This document shows positions 1-64,000 of a stretch of DNA of 64,000 bases, piece after piece. Every line of letters starts with the position of its first letter. Position 1 is the stretch's first letter. The DNA lies in contig JARVGK010000005.1 in the NCBI GenBank assembly GCA_029762535.1, positions 51,631 to 115,630 on the forward strand. The letters are read 5' to 3'. The translations under genes and the position numbers were made by a program. This DNA is from Thermoplasmatota archaeon. Lineage in GTDB: Archaea; Thermoplasmatota; Penumbrarchaeia; Penumbrarchaeales; Penumbrarchaeaceae. The notes under the pieces were generated by a model. The model was not told the origin of the DNA and did not search any database. It saw only the letters and a list, made by a program, of their open reading frames with translations.

Positions 1-1317
1 GGCCATGATCGCGGGTACGTTGCATCCGAAGCCCATTACGAGCGGTATGAAGCTCCTTCCCGGAAGCCCCAGCCTGGCCATGGTGCGGTCTATTACGTAT
101 ACACCCCTTGCCATGTAACCAGAGTTCTCCAGAAGTGATATCATGAAGAACAGTATGAATATCATCGGAAAGAAGACCAAGACCGAACCCACACCCGGTA
201 TCAGGCCGTCCCTGAATATCGATACGTACCATGTGTCACCGAATGATGAGAGGGAATTGGAGAAAAGCTCGAACAATGACTCCACGATCTCGGATAGTGG
301 GTTGCCGATGAGATATGTCAGGGTGAAAACAGAAAGGAGCATTCCGGCGAATATGGGTATTCCCAGCCATTTACTGGTAAATGCACTTTCCATGGTCCTT
401 ACGATACCGCTCTCGCTTACCCTATCATGTCGCGGGACCATCTCGTCTATGAACTCGTATCTAGAATCGATCAGGTCAAGGATGAATTCATCACCCCCAT
501 CCATAGATCCATCGAGATCAGACGGATCGATAGTATGTGTCTTTACCATTGACCTCAATTGAGCGTCCCCTTCGATCCACCTCAAGGCCAGGAACCTTTC
601 GTTGAACCTGGAGAGGTACTTTTTGTCACATGACCAAGCGAAGCCTTCGATGATCCTGATGTATCTCTCGATGTGGCGGGGATAGTCAATTATCAGTGGT
701 CTTCTGGGGACAAGGTTCACATCTGAGGTTTGATGGAGATGCGGCCTCTCGACTTCGTCATCGGCGCTTTTGTGCATGAAACGGTCATGCATCATGGGAT
801 GCATGACGTCTGACCTGATGTGATGATGGGTCTCGTGCAGTAGGGAGTCTTTGAGATCGGTTATTCCGATGTTCTTGGTGGAGACGGTTGGGACGATTGG
901 ACAGCCGAGTTTCGATGAGAGTTGTTGCAGATCGGCGTAGATGCCTCTATCCTTCATCATATCCGCTTTGTTGATCGCAAGAACGACCGGTATGTTGGAT
1001 TCGAGGACCTGGACCGCCAGATACATGGAGGTCCTCAGGTTCGCCCCATCCAGAACCACAACGAGAAGATCATAATCTCCTATGAGCAGATATCTGGGAA
1101 CGATCTCCTCGTCCGAGGATCCCGGGTTCAAGCTGTACGTTCCTGGTAGATCGGTGACATGGAAGCGGCATCCTTCATTGACGAAGCTACCTTCAAGAAG
1201 GTCGACTGTCACTCCTGACCAGTTACCGGTTCTCCCGAACCCTCCGGTGAGAGCGTTGAACAGGGTAGTCTTACCAGAGTTGGGGATCCCTGTCAGGGCC
1301 ACCTTTATATCCTTCAT
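1..1317 (-). CDS. feoB: Ferrous iron transport protein B (3' part runs off the window start)
   Basis: Not in the ORF track. Manual translation from ATG 1317 gives MKDIKVALTGIPNSGKTTLFNALTGGFGRTGNWSGVTVD...DLPGTYSL...NKAD (G1-G4 motifs), followed by membrane segments ending ...SFIPLVMGFGCNVPAIMA. Confidence 0.95.
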   Translation of the reverse strand, partial: MKDIKVALTGIPNSGKTTLFNALTGGFGRTGNWSGVTVDLLEGSFVNEGCRFHVTDLPGTYSLNPGSSDEEIVPRYLLIGDYDLLVVVLDGANLRTSMYLAVQVLESNIPVVLAINKADMMKDRGIYADLQQLSSKLGCPIVPTVSTKNIGITDLKDSLLHETHHHIRSDVMHPMMHDRFMHKSADDEVERPHLHQTSDVNLVPRRPLIIDYPRHIERYIRIIEGFAWSCDKKYLSRFNERFLALRWIEGDAQLRSMVKTHTIDPSDLDGSMDGGDEFILDLIDSRYEFIDEMVPRHDRVSESGIVRTMESAFTSKWLGIPIFAGMLLSVFTLTYLIGNPLSEIVESLFELFSNSLSSFGDTWYVSIFRDGLIPGVGSVLVFFPMIFILFFMISLLENSGYMARGVYVIDRTMARLGLPGRSFIPLVMGFGCNVPAIMA

Positions 1318-1343
1318 CGCGGACCATAAGCAGGACCTAGAAT

Positions 1344-1361
1344 ATTTAGGTTATCCTAAAT
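1344..1361. promoter_or_regulatory. Putative DtxR/MntR-family metal-repressor operator upstream of feoB
   Basis: Palindrome ATTTAGG-TTAT-CCTAAAT, 27 nt upstream of the feoB ATG; resembles the TTAGGTTAGCCTAA-type box. Confidence 0.7.
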
Positions 1362-1637
1362 TATGTTTTTACATGGCTACATATCTCCCTTTGATAGCAA
1401 CCAGATAATTCAACTGTAAGTGAAGTTGATCATAATGATCGATATTAACAAAAATATATAAATTTCAATATATAAAGTAATATATTATGTAATTAGACAA
1501 TATAACATATGTTTAAGGCAATATTTCTGATATTCGGTGTATTATAATAAATACAGTAAATTTCTAACTCTATACATGGAATTCATACAATAATGAAGTA
1601 GGTAATGTAGAGTTCTGGAAAGGATTAAAAACAAGCT

Positions 1638-3509
1638 GTGTTCTGGAGAGAAATGGGTGTTCAGACCATGAAGCCAGTCCTAAATCCGCTCAGGGCTCAG
1701 ATAGAATCGAAAATGACAGAGGAATTGGGTTTTAATAATATCTTTGATATGTTCCTTCATTCCTCAAGAAAGAATCCAGAAAAGGTCCTGGCGATGCACA
1801 AGCTAGGAAAGGGGCATTGGGGCTCACTCACATATGATGAGGTAGAAAAGGGGTCCCTCGATTGCGCCGCCGCATTCCTGAAAAACGGAATAAAGAAGGG
1901 GGACAGGGTCGCTTTCATATGCAACAACCGATACGAATGGCTCATACTTGATCTCTCGCTTCACAGGATAGGTGCGGTTAACATATCGAACTACGTCACA
2001 CCCGATCCGAAAAAACTGGTGGAGACGGAGGTCTGCTTCAACATAAACGATTCACAATGTCGAATGCTGTTCGTCGCGGAAAAATACCTGGAAAGGGTCA
2101 TGGAGATATACGATCAGGGTAAGATGCCGACTATCGAGAAGGTCGTCGTATTGACCGATTCAGCGGATCGAAAGAAGATCGGTGAACTTGATACCTTCTC
2201 TGAATTCGTTAAGGTCGGGCAGGAATCCAGAAAAATGCTCGAGGATTATAAGGAGGTCGTGAACCTAAATGATCTTGCCACGATCATATACACATCTGGT
2301 TCGACCGGGGTTCCAAAAGGAGTGATGCTTACCCATGGCAACCTCATATCAAATGCACAGAGCCTGACAACATTCATCGATCTTAAAGAGACAGATGTGG
2401 AACTCAGCTTCTTGCCTCTTGGGCATGTTTTCGAGCGTATTATCAATTATATAATCCTGAGAATATCAGGCACCATAGGTTATGCTGAATCCATTGAGAC
2501 CATAGCGGATGATGTACAGTTCGTCAAACCTACCGTTTTTCCCGCTGTACCTAGGGTCTTCGAGAAGTTCAAGGCAAAGGTAGAGGAAAATGCCAGGTCC
2601 AAAGGTGAGTTATCCTTCAAGATATACAAATGGTCAACGAAAGTAGGTAGGGATTATTCATTGGGAAAGAGGGGTTTTCCAATGAATATAAAATACATGA
2701 TGGCCAAGAAAATCGTGTTCGACAAGGTTGTTGACAAGCTCGGGGGAAATGTTAGGTTCTTCGTTTCATCGTCCGCTCCTCTAAGCGAAGATACTGCTAT
2801 GTTCTTCAAATCGATGAACCTGGAGATCCTGGAGGCTTATGGGATGACCGAGGCCGGTCCATTGATAAGCATTAACAGGAACAACAGGGCGAGGATCGGT
2901 ACCGTTGGAGAGGCCCCTCCCGAAATAGAGGTGAAGATCGCAAATGATGGGGAGATACTTGTCAGGGGGCCATCAATAATGAAAGGTTACTGGAACAGAC
3001 CTGATGCTGATAAGGAGGCTTTTCTAAACGGATGGCTCGCTACTGGCGACATAGGAGTGATGTCAAAAGATGGTTATCTTAAGATAACGGACCGTAAGAA
3101 GAATCTAATCAAGACATCAACTGGCAAATATGTACCCCCTGCTCCCATAGAGGACAAGCTGGTATCGAACCAGTATGTCAGCCAGGCAATCGTTATAGGG
3201 GAAGCCAGACCTCACTGCTCGGCAATAATCGTCCCGGATTTCAAGCGTCTCGAGGATTATGCCCAGCATAACCAACTGCATTACACATCGATTGACGATC
3301 TCATGAATAATCCATCGGTGAAGTCCTTTTACGAGGAGTTGATCAAGAACGAGACCAAGGACATGGCGGCCCATGAACAGCCAAAGAAGGTAATCCTCCA
3401 TTCAAAGGAATGGACGTGGGAATCTGGAGAGCTCACGCCAACTCAGAAGGTCAAGAGGAGTGTGATCACTAAGATGTTCAAAGACGAGATCGACAGGATC
3501 TATTCGTAA
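1638..3509 (+). CDS. fadD: Long-chain fatty acid--CoA ligase (AMP-dependent synthetase); start may be ATG 1668
   Basis: IIYTSGSTGVPKGVMLTH, YGMTE, GWLATGDIG, ITDRKKNLIKTSTGKYV, ELTPTQKVKR motifs. Confidence 0.9.
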   Translation: MFWREMGVQTMKPVLNPLRAQIESKMTEELGFNNIFDMFLHSSRKNPEKVLAMHKLGKGHWGSLTYDEVEKGSLDCAAAFLKNGIKKGDRVAFICNNRYEWLILDLSLHRIGAVNISNYVTPDPKKLVETEVCFNINDSQCRMLFVAEKYLERVMEIYDQGKMPTIEKVVVLTDSADRKKIGELDTFSEFVKVGQESRKMLEDYKEVVNLNDLATIIYTSGSTGVPKGVMLTHGNLISNAQSLTTFIDLKETDVELSFLPLGHVFERIINYIILRISGTIGYAESIETIADDVQFVKPTVFPAVPRVFEKFKAKVEENARSKGELSFKIYKWSTKVGRDYSLGKRGFPMNIKYMMAKKIVFDKVVDKLGGNVRFFVSSSAPLSEDTAMFFKSMNLEILEAYGMTEAGPLISINRNNRARIGTVGEAPPEIEVKIANDGEILVRGPSIMKGYWNRPDADKEAFLNGWLATGDIGVMSKDGYLKITDRKKNLIKTSTGKYVPPAPIEDKLVSNQYVSQAIVIGEARPHCSAIIVPDFKRLEDYAQHNQLHYTSIDDLMNNPSVKSFYEELIKNETKDMAAHEQPKKVILHSKEWTWESGELTPTQKVKRSVITKMFKDEIDRIYS

Positions 3510-4396
3510 AGGTCCATAGCTGCTTCCATTATCCTTTGAGCGGAGGTAACCATATCACCCTCTTTAAGAAAAATATTGGTGAGACCAAGTCTGGATCTCC
3601 ATTTCCTCTGTTTCCTTACCAGGTCCATATTGCTTCTTACGATAGCATCGAATAACTCATCATTTGATACTACTTTATTCATATGGCCGATAATATGGTT
3701 CACACCTATCATCTCAAGACCGGGAAAGTCTCGTGTGTAGCCCGAGTCGATGATCGATCCGACCTCTGATAGCCATCCCTTTTCGAGCATTGTCATCGTG
3801 CGTTCGCCTATCCTTGCCTTGAGCTCTCGGTCCGATCGGTCTATGAAGAACCCTTTCCAGTTCACTCCCATGGTACTGATCCCCTTTATGGTATCTTGCA
3901 AAGGCCCCAAAGACGTGATGAGCGCCCTCGAGAGCCTTCTGAGATCATTAGGATGTGTCATGAAAGCCTTTGCAGGGTCCAATTCAAACAATAGATCGTG
4001 TGCATCATGAGGACCCAGATCCTTGATGATCTCCCTAATATCATTGGCAATACAAGGGTCGTGGGATGGACCATTCAGTCCCTTTATCAGCCTCTCCATA
4101 TAGAGCATGCTCCCCCCACAGGCGAGGGGAAGCTTTCCTCTTTCTCTTATCCTCATTGATGTGGGGATCGCCATATCAAGAAATGATCGAACGGTCATTC
4201 TTTCATTTAGACCGATAAGATCGATCATGTGATAAGGTGTATCTTTATCGATAGTGAACTTACCATTACCTATCCTAACGTCCTTGTAGAAACATCCGGT
4301 ATCGACGGATATTATCTCATATGGAACCTTTCTGCAGATATGCTGTGCGATCTCTGTCTTTCCTGAACAGGTGGGTCCGGTTAAGATCAACATCAA
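3500..4396 (-). CDS. miaA: tRNA dimethylallyltransferase (MiaA/IPPT family), divergent
   Basis: GPTCSGKT P-loop, EIISVD, PYHMID, GGSMLY, HPNDLRRLSRAL, LKARIGER..ML..G..EV, RKQRKW follow the MiaA motif order over the full 298 aa. Confidence 0.85.
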   Translation of the reverse strand: MMLILTGPTCSGKTEIAQHICRKVPYEIISVDTGCFYKDVRIGNGKFTIDKDTPYHMIDLIGLNERMTVRSFLDMAIPTSMRIRERGKLPLACGGSMLYMERLIKGLNGPSHDPCIANDIREIIKDLGPHDAHDLLFELDPAKAFMTHPNDLRRLSRALITSLGPLQDTIKGISTMGVNWKGFFIDRSDRELKARIGERTMTMLEKGWLSEVGSIIDSGYTRDFPGLEMIGVNHIIGHMNKVVSNDELFDAIVRSNMDLVRKQRKWRSRLGLTNIFLKEGDMVTSAQRIMEAAMDLYE

Positions 4397-4485
4397 GACC
4401 GTTACCTGTGATCATTTAAGTAAAGTTTACCTATCTCTAAAGATCATATCACATCGATCAGGAAATATCCTCAAGGCGATCGTTA

Positions 4486-5943
4486 TCAGAAGCTTGGTCT
4501 GTAAATGACCTTGGGCTTGAGCCCTTTGAGCTCGGAGAGTAACCCTCCCTGAAGGGATGATAGGACATCGGTGTTGGGTATGTTGGACTCGATGACCGTT
4601 GTCCTGCCGTGCCTGCCAAAAGAGATTACCTTTGTTTGAATTATGCCAAGCCTGTCAAGTTCGTTCAGGAGGTTGACCACCTGTCTTCTACCCAATACAA
4701 TCAAGTCAAGCTTCGAGGCGTAGTTGGAATAGGTTTCGACCACTTCTTTTGTGGTTGTCTTGATCCTTCCGAATATCTTCAGCTGGATGATCGAATACAG
4801 GACGATCTTGCTCTGGAGTGGTAATGATTTCACGACCTGTTGAACACGGTCGGTCTCTATCTTCTTCTGGGCCATTTTGACGTACAGGTCGGTGAGTTTG
4901 GGGGAGTGGTCCCTTTCGGCAAGCTCGGCCGAGACCCTGAGTAGGTCAAGAGCTTTTCTTGCATCACCATTCTCCTGAGCAGCGATCCCAGCGCATAGCG
5001 ATACCACATTGTCCTGGATCGAACCTTGGTAGAACGCTTCCTTCGCCCTGTGTTCGAGTATGTCCTTGAGCTGTAAAGCATTGTAGGGCTCGAAGATTAT
5101 CTCTTCAGAACCCAAGGACGATCTAACTCTTGGTTCGAGATAATCCATTATCTTTAGGTTGTTTGAGATACCGATTATCGCGACCCTTGTCCTTTGAAGG
5201 TCCTCGTTGATCCTGGTGAGTGTATATAATATGTCGTCTCCTACCTTCATGATGAGCCTATCTATCTCATCAAGGATTATTATGACCAGTGATGAAGCCT
5301 CATCAAGCTTGGAGAGCATCCTTGAATGGACCTCGTCGATGGGGAGCCCGGACACAGGAAGTCTGTCCTCGTCCGAGAAAGGAAGAAGCCTGTTCGCCAC
5401 CTGGGTCATGACCCGGTAGGCGGTGTCCATTTGCTGGCAGTTGATGTAAATGGACCTGATCTGCCTGTGCAGCTGTTGGGACATTTCGGGACCGAGCACA
5501 TCATCATGATCGATTATGGAGAGTGCGGAATTGAGGCATCTGACCGATTCCGAATCTGACATCTCTTCCTGAATCTCCATGAAAGTCCTGAGATTTCTTT
5601 CCTTGATGAAGTTGGATTTTTCCTGGAGGGCCTTCATCAGGATCTTGGACACAACGGTCTTTCCGGTCCCGGTCATGCCGAATATAATGATGTTCGAGGG
5701 GGTATCGCCCCATAATGCAGGTATCAATATCCTTGCGATACTTCCGATCTCTCTCTCACGATGGGGGAGAGTATCAGGTATATAGGAATACCTGAGAACC
5801 TCGCGGTTCTTGAAGATCTTTCCCCCGAGATCGAGGATATCAAAGATATCAGTAGCTAACCCATTCAAACTTTTCACCGTTCCCCAGCTTGATCGGATGA
5901 TGCAGGACGGAGGTATATGCGGCCGGATATTCCGGAGCTTCAC
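4486..5943 (-). CDS. cdc6: Orc1/Cdc6 replication initiator (true start probably ~25 codons downstream)
   Basis: YIPDTLPHRE, Walker A GMTGTGKT, YINC, Walker B IILDEID, RVRSSL, GDARKALDLLR, C-terminal wHTH. Confidence 0.95.
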   Translation of the reverse strand: MKLRNIRPHIPPSCIIRSSWGTVKSLNGLATDIFDILDLGGKIFKNREVLRYSYIPDTLPHREREIGSIARILIPALWGDTPSNIIIFGMTGTGKTVVSKILMKALQEKSNFIKERNLRTFMEIQEEMSDSESVRCLNSALSIIDHDDVLGPEMSQQLHRQIRSIYINCQQMDTAYRVMTQVANRLLPFSDEDRLPVSGLPIDEVHSRMLSKLDEASSLVIIILDEIDRLIMKVGDDILYTLTRINEDLQRTRVAIIGISNNLKIMDYLEPRVRSSLGSEEIIFEPYNALQLKDILEHRAKEAFYQGSIQDNVVSLCAGIAAQENGDARKALDLLRVSAELAERDHSPKLTDLYVKMAQKKIETDRVQQVVKSLPLQSKIVLYSIIQLKIFGRIKTTTKEVVETYSNYASKLDLIVLGRRQVVNLLNELDRLGIIQTKVISFGRHGRTTVIESNIPNTDVLSSLQGGLLSELKGLKPKVIYRPSF

Positions 5944-6300
5944 AACCCCGTTCCACTGAAGAGAAGCTTATTATTTAGCATTTTCCGGAGGCTTCTGGAG
6001 GGGTATAAATAGAGGTGTTTTTTTTTGGGTCGAGCAACTTTCGATCCTCCCTTACGATCATGTTCACAAGACCGCCTATATGTATTTTCTATGCCTGGAT
6101 ACTTATAAGGATACTATATATGTTCCATATTGTTGGGGGACGTGGGGTGCAAAAAAATGTTTTTTACCCTTGAAAATCGTTATAGATACCGAACCGGTTG
6201 GGAAAAGCGGAGTTTAGAGCTAGAAAAGGGGGCCGATTCATGTGGACAAAATGATTATGGATGATGAGCAACTACACCTCTACTTATAAAGAGATCCTCC
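5944..6300. other. Candidate replication origin (oriC) upstream of cdc6
   Basis: Intergenic region upstream of cdc6 with an ORB-like TTCAGTGGAACGGGG (minus strand, 5946-5960), weaker G-string motifs and AT-rich tracts. Confidence 0.45.
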
Positions 6301-6304
6301 AAAG

Positions 6305-7036
6305 GTGGAAACATTGGGAAAAGAGAAAAAGGCTCTACGGAAGATAATGAAGACATTATCTGGTTCGATCAAGAGGATTAGAGATCTGGAGCGAGATTTT
6401 CCAATAACTACCATAGCATGGATGGAGCTCAGGGGCGAGCTCGGATCCATAGACGAGAGCCTTAGATCGGACCTGTTCTCCCTGGCCAAGAAAGCGAACG
6501 AATACCGAAAAAGATACTGGAAGGTGGAATATAGTATAAGACAGGATATCGTTCATTATATGAACAGGATAGGATTCTCTCCTTCTTTCTCCCCTCAGAT
6601 AGAGACCCTCGCAAATCATCTTCCCAGGTCTCTAATAATTCAAGACGGAAGAGTGTGGATCTTTTCATATGATACTTATATCAAGGATATCGCCTCTGGA
6701 GTGGGAAGGGATTGGAAAGAGGCCCCTACTGGTTCAGATATCTTTCAACGCTTCGAAAAAAAATATCATAAGGATATCCAGAACCTTCGCCACCAAGCTG
6801 ATGTATTGATCAGAGAGATCGATGCATTCCTGTCCTTGTTGGGAGAGTATTTGCGTTCGGGAAATGCGTGGAACGTTACAGAGTTGACCCCGAGCCAAAA
6901 ACGGATATCGATCCGTTCGGAAGCACAATTAATATTAATCAAGCGCCCTTATCCACTGCCAAGGCCTCCCAAGAGGCCGAGAAAACGATTGTTCAGACGG
7001 ATCAAAAGAAAAGAGATAGGGCCGGAGGATATCTGA
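6305..7036 (+). CDS. Hypothetical helical protein with Pro/Arg/Lys-rich C-terminal tail
   Basis: 243-aa ORF; its stop overlaps the next ATG (TGATG). Confidence 0.7.
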   Translation: METLGKEKKALRKIMKTLSGSIKRIRDLERDFPITTIAWMELRGELGSIDESLRSDLFSLAKKANEYRKRYWKVEYSIRQDIVHYMNRIGFSPSFSPQIETLANHLPRSLIIQDGRVWIFSYDTYIKDIASGVGRDWKEAPTGSDIFQRFEKKYHKDIQNLRHQADVLIREIDAFLSLLGEYLRSGNAWNVTELTPSQKRISIRSEAQLILIKRPYPLPRPPKRPRKRLFRRIKRKEIGPEDI

Positions 7037-7563
7037 TGCGAATAGTATACAAAGACCCTATCTTCCTTCTTGCAGCGGTATTTATTCTCCTAACTTTATC
7101 CTTAACAGCGGTATCGATGACCAGTCAGAGAAGACAAGGTCAGATCGAGGTCAACGTGACTTACCCCAAAGGGATATCCTTGAACAACATTAAAGAGGGT
7201 AGGACCTTACATCTCGAATATATATCCGAATACGAGATAGGTGTGTACCTACTTGGACGTCAGGAGGCAGAGGACCTGCGCAGGCCATCGTTCTTTAAAG
7301 ATATTGAGCTGCCTCCAAGCCTTCACAAGGGGAAAGAAGGTTCCATCTCTTTCAAGATAGATGGGGATGGCGATTACGAACTTATGTTCTATAACGACAG
7401 CTTCACTAAGAACGTTCTGGTCGAATACGAGCTCGATATGGGAATGCGTATAGAGGATGGATATTTCAAGACATCATTGATCTCAACGGCTTTAATCACA
7501 TTGGTTCTCGTGGGCATCGTTATGGTGAGATTTTTCAAGAAAAAAGCTCTATCTCGTTTATGA
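7036..7563 (+). CDS. Hypothetical membrane protein (N- and C-terminal TM helices)
   Basis: GGAGG RBS and TGATG coupling place the start at 7036 (MRIVYKDPIFLLAAVF...), not at 6868. Confidence 0.7.
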   Translation: MRIVYKDPIFLLAAVFILLTLSLTAVSMTSQRRQGQIEVNVTYPKGISLNNIKEGRTLHLEYISEYEIGVYLLGRQEAEDLRRPSFFKDIELPPSLHKGKEGSISFKIDGDGDYELMFYNDSFTKNVLVEYELDMGMRIEDGYFKTSLISTALITLVLVGIVMVRFFKKKALSRL

Positions 7564-7642
7564 CCGATGAGATGGAGCGGTTTATCATTCGGGGGATTGT
7601 TATTTATACCGACATTATCTATCATCTAGTAAGATCGATCAG

Positions 7643-10600
7643 GTGATCGCCATGAAGCATCGTTTTGATAGAGAAAGGGCATATATTTTTGCTTTGATGT
7701 TCGTAGTATCCTCATCATTCATATTGATCGGGGATGATACAGTAATGGTAACGGGTGAATCGCTATCATTATATGGGCATGTGAGAGCTGATAACAATGA
7801 GATTTGGGCACTTTCAGGTGATGAGAACATAGAGGCATCGGCCGGTTTGTCATTTATCGGAGAGAGCATGACCGGACCAGGAGGAAGGCTCGGAAGTTAT
7901 CTTTGGTCTGGAGATCTGAATGGTGATGGTTATGATGACATAGCAATGTCAGCCCCCCATCTTGAAGGAGCGCTTAGCGTTAGAGAAGGGGGATTGCTCT
8001 ATATATTCTACGGATCGAAAGAGTTACAAAATGGAGTTGTGGATATAGAAACAGCCGTTCCGGATATCGTTATCAGAGGAGGGGCCGAGGATTCGAAGCT
8101 TTTGACATCGTTTGCCGTTGGAGACATCGACAACGACGGCAACTTCGATCTCGTTTTGGGTATACCTTCCCAGCCTTCATGCGGCAGACTTTACATTCTC
8201 TGGGGTGACGGCAATTGGAGCGGGGAGATCGATCTCTTCGATCCAGGCAAACTCAATCCCAACGGGGATCCTTATGGTTTCATTCGAGATGATGATCATT
8301 TGATACTGGCTGGTCACATCGCACCGGTCCCTTGGCCCGAATCGGATTATAAGATAGGCCAATCCGTTGTAGTTAGCGATCTTGACGGGGATTCGTACGA
8401 TGATGTGGTCTTCAGCGCTCCGGGATGGAACAAGGTCAATATTATGTGGGGAGGGCCGAACAGATTTCAGCTTGGAGATGAGATGACCATAATTCAAGAC
8501 GACCAGAACAGTGGCCTCTTCGGGCAGAGCGTGATCTCTCTCGATATGAATGGAAATCAAATGCCAGACCTGGCTATTAGCGGACCGCTGAGAAACCATC
8601 CGACAACACTATATCAGCAGACGGGCACTGTAATGGTGATTTTCGATGCGGGGGATCTCAGAGGAACTGTTAATATCAACGTCGAGGACACGGTAAGGCC
8701 GTTCATATATGGAAACGATCCAAATGATAATTTTGGCAGGGTGATACTGTCAAAGGACATCAACCATGACGGGCGTGATGATCTTATAGTTGGCGCACCT
8801 TACAGTGATGGACCGGACGACACGAGGTACAACTCGGGCTCCATACACATATATTTTGGAGGACAGATAAACCAATTTCCAGTGATTATGGATTCTGAAA
8901 CCGGGGCAGACGTCATAATATACGGAGCAACGAAAGAAGGGCCTACATATCCAGGTGACAGATTGGGGACAGTATTCGAATTGGGTGATATCAACTCCGA
9001 CGGTGAACACGGTTTGATTATTGGATATCCAGACGTTTCGGTCCAGGATGCCGAGAAGGCCGGAATGGTGGCCTATTATACATATCAACAAGTGTTCTCA
9101 TCCCCTCCTCGTTCGATAGATCTCAAGGATATTGATCCGACATTCAGGATATTCGGGATAGACATGCAGGATAGGCTGGGATATTCCCTTTGCATCGCTG
9201 ACATGGATGGGGACGGCGCTCATGAGTTGATCATAGGTTCTCCGGCCTCGGATGGTATTGAGAATACCAGGCCTTCCTGTGGTGAGGTCCATATTATTAG
9301 AGGGTCCAAAGTAGGAATCGACTCGCTGACATTATCCGGTATGGGGACACAGGACGGTTTTGTCCTGTGCGGTAAAGGCGATACGACGATAACCGTGGGA
9401 TATTCCCATTCGGAAGATAACGACCTATTGTTATCCATGGATGTGGAATTGCAGGATCTTGGGATAAAAATGACCATTCCTTTAGCTACTGGTGAATATC
9501 CAATAATTGATACACCCTATGAGATGATAAAACCCGTAAGCAAGGTGATCGTATCGAAAACGACCAATGGTGCACAGGCATCGGCGGTGATCGAATTCAC
9601 ATGGTCCTTTCCTTCTGGGGAATACGATGTGAAGATTATTGTATCCTCATCAAAATGGAATTATTCCAGATTGTTTTCCAAAGCCATATTATCAGAGGAT
9701 GTTCTAATATTTTTGGAGAACTATGAACTATTCAGGAACGGTCAAAGAACCGTACATGGTTCCGAATGGTTTGGACCGGATGATAGAATCGATATCAATG
9801 GACTATCGCTTTATTATGATACTGTACCTCCTATTGAGGTCATAGATGGTCCTTTCGAAATAAGCCTTTTGGTGAACGCAATATCGATCCATACTCAGGA
9901 ATATGTACCCGACATGAGTTTGAATTTTACCATCACCGACGAAGATAGTATCATACTTACCGTAAAGGCCTCTCCTATCATCGGGATATTTCCCACAGGT
10001 ATCCCATCGGAATTCATTCCTTTTATATCGGGGCAAATCGTGTTAGAGCTTCATATTGACCAAACCCCTCCCGATATCCCATCGAACCTAGTTCTCGATC
10101 CTGGAACTTTTGGACATGAGGATTACGGAACTGAAGGTGAATGGGAGATCAGATGGGATGATGGCAGGACCAACGGAGGTGATGCAGGATCAGGAATATG
10201 GGCCTATGAGGTAGGTATCAAGGAGGAGGTAAAGATAGCCATGCATCCTGGAGGTCTGCTTGGGACATACTACAACGACGATCGTTTCATCGAGGAAGGC
10301 CTATCAATCGTGGATGAACAGATCGACTTCAACTGGGGCAATTACCCGCCTAAACCCGAGATCATTCCATTGGGTTTCTCTATAAGATGGCATGGGTGGT
10401 TAATGCCGGACCAGAATATCAAGACGAGGTTCACGATATGGGGAAAAGGTGGGAACTCCCTTCTGATCTTTGACGATCAGAGGCTGTTGGAATGGAACGA
10501 TGTCGAGTTCAGAAGGAGTTCAGGCTACGTGGACCTAGTCGGCGGAGAGATCTATTATATCGAACTGTACTTTCGACAGAAAGGGGATCTTGAAAACTCT

Positions 10601-11980
10601 CTTTTTCTAAGATGGGACGACGAGAGCGGTAATTCCGTTGAGATATCATCGAGTTCCATGTATTATCCATCAAACACTTCATCAATAGATATCGAGTCCT
10701 CCATATCGGAGATCTTCAACGTTTCCGTCAAGGCGATAGATTGGGTAGGTTCGATCTCTGGCCCGGCCTTTTCTCAAGGGATCATTGATCTCGATCAACC
10801 AGTTATCGATCTTACAAGATATTCAAGTTGGTACAACTCATCAAGGGTCGAAGTACATTTTGCGCTATTCGACCCTACGATTATGGGAATGGAGGGTTCA
10901 GGAATAGATGGGGATAGCATATCATACAGATTGATGCACGAAACAGAAACGGAATATTCCCCCCCTTACAAAGAAGAGATATGGTTGAAATATGGGGATT
11001 CTCTTTCCTTTGTCGATGTGATGATGAGGCTTGAGTTGGATGGAACGTGGAAGGGATCTTTACAGATATTCGCATCGGACAGGGTAGGGAATACCGTACA
11101 ATCATCCTCACTCAGCTTAGGTGTTGACATGATCGCTCCTCAGTTCGACATGGTCCAACCTTCCACCTTCATAATCCACAATACAGCTGACCTATCTTTT
11201 GCTCTCAGGGTCGAGGATATTCAAGGTTCCGGTGTCAATGGGGAGACAATTGCATACCGAACGAGGATGAACGACACCGACTGGTCAGGTTGGATGGATA
11301 TTGGCCGTGAAACAGCATCAGAGCAGTTGATGATCGAATTCACTCACAAGTTATCAGAAGGTACGAATTTCATACAGTTCATGGCCGAGGATATTGTAGG
11401 CAATATGGGAATATCACGAGAATATGAGCTTAGGGTCAAGGTGCCGACAGTGAACAATCCTCCCACCCCCCTGATATCAAGCCCGATCAACGGAACAAGC
11501 TATTCTGAGGGGCATCCAGTAATACTGGATGCATCTGGTTCCACTGATGATGGTATCGGTTTATTTCCTGAATTGAGGTTCACATGGTCCTCGAACAGGA
11601 CTGGATTATTAGGTACCGGTAAGGTGATCTCCATTAACATCCTTACAACAGGCTGGCACAGGATCACGCTTTTCGTCGATGATGGTTCTCCAGGGAATAA
11701 CGTATCTGACCATGTTGATATATACATAAGGAGGGCTGTGAACCCCAACGGTACGGTCAACCCAGAACCAAATGCGACGGATGAGGCATATCGAACTATA
11801 CTTGTGATATCAGCTTTGGCAGTTGTGATCATCGTCATTATCGTATTCATAATCCTATTCGTAAAGAGATATGGTAATGAGAGGGGTGCCGAGATTAGAA
11901 TAGATTATAAAGAAGAAACAGATGACGATATCGATTACATGATAAAGAGCAGATATGATGAATTCGATTCAGAAGAGTGA
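7643..11980 (+). CDS. Large surface protein: FG-GAP (integrin-alpha-like) repeats, PA14 domain, Ig/PKD-like domains, C-terminal TM anchor
   Basis: Repeated GDxNGDGxDDLxxGAP motifs; GLLGTYY...DEQIDFNWG...FSIRWHG (PA14); LDASGSTDD...FTWSS...GWHRITLFVDDG (PKD-like); hydrophobic C-terminal helix with acidic tail. Confidence 0.85.
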   Translation: MIAMKHRFDRERAYIFALMFVVSSSFILIGDDTVMVTGESLSLYGHVRADNNEIWALSGDENIEASAGLSFIGESMTGPGGRLGSYLWSGDLNGDGYDDIAMSAPHLEGALSVREGGLLYIFYGSKELQNGVVDIETAVPDIVIRGGAEDSKLLTSFAVGDIDNDGNFDLVLGIPSQPSCGRLYILWGDGNWSGEIDLFDPGKLNPNGDPYGFIRDDDHLILAGHIAPVPWPESDYKIGQSVVVSDLDGDSYDDVVFSAPGWNKVNIMWGGPNRFQLGDEMTIIQDDQNSGLFGQSVISLDMNGNQMPDLAISGPLRNHPTTLYQQTGTVMVIFDAGDLRGTVNINVEDTVRPFIYGNDPNDNFGRVILSKDINHDGRDDLIVGAPYSDGPDDTRYNSGSIHIYFGGQINQFPVIMDSETGADVIIYGATKEGPTYPGDRLGTVFELGDINSDGEHGLIIGYPDVSVQDAEKAGMVAYYTYQQVFSSPPRSIDLKDIDPTFRIFGIDMQDRLGYSLCIADMDGDGAHELIIGSPASDGIENTRPSCGEVHIIRGSKVGIDSLTLSGMGTQDGFVLCGKGDTTITVGYSHSEDNDLLLSMDVELQDLGIKMTIPLATGEYPIIDTPYEMIKPVSKVIVSKTTNGAQASAVIEFTWSFPSGEYDVKIIVSSSKWNYSRLFSKAILSEDVLIFLENYELFRNGQRTVHGSEWFGPDDRIDINGLSLYYDTVPPIEVIDGPFEISLLVNAISIHTQEYVPDMSLNFTITDEDSIILTVKASPIIGIFPTGIPSEFIPFISGQIVLELHIDQTPPDIPSNLVLDPGTFGHEDYGTEGEWEIRWDDGRTNGGDAGSGIWAYEVGIKEEVKIAMHPGGLLGTYYNDDRFIEEGLSIVDEQIDFNWGNYPPKPEIIPLGFSIRWHGWLMPDQNIKTRFTIWGKGGNSLLIFDDQRLLEWNDVEFRRSSGYVDLVGGEIYYIELYFRQKGDLENSLFLRWDDESGNSVEISSSSMYYPSNTSSIDIESSISEIFNVSVKAIDWVGSISGPAFSQGIIDLDQPVIDLTRYSSWYNSSRVEVHFALFDPTIMGMEGSGIDGDSISYRLMHETETEYSPPYKEEIWLKYGDSLSFVDVMMRLELDGTWKGSLQIFASDRVGNTVQSSSLSLGVDMIAPQFDMVQPSTFIIHNTADLSFALRVEDIQGSGVNGETIAYRTRMNDTDWSGWMDIGRETASEQLMIEFTHKLSEGTNFIQFMAEDIVGNMGISREYELRVKVPTVNNPPTPLISSPINGTSYSEGHPVILDASGSTDDGIGLFPELRFTWSSNRTGLLGTGKVISINILTTGWHRITLFVDDGSPGNNVSDHVDIYIRRAVNPNGTVNPEPNATDEAYRTILVISALAVVIIVIIVFIILFVKRYGNERGAEIRIDYKEETDDDIDYMIKSRYDEFDSEE

Positions 11981-11994
11981 ATAATCATCAACAC

Positions 11995-12975
11995 TTACCA
12001 ATCAAGCCATCTGCATGTCCGATCTATCCCTTCCTCGAAAGAGAAGAGGGGGCTATATCCGAGTTTGTCGCATATCCTGGAATGATCCATATGCCAGATA
12101 TCAGAGGTCAACGCCCGATATTTGTTCATTGATAGAGGAGGTGGTCCATTTATAAGAGTTCCGAAGATCTCAGAGGTTCTGCAAAGAAGGTAGAAAGCAG
12201 ATTTTGGGATACTTACATATCCCTTTTTCACTCCTATCCTTCTTGATATCGAATCAACAGCAAATCTCAGGGTATAAGGTCCTTCGTTGACATGGAATAT
12301 GTTGGATATTTCGTTTTTCTCCAAGGCCAGGATAAGAGCGTGGGACAAATTGCCTACATAAAGCATGTTGAATATATGTCTCCCGCGATCTATCATGGGC
12401 ATAAATCCCTTTTTAATGGATAAGAACGTTCTCATCGCTGAGGAATTACGACTCATGCCCTCTCCGAATATCACTGGTGGTCTGATGATGGATGCGACCG
12501 TATCATCATCTTGTGCCCTCTTTAGGAGAAACCTTTCAGAAAGAAGCTTGGACCTTCCATATGGTTCATCCGGGCAGGGATCGTGATCTTCCTTCATCGG
12601 AAATCGCTCACTTCCATAAGGGCCAAGAGCCATGATGGAGGACATAAATACGAACTTCTTTGAACCTTGATCAAGGGTATTTGCATAGATATTCATGGTC
12701 CCCTCGAAATTGACCTTCATAAGAAGGTCGCTCGTTGGATGGGATGATTCCAAAATGCCCGCGCAGTGTATCACTCCATCGATATGGCCATCCAACCTTA
12801 TAGTGGATGGATCCGTTATATCTCCGATTACCTCCTCTATGCCCTTTATATTTGAAGGCCTATTATCAAAAGATATGATGTCGTACCCTTTGGATAATAG
12901 TGCATTGATCACCCGTCCTCCGACGAAACCGGATCCACCTGTTACGAGATATCTTTTAGCCAACGTACATAACAT
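11995..12975 (-). CDS. NAD-dependent epimerase/dehydratase (extended SDR)
   Basis: LVTGGSGFVG, IHCAG, YGRSK (YxxxK), IIRPPVIFG. Confidence 0.9.
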   Translation of the reverse strand: MLCTLAKRYLVTGGSGFVGGRVINALLSKGYDIISFDNRPSNIKGIEEVIGDITDPSTIRLDGHIDGVIHCAGILESSHPTSDLLMKVNFEGTMNIYANTLDQGSKKFVFMSSIMALGPYGSERFPMKEDHDPCPDEPYGRSKLLSERFLLKRAQDDDTVASIIRPPVIFGEGMSRNSSAMRTFLSIKKGFMPMIDRGRHIFNMLYVGNLSHALILALEKNEISNIFHVNEGPYTLRFAVDSISRRIGVKKGYVSIPKSAFYLLCRTSEIFGTLINGPPPLSMNKYRALTSDIWHMDHSRICDKLGYSPLFSFEEGIDRTCRWLDW

Positions 12976-13005
12976 GCATTGAATGTATAATAAAAATATG
13001 GTAGC

Positions 13006-13026
13006 GGAGGGGGTTTTACCCCCTCC
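13006..13026 (-). terminator. GC-rich stem-loop just downstream of acs
   Basis: GGAGGGGGT-TTT-ACCCCCTCC perfect 9-bp stem 20 nt after the acs stop; T-rich tract a few nt further on the minus strand. Confidence 0.5.
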
Positions 13027-13045
13027 ACAAGATTCTATATCGATA

Positions 13046-14986
13046 TTATCTATTCTCGATCAGGTTCTCAACGACCGAAGGATCCGCGAGAGTGGATGTG
13101 TCTCCGATCGAATCGATCTCGGAACTCGCGATCTTTCTGAGGATTCGCCTCATGATCTTTCCGGACCTGGTCTTTGGAAGGCCAGGTGCCCAATGAATGA
13201 TGTCCGGGGTGGCTATCGGCCCTATCTCTTCTCGTACATGTTTCTTGAGCATTTTTTTAAGCTCCTCTGTGTATTCGACCCCGGTCTTGAGGGTAACGTA
13301 GGCGTATATGCCTTGGCCTTTGATCTCGTGTGGGTATCCCACGACAGCGGCCTCAGCAACGGAAGGATGCGAAACCAAGGCGGACTCCACTTCGGCCGTT
13401 CCCATCCGGTGGCCGGAAACGTTAATCACATCATCTATCCTGCCGGTTATCCAGTAGTATCCATCTTCATCTCTCTTGGCGCCGTCTCCTGTGAAATATT
13501 TCCCGGGGAACATAGAGAAGTATGTCTCCTTGAACCTTTCGTGATGTCCATATACAGTTCTCATTATTCCGGGCCAAGCCTTATTTATCACAAGCGGGCC
13601 AGATGCCACTCCTTCAATTTCCTTTCCGTCATTATCTAGTATTGCTGGTTCTACTCCGAAGAAAGGCAAGGTAGCGGAGCCTGGTTTAAGCGGTGTAACT
13701 CCCGGCAGAGGAGTTATGAGTATACCTCCGGTCTCGGTCTGCCACCATGTGTCAACGATCGGGCATCGGCCGTCACCTACAACCTCGTAATACCATCTCC
13801 AGGCCTCAGGATTGATCGGCTCTCCAACCGTTCCTAATATTAGCAGGGATTTCCTGGAATGTTTCTTGACCCAATCAGGGCCTTCCTTCATCAATGCCCT
13901 TATAGCAGTAGGGGCGGTGTAGAATTGGGTCACCTGATATTTATCGACAATCTCCCAGAATCTGCCAGGGTCTGGGTAGTTGGGAACTCCTTCGAACATC
14001 ATCGTGGTCGCTCCATTTAGAAGGGGGCCATATACGATATACGAATGTCCAGTGACCCATCCGATATCCGCAGTGCACCAGAATATGTCGCCCTCATGGT
14101 AATCGAAGACGTATTTATGGGTCAGGGAGGTATATAACATATATCCACCAATGGTATGGAGGACTCCTTTTGGTTTGCCAGTGGATCCAGATGTGTATAG
14201 TATGAACAACGGATCCTCTGAATCCATAACCTCTGGTGGACAATCGTCATTTACCTTTTCCATTTCTTCGTGCCACCAGAGATCCCTTTCTGAGTTCATC
14301 GGAACTTCGACTCCGGTCCTCTTAACGACGATCACCTTTTCAATAGAAGGCGACTCCGAAACCGCTCTATCGGCGTTGGTCTTCATTGGAATGTCGTTCT
14401 TTTTCCCTCTCAGTGCCGTGTCCTGGGTTATGACCACCTTACAGCCTGAATCGTTAATCCTATCCCTCAGCGAATCAGGAGAGAAAGCGCCAAAGACTAT
14501 TGAATGGACCGCACCGATCCTTGCACAAGCTAGCATGGCTATAGGAAGTTCGGGTATCATCTGCATGTATATGCTCACCCTATCTCCCTTCTTCACACCG
14601 TTGGCCTTGAGGACGTTCGCGAACTTCTTAACCTTTGTGAAGAGCTCGGAATAAGTCATTTTCCCATCTTCTTCAGGTGAATTCCCTTCCCAGATTATTG
14701 CAACCTGGTCTCCGCGCTTTTCTATATGCCTATCGAGGCAGTTGTAGGTAATGTTGGTCTTGCCACCTTCGAAGAACTTTATTATCCCATTCACGAAATC
14801 GAAATCTCTAACCTTGTCCCATTTCTTGAACCAGGTGAAGTCCTCGGCCATCTCTGACCAGAATGCATCTGGATCGTTTATGGACCTTTCATACATCTTC
14901 TTGTACTCTTCCATAGAGTTGATATACGCTCGTTTCTTGATGTTTTCGTTGGGCAAGTATAAACCGCTATTATCCTGTTCGCTCAT
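13046..14986 (-). CDS. acs: Acetyl-CoA synthetase (AMP-forming)
   Basis: [40 protein letters not shown]. Confidence 0.97.
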
Positions 14987-15257
14987 CCGTCAACCTCCGA
15001 TATACTTTTTTTCCACAGGTGCTCTGGTCATGTCATTTACGGTCCAAAGCTTCATGGTCTCTACCCGCATAATGGTAACCATATATAACCGTTTACACCA
15101 ACCATCCGGATCGTTATTGATCTGTGTACAAAAACTCGATCAATGAATTAATTAATGATGACATATCGTTAATAATTTGTTTTTTTACACGTATCTGTAA
15201 CAATGAAGAATATGGATAGTATTATCATGTTCAGAGGCATATAGGATACTTCGACCG

Positions 15258-15665
15258 GTGGAACATTTGAATGATATTATAACGGTGGATATGCTAATAA
15301 AGGCCCTTGAAGCTCTTTTCCATGAAGGAAAGGAGGGTCAAGACGAATGGATCAAGCAAATGGCAATTTTCATAATGGATTTTTTTGGTTATGAGCAGAG
15401 AGTTCTTGATAACAACCTTACCCCAAAGGATAGGGATATATTCTACATGTTGGAGAATTCCGGGATACTCAGAACTGAAATGGATGAGACCACGATCCAG
15501 AAGGGTAAGACCTGGAGGATCCATTATTGGGTCCTGAATAGGGATCGGATCCGTGAACTGTCAGTAAGTAAGCAAGATGATACTGAATTAAGATGCAACG
15601 GTGAGAATGGTATGGTTTATGACCACCTCTCAGAGGGAGTATGGTCGAGGAACGACCAGAATTAA
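15258..15665 (+). CDS. Conserved Thermoplasmatota winged-helix-like protein (DUF6015-like)
   Basis: MDFFGYEQRVLDNNL..KDRDIFYMLENSGIL...GKTWRIHYW pattern; family recalled, not searched. Confidence 0.65.
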   Translation: MEHLNDIITVDMLIKALEALFHEGKEGQDEWIKQMAIFIMDFFGYEQRVLDNNLTPKDRDIFYMLENSGILRTEMDETTIQKGKTWRIHYWVLNRDRIRELSVSKQDDTELRCNGENGMVYDHLSEGVWSRNDQN

Positions 15666-15722
15666 GTCTGACATCCAATCATCAAGAATAAATAAGAGAT
15701 ATGTTTTGGCCAGTAGGAAAAC

Positions 15723-17408
15723 ATGATCGAGATGATTTTATTCTTAGCGGTCATTGTAATATGGTCAGTTGCGATCATATTGCTTGACAGGTTTAAATTC
15801 CTCGAAAGGTACAATATGTCGAGGATATGGGCCGTAGTGCTTATGTGGAGGACCGAGAAGGGTAAGGGCCTCATAGAGAAGATGGCATCCCCCAAACGTT
15901 TCTGGGACGCATTCGCGGTGATCGGTCTTTTCATCCTTTTTATCGGAATGCTCTCAATGTTCCTCCTTATATTCGCCTCAACCCTCACTGTGATACTAGC
16001 TGGTTTTACTAAAACCATTTCCGCAAAGGAGGTTCTGGTGCTTCCTGGGATTAACCCTTACGTTCCTTTAATATACGGCCTTATAGGCCTAATATTCGCC
16101 GTTGTGGTTCATGAGTTTAGCCATGGGATCCAAGCCACTGCTAATAAGATAAAGGTAAGGTCATTGGGAATTCTTTTCTTTATAGTTCCCATAGGTGCGT
16201 TCATGGAGCCCGATGAGGATGAAGTAAAGGCCTCATCCAGAATTAAGAAGATCAAGATGTATGCATCTGGACCGATAATCAATTTCATTTTTGCCTTCGT
16301 CTTTATTATTCTTTTCTCTGGAGTGATGATGTCTTCATTGAGCTCTCCGGGCGATCCTTTCACCATAACTGATATCTCTGACAATTCATCATTATTTTAC
16401 TCTAATGAATATGCCCCTGTTGGTCTTTTTGATATTAACGGTACGGAATTATCATCAGTGAACGACATTTACGAATACAAGGGTCCAGAACCAGGTTCTT
16501 GGATATCAGTCACGATGAAGACCAAAGATGGGTTCTACAGATTTCCAGCGATATCAGGTGTTGTCATATACTCGATAACTGATGATTCTCCGGCGGACAA
16601 ACAAGGGATAATTAAGGGATCGATAATCCTATCGATGAACGAAAGATCGATCTTAAGCCGAAAGGACGTATCCGACGTCTTGGACCCTACTCTGGCAGGG
16701 CAGAACCTGACCATTTCATTATTGGAACCACAGATCGATCATCAAGGAGAGCCCATGATGGAATGGGACCCCCCTTCATGGCTGAACTACAGCATTGACA
16801 AAATTGGCGATGTGAACGTTCCATCATATATTCCGAGAACGATCAAGTTGACATTGGCCGATAAGTACAGATTTATCCCTTTGGAGGATTTCAAGGGAAA
16901 AGGTTTCCTTGGAATAGGATCATCGTTTCTGGGGGTCACTGGAGTTGGGAGCAAGGAACTTCTTTCAGTTGTAAAATCTCCTTTATCCTCATCCAACGGA
17001 CCTTTTGGGGCGGTGGGAAATCTAATGTACATCACTTTCTCGCTACCCCTGAGCAGGACAATAGTTCCATTTCATTCACCGCTAATAGATGTATATGAGG
17101 TCAGTGGGCCTCTATCTATATTACCCGATCCAGTATTCTGGTTTATTACCAACTGTTTCTTTTATCTTTTCTGGCTCAACATACTCCTGGCTTTGTTCAA
17201 CTCCCTTCCAGCTTACCCTCTCGACGGCGGTTTCATCTTTAAAGATTCCCTTATACTCATCATCAAGAACTTCAACAATCGAATAAAGGATGAGAAGCTT
17301 GAAAAGATAGCTGGTTCAATAACGATGACACTCACGATCATGGTTTTTACATTGATATTGATAACATTCATGTACCCATGGATCAAAATGGTCCTTATGG
17401 GTCTTTGA
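15723..17408 (+). CDS. Site-2 protease (M50) with PDZ domain(s)
   Basis: HEFSH, GAFMEPDE, ASGP, NSLPAYPLDGG; PDZ-like DSPADKQGI. Confidence 0.92.
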   Translation: MIEMILFLAVIVIWSVAIILLDRFKFLERYNMSRIWAVVLMWRTEKGKGLIEKMASPKRFWDAFAVIGLFILFIGMLSMFLLIFASTLTVILAGFTKTISAKEVLVLPGINPYVPLIYGLIGLIFAVVVHEFSHGIQATANKIKVRSLGILFFIVPIGAFMEPDEDEVKASSRIKKIKMYASGPIINFIFAFVFIILFSGVMMSSLSSPGDPFTITDISDNSSLFYSNEYAPVGLFDINGTELSSVNDIYEYKGPEPGSWISVTMKTKDGFYRFPAISGVVIYSITDDSPADKQGIIKGSIILSMNERSILSRKDVSDVLDPTLAGQNLTISLLEPQIDHQGEPMMEWDPPSWLNYSIDKIGDVNVPSYIPRTIKLTLADKYRFIPLEDFKGKGFLGIGSSFLGVTGVGSKELLSVVKSPLSSSNGPFGAVGNLMYITFSLPLSRTIVPFHSPLIDVYEVSGPLSILPDPVFWFITNCFFYLFWLNILLALFNSLPAYPLDGGFIFKDSLILIIKNFNNRIKDEKLEKIAGSITMTLTIMVFTLILITFMYPWIKMVLMGL

Positions 17409-17988
17409 TCATGATAGAGGGTCGCATCTTGATACTCTCCCTCAATGAAAGATCACAGCCGCAATATCGTTGTCTGTAAAGACCGTATCTCCGTGATTCG
17501 TTCAGTGACTTGCTCCAATATCTTCGGAGGTCAGTGTAATGAAAATCTATGTCGATGTTTTCTTCAATGATCTTTCCTATGTGCTTTATTCGGTCATGTT
17601 TTTGGTATTTCGATAGCAATAATGTGGTACAGAAACCATCGGCCCCGATCCCTTTAGCTTTTAATGCGGATTCCCTCAGACGGATCCAGTAGCAGATATC
17701 GCATCTGGATGATATCTCCCCTTCATAATCAAGAGGTATTTCGTCTTTTAACAGAAAACTGCCAACTATAGATCGAAATTGGGAATTGTCCATGCCACAT
17801 CCTATGATAACGGGGGCCTCAAGGTCTTTTAAGAATCCCTCGAGTGTTCGAAATCGTTTATTAAATTCCTTTTCTGGATAGATATTCGGGTTGAACCAAA
17901 ACGTTGTATAATCTATGCCCTCTTCATCAAAATATAGTCTCGAACCCGAAAGGCAAGGGCCGCAGCATGTATGCAGGAGGATATTCAT
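17395..17988 (-). CDS. queH: Epoxyqueuosine reductase QueH (DUF208 family)
   Basis: LLHTCCGPC, FNPNIYPEKEF.KR, RCDICY.IRL, FCTTLLLS, YRQRYCGC; start overlaps the gatE stop. Confidence 0.85.
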   Translation of the reverse strand: MNILLHTCCGPCLSGSRLYFDEEGIDYTTFWFNPNIYPEKEFNKRFRTLEGFLKDLEAPVIIGCGMDNSQFRSIVGSFLLKDEIPLDYEGEISSRCDICYWIRLRESALKAKGIGADGFCTTLLLSKYQKHDRIKHIGKIIEENIDIDFHYTDLRRYWSKSLNESRRYGLYRQRYCGCDLSLRESIKMRPSIMIKDP

Positions 17989-19991
17989 TTTCCGTCCTCA
18001 TTTGATAGAGTTTCTAGTATCCTTTCTTTCAGTCTTCTCTCTATTAAGGACCCACTGATCCTCCCCCTCATACGCTTCATTATGATTCCCATGATGGGTG
18101 ATATACTTTTTTTTCCCATCTTTAAGATAAGATCATTTTTTTCAGATATCAAACCATCGATCATGCGATCTAGTTCGTTGATATCCTCATCCTTTATGCT
18201 GAATTTCTCTATTATCATATCGACAATAAGACGATTATCATATTTTCCTAACATATTGTGTATTTGGTATATCATGCTCCCGACTGCCTCTCTTGCAAGC
18301 AACCCTTCATCCAGGCCCTTCACCAAGGGTTCCAAAATAATCCGATCTATTAGGTCCAACCTGATCCCATCCTCAATTATTGGGCCGAAACCATTGATCA
18401 ACAGCATCGATAAAAATCTAGGTTCGAGACCGTTATTAAACTGTTCTTCGAACAGGTCAATTAGTCCAAGCCCCTCCATCTGTTCGATGGAGCTTCTGGA
18501 TATTCCGCTATCTGTGGTCAATCTCGAAATTCTAGCCTTAGGGTCCTCGGGAAGTTTTTCGATAAGTCGTGCTATTCTTGTCTGTGCTATCTTAATTGGT
18601 GGAATATCCGTTTCAGGATACATCCTTGCCGATCCAGGCAATGGCCTCATGAATTCGGTAGATCCGTCAAAAATTACCTTCCTGACCTCAGGCACAACTC
18701 CCCTGAAAGCCATCCGAGCTCTTTCGATGATAATACGAATGGCCTTTCCACCGTCATTCACGTTCGCACAGACCATAACAAAAGCATCCCTCTCAGGGTC
18801 AGAATCCAGGCGATCTACCACCTGTTCTATTTCATCATCGCTAATGCCATAACCTGGGAGCTCATCGGAGTGAATTAGACCTCTGATCCCGGTTTCGTTC
18901 CTGACACGTATAGCGAATTCCCTACCAAGGCCTGGGATCTTCGTTTGTTGATTCTGAGCGGCACTTCCAGTACTATCAGAATTGTGGTTCTCCACATGGA
19001 TAGGAGAGAGAAGGTATTTGAATCCCTTAAGATTGATCCCAACAACATTATGGGACTTTGATATCTCTGATGATATCATTCTGCATGAAGTTTTTTTGAA
19101 TATATCGGTAATATCGATGTGTGGTCCCCGTATATCTGATTCCCGGACTTTAAGTTCCATTAAACGATTCGCTGCCCACTGGCTTAAACTCTGTCTTAAC
19201 GATTCGTATCGGATCACCTTTGGTATCAATGATAGATCCTGTATCAGTTTGACCTCTACTCTTCGTCCACCATTTATCGAGATATTGACATCCTGCCTTA
19301 TACTTCCTATTCCTCTTTTTACGGTCTGAGTGCTCCTCAGTATCTCACCGATCCTCTTAGCTGCTTCATAAGCATCATCAGGCGATCCAATGAAAGGTGC
19401 TGTAGATATTTCTATTTCAGGCGTACCTAACCTGTCAAGTCTATAGGTGACCGTGTTGTCATCTTCTGTGATCTTTCTGGCGGAGTCCTCTTCAAGACAG
19501 ATGGAATCTATGAGAATTCGAGTTTTACACCCTATATCGATCATTCCATGATGGCCTATCATAGCTGTTCTTTGGAATCCGGTCGTGTTCGAGCCATCAA
19601 TGACCATCTTTCTCATGAATTGTACATTATCTACTATATCGCACCCGAAGAGAAGGCATATTCTGAGTGCATTGTCGACCATATATTGAGTAGGTCCTAA
19701 AGGAGGTTCTTCATCTATATCAACAGGACAAACATTTGGAGTTAATTCGTATATGAACTTTCTTCTCCGATGGGATTGTGCGAGCACTGCCTGATCGATC
19801 TTACCCATTTCTGACCTTTTTGGATGAAGTATCCTCTCTATTCTACCTTCGATCAGATTTGTTATACCCGTATCACAGGAGCAAAAAAGTTTCGGTCCAA
19901 TGAGCTGCCTGTGGACTTCCAATCCAATAGTAATATCATTATTAATCGGACCTAACTTCAAGATCATAGTATTCGGGTCGAAATGGCTCAA
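17985..19991 (-). CDS. gatE: Glu-tRNA(Gln) amidotransferase subunit E
   Basis: GLEVH..L..KLFCSC, RKMVIDGSNTTGFQRT, LDRLGTPEIEI, RQDVNISI, MRPLPGSARMYPETD. Confidence 0.95.
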   Translation of the reverse strand: MSHFDPNTMILKLGPINNDITIGLEVHRQLIGPKLFCSCDTGITNLIEGRIERILHPKRSEMGKIDQAVLAQSHRRRKFIYELTPNVCPVDIDEEPPLGPTQYMVDNALRICLLFGCDIVDNVQFMRKMVIDGSNTTGFQRTAMIGHHGMIDIGCKTRILIDSICLEEDSARKITEDDNTVTYRLDRLGTPEIEISTAPFIGSPDDAYEAAKRIGEILRSTQTVKRGIGSIRQDVNISINGGRRVEVKLIQDLSLIPKVIRYESLRQSLSQWAANRLMELKVRESDIRGPHIDITDIFKKTSCRMISSEISKSHNVVGINLKGFKYLLSPIHVENHNSDSTGSAAQNQQTKIPGLGREFAIRVRNETGIRGLIHSDELPGYGISDDEIEQVVDRLDSDPERDAFVMVCANVNDGGKAIRIIIERARMAFRGVVPEVRKVIFDGSTEFMRPLPGSARMYPETDIPPIKIAQTRIARLIEKLPEDPKARISRLTTDSGISRSSIEQMEGLGLIDLFEEQFNNGLEPRFLSMLLINGFGPIIEDGIRLDLIDRIILEPLVKGLDEGLLAREAVGSMIYQIHNMLGKYDNRLIVDMIIEKFSIKDEDINELDRMIDGLISEKNDLILKMGKKSISPIMGIIMKRMRGRISGSLIERRLKERILETLSNEDGK

Positions 19992-21376
19992 ATCATCTCA
20001 CCCGTTCCATATTTTGAGAGTTCCGGCCCATTATTAAGATCTATCTCCGTTCGATAAGATATTTCGCCCGCGATATTCGTGAGAAATTCCTTTCTAAAGA
20101 CCATCATGTCATCTTTGGTCCTGATATTTCCAAGCTGGTGCATCACATACATAGCTTTGATCATTGCGGTTTCAGGATGCATATCATAGGCAGGTATGAT
20201 CCCTGATTCCAGGAGTTTCCTTCCCGTGGAATAGACGTTAAGATTAACAATTCCGTTCAAACAAGAGGATGTCATTATTATGGGTATGCATCCTTCGACA
20301 ATCTGGGATAATTTCGGTATCAGATCTGACCTGACGTGTCCCAGTCCAGTGCCTTCCAGAACTATGCATTTATAATTCTCTATCAGGAGATCGAACATGG
20401 AAGCGTTCAGTTGGGGATGGTATTTCAACAGGAATACACAAGGGTCAAAACCTCCTATGACCCTAAGTTCACCATCATCATGATTTTTTTGGGAAGGACT
20501 TGTTATTGACACCTTATCGTTCACGACCTTTCCGATCGGTCTTTGATTTATGGATGCGAAGGCGAAACGGGCAGAGGTATGCATCTTGCGAACATTGGTA
20601 CCTTTATGTATCAGACTCTCCCCATCAGATGTTCTTCCATGCATGACAACACAAACTTCCTTGATTAGACCAGACCTGGCTACAAGTATGGAATCAATTA
20701 GGTTTTGATGAGCATCGGTCGATGGGCGATCCGAAGACCTCTGAGAACCAGTAAGTACGACTGGTCCTGGAAGACCACGAAGAAGGAATGATAGGGCACA
20801 GGCAGTATATGATAGAGTATCCGTCCCATGAGTGATAACGCATCCGCGGGCGCCGGAACGAAAACAATCCAATACATCTTTTGCGAGTTTCATCCAATCA
20901 TCTGGGACCATGTCCTCTGAGAGTTTGGACATGGATATGATCGGTTGAACCTCCTCGGTGATATCGATGCTTTCCATCCATTTCATAACATCATCCGGTT
21001 CCTGGGGGGGGTATACTGCCCCCGTTTCGTAGTCCAACCTAGAAGCGATCGTACCTCCTGTGGAAATTAAAAATATGGGCTTTCTACTATTACGGGAGCG
21101 TTTTTTTTCATATGGTCCAACCTTATCATTCGCTCTTGTGAGGAGTTTGATATCAGATATTCTATTCAAAGAAAACCCCGCGTTATAACCGCTATCCAGT
21201 TTGATGAACATTACATTGTCTTGTTCATCCATTCCAAATTCTATGAATTGGCCGCTTATGTGTATGGGGTTAGATCCAGAATAATTAGGATGTCTCGGGA
21301 TCAAACTCACTTGTATTCTATCACCTTTGGATAAAGATGATTCAGTAAGATCGGAGGTTTTTTTATGTCGGACCAT
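19988..21376 (-). CDS. gatD: Glu-tRNA(Gln) amidotransferase subunit D
   Basis: IKLDSGYN, STGGTIAS, HGTDT, GSQRSSDRPS, RKMHTS; directly upstream of gatE. Confidence 0.95.
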   Translation of the reverse strand: MVRHKKTSDLTESSLSKGDRIQVSLIPRHPNYSGSNPIHISGQFIEFGMDEQDNVMFIKLDSGYNAGFSLNRISDIKLLTRANDKVGPYEKKRSRNSRKPIFLISTGGTIASRLDYETGAVYPPQEPDDVMKWMESIDITEEVQPIISMSKLSEDMVPDDWMKLAKDVLDCFRSGARGCVITHGTDTLSYTACALSFLLRGLPGPVVLTGSQRSSDRPSTDAHQNLIDSILVARSGLIKEVCVVMHGRTSDGESLIHKGTNVRKMHTSARFAFASINQRPIGKVVNDKVSITSPSQKNHDDGELRVIGGFDPCVFLLKYHPQLNASMFDLLIENYKCIVLEGTGLGHVRSDLIPKLSQIVEGCIPIIMTSSCLNGIVNLNVYSTGRKLLESGIIPAYDMHPETAMIKAMYVMHQLGNIRTKDDMMVFRKEFLTNIAGEISYRTEIDLNNGPELSKYGTGEMI

Positions 21377-21472
21377 GAGAAGACCATTGACGAGATATTA
21401 GATAAAGATAATCTATATGGTATGATGGATGGTATGAAAGATAATAATAATGCGTGGAACATTAGGGGTTAT

Positions 21473-21868
21473 ATGAAGACCATTCTAGTCCCAAGTTCGG
21501 GCGCATATGCGGCAAGGGCAAATGCGAAAAATATAATGAAACTGGCTAAAAAGTTCGAAGCCAGAATTGTCGTGGTCCATATTAGGGATCAAGGTGAGTC
21601 AAGAGAGGGTGATCTAGCTCTTGAGATCTTCGATAAGATCGCTCGGGAAGAAAAAGTGGAACATACCCTGGTGCCGGCCGTAGGTGAGATATCCTCAACG
21701 ATAATAGGTCAAGCAAAATACCATGGAGCAGATATCATCGTAATGGGGGCAACAGAGGGAAGAGGGGTAGCGGGTTGGATATTAGATAGAATACTCATGA
21801 ACACCGATGTACCAGTCCTGATATTGCCCTGGTTGAACAGGGAGGAAAAAGATGCTACTGTTTGTTGA
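21473..21868 (+). CDS. Universal stress protein (UspA family)
   Basis: MKTILVP..., ADIIVMG, ILMNTDVPVLIL; start set at ATG 21473 because the upstream extension overlaps gatD. Confidence 0.85.
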   Translation: MKTILVPSSGAYAARANAKNIMKLAKKFEARIVVVHIRDQGESREGDLALEIFDKIAREEKVEHTLVPAVGEISSTIIGQAKYHGADIIVMGATEGRGVAGWILDRILMNTDVPVLILPWLNREEKDATVC

Positions 21869-22790
21869 TGACAGATCAATGGATGGCCCACTATTTAGTT
21901 TTAATGAACAAATCCATTTTGCTATGATGGATGAACTATTATCCCTGTTGTATGGGTCGTATGGCAAACTGACCACGATCCATATACAGGTGAATTCATA
22001 CCGTGTTCACGAAGTTGGCACGGATTCAAAGTTTGACATAAATTATGATATAGATGATATTAGGGCTATGACATCTCTCATGGATTCAGACCCGATGGAT
22101 ATATGCGTGTTCGCAAGAAAGATGATCGTTTTCGAGGATAAGATCCCGGATATTACTGAATACCATCACAAGGATCGGACCGGGATAACGGCTCTTGTTA
22201 AGGAAGGTATATCCAGAGATGGAATGAGACCAGTATTCATCGACTCTCGTAATAGACTAGATTATAGTGATAATGCTGCGATAATTCGATCCAGAGTTGT
22301 CGATTTGGGTTATTATATAATCGATAAGAGCTTCATGAAGGAATTTTTTAGAAGAACCGAAGGGCTAATCGGATTAAACAAGGATGATATGATATCAATA
22401 TCCGGATGCGAAGCTGTCAAGGGTTATCGTGTCAGATCAAGGATTGGTTTCATAGATGATCTGGAATCAATCCTTGAGACACAGAGAATGATGTTGGATT
22501 GGATGATGCAGGATTTAGAAAAGGCCAGATTCGGTAATATTGATCAGAACAATATCATCGTCAATATGCCATCCTTCATCCATAACACTGCAGTGATAGG
22601 GGAGAACTGTAGATTAGGCCCTTATACGACGATAATGAGAGAAGTTAAAGTTGGAAAGAACGTATTCATCATAAACTCGATAATCTGCGAGAAATGTATC
22701 ATAGGAGACGATGTATACATAGAAGGTGCCATAATCGGACCGGGATCATCCATTGAGAATGGTTCCGAGATCGAATGGTGTGTTCATTGA
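21852..22790 (+). CDS. Degenerate NDP-sugar pyrophosphorylase-like protein with C-terminal left-handed beta-helix
   Basis: C-terminal hexapeptide repeats (AVIGENCRLGPYTTI...CIIGDDVYIEGAIIG); N-terminal GGxGxRL signature absent. Confidence 0.6.
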   Translation: MLLFVDDRSMDGPLFSFNEQIHFAMMDELLSLLYGSYGKLTTIHIQVNSYRVHEVGTDSKFDINYDIDDIRAMTSLMDSDPMDICVFARKMIVFEDKIPDITEYHHKDRTGITALVKEGISRDGMRPVFIDSRNRLDYSDNAAIIRSRVVDLGYYIIDKSFMKEFFRRTEGLIGLNKDDMISISGCEAVKGYRVRSRIGFIDDLESILETQRMMLDWMMQDLEKARFGNIDQNNIIVNMPSFIHNTAVIGENCRLGPYTTIMREVKVGKNVFIINSIICEKCIIGDDVYIEGAIIGPGSSIENGSEIEWCVH

Positions 22791-22793
22791 TCC

Positions 22794-22970
22794 TCAAACC
22801 GGCCATTTCCATTTCAGAAGTTCGAGGGCGATGACGGAAATGATACCGGCAGCCACAACGTATCTGGGATCGATCTTTAGAGAGGTCTCCTCTTCTGCGT
22901 CAAAATATCTTATAAGACCCGCTGCAGAGTGAAAACCTTCACCTTTTTTATTCTTCTTGGCTGGGGCCAT
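22794..22970 (-). CDS. secG: Preprotein translocase subunit Sec61beta (archaeal SecG)
   Basis: Not in the ORF track. Manual translation: MAPAKKNKKGEGFHSAAGLIRYFDAEEETSLKIDPRYVVAAGIISVIALELLKWKWPV. Confidence 0.92.
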   Translation of the reverse strand: MAPAKKNKKGEGFHSAAGLIRYFDAEEETSLKIDPRYVVAAGIISVIALELLKWKWPV

Positions 22971-23281
22971 GAGGGCTGCATCTTCTAATCATTATAAATA
23001 ATTTATTACGCTTCATGAAAGGTAGTTGATCGGAATAGGCCCTCCTAGAAAATATTAATATTAAGTGTACGCATTATTATCGAGATTATAGTTATTATTT
23101 ATGACATATATCTAACTTTGATAATGCTAATCTTGACATTCCAAATAGTTTTGAAACATACGAATAGGCTATTATCATAACCTTTTGTGATATCTTTTAG
23201 AGAACGATCTATTCGAGTTGATAGTTTTTACAGGCGCCCCCGCTTCACTTTCCAGAAATCCCGCTTGGATCAGATCCGTGT

Positions 23282-25549
23282 TTATGATTTTGAACGAGAT
23301 ATCAGGTAGCATAATTGTCCGGTGTTCATGTCCAGGGCAGCTTCAAATCTGCCATCTCTACTTGAGATTATCACTGAATAGGGAGTTTTCATGAAAGAGC
23401 CATGATTCATTGTTCCAAAGCCAGGATAGGAATTGTCGGAAACGAATGTAATTGCCCAGTTGGTCATGTCCATAAAGTTGTTTTCCTCAGGTTGTGGGAC
23501 GCCGTAAATGGACCTACTGAATGATGGGTTCAATTCTCCTATAAGATCTTTGAATAGTGATTCTGAAGCGGAGATGGTCAATATAGATCTAATATCATCA
23601 AGCCTTACTGATACAGGTTCTATCCTGGATTTGAATCCTGTGCTTACCGGATTATCCTTTATTACGGTCTGGTTCCAGGCCCATTGATTATTCGGTTCGG
23701 ATATCGAGAACTTCCAAACTTTGGCACCGGTCATCTCGCTATAGTTCGAATATACTGAATATGGTTCTTTGAGACCTGAGACGAAGTTCAGAAATGTCTG
23801 TTTGGATGAGAATTCTTCAACTGCGATTTCGGCATCGAAATCAGAGGGTATGGAAGATATAAGCGTACCGTATACAGGAACATATGTCCAATTATCGTGA
23901 AAATGAGTTATATATTCTTGTTTGGTCTGTAATATATTTATGATCTTGAGATGTTGATCGTCAATATTCCCATATATCACTGGATTTGTTCCCTTTTCTA
24001 TGTCAACTAGTACTTGGTCAAGATTGAAGATATAGGGATTCTTGATATCGTCTTTGGTTTTAATATGATAAATGGTCCTAAGGGATACGGGAGATCCATC
24101 GGAGAGATACACGTTCATGGAGAAAGCATCAAGATCGTTCGAATCAAGTGTGCTTTTATCCATCCATAAAGATACATTAATACATGGTCTACCATGGAAT
24201 CGCAGAACCTCTTCAGCTTTCCAGTTTATTAGTGAGGAACCCCAGAGTAGGTTCCCCATCTCTCCTTCAGATAGATATCTGTCATTGGTGATATCGTCTA
24301 ATTTCAGATCGTAACTTCCCTGAGAAAGACCTGGATAGATAACAAAATTCTCCCTCAAAGAATATTTCTTAGATGATCCTGGTTGAAGTTGAACGTCAAT
24401 AAAGATGTGATTATCCAAACGAATTCTAGAAGCCGAACGATAGTATAGATCGATATCTGTTTTATCAGTTGTTTCCATTATACCTGTGAAAGGGATTTTG
24501 CTTCGGTCATATTTTTCAATAGTTCCTGATAATGAAAGATATTGTTCAGTATTCCTTATAATTGTAGAATATGTTTGTGCGAATCCATCTTTAAAAGTTC
24601 CATCAGAAAAAGATAAGGTTGAGAGTGTGGGTTTCGACTCTTCGCTCCAGAATTCCATCTCAAGGTTTTTAAAAGAAGATGCTTCTGGCATGTCAATTAT
24701 GGACCTAACGTTCGATATGCGCATATCTCCTATGATATGATATTTTGATCGATCTTCGATAGATTCCCTGTCGATCCTGAGTGAAAGCGGTTCCACCTTA
24801 ATATCTTCAGTATGGGTCTTCGATAGTTCTTCTATTTTCACCTCGTGAATAATAGTATATGTGCCGGAGCTTGTGAAAAATATTTCTAGATAGGGTTCAT
24901 CAACATCTCCTTTAATGATGATGAGATCCTTAGGAGATATTGTCCATGTATGTGATGTTCGAACGTCCTTCATTACCGATGATAGTTCTACAATGGAACC
25001 TGAGATAGGATGTAGATCTGAGATCTTGAAGAAAGCATCGAGATCTTCGTTCTTGTCATTATTTTTCATGATTAAGAAATAATAACCAGACGCCAATAAT
25101 AATAACACACATGATATCGAGAAGATGATGATCATCACACCCTTTGCTTTTTTTCCGTGGTATTTAATGATCTTTTTATCTCCTGAGCGCCCATTAGAAG
25201 TTGTTTTATCATTTGAAGCCATATCCTTATCCAAAAGGGGGGGATTATCGGTCGATATTTGGCCATCGGTGGAAGAATTTGTTATAACATCTTTTTCTAA
25301 GATATAATTAGGGGTTGTTACATTCTCAATTTTTGTATTATTATCGAAATGAGAGGTTTCCAAAGACCTTGATAGTGTCCTGATCTTTTCTTTGTTGTAT
25401 TCTTCCATATCCTCAAAAAGTAATCGTTCCAGTTTAGATGTATCGAAACCCTCATCCTTCCACTTTTCGATCTTCTTTATCTCTTTCATTATTATATCAT
25501 CTTTTGTCATATTTTCTTCATGTGGATCGTTTTCGACCGTTGGGCCCAT
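23282..25549 (-). CDS. Large single-pass membrane protein with PKD-like and uncharacterised extracellular domains
   Basis: 755 aa; hydrophilic N-terminus, one TM helix (VMIIIFSISCVLLLLASGYYFLI), then a PKD-like segment (HTWTI...FTSSGTYTI). Confidence 0.7.
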   Translation of the reverse strand: MGPTVENDPHEENMTKDDIIMKEIKKIEKWKDEGFDTSKLERLLFEDMEEYNKEKIRTLSRSLETSHFDNNTKIENVTTPNYILEKDVITNSSTDGQISTDNPPLLDKDMASNDKTTSNGRSGDKKIIKYHGKKAKGVMIIIFSISCVLLLLASGYYFLIMKNNDKNEDLDAFFKISDLHPISGSIVELSSVMKDVRTSHTWTISPKDLIIIKGDVDEPYLEIFFTSSGTYTIIHEVKIEELSKTHTEDIKVEPLSLRIDRESIEDRSKYHIIGDMRISNVRSIIDMPEASSFKNLEMEFWSEESKPTLSTLSFSDGTFKDGFAQTYSTIIRNTEQYLSLSGTIEKYDRSKIPFTGIMETTDKTDIDLYYRSASRIRLDNHIFIDVQLQPGSSKKYSLRENFVIYPGLSQGSYDLKLDDITNDRYLSEGEMGNLLWGSSLINWKAEEVLRFHGRPCINVSLWMDKSTLDSNDLDAFSMNVYLSDGSPVSLRTIYHIKTKDDIKNPYIFNLDQVLVDIEKGTNPVIYGNIDDQHLKIINILQTKQEYITHFHDNWTYVPVYGTLISSIPSDFDAEIAVEEFSSKQTFLNFVSGLKEPYSVYSNYSEMTGAKVWKFSISEPNNQWAWNQTVIKDNPVSTGFKSRIEPVSVRLDDIRSILTISASESLFKDLIGELNPSFSRSIYGVPQPEENNFMDMTNWAITFVSDNSYPGFGTMNHGSFMKTPYSVIISSRDGRFEAALDMNTGQLCYLISRSKS

Positions 25550-25870
25550 ATAACTTGTATGGATAGTGAATAGAAATAATTAGTGTTAATATAAAATAAT
25601 TAATAATAAGAATAATATCTAAAAATATTGCTATTGTAAGATAATATACTTATTATAATAAATTATTATGTCTTCGGGATCATAATGTCAAAAAAACACT
25701 CGGAGATAGAAGCTCACACCATCAGATGATAAGAAAAGTTGTGTTTTTTAGATTATGTAAACATATGGCCATATATGGGGTCGGTATTATCATCGAATGT
25801 GGCTATCGGTCTCCCGAAGGCCACTAATATTTCCAGAATATATTGAAATATCGATTGAAAAAACCTTATC

Positions 25871-26906
<1,036 letters not shown>

Positions 26907-27030
26907 TCATATGTTATAATATTATATTAATATTGTTATAATATTTTTATAATCGCACATAATATAGACATATTCTTATAATATGTAGATAGTGAAAATA
27001 TATTAAGTTTTATAAAAATATAAAAATAGG

Positions 27031-27102
27031 TGGAGAGAGGGAGATTCGAACTCCCGTAAAGCCGATCTGCAGTCGACCGCATAGCCACTCTGCCATCTCT
27101 CC
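27031..27102 (-). tRNA. tRNA with GCA anticodon (Cys), atypical A73 discriminator
   Basis: GGAGAGA/TCTCTCC acceptor stem, anticodon arm GTCGA-CTGCAGA-TCGGC, T arm GGGAG-TTCGAAT-CTCCC, followed by ACC. Confidence 0.92.
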
Positions 27103-27233
27103 GATGGTTTGAGTAAACCTGTATGTCGTTATGATTAATTATTTTACCTCTATCATATTACTTTTCATTACTAACAACCATTAGAATATTTTTAATGTAC
27201 ATATTTATGTTTAGTATAGTACTATCTAGAGTA

Positions 27234-28586
27234 CTAGTAATCTAGTATGCCGGCCTTCATTATTTCCCTGAGGAAGGATGTGGCATATGTACCTTTGAAT
27301 AAAGAGAATTTCACCTCAAGGGCATTCTCGAAACTTTCCATGGAACCACTGTTGTTTACAGGGATTCCGATAACCCTCCATTTAAGATCAAAAGGGATGG
27401 ATATCAACTCCCTCCTTATTCCCCTTGAAGAGATACCTTTGATATCTTTTATAAAAAAAGAATCCGGTTCTATATGCTCCTTTTCAAGTATTTTCCTCTC
27501 GATGTCTCCCATTTCACCATCGGCCATCACTGCCTCATATCCGATGATAAGACCTGATACATATGCTTTTCTGGCCTTTACCAGTCTCTCCATCTCAGAT
27601 ATATTGGAACGGGTTACGTGAACATGTGTTCTATGGTCCGGAAGGAGATTTTTATTCAATGGTATTATGACATCACCTATCTCCGGTGAGCTGAGAGGTA
27701 TGCCTCTGTTCATCCTTTCAGTGATTATCATGTTGAATATGTATGACTGATATGCGTGGATGAACATCATCTTAAGATTTTCCGGTAATATTTCTATCGC
27801 TGCTATCCAATCATCTGGTTTTTTACACAGCTCATTAATCATAGCCCTTTCGAATATGTATTCATTAGGAAAATTATCGAGTGCTTTCTTGAAATCCATG
27901 GTGTTCTGTAAGACTCTCCTTGCCTCGTAACCCTTTTCATTCTCTTTATCAAAGGGATTGCATAAGTAAGAGAGTACGGCTGAGCGATGGTCAAGGTTCA
28001 ATATGTGCTTTCCCACCAAATGCGTTATGGGTCTAACGCTACCGAATCTCTGGATTCCAAAATAATTTGGAAAACCTCCATGTGATGATATCTCATCGAT
28101 GGAAGATGATGTTATATCTTTTATCTCCCGTTCATTTTTATCTATGCCTCTTATACGTATAAGGAAGTCATTGCCCTGTAGGTCCCCTATGAACAGTGGC
28201 TTGCTGGACCTGAAAGCATCAAGGACATAGACATCCTTCAAAGATAGGTTCTTAACGAGTTCCTCCGAGCAATAGAAGGAAAAGTACTGTGTTGTTACCG
28301 CCCTTTTATCTTTGGTACCGGCGAATCCGATTTTCCTTCTGGAAATACCAAGTCGTTTGGAGAATGCTCTTATAAGCTTGTTGGTCTCCCAGTTGTAGAC
28401 TTTGATCTGAGCTATGGTATAGTGGCCATTATCGTTAAGTGGGGGGGGTTTGGCTATTTCTGATACCTGAAAATCCTCTGGTTTTTTCCTCAAACGACCG
28501 CCCAATGGTTCGGTGGATGTAAGGTATCTTCCTAGTCCGATGTTAATCTCCTCATCTGGAGGTTTTCGTATTCGTGCTTCGGACAA
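27234..28586 (-). CDS. truD: tRNA pseudouridine(13) synthase TruD/Pus7
   Basis: PEDFQVSE, GFAGTKDKRAVTTQ, GNDF.I, FPNYFGIQRFG, HAYQSYIFN, GTYATSFLRE. Confidence 0.95.
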   Translation of the reverse strand: MSEARIRKPPDEEINIGLGRYLTSTEPLGGRLRKKPEDFQVSEIAKPPPLNDNGHYTIAQIKVYNWETNKLIRAFSKRLGISRRKIGFAGTKDKRAVTTQYFSFYCSEELVKNLSLKDVYVLDAFRSSKPLFIGDLQGNDFLIRIRGIDKNEREIKDITSSSIDEISSHGGFPNYFGIQRFGSVRPITHLVGKHILNLDHRSAVLSYLCNPFDKENEKGYEARRVLQNTMDFKKALDNFPNEYIFERAMINELCKKPDDWIAAIEILPENLKMMFIHAYQSYIFNMIITERMNRGIPLSSPEIGDVIIPLNKNLLPDHRTHVHVTRSNISEMERLVKARKAYVSGLIIGYEAVMADGEMGDIERKILEKEHIEPDSFFIKDIKGISSRGIRRELISIPFDLKWRVIGIPVNNSGSMESFENALEVKFSLFKGTYATSFLREIMKAGILDY

Positions 28587-28592
28587 CTATTA

Positions 28593-28877
28593 TCATCCCA
28601 GTTTACTGATCTCGGAGAGCATATCCCTGTATTGGTTCGAGAGGGCCTTCGTCGCCTTTTTTAAAGCGTTTTGTGGTTTTCCGGATCGGACGCTTACGTA
28701 GAACCTGGGGTCGTCCAATTTTGGATGGTTTATGTTGTAGTTCGATGAATCAACGGAATCATCTAGGAGCAACTGGTTCCTCAAAGGGATCAGCATGGAC
28801 TCAGTTGCTCCCTCGATTTCGAATTCCATGTAATTCTTTTCCTTTTTCAGGAGATTTAGTTTCATATGGATCGGCAT
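28593..28877 (-). CDS. rpoL: DNA-directed RNA polymerase subunit L (Rpo11)
   Basis: MEFEIEG...LRNQLLLDDSV...YNINHP...FYV...PQNALKKA; typical size; upstream of truD. Confidence 0.85.
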   Translation of the reverse strand: MPIHMKLNLLKKEKNYMEFEIEGATESMLIPLRNQLLLDDSVDSSNYNINHPKLDDPRFYVSVRSGKPQNALKKATKALSNQYRDMLSEISKLG

Positions 28878-28942
28878 GGCAAAGGTCTATATTATTTATA
28901 TCTTTTCTCCCATGATACCAGGCATCAAAGAGGTATAATGAT

Positions 28943-29776
28943 ATGGACGGTTCGATTGGATCATTATCATCAAAACAAAAGAATCTCGGTCAAAATTTCT
29001 TAACGGACAGGTATGTTGCTAATAGAATAATCGAAACAATACCTCAAGGAACGTCAAAAGTCATAGAAATCGGCCCTGGAAAGGGCATACTCACAGAAAT
29101 GATGTTGACTAAAGGTATTAAAGTTATGGCCATTGAGATTGATAATCGATTATCAAGATATCTGAAAGATAAATTCAAAGGATATGACCTCGAGCTAATT
29201 AACGACGACATTATGAATCATCTCGATGGTAATTTATTAAAGAGAGGTGATTATATAATATCAAACCTTCCATTTTACCTATCGAGCAATTTTATCTTAA
29301 GACTACTTGAGAAAATAGAATACCCATTCGAAAAAAAATATGAATTTTGCGGGGCGACAATAATGTTCCAAAAGGAATTTGCCAATAGATTATTATCTCA
29401 CCCTGGTTCGAAGGATTATTCGCGTATCAGCATATCGACGAGATCGAAATTGGATATAACATATTCTATGGATGTTGATAGGACATCATTCGATCCCATG
29501 CCAGTGGTGGATGCGACAGTTGTTGTAATGAAAGAAAAAGATCAAATGCTACCAAAGTTTGATGGTCGTATCTTTGAGGTCATACTTGAGAGGTGTTTCG
29601 CCAACAGGAGAAAAAAAATAAAGAATCTAATACCCAAGGAGATCAATGGACATTCAGTAAATATAGAACTTCTTCATATCTGGATCCAGGATAGAGGGTT
29701 CGATCAACTCCGTCCTGAGAATTTGAGCATCTTTGATTATATCGATCTCTCAAATGAGGTGTCACAGCTCATCTAA
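28943..29776 (+). CDS. ksgA: 16S rRNA m6,2A dimethyltransferase KsgA/Dim1
   Basis: LGQNFL, IEIGPGKG, IEID, SNLPF, MFQKEFA.RL, FDPMPVVD, RPENLS. Confidence 0.95.
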   Translation: MDGSIGSLSSKQKNLGQNFLTDRYVANRIIETIPQGTSKVIEIGPGKGILTEMMLTKGIKVMAIEIDNRLSRYLKDKFKGYDLELINDDIMNHLDGNLLKRGDYIISNLPFYLSSNFILRLLEKIEYPFEKKYEFCGATIMFQKEFANRLLSHPGSKDYSRISISTRSKLDITYSMDVDRTSFDPMPVVDATVVVMKEKDQMLPKFDGRIFEVILERCFANRRKKIKNLIPKEINGHSVNIELLHIWIQDRGFDQLRPENLSIFDYIDLSNEVSQLI

Positions 29777-31422
29777 TGTTGATTAATGGTAGATCTATAG
29801 CAAACATTAATACTTCGGTCGTAACAATTCAGGTCATGTACCTCAAGAATAAAATAGAGTTGAAAAGTAATGGAATAGGAAGATATGTCCCCCTCTGTTA
29901 TGGAGGTGGAATGCATAGTCCGTACATAGATCATAAAGGCTCTATACCTTCGAGGGTAAGTGAGATCGGGAGGGTCACAAGGAGAAGGGATCCTTATGAG
30001 AGTAAAATGTTACCATCGATCAAGGAAGCTATAAAGAAGTGTGGAATAACAGATGGTATGACAATATCTTTCCATCATCATTTACGGAATGGTGATAAAG
30101 TAGTAAATATGGTTATTGATGAGTTATTTCGTCAGGGAATAAAGGATATTAGGATTATTCCCACTGCTCTTTTTGATGTGCACAATCGATTAATTGACCA
30201 TATAAAGAGAGGTACCATAACAAGGATCGAGGGATCATTGAATGGAGGCTTAGGCAGATTCATTTCGGAAGGGATTTTGGAAGAGCCTGTTATCCTAAGA
30301 AGTCATTCTGGCAGAGCAAGGGCTATACAACAAGGCGATATCGAGATCGACGTAGCTTTTCTTGGAGTATCATGTTGTGATCCACTCGGCAACGCAAACG
30401 GTTTGATGGGGAGATCATGTTACGGGCCTTGTGGTTTTTTAAAAGCTGATGCGAAATTCGCAAAAAAAACGGTTCTGATCACTGACGAACTAGTGAATTT
30501 TCCCTGCATTCCGATATCCTTGCCAGGAACGGATGTTGATCATATAGTCGTTGTTGAGAGTATTGGAGATCCATCAGGGATACATACCGGTACTCTAAAA
30601 ATAACAGATGATCCACAAAGGTTAACAATCGCAAATATGATACTCGATGTTATGGACATAGGGGATGTTATACGTAACGGAATGTCCTTTCAGGCCGGTT
30701 CGGGAGGGATATCCCTCGCTTTGACAAAGCTGCTTGGAGATCGGTTAAGAAAAAAGGACATTAAAGCATCCTTCGCAGTTGGAGGTACAACAAAATATCT
30801 TGTATCTTTGTTGGAAGATGGTTTAATTGGTTACCTCATCGATGGACAGAGCTTTGATATGGAATCGGTACGTTCCTTGAGAGATAATCCAAATCACGTT
30901 GAGATATCGGTCGATCAATATGCGAACCTTCACTCAGGTGCGACATTCACAGAAATGGAAGATGTATCATTTCTTTCCGGAACAGAAGTCGATACTGAAT
31001 TCAACGTAAACGTGAACACTCATTCAGATGGTTATCTTTTACATGGTATTGGGGGGCATCAAGATGTGGCATACGGATCCAAATTGACATTCATCACAGT
31101 TCCTCTTACCAGAAAAGGGAATCCAATAATCAAGGACAGAGTAACAACAGTTACGACCCCAGGAAAACTGGTAGATATTGTTGTGACAGAAGTTGGCCTA
31201 GCATTCAATACGACGAACGTCAGAAAAGAGGTTAGACAGAGGAATGAGGACCTCGAATCGTTGTGCAAGAAAAACGGGTTCAATGTCATGTCCATAGATG
31301 AATTGAGGAGGACGTCCAAAGCGTCAGGTATGGATATTCTACGAAAAGAGGGTAATAAGCTCGTAGCTACGATCCAGTATATAGATGGAACTACCCTTGA
31401 TTCTGTCTGGAGTGTTAAATGA
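29776..31422 (+). CDS. citF: Citrate lyase alpha subunit-like ACP/CoA-transferase (start may be ATG 29836)
   Basis: GMTISFHHHLRNGD, RSHSGRARAI, SFQAGSGG, EVDTEFNVNV, GIGGHQD, VTTPG. Confidence 0.9.
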   Translation: MLINGRSIANINTSVVTIQVMYLKNKIELKSNGIGRYVPLCYGGGMHSPYIDHKGSIPSRVSEIGRVTRRRDPYESKMLPSIKEAIKKCGITDGMTISFHHHLRNGDKVVNMVIDELFRQGIKDIRIIPTALFDVHNRLIDHIKRGTITRIEGSLNGGLGRFISEGILEEPVILRSHSGRARAIQQGDIEIDVAFLGVSCCDPLGNANGLMGRSCYGPCGFLKADAKFAKKTVLITDELVNFPCIPISLPGTDVDHIVVVESIGDPSGIHTGTLKITDDPQRLTIANMILDVMDIGDVIRNGMSFQAGSGGISLALTKLLGDRLRKKDIKASFAVGGTTKYLVSLLEDGLIGYLIDGQSFDMESVRSLRDNPNHVEISVDQYANLHSGATFTEMEDVSFLSGTEVDTEFNVNVNTHSDGYLLHGIGGHQDVAYGSKLTFITVPLTRKGNPIIKDRVTTVTTPGKLVDIVVTEVGLAFNTTNVRKEVRQRNEDLESLCKKNGFNVMSIDELRRTSKASGMDILRKEGNKLVATIQYIDGTTLDSVWSVK

Positions 31423-32805
31423 TCATGTCTCTATGGAGGATAGTTCGCGGACTATGTTATCATCGTTTGGTCGAGTATGCAGGTATTTTTTAAGGCATTG
31501 TTTGTATTCCTCCATTCTACCCATACGTCCATAACAGCGTCCCATTAACAGGTATGGCTCCATATTATCTGGGTCAAGACGAAGTGAACTCTCGGATGAA
31601 TCTATGCATTCTTTGAACAAGTCCATGGAGAACTCGACATTAGCCTTCATCAAGTAGGAGCCAGGATCTTGGTATCTATCCGTTAAAAATTCTAGAAGTT
31701 CTCTCGCTTTTTTTTGTTCCTTAGCCTCAATGTATATGCTCGATAGCTCCAAACCTGAACCAAGATCGGACCACCCAAGTTTAATTGCTTTTTCAAGTGC
31801 CAACATCGCTCTTTCTATTGGATGATCATCTCTTCTGAAAGCGATTCCAGAATGAGCCCATACTTCGCCATCTTCAGGGTCGATATTGATCGCTTTCTTA
31901 AAATAGGTCAGAGCTTTCTTTGGTTCTTTCCTTTCATAGAGATAGATCTTGCCTATTTGAACGAGGGCATCCTTTGATAAAGGACCTTTTGTTACAATTA
32001 CCGATCGGAAAGAACTGATGGATTGTTCTTGTTGTCCCATCTCTAAAAGGATTTGGCCAAGTTCGTAGTGAGAGGGTACATGTCTATTATTTATGGTGAT
32101 TGCTTTTTTTAACGATTCCGAGGCTTCATCAAAGAGATCCAGTTTATGTAGTATCCGGCCTTTGTAAAAATGTGCTATATAAAAACTCATATCTATTGAT
32201 AGCGCTGCATCTAGACATATCATAGATTCATCGTACATATCTAGATGAAAGAGGGATAATCCTTTGCCAAGAAGGGCCCTCAAATTCTTATCATTATTTT
32301 CAAGGACGATATCGAATAAATCGATCGCGCTTTCATATTTACCAGAATTAAGATGTAACATTCCAATATTGATCAGAGCGGTCTCGTTCAAAGGATCCAT
32401 TTCAAGAGCGTTTTGCAGGTCATTTATGGCCATTCTTTGATTTCCACTTCTAAACCATGCTATTGCTCTGTTAATGTGGAAATCAGCGTTAGGTCCATAT
32501 GTATCTATGGCTCGGTCATAGCTCTGTATGGCAAGAGCGTTCTGACCGCTTTCAAGGTACATGTTCCCAAGATTGTAATGGATCAATCCATCATTGGGAT
32601 AATCCATACTCAATTTGACTGTGATATCTATGGATTTGTTAAGATACCCACAAGACTTATGCACAAGTGATATTCCAATCAGTGATGTTTTTCTCGTCTC
32701 TTCATCCGTAGCGTGTTTGTAGGTTTTCCGAAATATGTTAAACGCTCCGTTAAAGTCGCCTTGCTGAAGGCATGAGTATCCTTTGGATAGACTTTTTTCA
32801 TACAT
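31423..32805 (-). CDS. Tetratricopeptide-repeat protein
   Basis: Tandem 34-aa repeats (HYNLG, A...D.A...DP). Confidence 0.9.
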   Translation of the reverse strand: MYEKSLSKGYSCLQQGDFNGAFNIFRKTYKHATDEETRKTSLIGISLVHKSCGYLNKSIDITVKLSMDYPNDGLIHYNLGNMYLESGQNALAIQSYDRAIDTYGPNADFHINRAIAWFRSGNQRMAINDLQNALEMDPLNETALINIGMLHLNSGKYESAIDLFDIVLENNDKNLRALLGKGLSLFHLDMYDESMICLDAALSIDMSFYIAHFYKGRILHKLDLFDEASESLKKAITINNRHVPSHYELGQILLEMGQQEQSISSFRSVIVTKGPLSKDALVQIGKIYLYERKEPKKALTYFKKAINIDPEDGEVWAHSGIAFRRDDHPIERAMLALEKAIKLGWSDLGSGLELSSIYIEAKEQKKARELLEFLTDRYQDPGSYLMKANVEFSMDLFKECIDSSESSLRLDPDNMEPYLLMGRCYGRMGRMEEYKQCLKKYLHTRPNDDNIVRELSSIET

Positions 32806-32823
32806 TCTCTCACTTCAAGATAA

Positions 32824-33564
32824 TTACAGGTTCGATTTTTCTAAAGTATATTCAACTCTCGTTCTTTCCTTTCCCTTGGATCGTTTTTCAATGATTTTGA
32901 TCAATCCAATCTCGCTTGTGTTCTTGATATGAGTTCCCGCACAAGGACATCTGTCTATATATCCATTTTCTCCAATCTCGATCGAGCGTAGCTTTGTTAT
33001 ATTTTTTGGAACGCGGTCCATGTCTATTCTCTTGATATCCTCCAAATTCTCAAAGAAGGACCTATCCCTAAGAACAACGTTTACCTTATGTCCTCTTTGA
33101 ATGGTCTCATTTACTTCGACCTCGATATCCTTAAGGTCATCCAATGATAGATACAGTGGACAAAAATCTATGTGGGAACGATTCGTATGTATTTGATTCC
33201 CGACGGTCCTTGCACGATATCTCTTCCAAATAATTGATGACATGATGTGTTGGGCAGTGTGCATCCTCATATGTCTATAACGTTTATCCCAATCGATATT
33301 GACCGTTACCTGGGTTCCCACTGGAGGGGGTTCTTCCATGGTATAATGAAAGATAGGCCCTTTTTGTCTGACCTCATCAATTTCGATATGACCCCCATTC
33401 CAGAAAACTATCCCTGTGTCGGAAGGCTGCCCACCGCCCAAGGGATACATTACGGTCCTATCGAGAATAAAGTAATTCTTCCCATCATTTCCAACTTCGA
33501 TCACTTTCGCAGAGAGAGTTCTTACATAACATGCTTCGATATCATTAAGGTACATCGGGTCCAT
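32824..33564 (-). CDS. alaX: Alanyl-tRNA editing protein AlaX (AlaXp-M type)
   Basis: LDRTVMYPLGGGQPSD, RMHTAQH, CPCAGTH. Confidence 0.92.
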   Translation of the reverse strand: MDPMYLNDIEACYVRTLSAKVIEVGNDGKNYFILDRTVMYPLGGGQPSDTGIVFWNGGHIEIDEVRQKGPIFHYTMEEPPPVGTQVTVNIDWDKRYRHMRMHTAQHIMSSIIWKRYRARTVGNQIHTNRSHIDFCPLYLSLDDLKDIEVEVNETIQRGHKVNVVLRDRSFFENLEDIKRIDMDRVPKNITKLRSIEIGENGYIDRCPCAGTHIKNTSEIGLIKIIEKRSKGKERTRVEYTLEKSNL

Positions 33565-33700
33565 GAACCATACCCCGTAATAAATTATGATGCTGATAGG
33601 TCATATTCAGATAAAGTCGTTTCTCCATATCCTGCTTCGAGATAGAGTTAATTTTATATATGCTTTGAAGCATGGGCCGGCAAATCGGTAGGTTGATTAT

Positions 33701-34084
33701 ATGGCTCTCTGGCAAGGAAGGTCGAAACGAAAGGTAACAGGTGGTAGATTCAGACCTCATAGAGGTAAGAAAAAACACGAGATAGGAAGAGAACAGCAGA
33801 TAACAGTAATCGGAAAGAGGAGTATGAAGAGTGTCCGAACAATGGGAGGGAACCTGAAGCTTAGGGCCCTGGTAACTGAGAACGCCAACATCTTCGATCC
33901 AAAAAATAAGAGGACAAAGAGAGCCATCATCAAGACGGTTATCGAGAATCCAGCAAATCCAAACTATGTCCGAAGGAACATCATCACAAAAGGAGCATTG
34001 ATAGATACTGACTTAGGCAGGGCACGGGTGACATCAAGGCCAGGCCAGGACGGAGTAGTCAATGCAATACTCTTAAGAGAATAG
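33701..34084 (+). CDS. rps8e: 30S ribosomal protein S8e
   Basis: WQGRSKRKVTGGR, VRTMGGN, NYVRRNIITKG, ARVTSRPGQDG. Confidence 0.97.
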   Translation: MALWQGRSKRKVTGGRFRPHRGKKKHEIGREQQITVIGKRSMKSVRTMGGNLKLRALVTENANIFDPKNKRTKRAIIKTVIENPANPNYVRRNIITKGALIDTDLGRARVTSRPGQDGVVNAILLRE

Positions 34085-34099
34085 ATCGGGGTATCGCCT

Positions 34100-34393
34100 A
34101 TGGCGCGGAACCGGGATAATAGAATGGTGTTATGGTCGAACTATTTCGATTCCGGCCTCACGAAGTCTCAAGGACGTCGAACACCTTTGTCTTTGAGCGT
34201 TCATTCTCCGAAGGCTGAAGAAATATTCCATTTATGCAAAAAGCTAGGCCTATCTCCAGAACTTCAGGATGAGAAGAGGCACCCATCATCAGATATGGAA
34301 AAGATGGGAAGGATACTTGTGAGATCTAAAAAGAAAAAGACGATCGTAATTAAAGAGATAGCCAAAGGATTGTTGAAGCAAAAAAAAAAATAA
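34100..34393 (+). CDS. srp19: Signal recognition particle protein SRP19
   Basis: LWSNYFDS..TKSQGRR, P..EEI, KRHP, GRILV; follows rps8e. Confidence 0.9.
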   Translation: MARNRDNRMVLWSNYFDSGLTKSQGRRTPLSLSVHSPKAEEIFHLCKKLGLSPELQDEKRHPSSDMEKMGRILVRSKKKKTIVIKEIAKGLLKQKKK

Positions 34394-34446
34394 TGGATTA
34401 TTGGATAAAAAACATAGTCCTTTAAAATACAAAGGAGAAGGTCATC

Positions 34447-37155
34447 ATGGTTGAAATGAAATGGGTCTATACGTTCGAAGAAGGGGGCCGAGATATGAAA
34501 GAGCTCCTAGGTGGTAAAGGGGCCAATCTTTGCGAGATGAGTAGATTAGGTATCCCCGTTCCACCAGGCTTTATAATATCTACTGAAGCATGTCGTACTT
34601 TTTTTCAGAATGGAGGAAGATTCCCTTCCGGATTGGAAGAAGAGGTTATTGAAGCAGTAAAAAGGTTGGAGAAAATAAAAGGGTCAAATTTCGGTGATCC
34701 TAAAAATCCGTTACTGATTTCCGTCAGATCTGGAGCGAGATCCTCCATGCCTGGAATGATGGACACGATACTTAACCTTGGTATGAATCCTGAGATAGTG
34801 GAAGGTCTCATCGAAAGGACCGGTAATGAAAGGTTCGTGAGGGATAGTTACAGACGCTTCGTTCAGATGTATGGTGATGTTGTCATGGGACTAAAGCCCT
34901 CATCAAAGGATGATGTAGATCCATTTGAAGAGATCATGGAAAAATATAAGGAAAGGAATGGGATTAATAGCGACGTAGACCTCGCTCCTGAAGACCTTTC
35001 GGAAATAACCAGAATATTCCATGAAATAATCAAAGAGAGGATCGAGGAAGAATTTCCAAATGATCCAATGGAGCAATTATGGGGGGCAATAAAAGCGGTA
35101 TTTTCATCATGGACCAACGAAAGGGCGAGGAAATATCGAATTATGAACAATATTCCCGAAGAATGGGGAACCGCTGTAAATATTCAATGTATGGTATTTG
35201 GAAATATGGGATATGATTGTGCCACTGGCGTTGCCTTTACCAGGGATCCATCCACCGGCGAGGACGTCTTTTTTGGTGAATACCTAATAAATGCCCAAGG
35301 AGAAGATGTAGTGGCTGGAATACGGACCCCTCATCAAGTCACGAAAGAAAGATCTAGAAAAATGGCAATTGTTAATGGAATGGATGAGAGAAAACGACTA
35401 GAAGAGGCCCCCTCACTTGAGGAGAGTATGCCTGATATTTTCCTGGAACTTGTTGATATATACAAGAAACTAGAAGGACATTATAAGGATATGCAGGATA
35501 TCGAGTTCACTGTGGAAAGGGGAAAGCTTTGGATCCTTCAGACCAGAAACGGTAAAAGAACTGCTGAAGCGGCTGTTAAGATAGCAGTTGATATGGTAAA
35601 AGAAGGAATGATCGATGAAAGGACAGCTATCATGAGGATAACACCAGAACAGATCGATCGTTTACTACATCCGACCTTCGATCCAGAGGCAAGAAAGGAA
35701 TTATTGGCAAGAGGTTTGCCTGCATCGCCTGGGGCAGCAACAGGAGTTGTGGTATTCAACGCAGAGGATGCGGAATATAGGGCGAATGAGGGAGATAAGG
35801 TCATCTTGGTCCGAATAGAGACATCTCCTGAGGATATAGGTGGGATGCAATCATCAGAAGGCATATTAACTACAAGAGGTGGAATGACCAGTCATGCAGC
35901 GGTCGTAGCTAGGGGGATGGGAAAATGTTGCGTCTCTGGATGTGGGAAGATATCGGTTGACTACTCGAATCGGTCCTTTTCCATTGGTGGAAGAACAGTC
36001 AAAGAAGGCGATTGGATCTCCCTCGATGGAACAACAGGGGAGGTTTTCTTGGGGAAGATAGTTACCATTCCTCCAAAAATCAGCGGAAATTTTTCCAGGA
36101 TACTTGAATGGGGGGATGAATTCAGGAAGCTTGATATTCGAACTAACGCAGATACACCTAACGATTCCAAGGTCGGGAGGAATTTCGGAGCGAAAGGGAT
36201 AGGCCTTTGCAGGACAGAACATATGTTCTTCGAAGGTGAGAGGATCAAGGTAATGAGAGAGATGATACTAGCTGAGGATATCAATGGTAGAAGGGCCGCT
36301 CTCGATAAATTACTACCCATGCAGAGGGAAGATTTTCACGAGATCTTCAGCGTGATGTCACCTTATCCCGTGACCATAAGGTTACTCGACCCCCCATTAC
36401 ACGAATTTCTCCCACATGATGATGGAGCACAGAATGAGCTCGCTGACATTCTGAACATACACGTATCCAAAATAAAGGAGAGAGTTGATTCTCTGAGAGA
36501 GTTCAATCCAATGTTGGGACATAGGGGCTGCAGGCTTGCAATAACTTATCCTGAGATAACAAGAATGCAGGCAAGGGCAATTATCGAGGCTGCATGCGAT
36601 GTAAAGAAAAAAGGGTTGGAGGTTAGACCAGAGATAATGGTCCCATTTATAGGGACAGAGAGGGAGCTGGAACTTCAAAGGGAGATAATTATTAAGGTAG
36701 CATCGGAAGTGATGTCGGAAAGGGGCATACAAATCTCATATACCATTGGAACTATGATAGAGATACCTAGAGCAGCTTTGGTAGCAGGGAAGATCGCTGA
36801 GGTATCGGATTTCTTCAGCTTTGGTACGAACGATCTTACCCAGATGACGTATGGATATAGCCGAGATGATTCGGGTACATTTCTTGAAGAATACATATCA
36901 AAGGGTGTACTGGAACAGGACCCATTCAAAAGCATAGATATTGAAGGTGTTGGAGAACTTCTCAGGATCGGTGTAGAAAGGGGCAGATCCGTATGTCCTA
37001 ATTTGAAGATCGGTATTTGCGGGGAACATGGCGGGGATCCCAAGTCCATAAGGTTCTTCCATATCTCGGGCCTTAACTATGTATCATGCTCTCCGTTCAG
37101 AGTACCTGTGGCCAGGCTCGCTGCGGCACAAGCCGCTATAGAGGATGTGAAATGA
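34447..37155 (+). CDS. ppdK: Pyruvate, phosphate dikinase
   Basis: LLGGKGANL, SVRSGA..SMPGMMDT, GGMTSHAAVVARG, GLCRTEHMF, FSFGTNDLTQ, GICGEHGG. Confidence 0.97.
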   Translation: MVEMKWVYTFEEGGRDMKELLGGKGANLCEMSRLGIPVPPGFIISTEACRTFFQNGGRFPSGLEEEVIEAVKRLEKIKGSNFGDPKNPLLISVRSGARSSMPGMMDTILNLGMNPEIVEGLIERTGNERFVRDSYRRFVQMYGDVVMGLKPSSKDDVDPFEEIMEKYKERNGINSDVDLAPEDLSEITRIFHEIIKERIEEEFPNDPMEQLWGAIKAVFSSWTNERARKYRIMNNIPEEWGTAVNIQCMVFGNMGYDCATGVAFTRDPSTGEDVFFGEYLINAQGEDVVAGIRTPHQVTKERSRKMAIVNGMDERKRLEEAPSLEESMPDIFLELVDIYKKLEGHYKDMQDIEFTVERGKLWILQTRNGKRTAEAAVKIAVDMVKEGMIDERTAIMRITPEQIDRLLHPTFDPEARKELLARGLPASPGAATGVVVFNAEDAEYRANEGDKVILVRIETSPEDIGGMQSSEGILTTRGGMTSHAAVVARGMGKCCVSGCGKISVDYSNRSFSIGGRTVKEGDWISLDGTTGEVFLGKIVTIPPKISGNFSRILEWGDEFRKLDIRTNADTPNDSKVGRNFGAKGIGLCRTEHMFFEGERIKVMREMILAEDINGRRAALDKLLPMQREDFHEIFSVMSPYPVTIRLLDPPLHEFLPHDDGAQNELADILNIHVSKIKERVDSLREFNPMLGHRGCRLAITYPEITRMQARAIIEAACDVKKKGLEVRPEIMVPFIGTERELELQREIIIKVASEVMSERGIQISYTIGTMIEIPRAALVAGKIAEVSDFFSFGTNDLTQMTYGYSRDDSGTFLEEYISKGVLEQDPFKSIDIEGVGELLRIGVERGRSVCPNLKIGICGEHGGDPKSIRFFHISGLNYVSCSPFRVPVARLAAAQAAIEDVK

Positions 37156-38115
37156 TCATTCGATCCATCGATGTATCTCATGAACCGATGAACAGTTGGA
37201 ACATCTGATCATTTTTATTATCCTCGTTGAGCAATGTAGACATCTATCACGACCAATGGGGGTAAGTTCAGCGCAGTTGGGACATCTTACGAAAAGGTCC
37301 TTCGATTTTCTACACGAGTAGAAGAACCTAGGAGTGTCACAAGTCGGACATTTTTTTATCTCTCTATCGAGATCCATCCCGCAAAGTGGGCATGGCTTGA
37401 TATCCCGAACCTCACGAATACTGTCATCTATTTTGAGCTTCCTACCGGTCGCCGTCATGATGAAGGATTTCAGGCTTTTCATCATGGATTCGGAATGTTC
37501 CAGGTCATCGTATGTGGTTTTGAAGCGTTCTTCCGGAAAGGTTATAACAAATATCAAAGTTATTAGCATTATGGATCCTGCAATAAAATACAGGAACATG
37601 TTCAATAGCGGAGTTCCTGCTGTTTTATCTGACCATCTGATCCATCCAATTATGGAGAAGAGTGATGACCAGAAGAAAATCAATGAAAATATGAACCACA
37701 GGCCGATTGGCACATAATCCGACCATCGAGCATATTGGTCCCTTCTCTCTTTGACGAAAAGTACCAGATAAAGAAGAAGGATGAAAGCTCCGATCAATAT
37801 CATATACCCTAGAATGGAGAGGAACCATGACCCAGATATTTCTGCGTACTTGAACTTGACCATCGAGCCTATGAATGTTAATAGGTATACTATTATCATC
37901 CATATTCCTAAAAAGAAGAAACGAGGGGTCAGTTTGTAAAGCATGGATAATCCTATAATACCGAATAGGAACCATCCAACGGAATAAACTGGACCATCTC
38001 CCAAACTAAGAACGAGCGAGATCATTAAATATATCGTTGCTCCAAACTTCAGCTGAAGTCTTCGGTTCTTTTTAAGAATGGATAGTATATCCGTTGGCCG
38101 ATAAGCCAAATCCAT
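37156..38115 (-). CDS. Multi-TM membrane protein with C-terminal multiple zinc-ribbon motifs
   Basis: About six hydrophobic helices, then CPLC, CPTC, CPNC, CLHC, CSNC. Confidence 0.75.
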   Translation of the reverse strand: MDLAYRPTDILSILKKNRRLQLKFGATIYLMISLVLSLGDGPVYSVGWFLFGIIGLSMLYKLTPRFFFLGIWMIIVYLLTFIGSMVKFKYAEISGSWFLSILGYMILIGAFILLLYLVLFVKERRDQYARWSDYVPIGLWFIFSLIFFWSSLFSIIGWIRWSDKTAGTPLLNMFLYFIAGSIMLITLIFVITFPEERFKTTYDDLEHSESMMKSLKSFIMTATGRKLKIDDSIREVRDIKPCPLCGMDLDREIKKCPTCDTPRFFYSCRKSKDLFVRCPNCAELTPIGRDRCLHCSTRIIKMIRCSNCSSVHEIHRWIE

Positions 38116-38174
38116 GGATGGGTTAGCAATGGTCGTTCTAAAATATATTTCGGTTATGTTTTTTTTTCACATGT

Positions 38175-38264
38175 AAAAGAAGAGGGGGCAGGGATGGGGG
38201 GATTTTTGGAAGAGATAGAGGTGCTTTTTTCTTTCGGGAAAAATCACGTTTCCCTGCCCAGAAC
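38175..38264 (-). ncRNA. Candidate small structured RNA
   Basis: Terminal stem GGGCAGGGA/TCCCTGCCC, inner stem GATTTTT/AAAAATC, TATA box (38286-38295, minus strand) at a plausible distance and TCTTCTTTT at the 3' end. Confidence 0.45.
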
Positions 38265-38386
38265 GAGAAAAGGAGTTATCTATTGTTTATATATACTTTA
38301 TGCAGTCCTTATCATACAATAATAATCATTTGTTATCCTGGGAATGAAATGGAAGAACATTTATAATCATCTGGCTATACACCTTT

Positions 38387-38815
38387 GTGGATATCGAGGG
38401 GTTCTTCTGCACTTGCGATCACGAAGTCATCCATAAGGACTATAAATTATGGGTAAAGCCACCCAGGTCAGAAAAAAAACACACACCTCAGCAACCAAGG
38501 CTATACTGTAAGAAATGCGGACGCCTGAAATATACCGGTTCTGCTTTTGCGAGGGAGATGGGTTACTATGTCAATCTTTTAAATGAAATTAGGAAGAAGA
38601 TGGACCTTCTCTATCGAAGGAAGATCATCAAAAGGAGGATGACAAAATCACAGACACAAACAATAATTAGGGACCTGATGAACGATGACGACTTCAGAGA
38701 TAATTTCTCAAATCAAAGCTTTTCGCAGTTTGATCTATTTAAATACACCGTAAAAAAATATACAAATATTGATGATTATATAATAGATTCAATAAAAGAG
38801 AAACACTCCCGATAA
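38387..38815 (+). CDS. Hypothetical protein with putative Zn-binding motif (CxH...CxxCG)
   Basis: CDH...W...YCKKCG...GYY; upstream TTTATAA box. Confidence 0.7.
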   Translation: MDIEGFFCTCDHEVIHKDYKLWVKPPRSEKKHTPQQPRLYCKKCGRLKYTGSAFAREMGYYVNLLNEIRKKMDLLYRRKIIKRRMTKSQTQTIIRDLMNDDDFRDNFSNQSFSQFDLFKYTVKKYTNIDDYIIDSIKEKHSR

Positions 38816-38895
38816 TTATGATATCATAATCTAATCACCTATCCGTCAATTTATTAAACCCCTTGAGCCTATAGCGAGTTAACGGAGGCTATCCA

Positions 38896-39396
38896 TTGAC
38901 CGACAACGATATCCAAAAAAAACTGGAGAAGGCATCCATCCTACTGGCAAGCGGAGAATTCAACAAAGCGTACAATCTTTATAAGAAGATCGTAAAGGAA
39001 AATGATAGTTCATCAGAAGCATACTTTGGTTTAGCTGAATCATCTTTAGCCATCCCTAAACTTACAGTTCAGGAGATTGCCTCCAGTTATCAAAAGGCCT
39101 GTGATCTGGACCCAGATAATCCATTATACTTGGCAACATACGGAAATTTCTGTTTCGAGAACGGGATATTAAAAAAGGCCGAAGATTGTTTTCAAAAGGC
39201 CTCAATGGTCGATGAGGAGAACGCTTCGATCTATTTATCCGATCTGGCCACTGGATACTTTCATTCAGCTAAAAATTATCAGGATCACTATCCAGGTATG
39301 ACCTACGATGATATTTTGATAACATCGATGAAATATATCTTAATGGCCTTCGATTTATCCTCAGAGAAGGCAAAAGAAATAATAGACAATTTATAA
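38896..39396 (+). CDS. TPR-like protein
   Basis: AYFGLA, ACDLDPDNP, helical repeat pattern; GGAGG RBS. Confidence 0.8.
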   Translation: MTDNDIQKKLEKASILLASGEFNKAYNLYKKIVKENDSSSEAYFGLAESSLAIPKLTVQEIASSYQKACDLDPDNPLYLATYGNFCFENGILKKAEDCFQKASMVDEENASIYLSDLATGYFHSAKNYQDHYPGMTYDDILITSMKYILMAFDLSSEKAKEIIDNL

Positions 39397-39444
39397 GATA
39401 CTATTATTCTTTAGGGAAATAATATATCTTGGACAATACACTGG

Positions 39445-40182
39445 GTGGTATCTATGGGATATGATGACGATCACGACATCTCCCTTTCGCTAAACAGCAT
39501 GGGCTTTACCAATCCCAGATACACAAAAAACAGGGCTGTGGGGATAAAATTCTCCAAACAGGAAGTAAAGGAGCTTGGGATAGCCATTGCCGTGCTAACT
39601 GTGGCCTTTGCCTTTGCCGTTCCAAACCGAGGCATACTTATGACTGGCCTCGAAGGATTGAACGAGGTTGCTCTGAAATCATTCCTATTCTATCTTCCGA
39701 TATCTCTGGTAGCGGTATCGACCGCTTTTGCCCTCCATGAGATGTCTCACAAGTTCGTTGCAAACATTTACGGGTATCCCGCAGCTTTCTCATATTCAAG
39801 AAGGGGGCTGATATTCGCAGTACTCCTAGCCATCTTTTTGGGATTCCTCATAGCGGCTCCGGGGGCCGTATTCATATACGGATATCCCTCAAGAAAGCAG
39901 AACGGAATAATATCTCTAGCGGGCCCTCTCACGAATACTGTAGTTGGAATAATAGCGTTCACCGCGGCAGTTGTTGCTGGAATTCTAGGGCTTGGAATTG
40001 TATTTTCAGGACTTGCCTTCGTATCCTTCATCAACTTCTTCCTGGGAGCGTTCAACCTGATCCCGGTCATGCCCCTGGATGGGGCCAAAGTATGGAAATG
40101 GAGCAAGGTCGTCTACATTATCATGGCTTTGATCCTATTCCCCACCGTTCTTCTTTGGATGTGGGGGATTCAATTTTTCTAA
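39445..40182 (+). CDS. Site-2 protease family (M50) membrane metalloprotease, short type
   Basis: LHEMSH, AAPGAV, ISLAGP, FNLIPVMPLDG. Confidence 0.9.
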   Translation: MVSMGYDDDHDISLSLNSMGFTNPRYTKNRAVGIKFSKQEVKELGIAIAVLTVAFAFAVPNRGILMTGLEGLNEVALKSFLFYLPISLVAVSTAFALHEMSHKFVANIYGYPAAFSYSRRGLIFAVLLAIFLGFLIAAPGAVFIYGYPSRKQNGIISLAGPLTNTVVGIIAFTAAVVAGILGLGIVFSGLAFVSFINFFLGAFNLIPVMPLDGAKVWKWSKVVYIIMALILFPTVLLWMWGIQFF

Positions 40183-40198
40183 AAAGGAGGCGAAGTGG

Positions 40199-41398
40199 AT
40201 GGATGTTAATGAACTGAGAAGGGATTTTCCCCTATTGGATGTTGGAAAGGAAAACCCCATATATTTCGACAATGCCTGCATGACCCTTCGTCCACGTCAG
40301 GTCATTTCGAAGATCGTGGAATACTACAGCGAATATCCTGGATGCGGGGGCAGATCCGTTCATAGGATATCCAACAGGGTAACCGAGGAATTCGAAGGAT
40401 CAAGAGATATCATCTCCTGTTTTCTTAACGCCCCGGATCGTGATTCTGTTCTATTTACGAAGAATACAACAGAGGCGATAAATCTCGTATCGATGTCCTT
40501 CCCGTTCAAAAAGGGGGATCTGGTTATCGGTACTGACCATGAGCATAATTCCAACCTCGTCCCATGGCTCAGACTTAAGGCGAGGGGTTTGATCGAATAT
40601 CAGCCAGTCCCATCGTGTCCGGAATACGAGTTCGATATCGAGGCGTTCAAAGAGCTTGTGAAAGGAGCAGCCCTGGTGACCATGGTACATGTTTCAAACC
40701 TGGACGGAAGAAGGATTCCCGAAAAGGAGATCGTCGATATCGCCCATGACAGAGGAGTACCGGTCCTGCTCGACGCCGCACAAAGCGTACCACATATGAA
40801 GATTGATATGAAGGGTATTGGTGTTGATATGCTGACATTTTCAGGGCATAAGATAATGGGACCAACTGGAACCGGTGTCCTCGCTTGCGATCCTGAGATC
40901 CTTAAAGGGTTCGACACATTTCTTGTTGGAGGGGATACCGTAAAGGAGACCACCTACGATAAGGCTGATTTTCTGCCTCCTCCAAAACGTTTCGAGGCAG
41001 GACTACAGCATTATGCCGGGTTTATCGGGTTGGGTGAAGCCATAAGATATCTGGATCGTATAGGTCCAGAAGAGGTACATCGGCACGAGGTCGATCTCAA
41101 TCTGTATGCGACCGATCTACTCAAAGATAAAATCAGGGTTATGGGTCCAAAGGAACCAACACGTAGATCTGGGATATTCCCTTTCATCGTGGATGGAATG
41201 AACTCTCACGACATAGCGATGATGCTTGACGAACTCGGAAACATAGCCATAAGATCCGGACACCATTGTGTGCACTCATGGTTCAATTCAAAGCATCAGG
41301 AATCGACAGCAAGGGCGTCTTTCTATATATACAATACCAAGGATGAGATCAAGTTCTTTGCGGATACTTTAGAGAGCATTGTGTCTGATTTCACATAA
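40199..41398 (+). CDS. Cysteine desulfurase (SufS/CsdA class II)
   Basis: YFDNAC, EHNSN, LDAAQS, FSGHKIMGPTG, RSGHHC, RASF. Confidence 0.92.
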   Translation: MDVNELRRDFPLLDVGKENPIYFDNACMTLRPRQVISKIVEYYSEYPGCGGRSVHRISNRVTEEFEGSRDIISCFLNAPDRDSVLFTKNTTEAINLVSMSFPFKKGDLVIGTDHEHNSNLVPWLRLKARGLIEYQPVPSCPEYEFDIEAFKELVKGAALVTMVHVSNLDGRRIPEKEIVDIAHDRGVPVLLDAAQSVPHMKIDMKGIGVDMLTFSGHKIMGPTGTGVLACDPEILKGFDTFLVGGDTVKETTYDKADFLPPPKRFEAGLQHYAGFIGLGEAIRYLDRIGPEEVHRHEVDLNLYATDLLKDKIRVMGPKEPTRRSGIFPFIVDGMNSHDIAMMLDELGNIAIRSGHHCVHSWFNSKHQESTARASFYIYNTKDEIKFFADTLESIVSDFT

Positions 41399-41583
41399 GC
41401 CATCTTTCTTTTAGAGAATCAAAGATCCTGGGAACTCGGACGATACATGAGTTATCAGGATCCTTTTTCAGTCATTTGCACCGGCGACATCCAATGATAA
41501 GTAATGATCGATCATTATTAGCATTAATCAGAACCATAGCTTTCAGATCCCCAGATCCGAACATCAAAAGCATTATCAGCTAT

Positions 41584-41695
41584 ACCGGTCGGGACCTTTG
41601 GATCGAAGAGCGATTCAGATTATGATCTGGTCCAAAGATGTGGAAAATCGTCCAAATAACAACACAATTTCAGATTTTTCAACAGACCGGTCCAC
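41584..41695 (+). repeat. Degenerate tRNA-end-flanked palindromic element (unit B), inverted homologue of unit A
   Basis: Ends ACCGGTCGGGA ... GACCGGTCCAC derive from the tRNA-Ala 3' end; internal CAAAGATGTGGAAAATC...GATTTTTCA aligns with the minus strand of unit A. Confidence 0.7.
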
Positions 41696-41698
41696 GAC

Positions 41699-42689
41699 TG
41701 TAGAGTACGAATATTTTTTCGCAAGCCACTGTGACTCATCATGACATCCCCCAAAGTAGACCCAGAATGCTCCCTGGCTGGTTCTTTCTCCAGACAGCAT
41801 CATCCGGACACTCACCGATTTCCAACCACAAAGCCCCATGCAACCTTCTATTATACCAGACTATGAATTCATCCAAGGATCCAAATGTCCATCGATGCTT
41901 ATCGTATTCCAGCCAGAACCGTTCCAACTTGCCATTCGTCTGAGGATTGTTTCTCCTTGAAGGAATATATCGGATTCCCTTCTCGATCAACATAATCTGG
42001 AACTTCGAAAGACCGCCATGCACGTTGTAAAACTGGGTACCTCGATCGGTATTCACTTCACGGATGATCGCATTGTAAACCCTGGATCTATCCTCGGCTT
42101 GTTTGAACGTCCCAATGGAATGTTCCATAGTCGCCTCATTGAACTCCGCTCCAGCAAGGACGAACCTCGATGCGTCATCTAGCCAGATTATCACATGAGG
42201 ATGCTCTTCGGAAGTGCGATGCCAGTCACCATGAATAAGACTGAACGAATGCTCTCTCTCATATCTGCATCTCCTCCTCTTTTTCTGTTTCTTGGGGTTC
42301 GGCATGGTATTGCCACTCTTGACCATGTAAGCGTGTATCTTGTGAAGCGGTATCTTGTTACCTTGGCTCTTCAGCTCATGAAATATCATCCTTGATCCAA
42401 ATCGCTTCTCCTTCCAGGTATTGTCAATGAGCTCCTTTTCTTTTTGTGTAAGAGGGCTGGCCTTGGGCCTTCTGTTCTTCTTCAGCTTAGGGATCGTCCT
42501 TGTCTGGGTATATGAACGTACCACTTGCTCTACTCTCCTGACGGAAATGCCATAGATCTGTGCCACCTTGTTTTTGTCCCAGTCCTTGAGATCCACGATA
42601 TGGCGGCACATCCATCGGATCTTCTTATCCGATAGTTTGGTCATTTCCCCGGAGTGTTCTTCATCGCGAAATAATTTCTGTACTCTACA
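41699..42689 (-). mobile_element. IS481-family insertion sequence, 991 bp, with 15-bp target-site duplication
   Basis: TIRs TGTAGAGTACGAATATTTTTTCGC / TGTAGAGTACAGAAATTATTTCGC (TGT...ACA ends); flanking direct repeat AGACCGGTCCACGAC at 41684-41698 and 42690-42704. Confidence 0.92.
41739..42644 (-). CDS. IS481-family DDE transposase (301 aa)
   Basis: N-terminal HTH; IHGDWH, LDDASR, TDRGTQF, NPQTNGKLERF, YN..R.H; start MTKLSDK at 42644, inside the TIR boundary. Confidence 0.92.
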   Translation of the reverse strand: MTKLSDKKIRWMCRHIVDLKDWDKNKVAQIYGISVRRVEQVVRSYTQTRTIPKLKKNRRPKASPLTQKEKELIDNTWKEKRFGSRMIFHELKSQGNKIPLHKIHAYMVKSGNTMPNPKKQKKRRRCRYEREHSFSLIHGDWHRTSEEHPHVIIWLDDASRFVLAGAEFNEATMEHSIGTFKQAEDRSRVYNAIIREVNTDRGTQFYNVHGGLSKFQIMLIEKGIRYIPSRRNNPQTNGKLERFWLEYDKHRWTFGSLDEFIVWYNRRLHGALWLEIGECPDDAVWRKNQPGSILGLLWGMS

Positions 42690-42725
42690 AGACCGGTCCA
42701 CGACAAAAAATAATGAATAATTAAA

Positions 42726-42839
42726 GTGGACCGGTCGGGATTTGATGCATGAAAAATCCCTTTGGGATTTTCCGCATCCTTTGAACTCGACATTGTCGAG
42801 TTCTTCAGGAACCCAAGGGTTCAAATCCCTCCGGTCCAC
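42726..42839. repeat. tRNA-end-flanked multi-hairpin palindromic element (unit A, 114 bp; MITE/REP-like)
   Basis: Terminal IR GTGGACCGGTCGGGATTTGA / TCAAATCCCTCCGGTCCAC enclosing hairpins AAAATCCC-TTT-GGGATTTT, GAACTCGACA-T-TGTCGAGTTC and AACCC-AA-GGGTT. Confidence 0.85.
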
Positions 42840-42884
42840 GATACTATTTTAACTTCTTTTCGCTTACATTCAATAGTATAAGAG

Positions 42885-42958
42885 TGGACCGGTCGGGATT
42901 TGAACCCGAGGCCTCTCGCATGCCAAGCGAGCGATCTACCGGTCTGATCTACCGGCCC
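42885..42958 (-). tRNA. tRNA-Ala(GGC)
   Basis: GGGCCGG/CCGGTCC acceptor stem with G3:U70, anticodon arm CTCGC-TTGGCAT-GCGAG, T arm TCGGG-TTCAAAT-CCCGA. Confidence 0.97.
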
Positions 42959-43090
42959 ACGATCTTGCCACTGGAGGTAGATATGCTCCAGATATCACGG
43001 TGAAGTTGCAGGGCGTATAAATCATTTTTGAGGGAATACGCCTTTATAGAGTTATTTCAAGATACCTAACAAAACGATTATAACACCGTT

Positions 43091-43864
43091 ATGGATTGTA
43101 TCCACATGGCTCCGAAGGATATAGACGATCTTGTTTTACCTAAGATCAAAGGCAAGAAGGAAAAAAAAGGAACCGAATTGTCCGATAAGGACATGGTAAT
43201 GGTCGAGGAGCTTATAAAGGTGTATAAATCTGGAAAACTCGAAGTAACAGCCTTGAGGGGCGTATCGACCTCGATAAAAAGAGGAGAGATCGTTGCAATA
43301 ATTGGACCATCCGGATGCGGAAAAACAACACTGTTGAATATCATAGGAGGACTTGACGATGCGACCGCTGGAAAGGTCTTCGTTGATGGAAAGAACATCC
43401 GCAACATGAAAGAGGAGAAGCTCGTTCAGTTCAGGAGGAAGACGGTAGGCTTCATTTTTCAGAACTTCAACCTGATCCCATCCTTAACAGCAAGGCAGAA
43501 CATAGAGCTTCCCATGAGGTTGAACAAGCTTCCAATGGATACGAGAAAGGAGAGGATCACCAAGCTCTTCAAGTCGATCGGATTGGAGGATCGGATGGAT
43601 CATAGACCTGAGCAACTATCAGGAGGAGAGCAGCAGAGGATCGCCTTCGCGGTCGCATTGGCCAATGATCCACCATTGATACTCGCTGATGAACCAACAG
43701 GCGAACTAGACACTCATACAGGGCAGGAGATCATGGAAATATTCAAAGCCCTCTCGCGTCAGCTAGGTAAGACAGAGATCATCGTAACACACGATCCCAG
43801 GATCGCCGATTTTGCCGATAGAACTCTTAAGATCATCGACGGTAAGATCGTCGGAGATGAATGA
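43091..43864 (+). CDS. ABC transporter ATP-binding protein (LolD/MacB type)
   Basis: GPSGCGKT, FQNFNL, LSGGEQQR, LADEPTG, VTHD. Confidence 0.95.
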   Translation: MDCIHMAPKDIDDLVLPKIKGKKEKKGTELSDKDMVMVEELIKVYKSGKLEVTALRGVSTSIKRGEIVAIIGPSGCGKTTLLNIIGGLDDATAGKVFVDGKNIRNMKEEKLVQFRRKTVGFIFQNFNLIPSLTARQNIELPMRLNKLPMDTRKERITKLFKSIGLEDRMDHRPEQLSGGEQQRIAFAVALANDPPLILADEPTGELDTHTGQEIMEIFKALSRQLGKTEIIVTHDPRIADFADRTLKIIDGKIVGDE

Positions 43865-46802
43865 GATGTCGTTCTTAAGCTATCTCGGGATCGCACTGAA
43901 GGATTCCTTCTACTATCGTTCCAGATTGATCGGATCGATACTTGGAGCTCTCATAGCGGTAAGTTTCATTTCAGGTGCGGTGATATCGGTAGATGACATC
44001 TCTGGTAGATTCTTCGAGGACACTTTGAAAGATATGGAATATCATCTCATCTTCGGAACCGGTTACGTCTCATCCGCGAATATCAACGTTGACACGGCAG
44101 CTCAGAGGATCAAAGGGGTGGATGGAGTGAGAAAGGTTCTCGGTGTAGTGAACGTGGATAATTACCTTTACAACGAGAACGGGAGCGCTACGATCGAAGG
44201 TATCACGTCCGAGACCGCGGAACACTATTTCGGGACAAAGACCACCCTACCTTTGGATGGCAAGGATGTTATAATACCGAACGATCTCGCACGCAGGCTC
44301 GGCGTCTCAAAGGGCGATGAGTTCATAATGAGCGTTTCCTCCAGTTATATTAATTATGACTTTGACATTGATTATGAAAAGGAAAGATTTAGAGATATAT
44401 CGTCCGATCCAGCTTATCCCGGATACGATAAGGGATCCTTCAACTACACTTTCAAGGTGTTCGATATCATCGACAGGGTGGGAAAAGATAGCGATGAAGG
44501 TTATTACGATTCGACCTATTACTACGAGAGTAAGCTGGTGATGGGTGTCGGGGGCCTGAGAGAGTTCATCAAGAATTTGAAAGCTATTGATCCTTACGGC
44601 TATGTGAACGCAGAGCAGACCATAATGATCAGGATATCATCATCGTATTTCAAGAACCTCGAGGATGAGAGCGGGACCAATGCGCAGGTTTCCGAACTAG
44701 TTAGGGATATAAATCAGGAGCTGCAGCCGTTGGGTTACACTCTTTGGTCCAATTATGTTAAGGACCTTTATTCGATGTACAAGACGTTCTCCTATCTGAT
44801 GAAGGTATTCTTCATCGTCCTTTCAGTTCCCTTACTTCTCATATCCTTCTACCTTCTATCAGCAGGTTCCAAGGTGGGTATGGAGGAGAGGATCCGCGAG
44901 ATAGGCCTCATGAAGATAAAAGGAGCATCGAAAGGACAGGTAATAACGATACTTCTTATTGAGAGTCTTATATATGGAATGTTCGGAGGCTTATTAGGAT
45001 TGGTCGTTGGGTCAATAATGTCGTTATTCTTCACGGCTAGGGTATTCGGATTCCGGCCCTTGGATATCTTATCCAGGGGAAGCGTTCCGATACCTGGTAT
45101 TGGGCTAATGGTACTAGCCTTTATGGTTGTGCCTGCGATAATTTTGATAATGAGGCTTTCCTCGATCTTCAAGATGTCAAATGTGCCTCTTCTTGAGGCT
45201 CTAGGCAGGGCGACGATTCTCGAGAAACAGAAGAGGTACAGGATAACCACGGATCTGATGATCCTTACTTTCACGTCACTCATCATATTGCTCATGGTAT
45301 ACTTTAATTATAATCCGCCGAACAACTTCTATCTCGGAATGATAGCCTTCATCCTGATGTTCCTATCCCCCCTGGCTGTCCTTTTCCTACCCTTTCTTCT
45401 TATTTTGTCGATAAGTAGACTGACAATAATTGGATTCGATTTCACCTTGAACATATTGTCGAACATTGGAAGGCTCATCATCGATGATCTGTTCCCGTTG
45501 GTGAAAGCGAATATGGTTTTTCAGAGAAAAAGGATCGCAACGCTTACAATTCTTGTCACGACCGTGATAGCCTTCGGTATTCTCATATCATCTCTCGATG
45601 CTTCCCGCACATCAAAGGTTGAGGCCGATGTCACAGCAACCATACCATCGGATCTTTTAGTATGTGAGTCCATCAAGTTCAAAGACCATACCAACAACAT
45701 TTCCGATCTTCCTTCATTGAAATGGATGGTCATAGTGGACATCCACAACGACATAACGATACAATCCCAATACGATTACTATTATTACTCTCCAAGGATA
45801 ATCTCCTTCAATTCCACGGAATACCAAAAGAGGATAGATGTCCCCGATTCCGCTGTAATGGATGGAAAGGGTCCGGAAGGTATGGTCTCATCAGGGGAAG
45901 TACCGGTCCTGATAAATTCAGCTATGAGAAGCAACAGCGATATCAACATCGGATACACGTTCTGGATGACGTCGCAGACATACTATGAAGGAATTCCATT
46001 TAACCAGGAGACCATTGAACCTTTCAAGGTCAAGGTAGTGGGCATTGTGTCATATTTACCTGGGACGCGAAGCACGATAGATTATGGTTCTATAGAGTAT
46101 ACCGATCACGGCCGTCCATATGTCAACATCGAGGACAAATACGAGGAACCGGCAATATACCTAGATTCCAGATACCTCCCATCAAATATGATCCCCAATC
46201 ACAGGACATATCTCATCGATACCAAGGGTAAAGAGGAAAAGGCGATCAATGATATCGATTCGATCGCCTGGAACGATACAAAATATTTCGTTCTATCAAA
46301 GGAGAAGGAGATCCATACGATCAAGGACAACCTCATTTTCTCGAGCATACAGATGCTTCTGGATATGGAATACCTGTTCGTGATAACGGCCGTTACCGGC
46401 GGGGTCATGCTGTTCATGATAGTATCGACCTCATCCAGAAGACGTGAGTTCGCTGAGATACTCGCCAGAGGTAGCACCAGAACCCAGGTGCTCAGGCTTG
46501 TAATAACAGAAGGGGTGATAATTCTGGCGGCCTCCCTGCTCATCGGGACGTTCATAGGTATGATCGTATCCATCGCTTTTCAGCACCTGTTCACATTCGA
46601 TCTCTTCAGCATGTTGGAGATGATATTGATGCCGAGCTCCAGGGACGAGATGGTAGATACTGGAGGTGGGATAGTGTTCCCTCCCTCTATGCTTTTGCTT
46701 CACCTGCTCGCGATAATATCCGTTATAGGTGCTTCTGGGTTAACGAGCTGGATCGCATCAAGGGTGGATGTCGCATCCTCTCTGAGGCTCAGGACGAGTT
46801 GA
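43857..46802 (+). CDS. ABC transporter permease, duplicated FtsX/MacB-type
   Basis: Two FtsX signatures (ERIREIGLMKIKGA; RRREFAEILARG) with extracellular domains; start set at ATG 43857, overlapping the ATPase stop. Confidence 0.9.
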   Translation: MNEMSFLSYLGIALKDSFYYRSRLIGSILGALIAVSFISGAVISVDDISGRFFEDTLKDMEYHLIFGTGYVSSANINVDTAAQRIKGVDGVRKVLGVVNVDNYLYNENGSATIEGITSETAEHYFGTKTTLPLDGKDVIIPNDLARRLGVSKGDEFIMSVSSSYINYDFDIDYEKERFRDISSDPAYPGYDKGSFNYTFKVFDIIDRVGKDSDEGYYDSTYYYESKLVMGVGGLREFIKNLKAIDPYGYVNAEQTIMIRISSSYFKNLEDESGTNAQVSELVRDINQELQPLGYTLWSNYVKDLYSMYKTFSYLMKVFFIVLSVPLLLISFYLLSAGSKVGMEERIREIGLMKIKGASKGQVITILLIESLIYGMFGGLLGLVVGSIMSLFFTARVFGFRPLDILSRGSVPIPGIGLMVLAFMVVPAIILIMRLSSIFKMSNVPLLEALGRATILEKQKRYRITTDLMILTFTSLIILLMVYFNYNPPNNFYLGMIAFILMFLSPLAVLFLPFLLILSISRLTIIGFDFTLNILSNIGRLIIDDLFPLVKANMVFQRKRIATLTILVTTVIAFGILISSLDASRTSKVEADVTATIPSDLLVCESIKFKDHTNNISDLPSLKWMVIVDIHNDITIQSQYDYYYYSPRIISFNSTEYQKRIDVPDSAVMDGKGPEGMVSSGEVPVLINSAMRSNSDINIGYTFWMTSQTYYEGIPFNQETIEPFKVKVVGIVSYLPGTRSTIDYGSIEYTDHGRPYVNIEDKYEEPAIYLDSRYLPSNMIPNHRTYLIDTKGKEEKAINDIDSIAWNDTKYFVLSKEKEIHTIKDNLIFSSIQMLLDMEYLFVITAVTGGVMLFMIVSTSSRRREFAEILARGSTRTQVLRLVITEGVIILAASLLIGTFIGMIVSIAFQHLFTFDLFSMLEMILMPSSRDEMVDTGGGIVFPPSMLLLHLLAIISVIGASGLTSWIASRVDVASSLRLRTS

Positions 46803-46812
46803 TCCGATCGTA

Positions 46813-47967
46813 TCAATCGGTTCCTGACCTATTGAACCTTGCGGTCGCGACGCTGTAAGCGCCGATAACCATGGCAAGCAGTAGAAAAAATTCAAATAAT
46901 CCTATCATCATAAGAACGGGCAAACATAGGATGCCGAGCCCTGCCATGGCATTCCAAAGCATATGGTTGATGATGCCGATACCAATAAAAGGAAGGGATA
47001 TCAAAGGCAGCAGGAGATCGCTGGGGAGCACTTGGACTATTTTTACATTCCCCCTCTCTCTAAGAGTAAGGGATCGAAACCATCCAAAAGCGATCCCTAT
47101 CAGAACAGGTCCGATCATGTGAATGACCATGTTGAAGAATGATCTGAAACCAATTAGTAGGAAGAAACCCATTCCGCCTGCGGCTATGATAGCGTTAACC
47201 CCGTACAAGAAGTTCTCGACCAGGGCGAAGCCAGCTCCGAATAGAATGCCATAGAGAATCCCATCCGTTTCATCTTTGATCTGGGAGAATATCAGGAAGA
47301 AACCAAGAGCTTTGAAGACCTCCTCGAATAATGGTGCTGATAACACGGAAGCGTCTAATCCGATCGGCTCCATCCATATGAAGTTGAAGGTGTTGATGAA
47401 CAGCGATGGGAACGTGCTGAGCATTCCCCATAGAAGGGCGACAACTAGATATCCCCTCGGTTCTGGCTCGTAAGGATCGAACGCGTAGCCGAAGGACATC
47501 CAGGCTATAGCAGGCATTGTGATAGTTATTAGCATGAAGGGAAAGGAAATCGGAAGCGCGATCAAGCAAATAGGATTGACACTGGGAGGTATCAAGAAGA
47601 GAACTGTCGAGACGATGAGGCTGAAGATGAATATGAATATGGAAATACCAAAAGTCGTAAGTTTCTGGGTAATGTATAACTTACGATAGTTATTATGCTG
47701 TCCGTATATCGGTGTGGATATCTGGATAAAGGGTATTGTCCAAAAAGACTTGCTTCTCTTTATCATATACGTAAAGCCAATGTTGAAAACTATTCCGGAA
47801 AATATCACAAAAGGTATCAACAGAAGTGATAATACAAAGCCAAGCAATGCGAACGCGGTTCCAAATAGTTCGAATAGAACTAGGATCGCTCCAAGTATGA
47901 CCGTTAGGATAAAAACAAGAATAAGTATGGTCGCCGTAGTGCCCGCATCGCCCATCAATCCGCCCAT
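46813..47967 (-). CDS. PrsW-family intramembrane metalloprotease
   Basis: DPYEPEP, APLFEEVFK, GFALVEN, conserved His residues (IHM, NHMLWN). Confidence 0.88.
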   Translation of the reverse strand: MGGLMGDAGTTATILILVFILTVILGAILVLFELFGTAFALLGFVLSLLLIPFVIFSGIVFNIGFTYMIKRSKSFWTIPFIQISTPIYGQHNNYRKLYITQKLTTFGISIFIFIFSLIVSTVLFLIPPSVNPICLIALPISFPFMLITITMPAIAWMSFGYAFDPYEPEPRGYLVVALLWGMLSTFPSLFINTFNFIWMEPIGLDASVLSAPLFEEVFKALGFFLIFSQIKDETDGILYGILFGAGFALVENFLYGVNAIIAAGGMGFFLLIGFRSFFNMVIHMIGPVLIGIAFGWFRSLTLRERGNVKIVQVLPSDLLLPLISLPFIGIGIINHMLWNAMAGLGILCLPVLMMIGLFEFFLLLAMVIGAYSVATARFNRSGTD

Positions 47968-48009
47968 GAAGGTGAACAGCTTTTTTTTCCTCAGTATCTT
48001 AAAGCCTCC

Positions 48010-48540
48010 TCAATGATCGATCCCAAGTTTTTCGATCAGAATGGATAAAACGGCATCAGCGGATATTTCGGAAGAGTCGATCACAATGTCATACCATTTC
48101 GGGTCGGATGGATCTATCCCGTAATGTCTGACGTACCTTTCTATCTCCAGCCTTTCCCTCTCCACCATCTCTTCTTTGACCTTCTCGATCGATCCACCGT
48201 CCCTCTCACGGGAGCGCTGTACCCGTATCTCAGGCGATGCGGTGATATATATCCTCGTCGATGGGATCCCTTCCTTTGCACAGAGTGGGCCTATCATCCT
48301 TCCCTCGAGAATCGCATTCCCTTTTTTCGCCTCATCGATCATTCTCATGTCGAGCTCATGATCGAGATCGGGGTCTTCCTTACACCTTCGGGAGAGTTCT
48401 AGAAGGTCCATCCCTCTCTTCCTTCCCTCATATCTGAATATCTCCCCGGCATATACATAGCGAAGTGATATCCTCTCTTTCAGCATTCTGGCGACAGTGC
48501 TCTTTCCAGAACCCGGTGGCCCACCTATCGTTATTATCAT
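48010..48540 (-). CDS. cmk: Cytidylate kinase (archaeal type)
   Basis: ITIGGPPGSGKST, GEIFR, LEGR, RY..HYGID, YDIVIDS. Confidence 0.9.
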   Translation of the reverse strand: MIITIGGPPGSGKSTVARMLKERISLRYVYAGEIFRYEGRKRGMDLLELSRRCKEDPDLDHELDMRMIDEAKKGNAILEGRMIGPLCAKEGIPSTRIYITASPEIRVQRSRERDGGSIEKVKEEMVERERLEIERYVRHYGIDPSDPKWYDIVIDSSEISADAVLSILIEKLGIDH

Positions 48541-48686
48541 CAGACTTGGATGAAATAGGTATGACTATATCTAACCACCCATTTCCATTATCGTAGAATA
48601 TCGTGATAAACCTTATAACCGAATGGACGATGTATATCTTGAAATATCAAGTTTCGATAATCGTTTGACCGAACAAGGGGTAAAAG

Positions 48687-50759
48687 ATGGCGACCAATGC
48701 ATTAGTCAAGGAACAGATTATCCAGGGTATGAAGGAAATCGACAACATATCCACTATCCTATCGAAACTCAAGAGCGATCTCAAGAGCAAGGAGGCATTG
48801 CTCAGGAAGATGGAGACAGCACTTGAGAACAGCGAGGAAAGACTTCAAAAGAAGGTAGCGGAGATAGAGGAGAAGGACAAGAGACTATCGGAGATAGAAG
48901 GTAAACTCCTCAAGAGGCAGGAGGATCTAAGAATCCAGGAAAAGGAGCTTCAGACGAATGCCGTTCTAGAATACCTATCTTTTCAGGCAAGGGAAATGGA
49001 GATCCAAAAACTGATGGAAAGAGCACCGGATCCAGATGCACAAATAAAGATGTCAGCTCATCTGGAGGATTATAAGCGAAAGCTTGAAATTCGAGACAAA
49101 AGGATCGCTGAACTGGAGATGGCCATTGAACGATCATCTGACAAGGGAGCATCGCTATCTGATCATGACACGAAGAGGATCGAGGCGACAGAGAAGGAAA
49201 TGGAGGAATTAAAAGAAAGTCTCTCCAAGAAAGAAAAGGAGCTAATGGACAGGGAAGAGGAACTCCTACAGAACCAGAAGAGAACGGAAATGGGAATGAG
49301 CGAAGAGGATAAGAAGATCATGAAGGTGATCACTGAAAGGGAGGCGGAGATAAGGAAAATGGAAGAATCCGTCAAGAACAGACAGAGGGAGATAAACCAA
49401 GTTCTTGATAATATGGAGATGAAAGAGAATCGGATAAAAGACCTTCAAGACGAGCTTCGTATGAAAGACCAGCTCATTAGAATGAAGGAGGAGAGCGCGC
49501 AGATGATCGAAGGGTCATCCTCGCCGGATATTGAGGAGATTAGGTCTAAGATAGAGAAGGGTTTCACATCAAGAATCGAGATAATGGAGCAGAACTACCG
49601 TACCAAACTCGATGAAGCGCTCAAGAAGATGGACCAGCTTAAGACACGAAACGAAGAGCTGGAGATGATGGGGGATCAGCTCTCATCAGAAAAACTCAGG
49701 ACCACACTGCTCGAAAGAGAGCTCAAAGATAGGATGAACGAGATACAGTTCGCTGAAGAGAGACTTCAGAGAAGGCATGAGCTGATGCTCAAGGAGAGGA
49801 AACAGATCGATGAGCAGGCCAAGAAGATGTCAGAAATGAAGGAGGGCAAACAGGTCGCCCATTTGAACGAGGAGCTCGCCAATCGCGAAAAGCAGCTCAG
49901 GGATATCGAGAACAAGCTTCGGGAAAAGGAGGAATATCTAAGAAAGAAGGAGAGGGACCTAAGGGGTATTGAGAGCCAGATCGTCGATAAGGATATAATG
50001 CTCGAAGCCGAGATCGAATCACAAGCTGGATTGAACAGGGTCAGAACGGGAGTAAGGCGTTTCGATGATCTTTGTTACGGGGGATTCGAGCCGAATTCGA
50101 ACTTCATACTATACGGCCCTGCATACTCTGGAAGAAGAACATTCACTAATCTCTACATAGCGGAGGGATTGAAAAAAGGGATCCCTACGATATATGTTTC
50201 TACTCAGCATACACCTCATGAGATAAAGGAGCAGTTGAGAAGATTGATACCTAAGATCGATGTATACGAGGAGAAGGGCCTGATAAAATACATTGATATG
50301 TATTCAAGGTCGATGGGGATAACTGAACAACTTGAAAACACCATATACATAGAGAAATCGACGGACCTGGAAGCTCTGGAGAACGCCATCAGTACATTCC
50401 AGGAGGAGTTCAAGGGTAAATATCCCTATCACAAGATAGTGTTCTTTTCTCTATCGACCCTGCTTACCTATATAGAACCATTATCCATTTTCCGATTCTT
50501 CCAGATACTGAACGCGAAGAACAAGAGGGCCAATGCGGTATCCATATATGTGATCGATACTGGAATGCACGATCAATCGGTCATACAAACACTCAAACAT
50601 GTCATGACCGGGTTCATTGAGTTCAAGTTGGAGGACCTGAAGTACTTCCTGAGGATCGAAGGAGGAGGGGATGTGATGTCCAGGGCCTGGATAGAATACT
50701 CCTTCACGGACAAGAGCTTCGATCTAAGAGGTTCGTTCTCTCTGGACCATATTAGATAG
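48687..50759 (+). CDS. Long coiled-coil protein fused to a degenerate KaiC/RAD55-like ATPase domain
   Basis: ~440 aa of E/K/R-rich heptads, then RVRTGVRRFDDLCYGG, Walker A GPAYSGRR, Walker B KIVFFS. Confidence 0.85.
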   Translation: MATNALVKEQIIQGMKEIDNISTILSKLKSDLKSKEALLRKMETALENSEERLQKKVAEIEEKDKRLSEIEGKLLKRQEDLRIQEKELQTNAVLEYLSFQAREMEIQKLMERAPDPDAQIKMSAHLEDYKRKLEIRDKRIAELEMAIERSSDKGASLSDHDTKRIEATEKEMEELKESLSKKEKELMDREEELLQNQKRTEMGMSEEDKKIMKVITEREAEIRKMEESVKNRQREINQVLDNMEMKENRIKDLQDELRMKDQLIRMKEESAQMIEGSSSPDIEEIRSKIEKGFTSRIEIMEQNYRTKLDEALKKMDQLKTRNEELEMMGDQLSSEKLRTTLLERELKDRMNEIQFAEERLQRRHELMLKERKQIDEQAKKMSEMKEGKQVAHLNEELANREKQLRDIENKLREKEEYLRKKERDLRGIESQIVDKDIMLEAEIESQAGLNRVRTGVRRFDDLCYGGFEPNSNFILYGPAYSGRRTFTNLYIAEGLKKGIPTIYVSTQHTPHEIKEQLRRLIPKIDVYEEKGLIKYIDMYSRSMGITEQLENTIYIEKSTDLEALENAISTFQEEFKGKYPYHKIVFFSLSTLLTYIEPLSIFRFFQILNAKNKRANAVSIYVIDTGMHDQSVIQTLKHVMTGFIEFKLEDLKYFLRIEGGGDVMSRAWIEYSFTDKSFDLRGSFSLDHIR

Positions 50760-50764
50760 TCGTA

Positions 50765-51640
50765 TCAACCGTGATTGGAACCTTCCTTGATTATGCTCTC
50801 ATGGTCGAACGCGAGAGGAGGCAGGGAGAGAACGTCGAACCATCTTGCCTCGCTTGCATCGTCCCCTGCTTGTGGTTCGATATCATTTTCGACCTTTAGA
50901 TCGAAGACGATGGATATCACATGACCTCTTGGATCCCTACCTGGCATGGATCGAACCTGTTTAAGAATTGGAGATGTGCATACGACCCCTGTCTCCTCTA
51001 GCACCTCTCTTATTATCGTCTCTTCCGAGGATTCGTTGTATTCCATGAAACCCCCCGGAAACGCCCACATGTCTTTATAAGGCTCAGCCCCTCTCTTGAC
51101 AAGAAGTATTTCTCTTTTCCCATCTTTGTCCCTCGTGATCATGCCATCGACGGCGATCCGTGGAACTTTGATCTTTGGTAGTATCGATAGCTCGGACCTA
51201 TTCCTTATCAATCTATCTATATGATCGACCGTTCTCCTATAGTTGGACATGGCTACCTGTACATGCGATTCCACCAAGGTCCATGCGTTGGATAAGGAAG
51301 TATATCTTATCCTGTAACATTTTCTCGTCTTTCGAGATGGTCCTTTTTTGGCTCCTTCGTAAGGAACTATCACCTCATCAAGTATGTCCATTCCTTTTAG
51401 TTTGTTCAGATATCTGTATAAAGTGGACCTGTTCGCGTTCAAATGAGTCAGCAGTTCATCCACGGTCCATGGTTTTTCCGGATGCATAAGAAAACAATCG
51501 TTCATCAAACGAAAACCTACATCATCCTCTGATCCCTCGGGAAGATAGCCTATCTGCTTGAGAAAGGTCTTCAGGGCTGCTTCCATATCTTCCTCTGCCC
51601 CGAGAGGATTGTTCCTTACCACCCTGATCTCGAAAGCCAT
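50765..51640 (-). CDS. wHTH-Nudix hydrolase fusion
   Basis: N-terminal TVDELL..LNANRSTLYRYLNKL; C-terminal intact Nudix box GFMEYNESSEETIIREVLEETGV, RDPRG, AGDDA, LAFDH. Confidence 0.88.
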   Translation of the reverse strand: MAFEIRVVRNNPLGAEEDMEAALKTFLKQIGYLPEGSEDDVGFRLMNDCFLMHPEKPWTVDELLTHLNANRSTLYRYLNKLKGMDILDEVIVPYEGAKKGPSRKTRKCYRIRYTSLSNAWTLVESHVQVAMSNYRRTVDHIDRLIRNRSELSILPKIKVPRIAVDGMITRDKDGKREILLVKRGAEPYKDMWAFPGGFMEYNESSEETIIREVLEETGVVCTSPILKQVRSMPGRDPRGHVISIVFDLKVENDIEPQAGDDASEARWFDVLSLPPLAFDHESIIKEGSNHG

Positions 51641-51734
51641 TTCATTACCCTAACCCAAAAGCATCTTTTAAGATATAATGATTGACCATTCTTCAAAGGG
51701 GAAGATTAGATATAATGTAAACATTTGAGGTGTC

Positions 51735-52100
51735 ATGCCGAAGCGTACAAAGAAGGACGAAGAGGTTGTTACGCAGGATAATGAATCGGATCCCTTTCCA
51801 GATGTACATAAGGGCCCATTGAGGGACAGGAGCTTCGGATTGAGGGTTGATGATGATATTGAAGTACAGATCATCGCGGGTAATTCTCTAATCAGTATGA
51901 GAGGCAGGATCCTCTCATTGAAGGACGACCTCGAGATAGTTGATGAAGATGGATATTATCACAAGGTGGTAATGGATTGGATCGTTGATACCAAAGTGAT
52001 ACGTCATAACAGGCCTTCTCCGGAAAAAGACCCAGAGATGATAAGGAGGCCTCTGAAAGCCAAGCTTAAGAAACCGCTTGTCGATCACGCTTATTATTGA
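51735..52100 (+). CDS. Hypothetical protein, possible small beta-barrel (Sm/SH3-like)
   Basis: GAGGTG RBS; alternating beta-strand pattern. Confidence 0.6.
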   Translation: MPKRTKKDEEVVTQDNESDPFPDVHKGPLRDRSFGLRVDDDIEVQIIAGNSLISMRGRILSLKDDLEIVDEDGYYHKVVMDWIVDTKVIRHNRPSPEKDPEMIRRPLKAKLKKPLVDHAYY

Positions 52101-52193
52101 GCAAGTTTCCTTTCCGTTGGATCACTTCACTTATCGTCTAATCTCATATACAACGATAGTTAAGTTTATAGACTGTTCATCCTTACCCCTTTC

Positions 52194-52946
52194 ATGGTCC
52201 TTTACGAAGAAAAAACAATTGAGGACGTCAAGGATTCTATGTGGCTTGCAAGAGAGAGACTTGCAGAGAAGCTCGCCTCTGAGATCATTCTTTCTAAGAA
52301 CCCCTCCCAGACCTTCAGGTCCTGGAGGGACCAGTTTTCTGTCTCACAGCAGGACCTGGCTCAGGAGATTGGCGTATCTCCATCTCAACTATCCGATTAT
52401 GAGAAGGGTAGAAGGAAGAATCCTTCCCTGAACCTTATGAAGAGGATGATCGAGGGCCTTATCAAGCTGGACGTAAAAAGAGGGGCCAATACCATCAAGA
52501 AATACTCGATGGACCTTCAGGACGAGGCCATACTCGATATGGCAGAGTTCACGATCGGCGTAAATCCGAGCGTATTCATGGATGTGATACAAGGAACTCT
52601 TCAGAGCGGAACGGGCGATGATCAAGACGACTATATAAGGCGTCCCATACTGGGCTATTCGATAATAGACTCGATATTAGGAATATTGCGATTCTCGTCA
52701 CTTGATTATATGAGGATATACGGTAGGTCCACAGAGAGGGCGCTTCTCTTCACCAAGGTCGCTTATGGTAGGTCCCCAATGATAGCCGTAAGAGCTCACC
52801 CGATCAAACCCGCAATGGTAGTTTACATTCAACCGGAAAAGGTCGACCCTCTTGCTATAAAGCTTGCAAGACTTGAGAGGATACCATTGATAACCACTCA
52901 TCTTTCCGTTGATGATATCAGTAAGAGGTTACGAAAGCTGATATGA
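52194..52946 (+). CDS. XRE-HTH transcriptional regulator commonly upstream of archaeal HMG-CoA synthase
   Basis: SQQDLAQEIGVSPSQLSDYEKGRRKNP; GYSIIDS; GRSPMIAVR. Confidence 0.9.
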   Translation: MVLYEEKTIEDVKDSMWLARERLAEKLASEIILSKNPSQTFRSWRDQFSVSQQDLAQEIGVSPSQLSDYEKGRRKNPSLNLMKRMIEGLIKLDVKRGANTIKKYSMDLQDEAILDMAEFTIGVNPSVFMDVIQGTLQSGTGDDQDDYIRRPILGYSIIDSILGILRFSSLDYMRIYGRSTERALLFTKVAYGRSPMIAVRAHPIKPAMVVYIQPEKVDPLAIKLARLERIPLITTHLSVDDISKRLRKLI

Positions 52947-52958
52947 GGAGGAATATGA

Positions 52959-54023
52959 TTGAAAGCAGGGATCGTGAGCTATGGCATATACATACCAAGG
53001 TATAGGATAACTCCTGCCTCCATTGGTGCGGTTTGGGGACAGGACGGGAACTCAATGGGGAAAGCGCTGGGTATAGAATCCAAAAGCGTACCCGCCCCGG
53101 ATGAGGATGCGGCCACAATAGCAGTTGAATCGGCAAGGAGGATGCTCAGAAGGGTACGAGTAGATCCGTCAAGGATAGGTGCGATATTCGTAGGCAGCGA
53201 ATCTCATCCGTATGCTGTCAAACCGACGGCTACGATCGTTGGAGAGGCCATCGGTGCCACTCCGGTAATGACCGCCGCGGATTTCGAATTCGCCTGCAAG
53301 GCAGGAACGGCCGCGATACAGGCCTGCCTTGGATTGGTTCACATGGATGACAATGTCATGCCCATGGATTATGCCCTTGCCATAGGTTCGGATACCTCTC
53401 AAGGAGCACCGGGAAATGCTCTGGAATACTCGGCATCCGCGGGAGGGGTGTCCTTTCTAATTGGAAAGGACGATGTCATAGCGAAGATAGACCATTCGAT
53501 CTCGATAACGACCGACACTCCAGATTTCTGGAGAAGGGAGGGGATGAAATACCCTTCTCACGCTGAAAGGTTCACAGGTGTTCCGGCATATTTCAAGCAT
53601 GTGGAGATGTGCGCTAGTAAGGTCATGGAGAATATGGGAACGAAACCAGGAGATTACGATTATGCCGTATTCCATCAACCGAATGGAAAATTCCCAGTAA
53701 ACGTTGCAAGGAAACTGGGATTCACCTCCGAAAAGATAGCTCCTGGTTTGTGGACACCCAGGATCGGCAATACCTATTCTGCTTCCATGATGATGGGGTT
53801 AGCTGGCATCCTGGATGTGGCAAAGCCCAATGATCTGATACTTGGGGTATCATACGGTTCCGGTGCAGGTTCCGATGGTTTTCACATAGAGATAACCGAT
53901 GCGATAGAGGATTTCAACAGATCGGCCTCTCCTCTGGTAGCGGATGAGGCAGGACTTGGAATGGATATAGATTACGCGACATACCTGAAATTTAGGAAGA
54001 AGATAAAGATGGAGGGGGAATGA
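52959..54023 (+). CDS. Hydroxymethylglutaryl-CoA synthase
   Basis: GSESHPYAVKP, EFACKAGT, FHQPNGKF, IGNTYS, SYGSGAGSD. Confidence 0.95.
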   Translation: MKAGIVSYGIYIPRYRITPASIGAVWGQDGNSMGKALGIESKSVPAPDEDAATIAVESARRMLRRVRVDPSRIGAIFVGSESHPYAVKPTATIVGEAIGATPVMTAADFEFACKAGTAAIQACLGLVHMDDNVMPMDYALAIGSDTSQGAPGNALEYSASAGGVSFLIGKDDVIAKIDHSISITTDTPDFWRREGMKYPSHAERFTGVPAYFKHVEMCASKVMENMGTKPGDYDYAVFHQPNGKFPVNVARKLGFTSEKIAPGLWTPRIGNTYSASMMMGLAGILDVAKPNDLILGVSYGSGAGSDGFHIEITDAIEDFNRSASPLVADEAGLGMDIDYATYLKFRKKIKMEGE

Positions 54024-55201
54024 GAATGACTCTATCCAGGGAAGTTGCGGTGATCGGTATAGGGCAGACGAAATTCGGTGAGATATGGCACAAGTCCTTC
54101 AGGGAGATCGGCATCGAGGCGGGTTTAAGAGCCATACAGGACGCCGGTATCGAATCCAGCAAGGTGGATTCGATCTACATCGGGAACATGTCCGCAGGTT
54201 TGTTCCTTGACCAGGAACATGTGGCTTCCATGATAGCAGAGGAGGTCGGCCTCACAAAGGACAGCGTTCCAGCGACAAGGGTGGAAGCGGCTGATGCATC
54301 CGGAGGCCTTGCCTTTCGCCAGGCGATCCTGGATATCTCATCCGGAATGAGCGATATCGTCGTCGTCGGAGGGGCAGAGAAGATGTCGGATGTAACTTCA
54401 CAGATCGCAACCTATTTCACGGCGGCCGGGGCCGATCAATCATGGGAATCGCTCTTTGGGGCCACAATTCCTTCGCTTTATGCGCTGATGGCGAGAAAAC
54501 ACATGCATGATTTTGGAACGACCAGGGAGCAATTGGGTTTGGTATCGGTTAAGAACCACCGTAATGGCTCGCTGAATCCGGATGCGCAATTCCAGAAGGA
54601 GATCACCCTTGAACAGGTTCTAAAGGCAGGACCGGTATCAACTCCTTTGGGTGTTTTCGATTGTGCTCCCATATCGGATGGTGCCGCTGCCATAGTCCTG
54701 GCCGAACTTGACCTCGCTAGGGAGTTATGTACGAACCCAATAAAGGTCTCGGGGACCGGACAGGGGTCTGATTCCCTATCCATAGCGAACAGGACCGAAT
54801 TGACGGGATTGAAAGCCACTAGAGCAGCTTCGAAGAGGGCCTATGAGATGGCAGGAATAAACCCTTCAGAGATATCGGTTGCTGAGGTCCATGACTCATG
54901 CACGATAGGCGAGATCATGGCGATAGAGGACCTAGGTTTCTTTGAAAAAGGGGACGGGGGTCCAGCCACGGAGAGGGGTGATACCTCCTTGGAAGGAATA
55001 ATATCCATCAATACATCCGGCGGACTTAAGGCCAGAGGCCATCCTCTCGGAGCTACGGGTATCGCCCAGATCAACGAGATCGTCCTTCAGTTGAGGGGTA
55101 TGGCTGGAAAAAGACAAGTGAAAGACCCATTATACGGGCTCGCCCAGAACGTTGGAGGAACGGGCGGGACAGTTATAGTGCACATTCTGGAGGCGATCTG
55201 A
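54020..55201 (+). CDS. Acetyl-CoA acetyltransferase (archaeal thiolase)
   Basis: KNH, DCAPISDGAAA, EVHDS, NTSGGLKARGHPLGATG, NVGG; between HMGCS and DUF35. Confidence 0.92.
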   Translation: MRMTLSREVAVIGIGQTKFGEIWHKSFREIGIEAGLRAIQDAGIESSKVDSIYIGNMSAGLFLDQEHVASMIAEEVGLTKDSVPATRVEAADASGGLAFRQAILDISSGMSDIVVVGGAEKMSDVTSQIATYFTAAGADQSWESLFGATIPSLYALMARKHMHDFGTTREQLGLVSVKNHRNGSLNPDAQFQKEITLEQVLKAGPVSTPLGVFDCAPISDGAAAIVLAELDLARELCTNPIKVSGTGQGSDSLSIANRTELTGLKATRAASKRAYEMAGINPSEISVAEVHDSCTIGEIMAIEDLGFFEKGDGGPATERGDTSLEGIISINTSGGLKARGHPLGATGIAQINEIVLQLRGMAGKRQVKDPLYGLAQNVGGTGGTVIVHILEAI

Positions 55202-55614
55202 TGGCGGTAGCTAGATATTGGAGGCAGCAGGAACAGCGTTATTCACTTGCCGGCAGCAAATGCGCAATATGTAACGGATCATTCTTTCCCAAGAGGACGA
55301 TATGCCCAACCTGCCATAGAAGATCAATAGGAAAGATGGAAAAGTTCCTTTTTTCAGGAAAGGGCAAGGTGGTCACGTATACGATCGTTCACGATCCGAT
55401 CATAAGCTACGCCGATCAATCTCCATATGTACTAGCGGTGATTGCCCTTGAAGAGGGTGATCTTGTCCTGGGCCAGATAGTGGATTGTGATCCAAGGATC
55501 GTTGATATCGACTTGGATGTTGAAATGGTATTTAGAAGGCTTTCCGCGGAAGGTGCTTCCGGTACCATCCAGTATGGTTTCAAATTCAGGTTGATGGATG
55601 TAGGTTCTAGTTAG
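55201..55614 (+). CDS. DUF35 Zn-ribbon/OB-fold scaffold of the thiolase-HMGCS complex
   Basis: CAIC...FPKR.ICPTC, GKVVTYTIV, YGFKF. Confidence 0.92.
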   Translation: MAVARYWRQQEQRYSLAGSKCAICNGSFFPKRTICPTCHRRSIGKMEKFLFSGKGKVVTYTIVHDPIISYADQSPYVLAVIALEEGDLVLGQIVDCDPRIVDIDLDVEMVFRRLSAEGASGTIQYGFKFRLMDVGSS

Positions 55615-55661
55615 TTTTAAACATGTGGATAAGTTTACGTTTATTTCGTGGAGGCCGCATC

Positions 55662-57323
55662 ATGGATAACGAGGATGTAAGCGATCAGGATAATATAACT
55701 CCCGAAGAACTGGATACCAAATGGCATTTCGTACCCCCGGCGGGAGATAGGCCGATATACAGCAAATGGAAGTTCATCCTTGGGATATTCCTGGTCTTTC
55801 TTGTGGAATTGATCATCTGGGCGGCCTACAGATGGGTTTCGGCTCCGATATATGGACAATTCGGCTCCTTAACATTTTATCTTGGCCATATCATATTCGC
55901 ACCACTGATACATCTTACTCCTATCCTCATCTACTGGAAGTTCATAAGAAAGGAAAGGATGTTGAAAAAGGAGGATTGGGACGGGGAGAAGAACATGAGC
56001 ATCAACATCGGCCCGTTCAAATTAACAAGAAGGCTTCTTTTCACAGCGGTCCTCGTAGGATTGTTCGGAGGGATCGTATGGAGGGTCACGGAGATGCTCG
56101 TGAGCGATGTCTTCACCGTGATGTTCGGCGGAGCTCAAGCTGGACAGATAAACCTCTTTAACGTCTACGGAACAAATCAGTTCGGTATATTCATTCTCAT
56201 GACCTTCGTCATGTTCTTCATAGTCGGTCCGGTAGAGGAGTTTCAGTTCAGATCATTCGTTCACGATCAGAGTGCGAGGGTCCTTCCGATGTGGCAGGCC
56301 TTGATATTCTCTTCTGTACTATTCGGACTATCGCATGTCCCTATAGCTATTTTCATTTACAAGCTGCCCTTCATCGATCTTGTCGTTGCCGAGATCAGCT
56401 GGATGACCGCTGGAGCGGTATTCGGTGCCCTCTACATGTGGTCAAGGAACATATTCGCATGCATTGTGATGCACGGTATCGGCAACTGGCAGCTCTCAAC
56501 CTTCTGGATACAATCTACCACAAGCGGCACAGGGCTAAATCATACATCTTATCTCATCGTATCCGTACTCGTATCTATCTTCGCCAATGCGATCCTCATC
56601 GGACTTTTCTATCTCGTACACAAGTTCTACTGGGAACCCCACAGGAGAGGACAACCCGCTTTCGGTGGTAAGCTCATGAGCCTTCAAAAGGCATTCTTCT
56701 CCCACGACGTAGGAGAGAGACAAACGCTTAGCACATCCGGGATCCTCTCTGTGATAACAATTCTAACGCTGGTAGTTCTTGCAACGGGAGCGAGCGTTCT
56801 GGGAACGGACGATTTCTCCCTGCTTGGGCCCCAATCCGATCGAGATAAGGTTCCTTTGAACCCATTATTCGATTACACGGCTCGAATGGAGATCATTCCG
56901 AAAGTGAACACGGTGAACCTGGGACAGGAAGATCCTGAAAGGATCACAACAAGCGCTTTTACACTGATATCGTCATTGAACGTCACTTTGAGTTGGGAAG
57001 ATGAGCCCGATATGGTACGGTTCGGAAGGACATATACGAATCAACCGGATACCTTCAGGGTGACCATCACCGGGCCGAACGTATCGGTCGAAGAACAGGC
57101 CTCCAATCCCATACACGGTGAAGGACTTATAGAGCTCGGAGTCATTATTCCAGTTGATGAAATACTTGCTCAAAGCAACAATACCGAGTTCGTTGTAACG
57201 GTAACCCTGGTAGAATCTGGCATGTATGCTCCGCGGATCGGGATAATCGGTTATACAGATAATGTAAACTCATACGAGATGGAGATAGAGGTCACTTACC
57301 TGGAAAAGGAAATCGAGAGTTGA
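55662..57323 (+). CDS. CPBP/Abi (CAAX protease-like) intramembrane metalloprotease with C-terminal extracellular domain
   Basis: EEFQFR, FGLSH, MHGIGN; GGAGG RBS before ATG 55662. Confidence 0.88.
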   Translation: MDNEDVSDQDNITPEELDTKWHFVPPAGDRPIYSKWKFILGIFLVFLVELIIWAAYRWVSAPIYGQFGSLTFYLGHIIFAPLIHLTPILIYWKFIRKERMLKKEDWDGEKNMSINIGPFKLTRRLLFTAVLVGLFGGIVWRVTEMLVSDVFTVMFGGAQAGQINLFNVYGTNQFGIFILMTFVMFFIVGPVEEFQFRSFVHDQSARVLPMWQALIFSSVLFGLSHVPIAIFIYKLPFIDLVVAEISWMTAGAVFGALYMWSRNIFACIVMHGIGNWQLSTFWIQSTTSGTGLNHTSYLIVSVLVSIFANAILIGLFYLVHKFYWEPHRRGQPAFGGKLMSLQKAFFSHDVGERQTLSTSGILSVITILTLVVLATGASVLGTDDFSLLGPQSDRDKVPLNPLFDYTARMEIIPKVNTVNLGQEDPERITTSAFTLISSLNVTLSWEDEPDMVRFGRTYTNQPDTFRVTITGPNVSVEEQASNPIHGEGLIELGVIIPVDEILAQSNNTEFVVTVTLVESGMYAPRIGIIGYTDNVNSYEMEIEVTYLEKEIES

Positions 57324-57365
57324 GATCATTATCCTTGATATCATTAACAAAAAACAGGTGATGAT

Positions 57366-59420
57366 TTGCCATCCAAACCATTGCGTAAACACCTACTGCC
57401 TTTTGAAGGAGAACTACCGCCGATCCAGAATTTCGAAGAAAGTGGGGACAGGGCTCCCAAGAGGATATCTGACCTGAGTGCAGATGACATATTCCTCTCC
57501 GTCAGAAACGCACTCAGATACATAGAACCCATATTCCATGAGATCATGGTTCCTGAGTTAATCGAGGAATTGAGAAGTAGGGGCAGGATATATGGATACA
57601 GGTTCCGACCTGCAAAGCGGATCATAGCCGGGACATTGGATGATCATCCAGGAAGGACATTGTCAGGCCGCGCGATCCAGCTGATGATAGATAACAATCT
57701 CGATCCGGACGTCGCTTTGTTCCCATATGAGCTCGTAACGTACGGATCAACAGGTCAGGTCTGTCAGAACTGGATGCAGTATCGCTTGATAATGAGGTAT
57801 CTGAGCGAAATGAAGGATGATCAGACCCTTGTCGTGATGTCCGGACATCCTCTCGGTCTTTTTCCTTCAAGACCGGAGGCGCCCAGAGTGATAATGACCA
57901 ATGGGATCCTCGTTGGAGAATATGATAATCAGTTATCGTTCAACCGCGCTGCCGCCCTTGGAGTATCGAATTACGGTCAGATGACAGCCGGAGGCTGGAT
58001 GTATATCGGCCCACAGGGGATCGTTCACGGGACATACATTACCTTACTGAACGCAGGCAGGAGATACCTTGGATTGCGTAATGAGGAGGACTTGGGAGGA
58101 AAGCTGTTCATCACGTCCGGACTTGGAGGGATGTCTGGAGCCCAGGCCAAGGCCATAGAGATCGCGGGCGGAATAGGGATCATAGCCGAGGTAAATGACA
58201 AGCAGACCTTCAAGAGGCATTCTCAGGGTTGGGTCTCCAGGGTTTCTGAAGATCTTCATGAGATATTCTCTTGGGTAGATAAGGCCAGAACCACAAAGAC
58301 GCCTCAATCTATTGCATACAGGGGTAATATAGTAGATCTCTGGCAGTATGTTCTCGACAACGATATCAAGGTCGATCTTGGGTCCGATCAGACCTCATGC
58401 CATGCTGTCTATGATGGAGGCTATACACCCCAAGGCCTCAGTTACGTTGAGGCCATGGGAGATCCTGACAATGGGAAAGTGGGGATGATAAACACCGACA
58501 ATCGCAGGTTCAGGGATATGGTAGATGTCTCTTTAAAAAAGCAATATCATCTAATAAAGACCCTGACTGAAAAGGGCATGCATTTCTGGGACTACGGGAA
58601 TTCCTTCATGAAGTCCGTACTCGACTCCGGAGAGAGCTCCATCGCCTTGAACCCTTCGAATCCTGCTGCAGGGTTCATATTCCCCTCTTATCTGGAGGAT
58701 CTCATGGGGCCGATGGTCTTCGATCTGGGTTATGGGCCCTTCAGATGGATATGTCTATCCGGAAAACAGGAGGATCTCGACAGGACAGACGAAGCGGCCA
58801 TGAACTGTATAGATCCCCATAGGTCCTCTCAGGACAGGGATAATCACAGATGGATCAGAGAGGCCAGAAAGAACGATCTGGTGGTTGGCTCCAAGGCCAG
58901 GATACTATACCAGAACGCCGAAGGAAGGGTGAAAATAGCCCTAAAATTCAACGATATGGTGAGAAATGGGGAGATAGGACCGGTCATGATCGGAAGGGAC
59001 CATCACGATCCGGGCGGTACCGACTCACCTTACAGAGAGACGGCCAACATCAAGGACGGATCCAACATAACCGGAGACATGGCCGTTCACTGCTTCGCGG
59101 GTAACGTTGCCCGTGGTATGACAATGGTCGTCATATCAAACGGTGGCGGGGTGGGTATTGGAAGGGCGTTCAATTCTGGTTACGGCCTCGTGCTGGACGG
59201 GTCCGACAGGGTCGATTCCGTCATAAGGTCCGCACTGGAATGGGATGTGATGATCGGTGTATCGAGGCGCTCTTGGGCCCGTAATCAAGGGTCCATGGAC
59301 GTGGTGGAGGCCTGGAACAGATCCAATGAGAATAGGGGACATATTACCCTGCCAGCATTGACGGATGAGAGGATAGAGAAACTTATATCAGAACTCGTTC
59401 AGAACTCTACCTTCTCATAG
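57366..59420 (+). CDS. hutU: Urocanate hydratase (long, ~680-aa type)
   Basis: NNLDPDVA, YGQMTAGGWMYIGPQGIVHGT, GLGGMSGAQ, SDQTSCH, GRDHHD, NGGGVG. Confidence 0.95.
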   Translation: MPSKPLRKHLLPFEGELPPIQNFEESGDRAPKRISDLSADDIFLSVRNALRYIEPIFHEIMVPELIEELRSRGRIYGYRFRPAKRIIAGTLDDHPGRTLSGRAIQLMIDNNLDPDVALFPYELVTYGSTGQVCQNWMQYRLIMRYLSEMKDDQTLVVMSGHPLGLFPSRPEAPRVIMTNGILVGEYDNQLSFNRAAALGVSNYGQMTAGGWMYIGPQGIVHGTYITLLNAGRRYLGLRNEEDLGGKLFITSGLGGMSGAQAKAIEIAGGIGIIAEVNDKQTFKRHSQGWVSRVSEDLHEIFSWVDKARTTKTPQSIAYRGNIVDLWQYVLDNDIKVDLGSDQTSCHAVYDGGYTPQGLSYVEAMGDPDNGKVGMINTDNRRFRDMVDVSLKKQYHLIKTLTEKGMHFWDYGNSFMKSVLDSGESSIALNPSNPAAGFIFPSYLEDLMGPMVFDLGYGPFRWICLSGKQEDLDRTDEAAMNCIDPHRSSQDRDNHRWIREARKNDLVVGSKARILYQNAEGRVKIALKFNDMVRNGEIGPVMIGRDHHDPGGTDSPYRETANIKDGSNITGDMAVHCFAGNVARGMTMVVISNGGGVGIGRAFNSGYGLVLDGSDRVDSVIRSALEWDVMIGVSRRSWARNQGSMDVVEAWNRSNENRGHITLPALTDERIEKLISELVQNSTFS

Positions 59421-60448
59421 ATCATGTCCTCTATTACAGATCCTTTTTTCATGTCTTTCTCTATGTTCTTGAGCGCAAGTATTCTCTTGAAGGTCGGAGG
59501 ATGGGTCGAAAGCAATACGCCGAACCGGTCCCATGCCGATGTGTTGGATTCGTCCGACATAGCGATCTCCAGCTCCTTCTGGTCTATCACTCCGTCTCCA
59601 TCCAGATCATATTTTTGCTTGTTCCTTGAGATCCTTTCTATCTCTTTATGAGCGTTCTGAACATTTCCGATATAGAAAGCCCGGGCAGCTTCGCGGCTTT
59701 TGATCTCCGGAGGAGCGAGTGATAGGCCGTATGTTATCTTTGAAAGTGCCGAGGAAAGTGAGTGCGGATCCCCGGTCGCGAAGGCGGAATAAGCATCAGC
59801 GTAGAACTCCCTTATACGGGAAAGCCGCTTGACAAGCAGCATGCTCATAAAATAGATCACTGCGGAGATCAATCCTATAAGGAGCATAGCCAATATGACC
59901 TGGCCAGCGCCCTTACCTCTCCCCACCCTCATGAAACGCATGTACAGAAGCATCCTCATTCCCATATATGCTATGGCTGGTACGGCCGAAAGTATGGTCA
60001 TGTACATAGCATCCCTGTGCTTTATATGTCCTATCTCGTGAGCAAGAACACCTCTTATCTCATCATCGTTCAATTGGTCCATAAGGCCTCGATGGACTGC
60101 AAGGGTCGATCCTTTCTGTGTCAGTCCGTAGACGAATGCATTGGGTGTCGGATCATCAACGATCCCGAGCCTGGGCATAGGTATCCCTGCCTGTTCGGAA
60201 AGGGCCTTCACTTCCCTTTCAAGGAAAGGTATCTCACCTTCTCCAAGATGCCTTACCCTCGATACCCATCCTATTATGGTTGAGGATATGAGTATCTGTA
60301 TGGTCATGATGATAAGGAAAATCACGAGCATTGTTATGAAATCCAGTCCGATGATCAACCCTACGATCGCAACGAAAGCCGCGAATACAAGGAACATCAT
60401 ACCCACGAAAAAGTAGCAGTTCAGTTTCAGGGTGGAGAGATAAGCCAT
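59399..60448 (-). CDS. htpX: HtpX-like M48 zinc metalloprotease with EF-hand-like insert
   Basis: PNAF, AHEIGH, LSRIREFYAD, STHPP; insert DLDGDGVIDQKE. Confidence 0.92.
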   Translation of the reverse strand: MAYLSTLKLNCYFFVGMMFLVFAAFVAIVGLIIGLDFITMLVIFLIIMTIQILISSTIIGWVSRVRHLGEGEIPFLEREVKALSEQAGIPMPRLGIVDDPTPNAFVYGLTQKGSTLAVHRGLMDQLNDDEIRGVLAHEIGHIKHRDAMYMTILSAVPAIAYMGMRMLLYMRFMRVGRGKGAGQVILAMLLIGLISAVIYFMSMLLVKRLSRIREFYADAYSAFATGDPHSLSSALSKITYGLSLAPPEIKSREAARAFYIGNVQNAHKEIERISRNKQKYDLDGDGVIDQKELEIAMSDESNTSAWDRFGVLLSTHPPTFKRILALKNIEKDMKKGSVIEDMIYEKVEF

Positions 60449-60526
60449 GGACGGTCATTATCTAATGGATATTTAATTATTGATGAGTATCGTTATACCT
60501 TACTGAGATCAATATAGGGTTATATC

Positions 60527-61318
60527 ATGAAGATAGCATCCGGTTTAAAATGTCACAACTGCGGCGCACCTCTATCACTGAAGGCCGGAGAGGTGATAAT
60601 CACATGCGATTACTGTGGTACTGATTTCAATGTAGCATCAGACAAGAAGTTCTTTCTCGAACATTCTATAATACCTTCACGACTAGATGATATGGCAGTT
60701 AATGAGGTTGTCAAGAGTTGGATGTCAACAGGGGCCCTGAAACCCTCGAACTTTTACAAGGCTTCGAGGATAGAGGATCAGTCGCTTGTATTCCTTCCTT
60801 TCTATGTGGTTCATCTGAACGTTACAACGACATATTCTGGCATGTTCACAAGAACGGGCGGAAGAGACCCAAGAAATGGAGTACTCCACAAGGAATACTA
60901 CTGGAAGGTCCTAGGGAGGAGGGGTTCGAAATTCCCAACCAGGGAATATGAGATACCCCTCTCAGGAAAGGAGGATTTCAACCTGTCCAGGATCCCTCCG
61001 AACTCCAAATATCTAAACGCCGAATTCGATGAAAAGGATGCCGAGGACATCGCAAGAGGCGAGGCAGCCGATAATCAGAAGTTCATGCTGTCGTCTCAGA
61101 TAAACGAGTTCGATAGTATAGTGAATTCGTTCGAGGTAGAGGATATAGAATTCGTGCACGCACCCATATGGAAGGTAGATTACAACTACAACAATGCGAT
61201 GTACCAGATGCTTATCTGCGGATCTACAGGAGAGGTGATAAGAGGAGACATACCCCCTCCTGACCATTCCGTAGGTGGGTTCTTTTCCGATCTTAGAAAG
61301 GCTCTTATCGGACGTTAG
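60527..61318 (+). CDS. Zn-ribbon protein (YdjG-like)
   Basis: CHNCGAPL...CDYCG, FLPFY, HAPIW..Y, GSTGEV.G. Confidence 0.75.
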   Translation: MKIASGLKCHNCGAPLSLKAGEVIITCDYCGTDFNVASDKKFFLEHSIIPSRLDDMAVNEVVKSWMSTGALKPSNFYKASRIEDQSLVFLPFYVVHLNVTTTYSGMFTRTGGRDPRNGVLHKEYYWKVLGRRGSKFPTREYEIPLSGKEDFNLSRIPPNSKYLNAEFDEKDAEDIARGEAADNQKFMLSSQINEFDSIVNSFEVEDIEFVHAPIWKVDYNYNNAMYQMLICGSTGEVIRGDIPPPDHSVGGFFSDLRKALIGR

Positions 61319-61322
61319 GATG

Positions 61323-62510
61323 TCACTCGATCTTTGCGCCGCATTCATGGCAGAATTTGGACCCCGCCTTAACCCCCTTACCGCAGCCGGGACATATCCT
61401 GGCTATCCTTTCACCACAAGAAGGACAGAACTTATCGTTCCTTTTGACGTCCTTTCCGCACTTGGGACAGGTAATATCATCAGAAAGCCTGGATCCGCAA
61501 TTGCTGCAGAACTTTTGATCCGATGTATTGAGATGTCCGCAATTGGGGCATTTCACTTTATCCTCAGGAGGGTGGGCCGTCGAGGGGGTTTGCGAGTCCC
61601 ATGGGTTGGGCTGCTGCGGCTGCATGCCTGATTGCACAGCTCCCGCCATGCCTGCTCCCATGCCAAGGCCTGCTCCAAGGCCAACGCCCATGCCCGCAAG
61701 ATTGCCACTTCCCGAAGTGTTCTCGGCGGCCTTGACCATCGCCTGACCAGCCTGGTATTGCATATAGTTGACACCCAGCGCCTGTAATCTTCCCCGCTCA
61801 TCGATGGCCTTCTGGATCTCATCTGGAAGGTTGATGTTCAATCCGGATATCTTCGTCATCTCCACTCCGTATCTTACGAAATCGTCCAAAAGCCGGGCGA
61901 GGAGTATCTGTTCCATCTCCTCGAGGTATGCCGGCATATCAATAACGGCCATCTGCTTGTCCCTTTTGAGTTCACCCATCACATCATTGATGGACATGAC
62001 GATCTGGTCCCTCATCCAATCGACTATGGAATCGGATGTGGTCCTGCCTTCCGTTCCTATGAACTGTGTAAGGAAGAGAATGGGTTCCGTTACCCTGTAT
62101 GCGAACTGACCGAATACCCTTATACGGACGATTCCGAAATCCGTGTCCCTGAACGCGATCGGTTCCTTGGTGCCGAACTTTCCCCTCATCTCCGATCTGC
62201 GGATGTAGTAAATTTCACCGAGCTGTTTTACCCCAGTTAGCTCCTGGACCTTGTCGGCCAGGCCAAACATGGCTATGTTCTGGGTGGTGAGGGCGTATCT
62301 TCCTGGCCTATTGAAAACACTAAGAGCCTTGCCGTCTCGCATGAATACGGCGAATTCGTCCTCCCTTACGATTATGTTGTCGTTCCAGACGATGTTCTTG
62401 GGTATCTTGTACATTATCTGATCGTCCGATTTCTTGTCCCACGAGTGGGTCCATCCCCCTACAACACTGGGATTCTTTCCTTTTAATTTGTCGGTGATTC
62501 CCATACACAT
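61323..62510 (-). CDS. SPFH-like (YdjI/virion-core-like) protein with C-terminal double zinc ribbons
   Basis: IVREDEFAVF..DGK...PGRY.L.T.N, KFGT..PI, GAGLGMG linker, repeated CPxCG...KFCxxCG. Confidence 0.88.
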   Translation of the reverse strand: MCMGITDKLKGKNPSVVGGWTHSWDKKSDDQIMYKIPKNIVWNDNIIVREDEFAVFMRDGKALSVFNRPGRYALTTQNIAMFGLADKVQELTGVKQLGEIYYIRRSEMRGKFGTKEPIAFRDTDFGIVRIRVFGQFAYRVTEPILFLTQFIGTEGRTTSDSIVDWMRDQIVMSINDVMGELKRDKQMAVIDMPAYLEEMEQILLARLLDDFVRYGVEMTKISGLNINLPDEIQKAIDERGRLQALGVNYMQYQAGQAMVKAAENTSGSGNLAGMGVGLGAGLGMGAGMAGAVQSGMQPQQPNPWDSQTPSTAHPPEDKVKCPNCGHLNTSDQKFCSNCGSRLSDDITCPKCGKDVKRNDKFCPSCGERIARICPGCGKGVKAGSKFCHECGAKIE

Positions 62511-62519
62511 TCCTCCCGA

Positions 62520-63053
62520 TCATTTCTGGGCAATCCTTGTCACGACCTCTATCCTTGAAGAAAAAGTTCGGTCCAGACTGTTTATATGTTCTGATAACTT
62601 TCTTATGGCTGATCTTATATCCATGCCATCTCCCACGATGTCATCGGACATCTTCTTCGAGAGGTCAGCTATTAACTGTGCGTTCTCCATGAGGGATAGA
62701 TCGAAATCGTATAGTTTGTTTAGCTCTTCCTCTTCGATCCTAACATCCCCGGATATCCATGGAGAATATCCCTGCTCGGCATGGATGATCTTTTCGGTCA
62801 ATGAATGCTCCTTGTTGATCAGTTCCCCGATGACATTTAGGTTCTCCATGTCCATCTTCCTGGCCAGATCCTCCCTGACTTCGAAGAGATGTTGTTCAGC
62901 GGCTCTCAACCTTTGTCCAATTTGTAACCTTATGAGGTTGTCAGCAGCGCGTAGGTCCTCGCATTTGCGGTATTTTTTATAACCTGGAAGAAACGCTTGG
63001 ATCTTCTTTAACCAACCTCTGTCCTGCGTCACTATCTCTCTGATGTCAGCCAT
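62520..63053 (-). CDS. Conserved all-helical hypothetical protein co-transcribed with the SPFH gene
   Basis: LPGYKKY...EDLRAADNLIR...AEQGYS...LYDFD; 9 nt upstream of the SPFH start. Confidence 0.8.
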   Translation of the reverse strand: MADIREIVTQDRGWLKKIQAFLPGYKKYRKCEDLRAADNLIRLQIGQRLRAAEQHLFEVREDLARKMDMENLNVIGELINKEHSLTEKIIHAEQGYSPWISGDVRIEEEELNKLYDFDLSLMENAQLIADLSKKMSDDIVGDGMDIRSAIRKLSEHINSLDRTFSSRIEVVTRIAQK

Positions 63054-63173
63054 GTTAACGCCCCGCTATATACTCGTTCCTATGATAGAGTTATTGCTTA
63101 CAACCTTTTAATAATCATCGTATGTATGGTAGATCGTACAATTAAAAGTTATGTTCAATAAGTGGTTTCTGGA

Positions 63174-63773
63174 TCAGATAATGAAACTCATTAATAAATG
63201 GTAATGTCCCGCCACCAAGGTTCGGTAATGAACGAAACCGTACTGAAGCATAATTTTCATTATCTGGCCTTTAGAAAGCCTAACCGATTCAGGAGGCCCC
63301 TTGCCCTCGATCCCTTTCTTGAACTCCAATATCGATAGCCTGGCTCCTTTCTTCATGACCCTTCTCAATTCCTGTATTATCGGTTTTAGCTCATCGTTGT
63401 ATACAAGACCATGAAATACGTTGAACATCAATACGATATCCACGGACCCATTGCTGAGGGGTATTCCCTTCGTGAAATCCGTCACTATCGGGGAGAGATT
63501 ATCGATATTCTCCCCCTTAATTCTAATTTGAAGCTCTTCTATCGAGTTCTTATGGCTATCTATGGTTATGACCTTGCCGTATCTGGTGACAATACGAGAT
63601 GCTATGATGGAATAATCGCCTGAGGAGCATCCGAGATCGAGAACGGTGTCACCTTCGACTAGATCGACCAGCTTGATCACATGTTCCGGATCGACCATAT
63701 TTGAACTGATGTATCCCGTATGTTCATGTCTTTTTTTTATTCTCCATGTTTCCACATTCATTCTCCTCATCAT
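63174..63773 (-). CDS. Class I SAM-dependent methyltransferase
   Basis: VLDLGCSSG, SVDIVL, ELRRVMKKGA, GPP...R. Confidence 0.88.
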   Translation of the reverse strand: MMRRMNVETWRIKKRHEHTGYISSNMVDPEHVIKLVDLVEGDTVLDLGCSSGDYSIIASRIVTRYGKVITIDSHKNSIEELQIRIKGENIDNLSPIVTDFTKGIPLSNGSVDIVLMFNVFHGLVYNDELKPIIQELRRVMKKGARLSILEFKKGIEGKGPPESVRLSKGQIMKIMLQYGFVHYRTLVAGHYHLLMSFII

Positions 63774-63863
63774 ATAAATGACCCCTTAATGAATGATGCA
63801 CGCCCTTTTGAACAACGGATAAACTATTTATCCCGTACCATCATCCACCCTCGTGATCTCAAT

Positions 63864-63939
<76 letters not shown>

Positions 63940-64000
63940 CGTAACATTTATTCCTTACTAAGAAGAGTGAGCCCGCACGTTTCAAGCATATTCTCATTGT

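Follow-up and report, generated by a model that had tools for sequence, protein, structure and literature searches.

To our knowledge, i6A has not been found in archaea. The described enzymes closest to the protein analyzed here are bacterial MiaA, represented by E. coli MiaA (structures 2zm5 and 3foz), eukaryotic Mod5/TRIT1 (3eph) and the adenylate IPTs (Tzs/IPT, PF01745, 2ze5; plant IPT, 3a8t). Of these, bacterial MiaA gives the best match in both sequence and structure to a protein encoded in the window, by which we mean the whole stretch of 64,000 nucleotides of archaeal DNA under analysis. Like E. coli MiaA, the window protein belongs to the same length class (297 versus 316 aa), combines a P-loop core with a helical insertion domain, and carries the catalytic Asp, the P-loop Thr/Lys/Thr, the equivalent of Arg217 and the tRNA-binding basic residues. 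It differs from the E. coli enzyme in an identity of only 27–28%, a Tyr in place of His67, a shorter stretch after the insertion domain, an archaeal host and predicted substrates limited to tRNA-Ser, against the approximately ten UNN-reading tRNAs modified in E. coli (PMC7200024). Compared with bacterial MiaA in general, IGT is replaced by IGN and IGY by IGV in the subclade of the window protein, and both a MiaB partner and the mutL-miaA-hfq context are missing. With Mod5/TRIT1 the protein shares the fold (query-normalised TM 0.75) and, by prediction, a product ending at i6A, without methylthiolation, and its predicted restriction to tRNA-Ser(NGA) matches the one reported for cytosolic human TRIT1 (PMC7200024); unlike them, it ends at residue 297 (vs 409 aa) without the C-terminal zinc-finger extension, and its sequence match to 3eph is weaker (9.6e-15, query residues 3–218 only). 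The adenylate IPTs have in common with it the P-loop core and the catalytic Asp/Thr/Arg chemistry (PMC8234997), but PF01745 scores 19.7 against a cut-off of 20, over residues 4–47 only, TM values are 0.49–0.62, and these compact enzymes differ from the window protein in its MiaA-type insertion domain and tRNA-binding residues. The IPPT domain was absent from Archaea in a family-wide survey of IPT genes (PMC6071968).

The miaA-like gene (3500..4393, minus strand) encodes a 297-aa tRNA dimethylallyltransferase homologue. The mechanical ORF (3500–4396, minus strand) takes the in-frame TTG at 4396 as its first codon; translation probably starts one codon further in, at the ATG at 4393, in agreement with the 297-aa database protein P0004 and with the N-termini of relatives. 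The reading frame runs from end to end uninterrupted by stops. As the original prediction had it, this is a full-length MiaA-family protein: Pfam IPPT (PF01715) matches it with an E-value of 5.2e-41 over profile positions 2–240 of 243 (about 141.4–141.7 bits, cut-off 23.6), while the miaA equivalog NCBIfam TIGR00174 gives 149.9 bits, only 1.3 bits above its cut-off (148.65). The alignment with E. coli MiaA 2zm5 (2.3e-29) covers residues 3–267, and the protein of a relative has already been named MiaA by NCBI.

To map functional residues, we aligned the protein to 2zm5 (offset +10) and used the E. coli MiaA residues defined by the mutagenesis of Soderberg and Poulter, as listed in a review (PMC8234997). 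Nine of these 11 residues are identical: Thr19, Lys23, Thr24, Asp42, Tyr47, Lys56, Arg167, Arg170 and Arg217 of E. coli correspond to Thr9, Lys13, Thr14, Asp32, Tyr37, Lys46, Arg154, Arg157 and Arg199 of the window protein, respectively. Thr9, Lys13 and Thr14 lie in the P-loop, GPTCSGKT, and are invariant in 11 family sequences; the catalytic base Asp42, Tyr47 and the diphosphate-binding Arg217 have their counterparts in Asp32, Tyr37 and Arg199 (roles from PMC8234997). Among the tRNA-binding basic residues, Lys46, Arg154 and Arg157 are unchanged and Lys280 is conservatively replaced by Arg261. The DMAPP-binding His67 aligns with Tyr55, which is followed by His56; Tyr is nearly invariant at this position in the family and is found also in the three nearest relatives of the window protein. 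Compared with bacterial MiaA, the stretch just after the insertion domain is shortened by several residues. An earlier observation that several canonical motifs are altered is accurate for all four changes (DTGCFY, IGNGK, IGV and LVRKQRKW), but these leave the mutagenesis-defined residues untouched, and most of the altered motifs are canonical again in the family consensus. In the subclade of the window, Thr54 is changed to Asn (IGT to IGN) and the otherwise nearly invariant Tyr251 of IGY to Val or Asn (E. coli numbering). The odd substitutions are common to P0029, P0033 and P0039 and are thus conserved in the subclade, so that, on the aligned sequences, IGN and IGV are conserved subclade features rather than signs of decay. 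In its own numbering, the window protein has Cys in place of Ala10, Asn in place of Thr44 and Val in place of Tyr232, at positions invariant in the other 10 family genomes.

The AlphaFold2 model of the protein has a pLDDT of 94.3 and contains a four-helix insertion domain at residues 113–161 (helices 113–126, 128–138, 140–145 and 151–161), with a pLDDT of at least 85 in each 10-residue block; as modelled, the tRNA-clamping insertion domain is retained. The top Foldseek matches are the MiaA-tRNA complexes 3foz_A and 2zm5 (TM 0.73–0.74, full-length alignment), and the adenylate IPTs rank lower (3a8t, TM 0.62; 2ze5, TM 0.49).

Candidate substrates are present in the genome of the window. The only A36-A37-A38 tRNAs recovered there by ARAGORN and inspection of the anticodon loops, a check suggested with the original prediction, are encoded by three tRNA-Ser genes with anticodons GGA, CGA and UGA, all outside the window (G000 C47:81902-81990, C38:8004-8086 and C23:22467-22574). 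All the other A36 tRNAs of the genome, namely Phe, Leu(CAA, UAA), Trp, Tyr and Cys, carry G37. This includes the tRNA-Cys(GCA) of the window (27029..27102, minus strand), already recognized as a G37 tRNA and hence no MiaA substrate. The general statement that UNN-reading archaeal tRNAs carry G37 applies here to Phe, Leu, Tyr, Trp and Cys and fails for Ser, which has A37. Across the family, every recovered tRNA-Ser(UGA) (18 genomes) and tRNA-Ser(CGA) (15 genomes) has A37-A38. The sequence A36-A37-A38 is necessary and not sufficient for modification (PMC5699536). Furthermore, among 401 Thermoplasmatota genomes at least 189, of which nearly all lack MiaA, have A37-type tRNA-Ser(UGA) (the count includes one unpublished genome, G400, on which the conclusion does not depend), G37-type tRNA-Ser(UGA) occurs in 120 of the 401, and genus g5 keeps A37 in tRNA-Ser without miaA. 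Since A37-type tRNA-Ser is so common in MiaA-less genomes, such tRNAs function without i6A, and having them is no proof of use.

The family is all A37, and most sampled relatives in the class, together with family f2 of the same order, are G37, which gives apparent support to the idea that MiaA and a switch of tRNA-Ser from G37 to A37 evolved together. We rejected this scenario because A37 is found in 189 of 401 genomes while MiaA is confined to one family, so that the association is not specific.

A search for miaB, suggested along with the original prediction, found none in the 93% complete genome (TIGR01574, 184.9 against a cut-off of 355.3); the sole gene of the MiaB/RimO family (G000 C33:30135-31391) fits the archaeal MtaB-type TIGR01578 (332 bits vs 314.7). 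Given no MiaB, any product would stop at i6A. On the donor side, a type 2 IPP isomerase (348 bits) is encoded on the same contig as miaA.

With family membership, residue conservation, fold, synteny, purifying selection, candidate substrates and a donor pathway all observed, we consider it likely, judging from sequence and model, that the gene encodes a working MiaA-type tRNA adenosine-37 N6-dimethylallyltransferase; since an intact, inherited MiaA coexists with three tRNA-Ser bearing the required sequence, the lineage probably makes i6A in tRNA. By analogy with E. coli MiaA, the insertion domain and the basic residues would clamp the anticodon stem, A37 would flip into the channel, Asp32 would take the N6 proton, and P-loop Thr9, Lys13 and Thr14 together with Arg199 would hold the diphosphate of DMAPP, for which the type 2 IPP isomerase and the mevalonate pathway may be the source. 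Because only tRNA-Ser(GGA, CGA, UGA) have A36-A37-A38, i6A37 is predicted to form on the tRNAs that read UCN codons.

The original prediction had posed an alternative between an archaeal i6A pathway and a repurposed prenyltransferase, and the residues, the insertion domain, purifying selection and the A36-A37-A38 tRNAs favor the first. The second would have kept the prenyl-transfer chemistry and changed its acceptor (to free adenine nucleotides, like the cytokinin-type IPTs, or to another RNA) or its donor, in the whole archaeal clade or at least in the subclade of the window. Several features could be read in this way: the replacement of His67 by Tyr throughout the family and in the three nearest relatives, the Asn at Thr54 and the Val or Asn at Tyr251 that the subclade conserves, the shortened stretch after the insertion domain, the marginal miaA equivalog score, the evident function of A37 tRNA-Ser without MiaA in many relatives, and the rapid divergence of miaA, whose rate of evolution is roughly fivefold that of its flanks (dN 0.175 vs 0.03–0.04 in the same genome pair) and is only 34% identical at the protein level between the window and the P0039 contig, where the flanks are 74% identical. 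We nevertheless judge repurposing unlikely, as three of the four E. coli tRNA-binding residues (Lys56, Arg167 and Arg170) are retained and the fourth, Lys280, is conservatively replaced by Arg, the domain that clamps the anticodon stem is modelled with confidence, tRNA-bound MiaA structures match better than the adenylate IPTs, and the IPT/Tzs profile PF01745 stays under its cut-off. A more specific form of the idea, in which His67 to Tyr with the subclade changes Thr54 to Asn and Tyr251 to Val would have altered the donor or the acceptor nucleotide and given rise to an RNA or nucleotide modification undescribed in archaea, seems to us rather improbable.

That miaA is inherited under purifying selection is indicated by dN/dS values of 0.23 and 0.17 for the two unsaturated pairs of relatives. 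A gene unique to one genome with dN/dS near 1, the outcome named beforehand as a mark of a decaying transfer, is not what was found; the gene recurs in 10 other family genomes, with dN/dS around 0.2 in relatives. A relic of a once-functional transfer, with the copy of the window drifting towards loss as seemingly happened in genus g5, is accordingly very unlikely in our estimate: the frame is open and full length, the catalytic residues are all intact, the AlphaFold2 model is very confident, the odd substitutions recur in P0029, P0033 and P0039, and the terminal branch of the window sequence in the MiaA tree (1.11) is close to the median (0.85), even though its PF01715 score is the lowest of the family (about 141.7 vs 148–186 bits), its Cys10, Asn44 and Val232 replace residues invariant in the other 10 family genomes, and in g5 the gene is missing.

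PF01715 was detected in 10 of 23 other family genomes. Patchy loss across the family was rejected as a reading of this count, absence being demonstrated only in g5, where cdc6 and the synthetase gene lie 30 nt apart with a clean junction and no miaA. Absence is unproven in G003, G006, G007 and G020, because orthologues of both flanking genes are missing too, and in G011, because the contig ends inside the synthetase gene. No close synthetase orthologue with which to root the family tree was found in families f2, f4, f6 and f7, and gain versus loss in g5 was assessed with midpoint rooting only.

Upstream of miaA and co-oriented with it lies the orc1/cdc6 replication initiator gene (4486..5943, minus strand; Cdc6_lid 4.5e-24, Cdc6_C 7.4e-23, TIGR02928 381 bits), whose orthologues within the family are 64–70% identical and begin at about codon 26, so that the true start may be near 5868. 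The gap between the two genes, previously given as 89 nt, has this length when counted from the TTG; counted from the ATG it is 92 nt. By direct reading of the sequence, this intergenic spacer (4394..4485, minus strand) contains an A/T-rich TATA-like stretch, TTTACTTAAAT, at about 4424–4414, centered approximately 25 nt upstream of the miaA ATG, which might be a putative promoter; a scan for bacterial-type promoters and terminators gave nothing above chance. On the other side, a gene for an AMP-binding acyl-CoA synthetase (1638..3509, plus strand; PF00501 7.9e-71) is convergent with miaA, and the two 3′ ends overlap by 10 nt (3500–3509). It is the conserved downstream flank, with orthologues 63–68% identical that adjoin miaA in 10 of 10 family loci.

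Using cdc6 as the query, we found the order acyl-CoA synthetase, miaA, cdc6 in one metagenome contig (P0039) and in 10 genomes of the window's family (class EX4484-6) besides its own, with flanking proteins 64–74% identical across the shared loci; the 10 family loci are independent MAGs from different studies. The window's organism and its relatives are uncultured MAGs. A profile search of 401 Thermoplasmatota genomes placed PF01715 in 10 of them, comprising the family of the window and one match in bin G110, where a MiaA of bacterial type is encoded on a contig with 72% GC, apparently a contaminant. Archaeal-clade MiaA (22 sequences) forms one group apart from bacterial MiaA (SH-aLRT 100, unrooted tree), within which g3 and g6 each come out as a monophyletic genus, consistent with the flanking-gene tree. 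This clade was visible only by exhaustive search, the word-indexed homologue search giving a best identity of at most 33%. The synteny and the phylogeny thus bear out the view that the contig is no contaminant, and a bacterial contaminant or mis-binned contig, for which the GC of contig C58 (47.4% vs a genome mean of 53.1%) and the foreign-looking G110 contig might speak, is effectively refuted by a gene that sits on a 115.6-kb contig between archaeal orc1/cdc6 and synthetase genes whose orthologues flank it in 10 MAGs, among archaeal tRNAs and neighbors, and whose product clusters in the family's own clade. We propose that a MiaA gene of bacterial origin was taken up by the ancestor of one EX4484-6 family, would have been inserted between cdc6 and the acyl-CoA synthetase gene, and was presumably inherited vertically afterwards.

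The weight of the finding is limited in that it concerns a lineage-restricted horizontal acquisition of a protein type that NCBI already labels MiaA, with no hint of new chemistry. What it reveals is an archaeal family that retains a selected MiaA-type gene beside matching A36-A37-A38 serine tRNAs. If the enzyme is active, archaea would join the domains that bear i6A, with serine tRNAs as the sole targets, as in the human cytosol, and a position-37 enzyme would have settled in a foreign translation system, one with G37 in its remaining UNN-reading tRNAs.

The open reading frame at 3500-4396 on the minus strand was present as originally predicted, with an ATG at 4393 as its second codon; that ATG is also where the 297-aa database protein P0004 starts and where its relatives have their N-termini, so the gene was taken as 3500-4393. 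The encoded protein matched the Pfam IPPT profile PF01715 at 5.2e-41 across nearly the full profile and scored 149.9 bits against the NCBIfam miaA equivalog TIGR00174, barely above the 148.65 cut-off, and this, together with the co-oriented orc1/cdc6 gene upstream (4486-5943), confirmed a MiaA behind cdc6. Downstream lies a convergent gene for an AMP-binding acyl-CoA synthetase (1638-3509), whose 3' end shares 10 nt with that of miaA. The cdc6-miaA spacer holds a TATA-like A/T-rich stretch ~25 nt upstream of the ATG, a putative promoter. On the other side of cdc6, 361 nt of non-coding DNA (5944-6304) contain a 15-nt inverted repeat (6004-6018/6274-6288, 93% complementary) and a 12-nt direct repeat, and could be a candidate replication origin beside its initiator gene. 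Of the neighbouring stretches, 7643-11980 encodes a 1445-aa FG-GAP/PA14 repeat protein, probably surface-located, and 1-1317 a FeoB iron transporter.

Searched against solved structures, the protein sequence aligned best with E. coli MiaA (2zm5/3foz, 2.3e-29, query residues 3-267), then with other bacterial MiaAs and yeast Mod5, and by a wide margin last with a plant adenylate IPT. The AlphaFold2 model, obtained from a 62-sequence alignment, was very confident (pLDDT 94.3, pTM 0.86) and predicted a P-loop core with a four-helix insertion domain (residues 113-161). Its top Foldseek matches were the tRNA-bound E. coli MiaA structures 3foz and 2zm5 (TM 0.73-0.74), with other MiaAs and Mod5 at lower ranks and the adenylate IPTs clearly below (3a8t 0.62, Tzs 2ze5 0.49). 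Profile, catalytic and tRNA-binding residues, domain build and fold are all shared with bacterial-type MiaA, and the protein is a member of that family, although one defining residue, His67, is replaced. The zinc-finger extension of the eukaryotic enzymes is missing, and a Tzs-type adenylate IPT was excluded by a PF01745 score under the cut-off and by the presence of the insertion domain.

According to a review of the mutagenesis by Soderberg and Poulter (PMC8234997), E. coli MiaA uses Lys23, Thr24, His67 and Arg217 for DMAPP binding, Lys56, Arg167, Arg170 and Lys280 for tRNA binding, Thr19 and Tyr47 for transition-state stabilisation and Asp42 as general base. Mapped through a HMMER alignment (offset +10), the window equivalents are Lys13, Thr14, Tyr55 and Arg199; Lys46, Arg154, Arg157 and Arg261; Thr9 and Tyr37; and Asp32, respectively, with 9 of the 11 residues identical and two exceptions, His67 to Tyr and the conservative Lys280 to Arg. 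The former runs throughout the window's family (in class EX4484-6) and the window's three nearest relatives, P0029, P0033 and P0039. The motif changes pointed out in the original prediction are real, but none falls among these 11 residues. DS to DT was found in another genus too, and Thr54 is replaced by Ser or Ala in some bacterial MiaAs. The IGT-to-IGN and IGY-to-IGV (or IGN) changes are common to the window protein and the same three relatives, and so are characters conserved in the subclade rather than random damage. Outside this subclade the IGY Tyr hardly varies, and its replacement is a point in favour of a repurposed prenyltransferase, which we nevertheless regard as unlikely.

A search of 401 Thermoplasmatota genomes found PF01715 only in the window's family, apart from one match in genome G110. 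The profile was detected in 10 of the 23 other family genomes and was absent from all 13 genomes of other families of the class. Five apparent family absences were checked and all were assembly gaps: G003, G006, G007 and G020 are without orthologues of either miaA-flanking gene, and the G011 contig terminates within the synthetase gene. True absence was demonstrated for genus g5 only, where the cdc6-synthetase gap is 30 nt and holds no gene. The G110 match (L043, G110:C35:4870-8586) lies on a contig of 72% GC, probably a mis-binned bacterial one, and its protein clusters with bacterial MiaAs.

Of 1.84 billion representative proteins searched exhaustively, ~20 fell below 1e-30, and ordinary MiaAs followed as a continuum. 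The archaeal-type MiaAs, 22 of the 77 sequences in a maximum-likelihood tree, formed a single group (SH-aLRT 100) separate from the 55 bacterial-type rows; monophyly held for each of the genera g3 and g6, and the window clustered with P0029, P0033 and P0039 (SH-aLRT 98). The concatenated flanking-gene tree recovered the same genera and likewise placed the window beside the P0039 contig, an agreement which indicates that miaA was passed down vertically from the family ancestor. Under midpoint rooting, genus g5 fell inside the miaA-bearing genera, an outgroup-free placement that points to loss in g5 and is not secure. The gene is fast-evolving: in one genome pair, dN reached 0.175 in miaA against 0.032 in cdc6 and 0.039 in the synthetase gene, and the MiaA proteins of the window and the P0039 contig are 34% identical, their flanks 74%. 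Yet dN/dS of 0.23 and 0.17 in the two unsaturated pairs indicates clear purifying selection. That the window's copy is decaying is improbable, since the terminal branch of its protein (1.11 against a median of 0.85) is no outlier and the IGx changes are shared across the subclade.

Neither is the gene unique to this genome, as a decaying transfer had been envisaged to be: the synthetase / miaA / cdc6 order recurs in 10 other family genomes (flank proteins 63-70% identical to the window's) and, with one extra small gene between cdc6 and miaA, on the P0039 metagenome contig, which rules out a contaminant origin, as originally held. On the latter contig, cdc6 is also flanked by an FG-GAP/PA14 gene and two small unknown ORFs, as in the window, so the synteny reaches past the three-gene core. 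This JGI contig (L101) is the window's closest relative with genomic context; its extra gene encodes a 215-aa DUF8183/HTH protein, and ~0.7 kb past the synthetase gene there is one for a Trm5/TYW2-type (G37) methyltransferase. The region downstream of cdc6 seems to tolerate insertions. The cdc6-based relatives are MAGs called Thermoplasmatota or Thermoplasmatales archaeon, some labelled ex4484_6 / EX4484-6. The window's assembly (G000) comprises 2.96 Mb in 102 contigs and is 93% complete; the GC content of the window's 115.6-kb contig, C58, is 47.4% and that of C25 48.1%, against an assembly mean of 53.1% and 52-57% for most large contigs. This spread is large for one genome, yet the gene order shared with relatives speaks for C58 as part of this organism.

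ARAGORN, run over the whole assembly, gave one credible tRNA per A36 anticodon. The Phe(GAA), Leu(CAA), Leu(UAA), Trp, Tyr and Cys tRNAs carry G37, and the A36-A37-A38 tRNAs whose absence would have spoken against i6A are there: tRNA-Ser(GGA), with a canonical 37/38 intron, Ser(CGA) and Ser(UGA). A second tRNA-Phe(GAA) call with A37 and a 139-nt intron in the anticodon region (C6:71927-72158) looks like a false positive, as do several calls with 300-1400-nt introns; the normal tRNA-Phe, with G37, is on C33. The predicted substrates, serine tRNAs that read UCN codons and no others, resemble the range reported for human TRIT1 in the cytosol, where other UNN-reading tRNAs escape modification mainly through G37 (PMC7200024). 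The search for miaB found none in the assembly: its sole MiaB/RimO-family gene fits the archaeal MtaB-type model, so the pathway is predicted to stop at i6A and not go on to ms2i6A. The DMAPP donor would be supplied by a type 2 IPP isomerase encoded on the window's contig.

All tRNA-Ser(UGA) genes (C47:81902-81990 in the window's genome) and tRNA-Ser(CGA) genes recovered from the family have A37-A38. In tRNA-Ser(UGA), compared across loci L049-L078 of the family and its relatives, 9 of 11 sampled class relatives have G37, and so has family f2 of the same order, a contrast that initially pointed to co-evolution with MiaA. Across the 401 genomes, however, the tRNA-Ser(UGA) anticodon stem-loop is A37-type in 189, a count that includes the unpublished genome G400, on which nothing hinges, and G37-type in 120. 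With MiaA confined to one family, these counts show that the link between MiaA and tRNA-Ser A37 is unspecific; together with genus g5, which keeps A37 and lacks miaA, they mean that A37 serine tRNAs work without i6A in many Thermoplasmatota. A36-A37-A38 is needed for modification, yet insufficient (PMC5699536), and the A37 serine tRNAs of the window's genome are permissive for i6A, no proof of it. Position 32 of tRNA-Ser(UGA) is U in genus g5 (L052-L054) and C in all family genomes with miaA or an unassembled locus (among L049-L066). The title of PMC4986895 describes i6A37 as a determinant of m3C32 on some eukaryotic tRNA-Ser; U32 in g5 may be a coincidence.

We therefore consider it probable that the window miaA encodes a functional tRNA-Ser i6A37 transferase, its activity being predicted, that was horizontally acquired and vertically kept. 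The IPPT domain has been reported absent from Archaea (PMC6071968), and our literature search found no paper linking MiaA with Thermoplasmatota; one relative (MCK5772364.1, genome G001) is already named 'MiaA [Thermoplasmata archaeon]' by the NCBI pipeline. While its weight is limited by a lineage-restricted acquisition and ordinary predicted chemistry, the finding places a known kind of enzyme in an unexpected domain, goes against a textbook generalisation and is directly testable.

Follow-up and report, generated by a model that had tools for sequence, protein, structure and literature searches.

Downstream of a tRNA-Ala(GGC) gene in an uncultured Thermoplasmatota archaeon lie two gene-less, hairpin-rich stretches of DNA, here called units A and B, and the question that this locus raises is what kind of element they represent and how they came to stand there. 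The locus was noticed in a stretch of 64,000 nucleotides (the window), in a preliminary description that read it as a mobile or recombination-site family at tRNA 3′ ends.

The array behind tRNA-Ala(GGC)

The array is anchored at the tRNA-Ala(GGC) gene (42884-42958, minus strand; ARAGORN, and Rfam tRNA at 64.7 bits), whose last 20 nt (42884-42903, minus strand) are the sequence copied in the units. Read in the tRNA sense, and with an insertion sequence (IS) and one copy of the 15-bp repeat flanking it removed, the locus consists of the tRNA gene, a 44-nt spacer, unit A (114 nt), a 24-nt spacer and unit B (112 nt); reading of the sequence bears out the coordinates and layout that had been proposed. 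At its start each unit carries the tRNA 3′ end as an inverted copy, and at its close as a direct copy. The exact 11-mer GACCGGTCCAC has four copies in the window, all within the 1.3-kb locus, compared with 0.61 in shuffled sequences, and the earlier count of five tRNA-tail motif copies is correct with the IS removed, the raw sequence containing a sixth that the IS has made.

The 44-nt spacer (42840-42883, minus strand) is AT-rich and does carry the inverted repeat claimed for it, 8 nt in length (42841-42848 and 42872-42879); there is no T5 run directly 3′ of the tRNA. Unit A (42726-42839) is a type-1 module (type-1 profile, E 6.5e-26) composed of an inverted acceptor and inverted T-arm (42839-42817), a V hairpin (42803-42783), a G hairpin (42778-42744) and a direct copy of the tRNA tail that is identical at 20 of 20 positions (42745-42726), all on the minus strand. 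The spacer between A and B (42705-42725, minus strand, with its other 3 nt at 41696-41698) is T-rich in the tRNA sense, includes a T6 run, and is homologous to the trailer of tRNA-Ala(TGC) on contig C14. Unit B (41584-41695, or 41584-41698 with the adjoining 3 nt) is a decayed type-2 module (type-2 profile, E 4.2e-11) with an inverted acceptor arm (41695-41685), the two arms of a G′ hairpin (41680-41673 and 41649-41642), a V′ hairpin (41636-41595) and a truncated tail copy (41594-41584) that stops 4 nt short of the end of the tail motif, again all on the minus strand.

The IS (41699-42689, minus strand; located by repeat search and Pfam rve) is 991 bp long with 24-nt terminal inverted repeats, and contains an ORF for an rve-type DDE transposase of 301 aa (41739-42644, minus strand), the Pfam rve match of which (E 1.9e-6) lies below the curated cut-off. 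Its point of insertion is the 5′ arm region of unit B, and it is surrounded by the 15-bp direct repeat AGACCGGTCCACGAC (41684-41698 and 42690-42704), consistent with a target duplication of the IS that added the extra copy of the tRNA-tail motif. Partial copies of the IS occur on contigs C23 and C9, and it is no part of the repeat system.

Unit B had been described as an inverted, diverged copy of A along its length. This holds for the interior, where the minus strand of A aligns with the plus strand of B at a score of 28 that none of 500 shuffles reached (A minus against B minus gives no alignment above shuffles; p 0.36), but not for the 3′ tails, which align in the same orientation; the cores of the two units are mutually inverted and their outer polarity is equal. 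The type-2 profile matches B on the tRNA strand (E 4e-11) and also matches A on the opposite strand (E 1e-9). Unit A is intact and unit B is decayed: the predicted fold of A is a closed four-way junction, with z-scores against shuffles of -9.8 (sense) and -7.3 (antisense) as RNA and of -8.5 and -6.6 as DNA, and the fold of B is not clearly better than that of shuffles (RNA z -0.7 and -2.4). A full-length copy of A, 84% identical, lies behind tRNA-Ala(CGC) on C21, and 82% identical copies of its core, with different arms, are found on C102. Between the Ala-GGC and Ala-CGC units the same position differs in both arms, each matching its own tRNA.

The main rival to an inserted DNA element sees in the units structured RNAs that are transcribed along with the tRNA, like the tRNA-linked repeats of E. 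coli; here the tail copies would form an acceptor-like closing helix, RNase P/tRNase Z or other tRNA-end enzymes would excise the unit, and unequal crossing-over would enlarge the arrays. We think this unlikely, although several aspects of the locus agree with it: the units begin right behind the tRNA and always keep its polarity, no T5 terminator separates tRNA-Ala(GGC) from A and the T6 run follows A, and A folds best on the tRNA-sense strand (-62.6 versus -59.2 kcal/mol).

A family of modules at tRNA gene ends

Related units whose arms match their own tRNA had been anticipated beside other tRNAs, and many such tRNAs were found across the genome. Direct tail copies are present downstream of 20 of the 40 tRNAs and head copies upstream of nine, and an inverted T-arm/acceptor copy occurs at about 23, at +20 to +65 nt (p ≤ 0.005). 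The modules recur behind about half of the genome's tRNAs and are 110-190 nt long; the type-1 profile has 22 matches and the type-2 profile 35, some of which are opposite-strand cross-matches on type-1 units, and nearly all of these matches lie directly downstream of tRNAs. A module is bounded by two copies of the T-loop-to-3′-end of its local tRNA, one inverted and the other direct, and its interior contains two or three hairpins (V and G) with covarying stems, the core being found in either orientation within one outer frame. Interiors fold with a mean z of -4.3, and 18 units include 16 distinct V stems, individual columns showing several types of Watson-Crick pair. The family also occurs in other families of the same class (the EX4484-6 lineage).

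The sense strand is the more stable in 15 of 19 type-1 units, and the antisense strand folds better in 13 of 16 type-2 units. This energy bias between strands is modest and tracks core orientation, and G.U counts are not decisive. Not every G hairpin has the conserved G.T, and a strict palindrome pattern for this hairpin proved too narrow to be useful. Circular permutation of the type-1 and type-2 spacer modules, suggested by eye, was rejected, as pairwise BLAST gave only a 9-nt match (E 0.45), and so was a general rule that the proximal tail copy is perfect and the distal one decayed, since mismatch counts follow unit type and not rank.

The co-transcribed RNA draws support from the stem covariation, from an architecture conserved across families of the class, from the sense-strand preference of type-1 units and from the precedent of E. 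coli, where the final 18-19 nt of each unit repeat the 3′ end of the preceding gene exactly and transcripts are processed (PMC8144298). It is less easily reconciled with a core that occurs in both orientations and with the antisense preference of type-2 units, with the T5 runs that stand immediately 3′ of many tRNAs, with spacers in which no tRNA-like promoter motif was seen by eye, and with one relative in which tRNA-Ala(GGC) is without any unit; moreover, processing requires a stem and not a match to the local tRNA. Nor is there a match to an Rfam family, as a search of the locus and four other arrays returned only tRNAs, with no match to RtT (RF00391) or to RrA/B/F at E ≤ 1, and weak matches far below thresholds to an H/ACA-like family (23 bits, E 0.44) and to miRNA hairpins.

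The arrangement of the arrays bears on another explanation, that they are by-products of replication and repair, built by tandem duplication and by T-arm template switching with nearby inverted copies, and with hairpins kept by palindrome-templated correction, neither a dedicated machinery nor a function being involved. The presence of arrays upstream as well as downstream of tRNAs is in keeping with this, as are the non-integer copy numbers (several arrays terminate in a partial type-1 unit, and some tRNAs have a partial unit only), the near-identical neighbouring units at Arg, Glu and Pro, inversions of the tRNA-plus-array segment between genera, and the lack of an enzyme described below. 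We nonetheless judge it improbable: a shared core, with V, G and the loop motif TTTGACGAT, stands behind tRNAs whose acceptor stems are unrelated and recurs in a second family of the order, stem covariation extends over long divergence, and neutral copies such as B lose the fold.

Proposed addition of modules and the search for an enzyme

Unit B and the adjoining spacer share 91% identity across 98 nt with the sequence that immediately follows tRNA-Ala(TGC) on C14, where a B-type unit directly abuts the tRNA in this same genome, and A therefore looks like a 158-nt insertion (spacer plus A) with a 20-nt duplication; the comparison of empty and filled sites would fit a deletion between direct repeats equally well. 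Variation in unit number had been predicted between strains, and we observe it between related genomes, where tRNA-Ala(GGC) is followed by 0, 1 or 2 units; a metagenome scan for strain variants of the locus returned three contigs, none of them a near-identical strain. The proposal that the newest unit stands beside the tRNA is supported for this locus only, by the decay of B and integrity of A and by the direct abutment of B-type units on tRNA-Ala(TGC) and, in other genera, of type-2-like units on tRNA-Ala(GGC).

A search for an enzyme that might move the modules gave largely negative results. The 93%-complete genome has no match to a Y1 HUH nuclease (Y1_Tnp, PF01797), for which control genomes were positive, and an RVT_1 reverse transcriptase and an SSV-type integrase are likewise absent from it. 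A casposase (solo Cas1 with PolB) was not found, the genome's single Cas1 being CRISPR-linked, with a 91-aa ORF behind it in the place expected of Cas2 and then a CRISPR array with 36-nt repeats. The sole full-length tyrosine recombinase is a XerA-like protein of 266 aa, encoded ∼21 kb from the nearest array and scoring below the cut-offs of both models applied (IntI, 187 versus 265 bits; XerA, 185 versus 220), and there is no cognate integrase at the tRNA-Ala(GGC) locus. One further gene, Xer-like and partial, is the neighbour of tRNA-Trp on C53 only; it occurs sporadically across the class (5 of 37 genomes). The preliminary description had proposed that the units go together with one particular tyrosine recombinase or HUH nuclease, and no such association emerged.

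Cargo genes between tail copies, also anticipated, are present at one other array, behind tRNA(CAU) on C29, where a P-type ATPase (metal-pump) gene is bracketed by exact 14-nt tail copies; no long-range tail copies were found behind the tRNA called Ile(GAT). The cassette argues against a co-transcribed RNA and would fit units that are relics of tRNA-integrating elements, either remnants of attL/attR arms or cis-mobilisable mini-elements of T-loop tyrosine integrases. Such relics would also suit the direct copy, which spans from T-loop to 3′ end, the usual extent of a T-loop att site, and the Xer-like integrase fragments that adjoin tRNAs in genomes G000 and G019. We give this explanation very little credence; it demands that over 20 tRNA specificities share a single arm architecture, with integrase genes all but missing (the candidate being that found in 5 of the 37 genomes), the upstream head-copy arrays misfit, strong covarying hairpins are atypical of att arms, and two exact-pattern scans of viral contigs showed no link, with no match to the V-stem pattern and only an ordinary phage tRNA gene matching the inverted T-arm pattern.

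Folding of either strand, and a core found in both orientations, favour a DNA-level element. Tentatively, and with somewhat less than even confidence, we propose jointly that the array studied here belongs to a family of fold-back modules, gene-less and spread across the lineage, that are joined to the ends of tRNA genes, and that these are folded recombination or insertion modules, mobilised in trans and added at the tRNA 3′ end at the DNA level. Each addition would restore the tRNA tail, through duplication of ∼14-20 nt of target or through a recombination event in the T-loop, so that new modules would land beside the tRNA and older ones would be pushed outward and decay. The ancestral state here would have been tRNA-Ala followed by a B-type unit; the 158-nt piece would next have been inserted with its 20-nt duplication, and the IS would later have struck B. 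The recognised form is probably a folded single strand or cruciform, similar to attC, on which the enzyme would act in trans, and the inverted arm may stay matched to the local tRNA through pairing selection or hairpin-templated correction.

Several considerations weigh against insertion. No candidate enzyme was found in the genome; the head-copy arrays upstream of nine tRNAs are unexplained by 3′-end insertion and do not fit a purely 3′-end recombination site; more than 20 different tRNA tails would require a target-copying mechanism or many specificities; and partial units are also predicted by plain tandem duplication and decay. The earlier reading as a mobile or recombination-site family is thus strengthened on three counts (related units at other tRNAs, variable unit number and cargo) and weakened on two, the recombinase or HUH nuclease and the upstream arrays. 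A more specific version, which we consider doubtful, is a lineage-wide, gene-less insertion system that recognises tRNA ends, is self-tailored to them, inserts beside the tRNA while regenerating its tail, and may capture genes, driven by a host or unrecognised enzyme; its modules would pair with, or copy, the local T-loop-to-3′-end.

Relationship to known systems and implications

In E. coli, repeats linked to tRNA genes date back in the literature to 1978 and still await an explanation. They include the 178-bp repeats of tyrT (RtT) and rrA, rrB and rrF behind 5S rRNA, which are gene-less, occur in one to five tandem copies at many loci, and have a function that is unknown or only partly known (PMC8144298). 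The archaeal units share with them a gene-less unit immediately behind a tRNA, in the same orientation and in tandem, with a tail copy, and appear to resemble the same principle in richer form, with an inverted tail copy, a multi-hairpin core in both orientations, head-copy arrays upstream, occurrence at about half of the tRNAs and, once, cargo. There is no sequence or Rfam relationship, and the likeness is one of kind and not of descent.

Integron attC sites are similar in being imperfect palindromes (∼60-140 nt) of conserved structure and variable sequence, with inverted terminal core sites that match the anchor, a closing stem with asymmetric bulges, arrays stacked at one anchor, occasional cargo and recognition in trans, the last as proposed for the archaeal units. 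They differ in that there is no IntI with its additional domain here, most archaeal units have no ORF whereas cassettes mostly have a promoterless one, the anchor is a tRNA tail differing at each locus, and core orientation varies. The REP/BIME-RAYT and IS200/IS605 palindromes are likewise short, gene-less, clustered and often alternating hairpins, believed to be mobilised in trans in the form of folded single strands, but the archaeal genome has no Y1 HUH, and its units are tied to tRNA ends and not spread between genes, with ends that copy the local target.

Direct repeats of the 3′ part of a tRNA, from the T-loop, flank the inserts of tRNA-integrating elements, which, as in tandem accretion and with cis-mobilisable elements (CIMEs), may be added repeatedly at one tRNA, and similar repeats accompany casposons, whose target duplications are 14-15 bp. 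In contrast to these elements, the archaeal arrays have no linked integrase or solo Cas1, and their units are short, highly folded and carry an inner inverted tail copy. The inverted arms and duplicated tail also recall a MITE, but the copies stand almost only at tRNA ends and their arms change with the target.

The principle of copying a tRNA tail is now seen in an uncultured archaeal class, with mirror-image arms, covarying hairpins, both core orientations, arrays on both sides of tRNAs and occasional cargo. With half of the tRNA genes affected, it bears on tRNA annotation, through the partial copies, on the assembly of metagenome-derived genomes, as arrays break or gap contigs (assembly gaps lie within those on C21 and C23), and on local genome rearrangement, through the tRNA-plus-array inversions. 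As so many diverged copies exist, comparative genomics and RNA or end mapping could put the question to the test. The modules may indicate a novel route by which DNA insertion is directed to tRNA genes and, should the self-tailoring insertion system prove true, it would be a tRNA-anchored archaeal counterpart of integron attC and REP biology, and could explain the tRNA-linked repeats of E. coli.

Architecture and proposed history of the tRNA-Ala(GGC) array

The window is part of contig C58 in a metagenome-assembled genome of 2.96 Mb (93% complete) whose nearest named relatives are MAGs of the EX4484-6 lineage (Thermoplasmatales/Thermoplasmatota). Read in the sense of the tRNA, tRNA-Ala(GGC) (42884-42958, minus strand) is followed first by a 44-nt spacer and then by unit A (42839 to 42726); a second spacer, T-rich and 24 nt long, leads on to unit B (41695 to 41584). 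A 991 bp insertion sequence (IS; 41699-42689) splits the junction of the 24-nt spacer and the 5′ arm of unit B; it has 24-nt terminal inverted repeats and encodes a 301-aa rve-type DDE transposase (Pfam match at E 1.9e-6, short of the curated cut-off), and its other copies in the assembly are partial only (C23:570-806 and C9:65885-66279). An unusually long 15-bp direct repeat on both sides of the IS is consistent with a target duplication and provides one additional copy of the tRNA-tail motif. With the IS removed, the preliminary description was correct in counting five copies of this motif in alternating orientation. The 64-kb window holds four copies of the exact 11-mer tail motif, every one of them at this locus, against a shuffle expectation of 0.61, and the array is confirmed to be far from a chance observation. 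The window has two other tRNAs: near tRNA-Cys (27029-27102) there are neither tail nor inverted copies, and tRNA-Val(CAC) (63864-63938) is only 62 nt from the end of the contig, which leaves too little flank to judge.

Unit A opens with the acceptor 3′ strand and T-arm copied in inverted orientation; a 9-bp hairpin (V), a second hairpin (G) and a direct copy of the tRNA tail (20/20 nt identical) follow in that order, and the predicted fold of the unit is a closed four-way junction. It folds better than shuffled sequences both as RNA (z -9.8 sense, -7.3 antisense) and as DNA (z -8.5 and -6.6); the tRNA-sense strand of unit B does not (z -0.7), and the tail copy of B is truncated. Profile searches place A and B in different unit families, type-1 and type-2 respectively, both on the tRNA strand, and the type-2 profile also matches the opposite strand of type-1 units, A among them. 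The interior of A aligns with B in inverted orientation only, with a score reached by 0 of 500 shuffles (direct p 0.36), and the tail ends of the two units align directly. The earlier proposal that B is an inverted copy of A is therefore right for the core, as the profiles also indicate, but not for the outer frame, in which the T-rich spacer and inverted arm precede the core and the direct tail comes last, with the same polarity in both units.

Unit B and its spacer are 91% identical over 98 nt to the DNA directly after tRNA-Ala(TGC) on C14, a tRNA that shares its last 30 nt with tRNA-Ala(GGC) and serves here as the paralogous empty site. In other genera one or two type-2-like units, or none, directly follow tRNA-Ala(GGC); variation in unit number had been predicted, between strains. 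The simplest reading of these sequence comparisons is a three-step history, in which a B-type unit would have stood directly behind tRNA-Ala, a 158-nt segment of spacer plus A would next have inserted at the end of the tRNA, duplicating 20 nt, and B would finally have decayed and been struck by the IS. The same pattern would arise if the other loci had undergone deletion between direct repeats, and the empty-site comparison is thus support for this insertion history, not proof of it. The expectation that the newest unit lies next to the tRNA holds here, with A intact, B decayed, and B-like DNA directly behind tRNA-Ala(TGC).

A family of units tailored to tRNA genes

Half of the tRNAs predicted by ARAGORN (20/40) have one to four direct downstream copies of their own last 16 nt, with periods of ∼100-190 nt, and ∼23 of the 40 are followed, at +20 to +65 nt, by their own T-arm or acceptor in inverted copy (p ≤ 0.005 versus shuffles); direct upstream copies of the first 18 nt, with periods of ∼165-177 nt, accompany 9/40. 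The type-1 profile has 22 matches in the genome and the type-2 profile 35, the latter including some opposite-strand cross-matches to type-1 units. Nearly all lie directly behind tRNAs, and the few orphan arrays are at contig starts or behind an intron-bearing tRNA-Ser. The profile matches and tail copies bear out the prediction that the units recur behind many tRNAs, and local tailoring had been foreseen as well: the units of tRNA-Ala(GGC) and tRNA-Ala(CGC) are 84% identical, and one acceptor position, the same in both arms, distinguishes them, each unit matching its own tRNA there, and units on C102 combine a core 82% identical to that of A with arms that fit a different acceptor stem. That unit arms follow the local tRNA holds on these sequence comparisons.

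Type-1 units present, in a shared order, an inverted T-arm, the V hairpin, the G hairpin, whose base is GGAAAA/TTTTCC, and a closing T-loop strand. The V stem covaries strongly (18 units have 16 distinct stems, and the columns each show several kinds of Watson-Crick pair), and unit interiors fold with a mean z of -4.3. The same architecture recurs in another family of the order, behind 3 of the 10 tRNAs examined there, and in a third family of the class 3 of 14 tRNAs have tail copies behind them. The exact type-2 V-stem sequence is restricted to 6 of the 24 genomes in the family to which the window belongs.

The orphan array at C102:368-810 comprises three units, two type-1 and one type-2; a TATA-like motif, with no tRNA body, immediately precedes its first tail copy, and its tail sequences differ among themselves. 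A run of short G-type hairpins (GAAAAATC...GATTTTCC) at C61:1-300 lacks tRNA-tail copies, showing that the G hairpin exists outside tRNA arrays too. Runs of N interrupt tRNA-linked arrays at C21:19530-19630 and C23:22800-22900, making their unit counts uncertain; these repeats evidently hinder assembly.

Orientation, cargo and candidate enzymes

Core orientation, strand stability, inversions and cargo (below) all bear on behaviour at the DNA level. The core is found in both orientations and both strands fold, the more stable strand tracking the core and not the tRNA (type-1 sense in 15/19, type-2 antisense in 13/16). Inversions relative to the flanking genes distinguish the tRNA-plus-array segments of different genera. 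At two tRNA-Ala(GGC) loci of related MAGs (L084 and L094) the promoter-tRNA-array segment is inverted against the neighbouring gene by comparison with a third (L093), and the junction carries a decayed tRNA-Ala 3′-half fragment beside that gene's stop codon. The alternative that the units act as RNA, co-transcribed with the tRNA, stands. It or plain duplication is favoured by the outer polarity of the units, which always follows the tRNA, by the lack of a T5 run between tRNA-Ala(GGC) and A (a T6 run comes after A), by the arrays upstream of tRNAs, and by the partial units that often terminate arrays.

Cargo between units, also anticipated, is occasional: at tRNA(CAU) (C29:1-4400) exact 14-nt tail copies bracket a P-type ATPase gene (702 aa) together with a 90-aa ORF. 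A type-2 unit accompanies the copy on the far side, and a HicB-like antitoxin gene comes just past it.

The recombinase or HUH partner predicted for the array was not found. The genome (93% complete) lacks a Y1 HUH transposase, a reverse transcriptase and an SSV-type integrase. It has two tyrosine recombinase genes, one for a XerA-like protein and the other a partial Xer-like gene (C53:7237-8098) of a family sporadic in the class (5/37 genomes). The partial gene points towards the 3′ end of an intron-bearing tRNA-Trp at a contig end and is probably the edge of an integrated element; this site adjoins tRNA-Arg(TCT). The sole Cas1 belongs to an adaptation module (C5:61000-66800), where a 555-aa Cas1-containing ORF adjoins a CRISPR array with a 36-nt repeat and ∼40 spacers; a 91-aa ORF occupies the position of Cas2 and is a candidate for it.

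Relation to known systems

Readings as REP/RAYT, IS200/IS605, casposon or classical integrase elements each fail on a defining feature. The likeness to attC sites is functional only, residing in folded palindromes with inverted cores that match their anchor and are stacked at one site; there is neither an integron integrase nor regular cargo here. Our literature search found no description of such tRNA-linked arrays in archaea, and a paper on prokaryotic tRNA gene fragments is limited in scope to integration remnants and CRISPR spacers. Overall, the interpretation in the preliminary description is partly supported.

In E. coli, tRNA-linked repeats are gene-less units behind a tRNA or rRNA gene that end in 18-19 nt of the gene's 3′ end; ten loci together have 22 units, most of whose function is unknown (PMC8144298). 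The archaeal units share this defining tail identity without any sequence or Rfam relationship, and have in addition an inverted arm, a common hairpin core that covaries and occurs in two orientations, arrays upstream of tRNAs, and cargo.
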